Below the pieces are notes generated by a model, which was given only the letters and a program-made list of their open reading frames with translations, ran no database searches and was not told the DNA's origin. A stretch of DNA of 7,392 nt. Origin: Candidatus Wukongarchaeum yapensis (lineage in GTDB: Archaea; Asgardarchaeota; Wukongarchaeia; Wukongarchaeales; Wukongarchaeaceae). The translations under genes and the position numbers were made by a program. This document shows, one piece after another, positions 1-7,392 of the stretch (positions within the stretch are counted from its first letter, which is position 1; the number at the start of each line of letters is the position of its first letter). The DNA is taken from positions 1-7,392 of the forward strand of contig JAEOSI010000114.1 in the NCBI GenBank assembly GCA_016840425.1, in the 5' to 3' direction.

Positions 1-701
1 TCGAACTCTTCTTTTGAAGTGTTCGACTTTGTTTCGATGTCTTTTATGTTATTTCGTGACCGTTTTCTTGTTGGCGGTTTGTAGGATTTCAATGCTTTTT
101 CTATTTCGGGTATTAGGGGGTTTGTGTCGCCTAAACTGTTGTCTATGAGGATGAGTTTTTGGTTTAGATGGTCGTATGTGAGAACTGTTGTTTGCATAGC
201 TTGTATAGCGTCTGGTGTTTCATGATTTGGGCGGTATCCTACCCATGGAGCAACTATATCGTAGCCTAAGTAGCCGAGGTAACCGCCGAAAAAGACTTGT
301 CTTGGGAAAAATTCTGGTCTTTGTGTGTTGGATTTCGGGAAATATTTTTCAAGGAGGTCTAAGGCTTTTATATCGTATTTTACGCGGTCATCAACCCTAT
401 CCTTCACCTTTACTTGGTTATTTTTTGTTTCTTTTGTGGCTTCTATGTGTTGGAGGATCTTCTCTCCCCTTGCAGTTGTCATGTTTGTGATCTTTACTTG
501 AGTGTTTTTAATTTTGAGAAGATAGTCTGGTTCAAAGCAAATAAAGGAGTATTGGGGTTTTCTTGTTTCTTCGTGTACAGACTCTAGGAGGAAGGAACAG
601 CTTGGTTCAAGTTTTTCGACCAAGTGTTTGTATAGGTAGAAAGCTTCATAACCCCCGCCTAAGAGAGTTGCATTTTGTTGAAATTTTAAGGATTGCTTCA
701 T
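1..701 (-). CDS. trpE: Anthranilate synthase component I, N-terminal part (runs off the left edge of the window)
   Basis: Not in the ORF track; translated by hand. ATG at 701-699 lies 1 nt after the trpA stop, with GGAGG upstream inside the trpA end, and the frame is open to base 1: MKQSLKFQQNATLLGGGYEAFYLYKHLVEKLEPSCSFLLESVHEETRKPQYSFICFEPD...FFGGYLGYLGYDIVAPW...PDAIQAMQTTVLTYDHLNQKL...SNTSKEEFE. The LLES, YSFI, GGYLGYLGYD, YDH and SNxxKEEF motifs are typical of TrpE, and the operon context fits. Confidence 0.93.
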   Translation of the reverse strand, partial: MKQSLKFQQNATLLGGGYEAFYLYKHLVEKLEPSCSFLLESVHEETRKPQYSFICFEPDYLLKIKNTQVKITNMTTARGEKILQHIEATKETKNNQVKVKDRVDDRVKYDIKALDLLEKYFPKSNTQRPEFFPRQVFFGGYLGYLGYDIVAPWVGYRPNHETPDAIQAMQTTVLTYDHLNQKLILIDNSLGDTNPLIPEIEKALKSYKPPTRKRSRNNIKDIETKSNTSKEEF

Positions 702-702
702 T

Positions 703-1521
703 TTATTTCGTCGCCTCCTTCATTTCAGCAGCGTAAAGTTTTACTTTTTCAAGGACACCGTTTTTAAGTTCTCCATATTTTGAAATGATATCTACTATTG
801 CGGATCCTACGATAACGCCATCTGCTCCCGCCCTTACCACCTCTAAAACATGTTCAGGTTTTGATATTCCAAACCCAACACAACAGGGAACCGTGCCTTT
901 TGCGCGTTTTGTGATTCTTTTAATCGTTTTTTTAGTGATTTCTTGGAGGGATTTCCGGGCGCCAGTTGTGCCGTATAAGCTGACCACGTAGAGAAAACCG
1001 TCCGCCTTTTCAAGCACTATGTTTAGCCTGCGGTCGGAAGTTGAGGGAGCCACTATGAAGATAAGGTTGATGTTTTTGCTTTTTGCAGCTTTGAAGGCGG
1101 GTTCTGCTTCTTCTACTGGTAGATCTGCAATGATTACCCCGTCAACGCCTGAGAGAGAGCAGTCTTTAAAGAAATTTTTAACCCCTCTCTGAAGGACGAT
1201 GTTATAGTAAGTTAAGAATACAAGCGGGGTTTTTCCAGCAATTTTACGGATTTTTTTTGCAAGTTCGAAGGCTTTATCTGTGTTCATTCCTTGTGAAAGG
1301 GCTCTGGTAGTGGAGGCTTGGATGGTTGGACCATCTGCTACCGGGTCGCTGAAAGGTATTCCAAGCTCGATGATGTCTGCTCCTCCTTCGATGAGTGCTT
1401 TTGCTATTTTAACTGAGAATGAGGGAGCCGGGTCTCCGAGGGTGATGAAAGGTATGAAGGCGGCCTCATTCTTCTCTTTTAAGGCTTCAAATGTTTGTTT
1501 TATTCTTTCAACCATGGTCAT
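703..1521 (-). CDS. trpA: Tryptophan synthase alpha subunit
   Basis: Motifs IIELGIPFSDPVADGPTIQ (catalytic Glu/Asp), GVIIADLPVEE, GTTGAR, VGFGIS, GADGVIVGSAIV. Start moved from 1560 to ATG 1521: it sits 1 nt after the trpB stop with GAGGAG 10 nt upstream. ATG 1515 is an alternative. Confidence 0.97.
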   Translation of the reverse strand: MTMVERIKQTFEALKEKNEAAFIPFITLGDPAPSFSVKIAKALIEGGADIIELGIPFSDPVADGPTIQASTTRALSQGMNTDKAFELAKKIRKIAGKTPLVFLTYYNIVLQRGVKNFFKDCSLSGVDGVIIADLPVEEAEPAFKAAKSKNINLIFIVAPSTSDRRLNIVLEKADGFLYVVSLYGTTGARKSLQEITKKTIKRITKRAKGTVPCCVGFGISKPEHVLEVVRAGADGVIVGSAIVDIISKYGELKNGVLEKVKLYAAEMKEATK

Positions 1522-1522
1522 G

Positions 1523-2803
1523 TTATACACGCTCCTCGATGTCGAAATATTCTCGGACAATGTCTAGGTCTTTTGCCCCTGACCCGGAGAGAGTGATTAC
1601 TATTATGTCGTCTTGGTCAAATTTTTCCGCGATTTTTCTTGCATAAGCTATGGCATGAGAAGGTTCCAAAGCAGGAATTATTCCCTCCAACTTACAAACA
1701 AGTTTGAAGGCTTCTAGAGCTTCATCGTCTGTAGCTGTCTCTACTCTCAAGCGATGTATTTGTTTTAGGAAGGTGTGTTCTGGTCCAACCCCTGGGTAAT
1801 CAAGACCTGCACTAACGGAATGAGAATGTGAGATTTGCCCATATTTATCTTGGAGGAGAAGGGTGTAAGCTCCATGTAAGACTCCTTCGGTACCTGCTTT
1901 TAGTGAGGCTGAGTGGAGACCTGTGCTTAAACCTTTCCCACCTGCTTCTACGCCTATCAGCTCTACTTCTTCATCTTTAATGAAGTCATAGAAGGTCCCT
2001 ATAGCGTTACTTCCACCCCCAATACAAGCAAACAAGGCTGAGGGAAACCTTCCCTCTTTTTTAAGTATTTGTTCTTTTATTTCACGTCCAATAACCCTTT
2101 GAAACTCCCTTACAATGAGGGGGTAAGGATGGGGACCCACTACTGATCCTATGAGGTAGTAAGTGGTTTCAAGGTTGGTTATCCAGTCCCGTAAAGCTTC
2201 ATTTATTGCATCCTTCAAAGTTTTTGATCCGGAATATACTGGACAGACTTCTGCTCCGAGCAAACGCATCCTGTAGACGTTATGTTTTTGGCGTTTTACG
2301 TCTTCTAAACCCATATATATTTTTGTTTTGAAGCCGAATTTAGCGCCAACTATTGCTGTTGCAAACCCGTGTTGCCCTGCCCCAGTTTCAGCTATCAGCC
2401 GTGTTTTCCCCATGCTCCTTGCTAATAGGGCTTGACCTATAGTGTTGTTTAGTTTATGAGCGCCTCCATGAAGCAAATCTTCCCGTTTTAAATAGACTTT
2501 ACACCCAAATTCTTCGCTAAGCCTTTCAGCAAGATACAGGGGTGTTGGTCTCCCTGCAAAATCCCTCAAATGATAAGCTAACTCTTCTTGAAATTTTGGA
2601 GTCAGGTAGATCTTTTTGAAAGCTTCTTCCAGCTCTTCTAGCGCAGGCATAAGTATTTCTGGTACAAAACGTCCTCCAAACTCCCCAAACCTGCCCCTAA
2701 TATCGGGACAAGGATAGCTTAAATCAACCCCTGTCAGTTCTTCTTTTTTACCTTCATCAACACATGAAAAATTTTCATTGCTGTTCCTATTCTTATTTAC
2801 CAT
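1523..2803 (-). CDS. trpB: Tryptophan synthase beta subunit (TrpB1 type)
   Basis: [28 protein letters not shown] (PLP lysine), [37 protein letters not shown]. Strong RBS GGAGTGA 6 nt before the ATG. Confidence 0.98.
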
Positions 2804-2809
2804 GTTTTT

Positions 2810-3529
2810 TCACTCCTTTGCACTGTTTAGTTTAGCGTTTTTTACAAACTGTTTAATCAAGACTTCATCTTTGATTCCTGGCGCAGTCTCAACTCCTGAG
2901 GAGACATCAACAGCATAAGGTCTAACCTCCTTAACCGCTTGCCCAACATTTTGCGGGTTTAAGCCTCCTGCTAAAACTATGTGATTTCCTGTTTGGGAAA
3001 GCGTTTCACGGATAATCTTGCAAATTTTAAAGTTGTTTTCCACCCCTAAACCGCCAGAAAGTCCCCTTATTCCAGAATCGAGGAGGAGGAGGTCGCAATA
3101 TTTTGAGATTTTTAACGCTTCGCTTACATAAGTTTCTATCATGTTTTTATTAGGAGATAAGATGATGTCAATGGCTAGGGTAGCTATCAGTTTTGCTGAA
3201 ATCTCCCCCCTTAGCTTGTCTAACATTTCTAAAGAGTAGTTGCCGTGAATTTGAACAGCGGAAGGCTTTATTCTTTTGTCTACCTCAAAAACTTCCCTCT
3301 CTGAAGGGGGAACCATGACGACTACCGTGCTCTTGAAGGGGGGAACCCTTGAAAGCAATTCTTTTGCACGGTTTAACGGAACATTCCTTGGAGATCTTGG
3401 TACCCCTACAACACAACCAACCGCGTCTGCGCCAGAAATTATCACTGAATAAACATCCTTACTACGGGTTAGACCACAAATCTTAACCCGAGGAGGAGCA
3501 GAAGAAGAGGAAAAAAGTTGTCCCTTCAT
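2810..3529 (-). CDS. trpF: Phosphoribosylanthranilate isomerase
   Basis: VKICGLT, GADAVG, SPRNV, VQIHG, LLLDS, LAGGLNPQNV, PYAVDVSSGVE, PGIKD. ATGA overlap with the trpC stop. Confidence 0.96.
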   Translation of the reverse strand: MKGQLFSSSSAPPRVKICGLTRSKDVYSVIISGADAVGCVVGVPRSPRNVPLNRAKELLSRVPPFKSTVVVMVPPSEREVFEVDKRIKPSAVQIHGNYSLEMLDKLRGEISAKLIATLAIDIILSPNKNMIETYVSEALKISKYCDLLLLDSGIRGLSGGLGVENNFKICKIIRETLSQTGNHIVLAGGLNPQNVGQAVKEVRPYAVDVSSGVETAPGIKDEVLIKQFVKNAKLNSAKE

Positions 3530-4341
3530 CTTTTTCCCGCCTCCCGAAGCTCTTTAACCTTCTCCTTTGGAGAACTTGCCTCCATAATAGCTGAACCTAC
3601 TAACACAGCGTCAACTTCATGTTTTTTCAAGCGAATAACGTCTTTCCCTGAGGAGATGCCGCTTTCACTTACAATCAACACCTCCGAACCAAAAAGTTCA
3701 CGCACAAAGGACGCCAACTTCTCAGTAACACTAAGATCTGTTCGCAAAGTCCTGAGATCTCTGTTATTGATGCCAATTATTCGGGGTAAAACTCCTGCCT
3801 CTAGTATCTTTTCAAGGTCTTTTTCATCATGGACTTCAACTAAAGCCTCAATTCCGTAATCTGCGCTTAACTGTATTAACTCTGCTAGGGAGGCTGGTTT
3901 GTGGATTGTAGCGATTAAAAGTATCGCGTCAGCTCCTGCTTTTAAAGCTGCAAACACCTGTTTTCTATACAAAAAGAAATCTTTTGCAAGGACAGGTGTT
4001 TGGACAACATCTTTAACCGCCTTTAAAAGGGAAAGAGATCCGCCAAAATGTGAAGGTTCTGTAAGCACGCTAATACCCACGGCTCCCCCCTCAACTAATC
4101 GATGCGCCAAGCTTCCTCCATCCTTCACCTTTCGGAGCGCACCTTTGGAGGGGGATTTAGGCTTTATTTCCGCGATGATTGACACGCCTTTCTCGCTGCG
4201 AATAGCCTGATATAAGCTCTTTCTATGACCTGTGAGGTGTTTCTCTGACACGGCTTCAAATTCCAGATCTAGATGTTTGCTTTTTATCCTGTGTTTTACG
4301 TCTTCTAAAATCGTGTTTAAAACGTTGTTGGGCTGTTTCAA
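3526..4341 (-). CDS. trpC: Indole-3-glycerol phosphate synthase
   Basis: IIAEIKPKSPSKG, SVLTEPSHFGGS, KDF, GADAILLI, LVEVHD, GINNRDL, SESGI, VLVGSAIM. TTG start overlaps the trpD TGA (TTGA), with GGAGG 7 nt upstream. Confidence 0.96.
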   Translation of the reverse strand: MKQPNNVLNTILEDVKHRIKSKHLDLEFEAVSEKHLTGHRKSLYQAIRSEKGVSIIAEIKPKSPSKGALRKVKDGGSLAHRLVEGGAVGISVLTEPSHFGGSLSLLKAVKDVVQTPVLAKDFFLYRKQVFAALKAGADAILLIATIHKPASLAELIQLSADYGIEALVEVHDEKDLEKILEAGVLPRIIGINNRDLRTLRTDLSVTEKLASFVRELFGSEVLIVSESGISSGKDVIRLKKHEVDAVLVGSAIMEASSPKEKVKELREAGKR

Positions 4342-5426
4342 AGCTTTTCCTCCAATCTTTCAAGTTTTTCGATGTCTCCTCCCGATTCAATTATGAGTCG
4401 TCGAAGTTTCTCAAAGGCAGCACCGCTTTCCAACGACTCTTTCGCGATCTGAACCCCTTCAACGAAATCTTTAGCTTTTCCTGCAGCAGAAAGAGCGGCA
4501 GCAGCATTAGCCAGAACTATGTCTTCTTTTCGAGGTTCAAGCCCTTTAAGGATGCGAACAGCAACCAAAGCACTCTCAGAAACATCTTGACCCAATATAT
4601 CCTCCAAAACCCCATCTTTTAAGCCGAAATCTTTCGCTGAAACCTCATAGGTTCGAACAACGCCATCGTCAACCTCAGAAACCTTTGTGGCGCCTACGGT
4701 CGAGATCTCATCAAGGCCTATCAAACCATGAACAACATAACCAAAATTCACTCCAAGCCCTAAAAGAACCTTTGCAAGTTTTTCCGTTAATCCCAGATCA
4801 TAAACCCCAACAACTTGGGCTTTTGCCCCTGCAGGATTGGTCAAAGGTCCGAGGACATTGAAAACGGTGCGAATCCCGATCTCTCTTCGTGGTCCTATCA
4901 CATGCTTCATAGCAGGGTGAAATACGGGGGCAAACATGAAACCAATACCCGCCCGTTCAATACATTTATCTACAGTTTCAGGGCTTGCCGTTATGTTCAC
5001 CCCTAAAGCTTCAAGGAGGTCAGCGCTACCGCATTTACTTGTCACAGACCGATTGCCATGTTTCGCTACCGGAACACCTGTACCCGCAACAACGAGCGCT
5101 GAAATTGTCGACACATTAAACGTTTTCACGCTATCTCCACCAGTGCCACAAGTGTCCACAAGAACCCCCCTCACTCGGGGAGATATCCTGTGACAAAATT
5201 CCCGCATGACCCTAGCCATCGAAACAATCTCAGTAACAGTTTCACCCTTTAACCTCAAAGCCGTCAAGAAAGCTGCAATCTGAGCAGGACTAGCCGTATT
5301 CTCCATGATTAATCGCATAGCTCCAGCTGCACAATCCTCAGAAAGAGTTTCCCCTTCAACCACTAACCTTATTAAATGCCTAATATCTTGCGCCGAATTC
5401 TCACAAACAGAATCTAAAACCACCAT
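4338..5426 (-). CDS. trpD: Anthranilate phosphoribosyltransferase
   Basis: AQIAAFLTALRLKGET, DTCGTGGD, NVST, AKHGNRSVTSKCGSADLLEALG, FMFAPVFHPAMK, RTVFNVLGPLTNP, VVHG..GLDEIS. Start moved from TTG 5447 to ATG 5426, which has a GGTGTG RBS just upstream. Confidence 0.97.
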   Translation of the reverse strand: MVVLDSVCENSAQDIRHLIRLVVEGETLSEDCAAGAMRLIMENTASPAQIAAFLTALRLKGETVTEIVSMARVMREFCHRISPRVRGVLVDTCGTGGDSVKTFNVSTISALVVAGTGVPVAKHGNRSVTSKCGSADLLEALGVNITASPETVDKCIERAGIGFMFAPVFHPAMKHVIGPRREIGIRTVFNVLGPLTNPAGAKAQVVGVYDLGLTEKLAKVLLGLGVNFGYVVHGLIGLDEISTVGATKVSEVDDGVVRTYEVSAKDFGLKDGVLEDILGQDVSESALVAVRILKGLEPRKEDIVLANAAAALSAAGKAKDFVEGVQIAKESLESGAAFEKLRRLIIESGGDIEKLERLEEKL

Positions 5427-5449
5427 AAAAACACACCACACAAACAATC

Positions 5450-5523
5450 GTTAAAAATATGAAAATGAGCAAAAGAAAAGGAAAAACCTAGAACACTAAA
5501 AAGGTGGAGTTTTTATATCCACC
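5450..5523 (-). terminator. Putative attenuator/terminator: GGUGGA-9nt-UCCACC hairpin followed by U5 and a U-rich tract
   Basis: Minus strand reads GGTGGA TATAAAAAC TCCACC TTTTT (arms 5523-5518 and 5508-5503). U4-5 tracts lie at 5502-5498, 5486-5482, 5479-5476, 5474-5471, 5465-5462 and 5457-5453, all between the leader ORF and trpD. Confidence 0.55.
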
Positions 5524-5689
5524 ACCAAGAACGCCACAAAAAGAGAGAGGAAGATAGATAAAAACCGCTAGAATAAAGGCAATACTCACTAAGAGAGGTA
5601 GGTTTTGGAATTAGATCCTCCTCTCCCTGCTTTGAAAGAATTTTAAAAGAAAGTAGGAAGACATGTGGAGGTATCGCTAAGGAATTCAT
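5513..5689 (-). CDS. Putative trp operon leader peptide (trpL-like), 58 aa, ending LWRSWWWI
   Basis: ATG 5689 to TAA 5515-5513: MNSLAIPPHVFLLSFKILSKQGEEDLIPKPTSLSEYCLYSSGFYLSSSLFLWRSWWWI*. Four TGG codons among the last seven sense codons, three in tandem, ending 86 nt upstream of the trpD ATG. The true start is uncertain (ATG 5689; ATT 5611 after GGAGG; TTG 5539). Confidence 0.7.
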   Translation of the reverse strand: MNSLAIPPHVFLLSFKILSKQGEEDLIPKPTSLSEYCLYSSGFYLSSSLFLWRSWWWI

Positions 5690-5709
5690 GACAAAGAATC
5701 CGTTAGAAG

Positions 5710-5739
5710 TTATTTCCAGTCCAAACGATACACTTCCAT
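5710..5739 (-). other. Short upstream ORF MEVYRLDWK* with one Trp codon
   Basis: ATG GAA GTG TAT CGT TTG GAC TGG AAA TAA. First ATG downstream of the TATA box at 5782-5775. A short ORF like this can arise by chance. Confidence 0.35.
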
Positions 5740-5774
5740 CTTTTCTATCCTGTCTTTTGGATAAATTTTGAAGG

Positions 5775-5790
5775 TATTTAAATTTTACTA
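5775..5790 (-). promoter_or_regulatory. Putative archaeal promoter (BRE-like + TATA box) of the trp operon
   Basis: TTTAAATA at 5782-5775 on the minus strand, preceded by A-rich GTAAAA. It would place the transcription start near 5750, a short distance upstream of the first uORF. Confidence 0.5.
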
Positions 5791-5816
5791 ACCATAAATA
5801 TTGGTAAGTAATGGTT
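5785..5816. promoter_or_regulatory. Palindromic operator-like site abutting the trp promoter
   Basis: TTACTAACCA-N7-TGGTAAGTAA (5785-5811, 9 of 10 positions complementary), plus a further TGGT core 10 bp along (5812-5815). Confidence 0.45.
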
Positions 5817-6148
5817 GGAAGAAGCTGAAGAATGAAAAGCTAAAAACATTTCTTCCAAAGAAAATAGATGCACGTAAGGTTGAAGGAGAGACGCCATTTA
5901 CTTCCATTTTGACCTTGGATGAAGTTGTTTAAAATTGTAAGAAAAATAGAGGAATTGGAAAAAAGTATATGAGTTAGAAAACATATTGAAATTTCCGTTA
6001 AAATCCATTCCTGTTAATCACAAAATTAAGTCTTCGCTTTTGTTTTTTTGTTATTAGGGACTTCATGTTTTCTTTTTTGTTTTTTTTATTTTGAAAAGGG
6101 GGAGTGTGAATATTATTGTTTAGGATGTTATGTAAAACTCACCTTTTG

Positions 6149-6197
6149 TTATAAATATCTGGATTTAAAGATTTGCTGTCTTGTTTTATAAGGAGGT
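6149..6197 (+). promoter_or_regulatory. Putative TATA box and RBS of the RHH gene
   Basis: TTATAAATA at 6149-6157; AAGGAGGT at 6190-6197, 6 nt before ATG 6204. Confidence 0.45.
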
Positions 6198-6203
6198 TTT
6201 TTT

Positions 6204-6413
6204 ATGCAGTTGGTTACTGTTCATTTACCGGCAGAATTTATTGAAGGATTGGATTATTTGGTTCGAATAGAGAGGTATCCTAACCGTTCAGAAGCGATAA
6301 GGAACGCTGTTCGCGATCTACTAAAAGAAGAGTTATGGTCTCAACAACGTGTTATTAAAGAAAAAGAAAGAACAAGGCCCCAAATACCTTTAATAGAAGA
6401 AGAAAAAATTTGA
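6204..6413 (+). CDS. Ribbon-helix-helix (CopG/Arc/MetJ fold) transcriptional regulator, archaeal CdrS-like
   Basis: Alternating beta-strand LVTVHLP, helix AEFIEGLDYLV, then YPNRSEAIRNAVRDLL, the typical archaeal RHH pattern. Strong RBS. Confidence 0.9.
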   Translation: MQLVTVHLPAEFIEGLDYLVRIERYPNRSEAIRNAVRDLLKEELWSQQRVIKEKERTRPQIPLIEEEKI

Positions 6414-6440
6414 AACTGAAAGAAAAGAATCAAAAACCTC

Positions 6441-6454
6441 TTTTTTTAATTTTT
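6441..6454 (+). terminator. Oligo-T tract terminator candidate after the RHH gene
   Basis: TTTTTTTAATTTTT about 30 nt after the stop codon; U-tracts are the known archaeal termination signal. Confidence 0.4.
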
Positions 6455-6618
6455 CAAAAAATAAGATTCGTTTTAATTTTTATGTTAAATGTTTATTATA
6501 GTATGTTTCTTACAGATATATAAAACCCTTATTTTTTTAAAATGGAGGGTAAAATTTTTTAGATGAAACCAAGAAATGGGTTTCTAAAGTTTTTACCTTT
6601 TTAAAGGGTGGTTTTAGG

Positions 6619-7104
6619 GTGAGTATTTACTTCTGTCCCTTTTGCGGTTCTGCCGTACAAGAAGGACATAATTTTTGTAAAAATTGCGGTGCTGACCTTT
6701 CAAAAAAGAGTAAAGTGACTAGAACTAGATTTAGGGGCAGTTTCTGGCTAGGAGCGTTCGTCGGCATAGTTATAATGATTATTGTTGGTAGAGCAGGAAA
6801 CGTTTTTCACGGTTTGCTTCTTGGGGCTTTTGTTGCGGGAATAGTTTCGGGAGACCCTGGAAAGGGAGCTTTGGCCGGAATTGTAGTTGATTTAACGCTT
6901 TTAGCCCTATTATTAGTAAGTCCTCCCAGCGACCTTATGGGCGATTATCAAGCGAGAGGTATAATAGAAGCTATAGTTGTCTCAGTGGTTTATGCTGTTG
7001 CTTACATTTTTCTCCTTATCCTTGTAATAATCTTTACAATACCTTGTGCGGTCATCGGGATTATAGGCGGAGCGATCGGCGAAAAAATATATCGAAGAGA
7101 GTAA
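6619..7104 (+). CDS. Zinc-ribbon domain membrane protein (N-terminal CxxC-x10-CxxC, about 3-4 Gly-rich TM helices; resembles archaeal DUF5518-like proteins)
   Basis: CPFCG...NFCKNCG, basic linker, then hydrophobic helices with GxxxG motifs (LGAFVG, GAFVAG, GIIGG). GTG start with GGGTGG RBS 7 nt upstream. The family name is from recall only. Confidence 0.8.
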   Translation: MSIYFCPFCGSAVQEGHNFCKNCGADLSKKSKVTRTRFRGSFWLGAFVGIVIMIIVGRAGNVFHGLLLGAFVAGIVSGDPGKGALAGIVVDLTLLALLLVSPPSDLMGDYQARGIIEAIVVSVVYAVAYIFLLILVIIFTIPCAVIGIIGGAIGEKIYRRE

Positions 7105-7133
7105 GGATAGATAGGATGCCTTGTATCTATTTT
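7104..7133 (+). terminator. 3' hairpin after the membrane-protein gene
   Basis: ATAGATA (7107-7113) / TATCTAT (7124-7130) inverted repeat, extendable by G-U pairs and followed by pyrimidine-rich sequence. Confidence 0.35.
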
Positions 7134-7275
7134 CCCTTGCTTTGACTTTTAGAATCTCTCCTAATGCTCTTCTACAAAAAGAAAGAGATCGCAGAACAAA
7201 AAAAGTAAAAAATAAGTTTTTATTCTCTTCTCCTACTTTATTTTCCACGTTGTGCTTTTTAGGTTGTTGTGAAAA

Positions 7276-7392
7276 ATGAGAGAAGCAATGGAATTTACTG
7301 GCAGAGTCTTATTAGGAGCAATTGCCGGCATTGCAATAATGATAGTGCTCGGTAGAGAAGAACTTCTATTCGAAGGAGTGCTTATTGGCGCT
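7276..7392 (+). CDS. Tandem paralog of the 6619-7104 membrane protein lacking the zinc ribbon (partial, runs off the right edge)
   Basis: ATG 7276, open to the window end: MREAMEFTGRVLLGAIAGIAIMIVLGREELLFEGVLIGA. This aligns without gaps to FRGSFWLGAFVGIVIMIIVGRAGNVFHGLLLGA in the preceding gene. Confidence 0.8.
   Translation, partial: MREAMEFTGRVLLGAIAGIAIMIVLGREELLFEGVLIGA

Follow-up and report, generated by a model that had tools for sequence, protein, structure and literature searches.

Leader-peptide attenuation is a textbook mechanism which so far has been tied to bacteria. Closest to the locus reported here are the bacterial trp attenuators, i.e., trpL of E. coli (RF00513) and the WWW-type trpL of actinobacteria and rhizobia. 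With these the locus shares a leader frame preceding the Trp genes, Trp codons that cluster at the leader stop, and a hairpin and U-tract located between this stop and the first structural gene, the peptide being otherwise unconstrained. To our knowledge, archaeal tryptophan control is known only via the DNA-binding proteins TrpY and Tar, and archaeal intrinsic termination is not known to require a hairpin. TrpY from Methanothermobacter and Tar (TK0271) from Thermococcus control the same pathway in archaea, both being DNA-binding proteins that act at the promoter (PMC6737238). Archaea terminate at U-tracts with aCPSF1/FttA (PMC8716108, PMC11616081), and the coupling of transcription and translation is established for archaea in general (PMC8116511, PMC11616081). 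A 2021 review of this coupling leaves attenuation unmentioned, and the report of the FttA structure left the interplay of the trailing ribosome with archaeal polymerase, U-tract terminators and FttA as a question. The first-pass annotation of the locus held leader-peptide attenuation not to be experimentally established in archaea, and a literature search likewise found no published archaeal leader-peptide attenuator.

The locus is the 5' leader of a trp operon, both being encoded on the minus strand of a 7,392-nt stretch of DNA (the window, i.e., the whole stretch that was analysed). This leader is probably a cis-acting tryptophan sensor, in which ribosome stalling would sense charged tRNA-Trp and termination at U-tracts would be the output. 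The operon trpDCFBAE (1 to 5426), assigned by Pfam, comprises trpD (5426-4338), trpC (4341-3526), trpF (3529-2810), trpB (2803-1523), trpA (1560-703) and the N-terminal part only of trpE (701 to the contig end), a gene order found in other Asgard genomes too. The assumption of an archaeal contig was borne out: among SSU models the archaeal one scores best for the genome, and the closest TrpD relatives belong to MAGs named Hodarchaeota or Asgard, which have their synteny in common with the window. The nearest named relative of the genome is a Candidatus Hodarchaeota MAG. A TrpD scan of JGI metagenomes revealed no close relatives (best identity 61-65%). The organism occurs at marine-sediment, mangrove or marsh sites. 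The window stretch is contained in 20 DNA sequencing runs, the search having listed no RNA run, and strain variation was read from the contigs of four environmental runs among these. The genome further encodes a 637-aa beta-CASP frame, and its TrpB2-like gene (contig C201) was found to be without a Trp leader. Elsewhere in the window, a divergent RHH gene (6204-6413) shows synteny limited to the genus-level group of the window, and an insertion of 192 nt at about 5830-6021, considered as a repeat family, was rejected as such, being single copy.

Upstream of the leader, pattern matching identified the archaeal TATA-box consensus TTTAAATA at 5775-5782, which is identical in the sister lineages G001 and SMTZ1. 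A TATA box was also found at the equivalent place before the leaders of G010, G316, G150, G149 and G148 and before the Loki-type leaders, i.e., those located upstream of trpD in Lokiarchaeia-like genomes. Given the customary distance between TATA box and start, the transcript is predicted to begin at ~5753-5750. Next follows a mini-ORF, uORF1 (5710-5739), which encodes MEVYRLDWK, contains one TGG (5718-5716) and is preceded by an SD-like AGGA at a distance of 10-13 nt. It is out of frame relative to the Trp-tailed frame described below and differs by 0-1 positions per 30 nt among three lineages, with no variant in the four environmental runs. uORF1 overlaps a conserved 5' element, GTATCG..TTTGGACTGGAA, which recurs in G010, G316, G150, G149 and G148, and part of which is predicted by a three-lineage consensus fold to form a helix P1 (GUAUCG, 5731-5726, with CGAUAC, 5676-5671; 5671-5731). 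P1-equivalent helices were identified in G010 (GGGUAUCGA/UCGAUACCC) and G316 (GGGGUAU/GUACCCC). A -1 frameshift from uORF1 into the Trp frame was rejected upon inspection, as there is no slippery site.

The Trp-tailed frame itself is stop-free from a conserved GGA (5722-5720) to the TAA at 5515-5513, yielding 69 sense codons that end in LWRSWWWI (5513-5722). Within it resides the 58-codon ORF (5689-5513, with its ATG at 5689-5687) that had initially been described upstream of trpD; its frame and coordinates are correct, but it is not a conserved unit, as ATG 5689 is replaced by ATA in two of the four environmental populations and by GAG in two sister lineages. None of the frame's canonical start codons is conserved among the environmental populations, G001 and SMTZ1. 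Candidate starts besides this polymorphic ATG are CTG 5719-5717 and ATT 5611-5609, the latter located immediately 3' of a purine-rich GGAGGA; TTG 5539 was rejected as a start, since it reads TTA in SMTZ1. In the frames compared, CTG and canonical starts appeared mutually exclusive. What is conserved in six lineages is a stop-free frame of 38-69 codons leading from the 5' element to the Trp tail and always kept in register with this element. The window's frame is open for 108 codons versus a shuffle median of 22 (P=0.001), and in the six long-type lineages 38-108 stop-free codons compare with a shuffle median of ~20 (P 0.001-0.09 each). The peptide, on the other hand, lacks conservation: relative to G001, 18 of 59 residues are different, and substitutions distribute 7:12:6 over the codon positions. 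A Pfam search with the 58-aa peptide gave no match. Population variants in the Trp frame are synonymous and non-synonymous at 5:5, which is equal in another frame and hence does not single out the Trp frame. Three-lineage folding further predicts a long helix P2 (5537-5634), formed between a purine tract (~5634-5615) and a pyrimidine tract (5555-5537) that abuts the first Trp codon. One P2 pair is changed on both sides (A-U to G-C) and several on one side, a second both-side change is found in the small hairpin enclosed by P2, and covariation support for P2 is weak because just three lineages were at hand. Overall, folding of the leader does not surpass that of its shuffles (z about 0).

At its 3' end the frame carries a cluster of cognate codons (5519-5536), with four TGG among the last seven sense codons; their minus-strand positions (TGG 5536-5534 and TGG TGG TGG 5527-5519) were correctly given in the first-pass annotation. 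Its own test, i.e., whether the in-frame cluster is kept in relatives, came out in favour of the feature, which is retained in the sister lineages and was found in eight Asgard families. Both G001 and SMTZ1 retain WWW; in G001 the first W is TTG. The Trp cluster together with the hairpin core and flanking T5 tracts persists in both sister lineages and is invariant in the four environmental populations, where 5427-5548 contains no variants as compared to ten in the frame body (5549-5687). In the 2.16-Mb genome, TGGTGGTGG occurs 33 times on both strands, and 23 intergenic frames possess at least three W in their last 12 residues, of which only that of the window adjoins a trp gene. The suggestion that other amino-acid operons of this genome might carry cognate-codon leaders found no support, as a crude scan of it for His, Cys, Met, Thr, Pro, Arg, Gln, Tyr, Gly, Glu, Asp, Ala and Val leaders gave none beside an obvious biosynthetic gene.

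The WWW codons form the 5' arm of a hairpin (5503-5523) that consists of GGUGGA (5523-5518), a 9-nt loop (5517-5509) and UCCACC (5508-5503), with a folding energy of -8.4 kcal/mol; the leader stop TAA (5515-5513) is located inside its loop, just as had been proposed. Three lineages retain the 5-bp core GGUGG/CCACC, the closing A-U pair being lost in SMTZ1. Taken alone, the window's hairpin does not outperform controls with shuffled tails (p=0.24), and the covariation proposed as a check was not seen, the three-lineage consensus fold giving no compensatory change in support of the stop-enclosing hairpin. A bacterial-type promoter and terminator scan called no terminator; the window hairpin was passed over because its 9-nt loop exceeds the limit of 8. 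Six T4-5 tracts follow the hairpin, as noted before, and constitute candidate archaeal termination signals (5453-5502; runs at 5502-5498, 5486-5482, 5479-5476, 5474-5471, 5465-5462 and 5457-5453), the 120 nt 3' of the leader stop being 52% T and 15% A. The first and the last T5 are kept in relatives, while those in the middle vary and are not retained in SMTZ1. Gene ends of this genome are marked by T5+ tracts, which occur within 60 nt after 44% of long ORFs versus 12% inside genes. The competing helix invoked to mask the U-tracts (AAAAACU, 5514-5508, with GGUUUUU, 5488-5482, and inner CAC/GUG) exists as a pairing but is very weak, amounting to just -2.1 kcal/mol. Constrained folding with a ribosome placed on WWW revealed no stable alternative and thus no mutually exclusive antiterminator; a two-state scheme of hairpin or ribosome may apply. 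The window leader is located close to trpD (87 nt). Around the trpD RBS (GGTG, 5437-5434) and ATG (5426-5424), a block of 43 nt (5403-5445) shows no change in three lineages, not even at the synonymous sites of trpD codons 1-8. The position of the trpD SD matches the genome-wide peak and the genome is without a leaderless-type TATA peak, hence trpD is most likely expressed from a leadered transcript.

Beyond the window's own lineage, a Trp-tailed frame (at least three W in the last 12 codons) was found on the sense strand within ~700 nt upstream in 29 of 40 trpD-first Asgard operons, these 29 loci covering eight of ten Asgard families. The upstream sense strand gave 30 hits in 30 kb and the antisense strand none versus ~1 expected, and with background densities of 0.025 per kb in the remainder of these loci and 0.043 per kb across the genome, such frames are enriched ~25-40 times before trpD. 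The leader tails are diverse (e.g., MTTELRYFWRWQWPWRA, TTWFCWLFWYW and LEWPWCWRN, each followed by the stop) and the UGG spacing amounts to 3, 6, 9, 12 or 18 nt, in frame each time; in the 48 nt before the stop, 121 TGG are in frame as compared to 3 and 5 in the other frames. Judged by this sequence pattern, the UGGs of the Asgard leaders behave as codons. RNAalifold gave no consensus for 21 Loki-type stop regions because the MAFFT alignment misaligns their 3' arms, and recurrence of the stop hairpin was consequently tested by per-sequence folding with tail shuffles, which revealed stop-enclosing hairpins in 31 Asgard leaders, their arms differing in sequence (Fisher p=1.6e-7, with related leaders not being independent). 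T-runs amount to 3.1 per 120 nt 3' of the leaders versus 1.5 upstream. The window leader shows this pattern in full, i.e., a sense frame with at least three W in 12 codons before a trp gene, a hairpin-enclosed stop and T-runs downstream. Asgard operons beginning with trpE possess no Trp-codon leader, and TrpD loci of non-Asgard archaea show no sense enrichment (18 versus 16 antisense), a comparison which is not a strict test because most operons there do not begin with trpD. Loki-type leaders resemble the window in their Trp-rich frame end, hairpin-enclosed stop, downstream T-runs and place before trp genes after a TATA box. They are ATG-started ORFs of 16-28 codons that show a W-x-W-x-W pattern besides other conserved elements (CAWTGG, TTGAWTTCCAAT), whereas the window type comprises a long frame starting from a different conserved 5' element, the tandem WWW, an additional out-of-frame mini-ORF and a location close to trpD. 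The window thereby adds a second, structurally distinct architecture from a Hodarchaeota-type lineage, in which the frame is long, the WWW codons stand in tandem and U5 comes immediately after the hairpin.

Anatomy, conservation, frame constraint and the exclusive association with trp operons are observed; translation of the Trp frame, stalling and a termination output we infer. The recurrence of this layout before trpD in eight Asgard families makes it a strong candidate for archaeal amino-acid sensing by the ribosome in the bacterial style. The suggested mechanism assumes that transcription begins ~25 nt 3' of the TATA box at 5782-5775 and that a ribosome would translate a frame of ~68 codons, the sequence of which is free to vary as long as it stays open, up to its end W-R-S-W-W-W-I-stop. 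When charged tRNA-Trp is scarce, the ribosome would stall on the UGG codons and hence on the 5' arm of the hairpin, 17-30 nt behind the first U5. Here it would prevent hairpin formation and sit directly behind the polymerase at the first U-tract, so that termination, intrinsic or FttA-assisted, would be disfavoured and trpDCFBAE transcribed. When Trp is plentiful, the ribosome would reach the stop in the loop and depart, thereby exposing the hairpin and naked U-rich RNA, whereupon the polymerase would terminate inside the U-tract cluster. Termination at the U-tracts may thus constitute the output step, whether FttA takes part or not. A ribosome stalled on WWW would shield just the first one to three U-tracts, and read-through at the distal tracts is therefore left unexplained. 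As a tentative and rather speculative extension, for the lineage which its depositors named Hodarchaeota, the ~68-codon leader with its non-AUG start (possibly CUG) would solely keep the ribosome directly behind the polymerase throughout the structured leader; stalling on WWW against a polymerase paused at the first U-tract would then sterically exclude FttA/Spt5 and the hairpin, with ribosome-polymerase contact taking the place of an antiterminator RNA. Phylogenomic work reportedly placed Hodarchaeota close to eukaryotes.

The invariant block at the trpD start is a hint that regulation might instead act on translation initiation. With the ribosome-based Trp sensor left unchanged, the output could be trpD translation initiation or mRNA stability via leader refolding, the T-rich stretch being merely spacer or promoter-like DNA. 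This reading, which we consider rather unlikely, draws on the invariance of the SD/ATG region down to its synonymous sites, on the hairpin 3' arm CCACC, for which GGUGG at the trpD start or SD is an alternative pairing partner, on a small helix over the trpD AUG predicted by the consensus fold, and on the several conserved leader helices (P1 and P2). In addition, a mycobacterial polycysteine uORF attenuator reportedly works without a terminator (bioRxiv 10.1101/834739). Simple pairing, however, gives the wrong sign, as a stall on WWW would free CCACC and mask the trpD start at low Trp. Moreover, duplexes between the invariant start block and the leader were inconsistent across lineages, with no conserved long-range duplex found, and the T-run enrichment after leaders is general. 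The arrangement would be without regulatory function if trpD had its own promoter within the T-rich stretch and the Trp-tailed frame were a chance occurrence or a separate small gene. In favour, a TATA-like TTTTTAAC at 5457-5450 is conserved and lies ~31 nt upstream of the ATG, a spacing that suits a leaderless start; against this stand the recurrence in eight families at ~25-40 times background, the in-frame constraint, the canonical trpD SD at its genome-typical position in a genome without a leaderless signature, and a peptide that shows neither protein-level selection nor a Pfam match, which together render such a promoter very improbable.

Two further explanations retain a Trp signal but change what senses it. 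A nascent Trp-rich peptide could sense free tryptophan in the ribosome tunnel and arrest at or near the stop like TnaC, tRNA charging not being sensed. The patterned C-terminal residues of many leaders (W-x-W-x-W-R-A/Q-stop) and the location of the stop inside the hairpin loop, a place at which ribosome arrest would have consequences, are in line with this idea. However, one Trp suffices there rather than three to six, the tails differ widely among families (WWWI, WFCWLFWYW, WPWCWRN) and dense cognate codons are the hallmark of charging sensors, so that we give this explanation little credence. About as improbable as the separate promoter is a role of the UGG repeats as the untranslated binding site of a Trp-activated RNA-binding protein, analogous to TRAP. 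The regular 6-nt UGG period in many Loki-type leaders recalls the TRAP triplet repeats, but the spacing varies (3 to 18 nt) and yet is always a multiple of three, the repeats always reside in a stop-free frame ending 1-3 codons later, frames of the short type have an ATG 8-20 codons upstream, and no partner protein is syntenic across families. TRAP-type sites would call for a fixed 2-3-nt spacing, independence from the reading frame and a TRAP-like protein.

If the preferred reading of a charging-sensing leader with termination output holds true, archaea, too, would control amino-acid operons by ribosomal sensing. The locus would then provide a natural and compact test case for the trailing ribosome versus archaeal RNA polymerase, U-tract terminators and FttA, as well as a ready-made Trp-responsive regulatory part for archaeal genetics. 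Among described systems, the proposed shielding from FttA comes near to TnaC/Rho of the E. coli tna operon and to the Rho-dependent leader attenuators of the mgtA and corA type, in which the position of a ribosome on a short ORF gates factor access. TnaC, however, senses free Trp and induces a catabolic operon, whereas the window leader carries a cognate-codon cluster, and the factor of the Rho-dependent leaders is Rho as opposed to the beta-CASP nuclease FttA. Unlike for TrpY and Tar, nothing in the window leader requires a protein sensor. A search of the whole window against all Rfam families (E<=1) gave no match, the bacterial Trp_leader RF00513 included. As compared to bacterial trpL, the window leader belongs to the archaeal domain with a TATA-box promoter and archaeal polymerase, and possesses a frame of ~68 codons without a conserved AUG, against 14-30 codons. 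It shows no convincing 2:3 antiterminator or 1:2 pause hairpin and carries six successive U-tracts against one. In place of the hairpin-driven release of the bacterial attenuators it would employ archaeal termination via U-tracts and FttA.

A Trp-tailed frame was found to precede nearly every Asgard operon starting with trpD. TrpD is present in 65 of 400 Asgard genomes, and the 3.3 kb upstream of each was examined for frames with several Trp among the last 12 residues, whereby at least three W served as count threshold. At this threshold, 29 of 40 trpD-first loci, kin among which are not independent, are positive on the sense strand (30 hits in 30 kb), as opposed to no hit in the antisense reading of the same upstream regions and to background rates of 0.025 per kb in the rest of the same loci and 0.043 per kb in the window's genome. 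The positive loci span eight of the ten families having trpD-first operons, and the tails, which are wholly different in sequence between families, comprise MTTAKNFVWRWQWSWWRWQ, MATEKIILFRWQWLWRA, MFRKNLNLKVPSSTWFWVWCWHA, FWFWWAWRL, FFWSWSWHY, TTWFCWLFWYW (Sifarchaeum) and LEWPWCWRN (Helarchaeota), each followed by the stop. Nothing comparable was found upstream of trpE in trpE-first Asgard operons, and 159 mostly non-Asgard archaeal TrpD loci revealed no sense-strand excess of Trp-tailed frames. The Loki-type leaders (loci L120-L143) share further conserved elements 20-190 nt past the leader stop, namely a CAWTGG, by whose pairing with the CAGTGG codons an outer stem arises, an ACACAT-N5-ATGTGT palindrome and a hairpin, TTGAWTTCCAAT, whose arms covary; several Loki-type genomes possess an ORF of about 95 aa between leader and trpD.

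The window is the entire 7392-bp contig C106 of a 2.16-Mb metagenome-assembled genome (92% complete, 3.3% contamination), whose minus strand carries trpD (ATG at 5426), trpC, trpF, trpB, trpA and the start of trpE as identified by Pfam, preceded by about 780 nt devoid of long ORFs. A bacterial origin of the contig, which the first-pass annotation had named as fatal to its proposal of an archaeal Trp-codon attenuator, does not hold true: the SSU rRNA of the genome matches best to an archaeal model, the nearest TrpD (92% identity) is that of a same-genus Candidatus Hodarchaeota archaeon, further members of the TrpD protein clusters at 90% and 87% bear the name Hodarchaeota or 'Asgard group archaeon', the order trpD-C-F-B-A-E recurs in numerous Asgard genomes, Sifarchaeum and Helarchaeota included, and pattern matching identified a consensus archaeal TATA box (TTTAAATA, 5782-5775, minus strand). 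Upstream of the leader, and divergent from it, the plus strand encodes an RHH_1/CopG-family (ribbon-helix-helix) protein of 69 aa (6204-6413) and a zinc-ribbon/DUF5518 membrane protein (6619-7104), a synteny shared with the same-genus sister lineage G001 and with contigs of the SMTZ1 type (a second sister lineage) and not found beside trpD in other Asgard families. A stretch of 192 nt (approximately 5830-6021), single-copy in the window's genome and missing from G001, contains neither a repeat nor an ORF of note. The same genome holds a second TrpD paralogue (38% identity; C178:13647-14687, plus strand) and a TrpB2-like gene (C201:12402-13782, minus strand), the latter without a Trp leader.

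The Trp tail resides where it had been placed by the first-pass annotation, i.e., the ATG 5689 frame ends with L-W-R-S-W-W-W-I-TAA (TGG at 5536-5534 and 5527-5519), and so do the GGUGGA (5523-5518)/UCCACC (5508-5503) hairpin, which encloses the stop within its 9-nt loop (-8.4 kcal/mol), and the six T4-5 runs downstream of it (5502 to 5453). The competing helix that was suggested to mask the first of these runs is present but worth just -2.1 kcal/mol, and the 58-codon ORF from ATG 5689 is not a conserved unit, as ATA replaces this codon in two of four public DNA runs and both sister lineages have GAG there. Three lineages of the genus-level group are alignable: the window's own (G000), G001 (TrpD 92% identical) and the SMTZ1/ERZ/Ga0209427 contigs (TrpD 87% identical). 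As the attenuator proposal demanded, W-W-W is kept in frame in all of them, and they likewise share the stop, the hairpin core GGUGG/CCACC and, of the T5 tracts, the first and the last. Differences concern the first Trp codon of the cluster (TTG in G001), TTG 5539 (TTA in SMTZ1), the A-U pair closing the hairpin (absent in SMTZ1) and the middle T-tracts, which differ among the three. Contigs of the four DNA runs, coming from different studies, vary at 14 positions, ten of them within the frame body (5549-5687) and none within 5427-5548 (Trp cluster, hairpin, T-tracts and SD) or within an out-of-frame mini-ORF (5739-5710). Compared with G001, 18 of 59 leader peptide residues are changed, with substitutions distributed 7:12:6 over the codon positions; the peptide sequence is, as judged by this alignment, unconstrained, and an open frame with drifting residues is what is expected for a regulatory leader ORF.

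Throughout the Asgard leaders the UGGs are spaced by 3, 6, 9, 12 or 18 nt and always lie in a single frame, and this frame stops one to three codons after the cluster. Within the last 48 nt before the stop, 121 TGG are in frame as compared to three and five in the other frames; although in-frame Trp count was the basis on which the leaders were chosen, the scarcity of TGG out of frame remains informative. In leaders of the short type, an ATG precedes the cluster by 8-20 codons. Across the six lineages of the long type (the window's group and the Asgard genomes G010, G316, G150, G149 and G148) the frame is stop-free over 38-108 codons, the shuffle median being about 20, and crosses a conserved 5' element, GTATCG..TTTGGAYY, always in the same register. 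Where a canonical in-frame start is lacking (the window's group, G150 and G149), CTG directly follows the conserved GGA; it is absent from G010 and G316, which possess an in-frame ATG and GTG, respectively. This pattern suggests CUG at 5719-5717 as a candidate start codon of the window's frame. The mini-ORF (5710-5739, minus strand; MEVYRLDWK, with an SD-like AGGA) is identical in the three lineages save one synonymous change and overlaps the GTATCG..TTTGGACTGG element common to distant Asgard leaders; since its reading frame differs between lineages, the element is conserved at the RNA or DNA level.

Stop-enclosing hairpins recur with dissimilar arms (GGCGCG/CGCGCU, GGCACGC/GCGUGC, GGCGUUG/UAACGCC, GCGCC/GGCGC, GGUGA/UCACC and GGUGGA/UCCACC), and against the shuffled 24 nt after the stop eight of 31 are individually significant (combined p=1.6e-7), the window's hairpin alone not being so (p=0.24). 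The three-lineage consensus fold predicts a 5' helix P1 (GUAUCG/CGAUAC), which has counterparts in G010 and G316, and a long purine/pyrimidine helix P2 ending at the first Trp codon; two pairs of the whole fold are changed on both sides, and the entire leader is no more stable than shuffled sequences. T4+ runs follow the leader stops with a mean of 3.1 per 120 nt, as compared to 1.5 upstream and 1.25 for same-strand A-runs, whereby the window is the extreme case (8 runs, 52% T). In its genome a T5+ run occurs within 60 nt past the stop of 44% of long ORFs versus 12% inside genes, which fits the U-tract termination described for archaea (PMC8716108). Dense T-tract clusters (at least six runs of T4+ within 60 nt) were counted at 202 places genome-wide, and a putative beta-CASP frame of 637 aa, the size expected for aCPSF1/FttA, locates to C174:2639-3013 (plus strand).

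The leader is probably a ribosome-based Trp sensor controlling the trp operon, and best supported is a translated leader which would report tRNA-Trp charging by halting ribosomes at the clustered UGG codons. Stalled with WWW in the A site, a ribosome would cover the hairpin's loop together with its 5' arm and would reside less than about 30 nt from a polymerase positioned at the first U5, so that it could block hairpin formation and FttA access alike; steric exclusion of FttA by coupled ribosomes was proposed in the FttA structure paper. A ribosome which reaches the stop and departs would expose the hairpin and U-rich untranslated RNA, giving six chances for termination. Speaking against the Trp sensor, the Trp-tailed frame has no conserved start codon, no credible antiterminator was identified and the distal U-tracts are out of reach of the stalled ribosome's shielding. 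Given such a sensor, the case for U-tract termination as its output is about evenly balanced.

Instead, the output could lie at the level of translation, as a 43-nt block comprising the trpD SD, ATG and codons 1-8 (5403-5445, minus strand) is invariant in the three lineages, even at synonymous sites; with 12-19% divergence in the neighbouring leader, the alignment implies constraint beyond coding. A separate leaderless trpD promoter within the T-rich stretch was considered as well. The trpD SD (GGTG at -11 to -8), however, coincides with the genome-wide peak, and a leaderless-type TATA peak was not found genome-wide in the window's genome, which argues against such a promoter. SD-like motifs, which peak at -15 to -11, precede 49% of the well-bounded ATG starts in this genome.

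No account of an archaeal leader-peptide attenuator came up in full-text literature searches, and archaeal Trp regulation was described as little known beyond TrpY (Tar paper, PMC6737238). The window's leader shows no homology to the Rfam Trp_leader, departs from a classical attenuator with respect to the antiterminator and represents an architecture distinct from that of the Loki-type leaders. Frame dependence sets leaders of this type apart from TRAP-type control and codon density from TnaC. Functionally, the window's leader resembles bacterial trpL attenuators, above all those of the WWW type.
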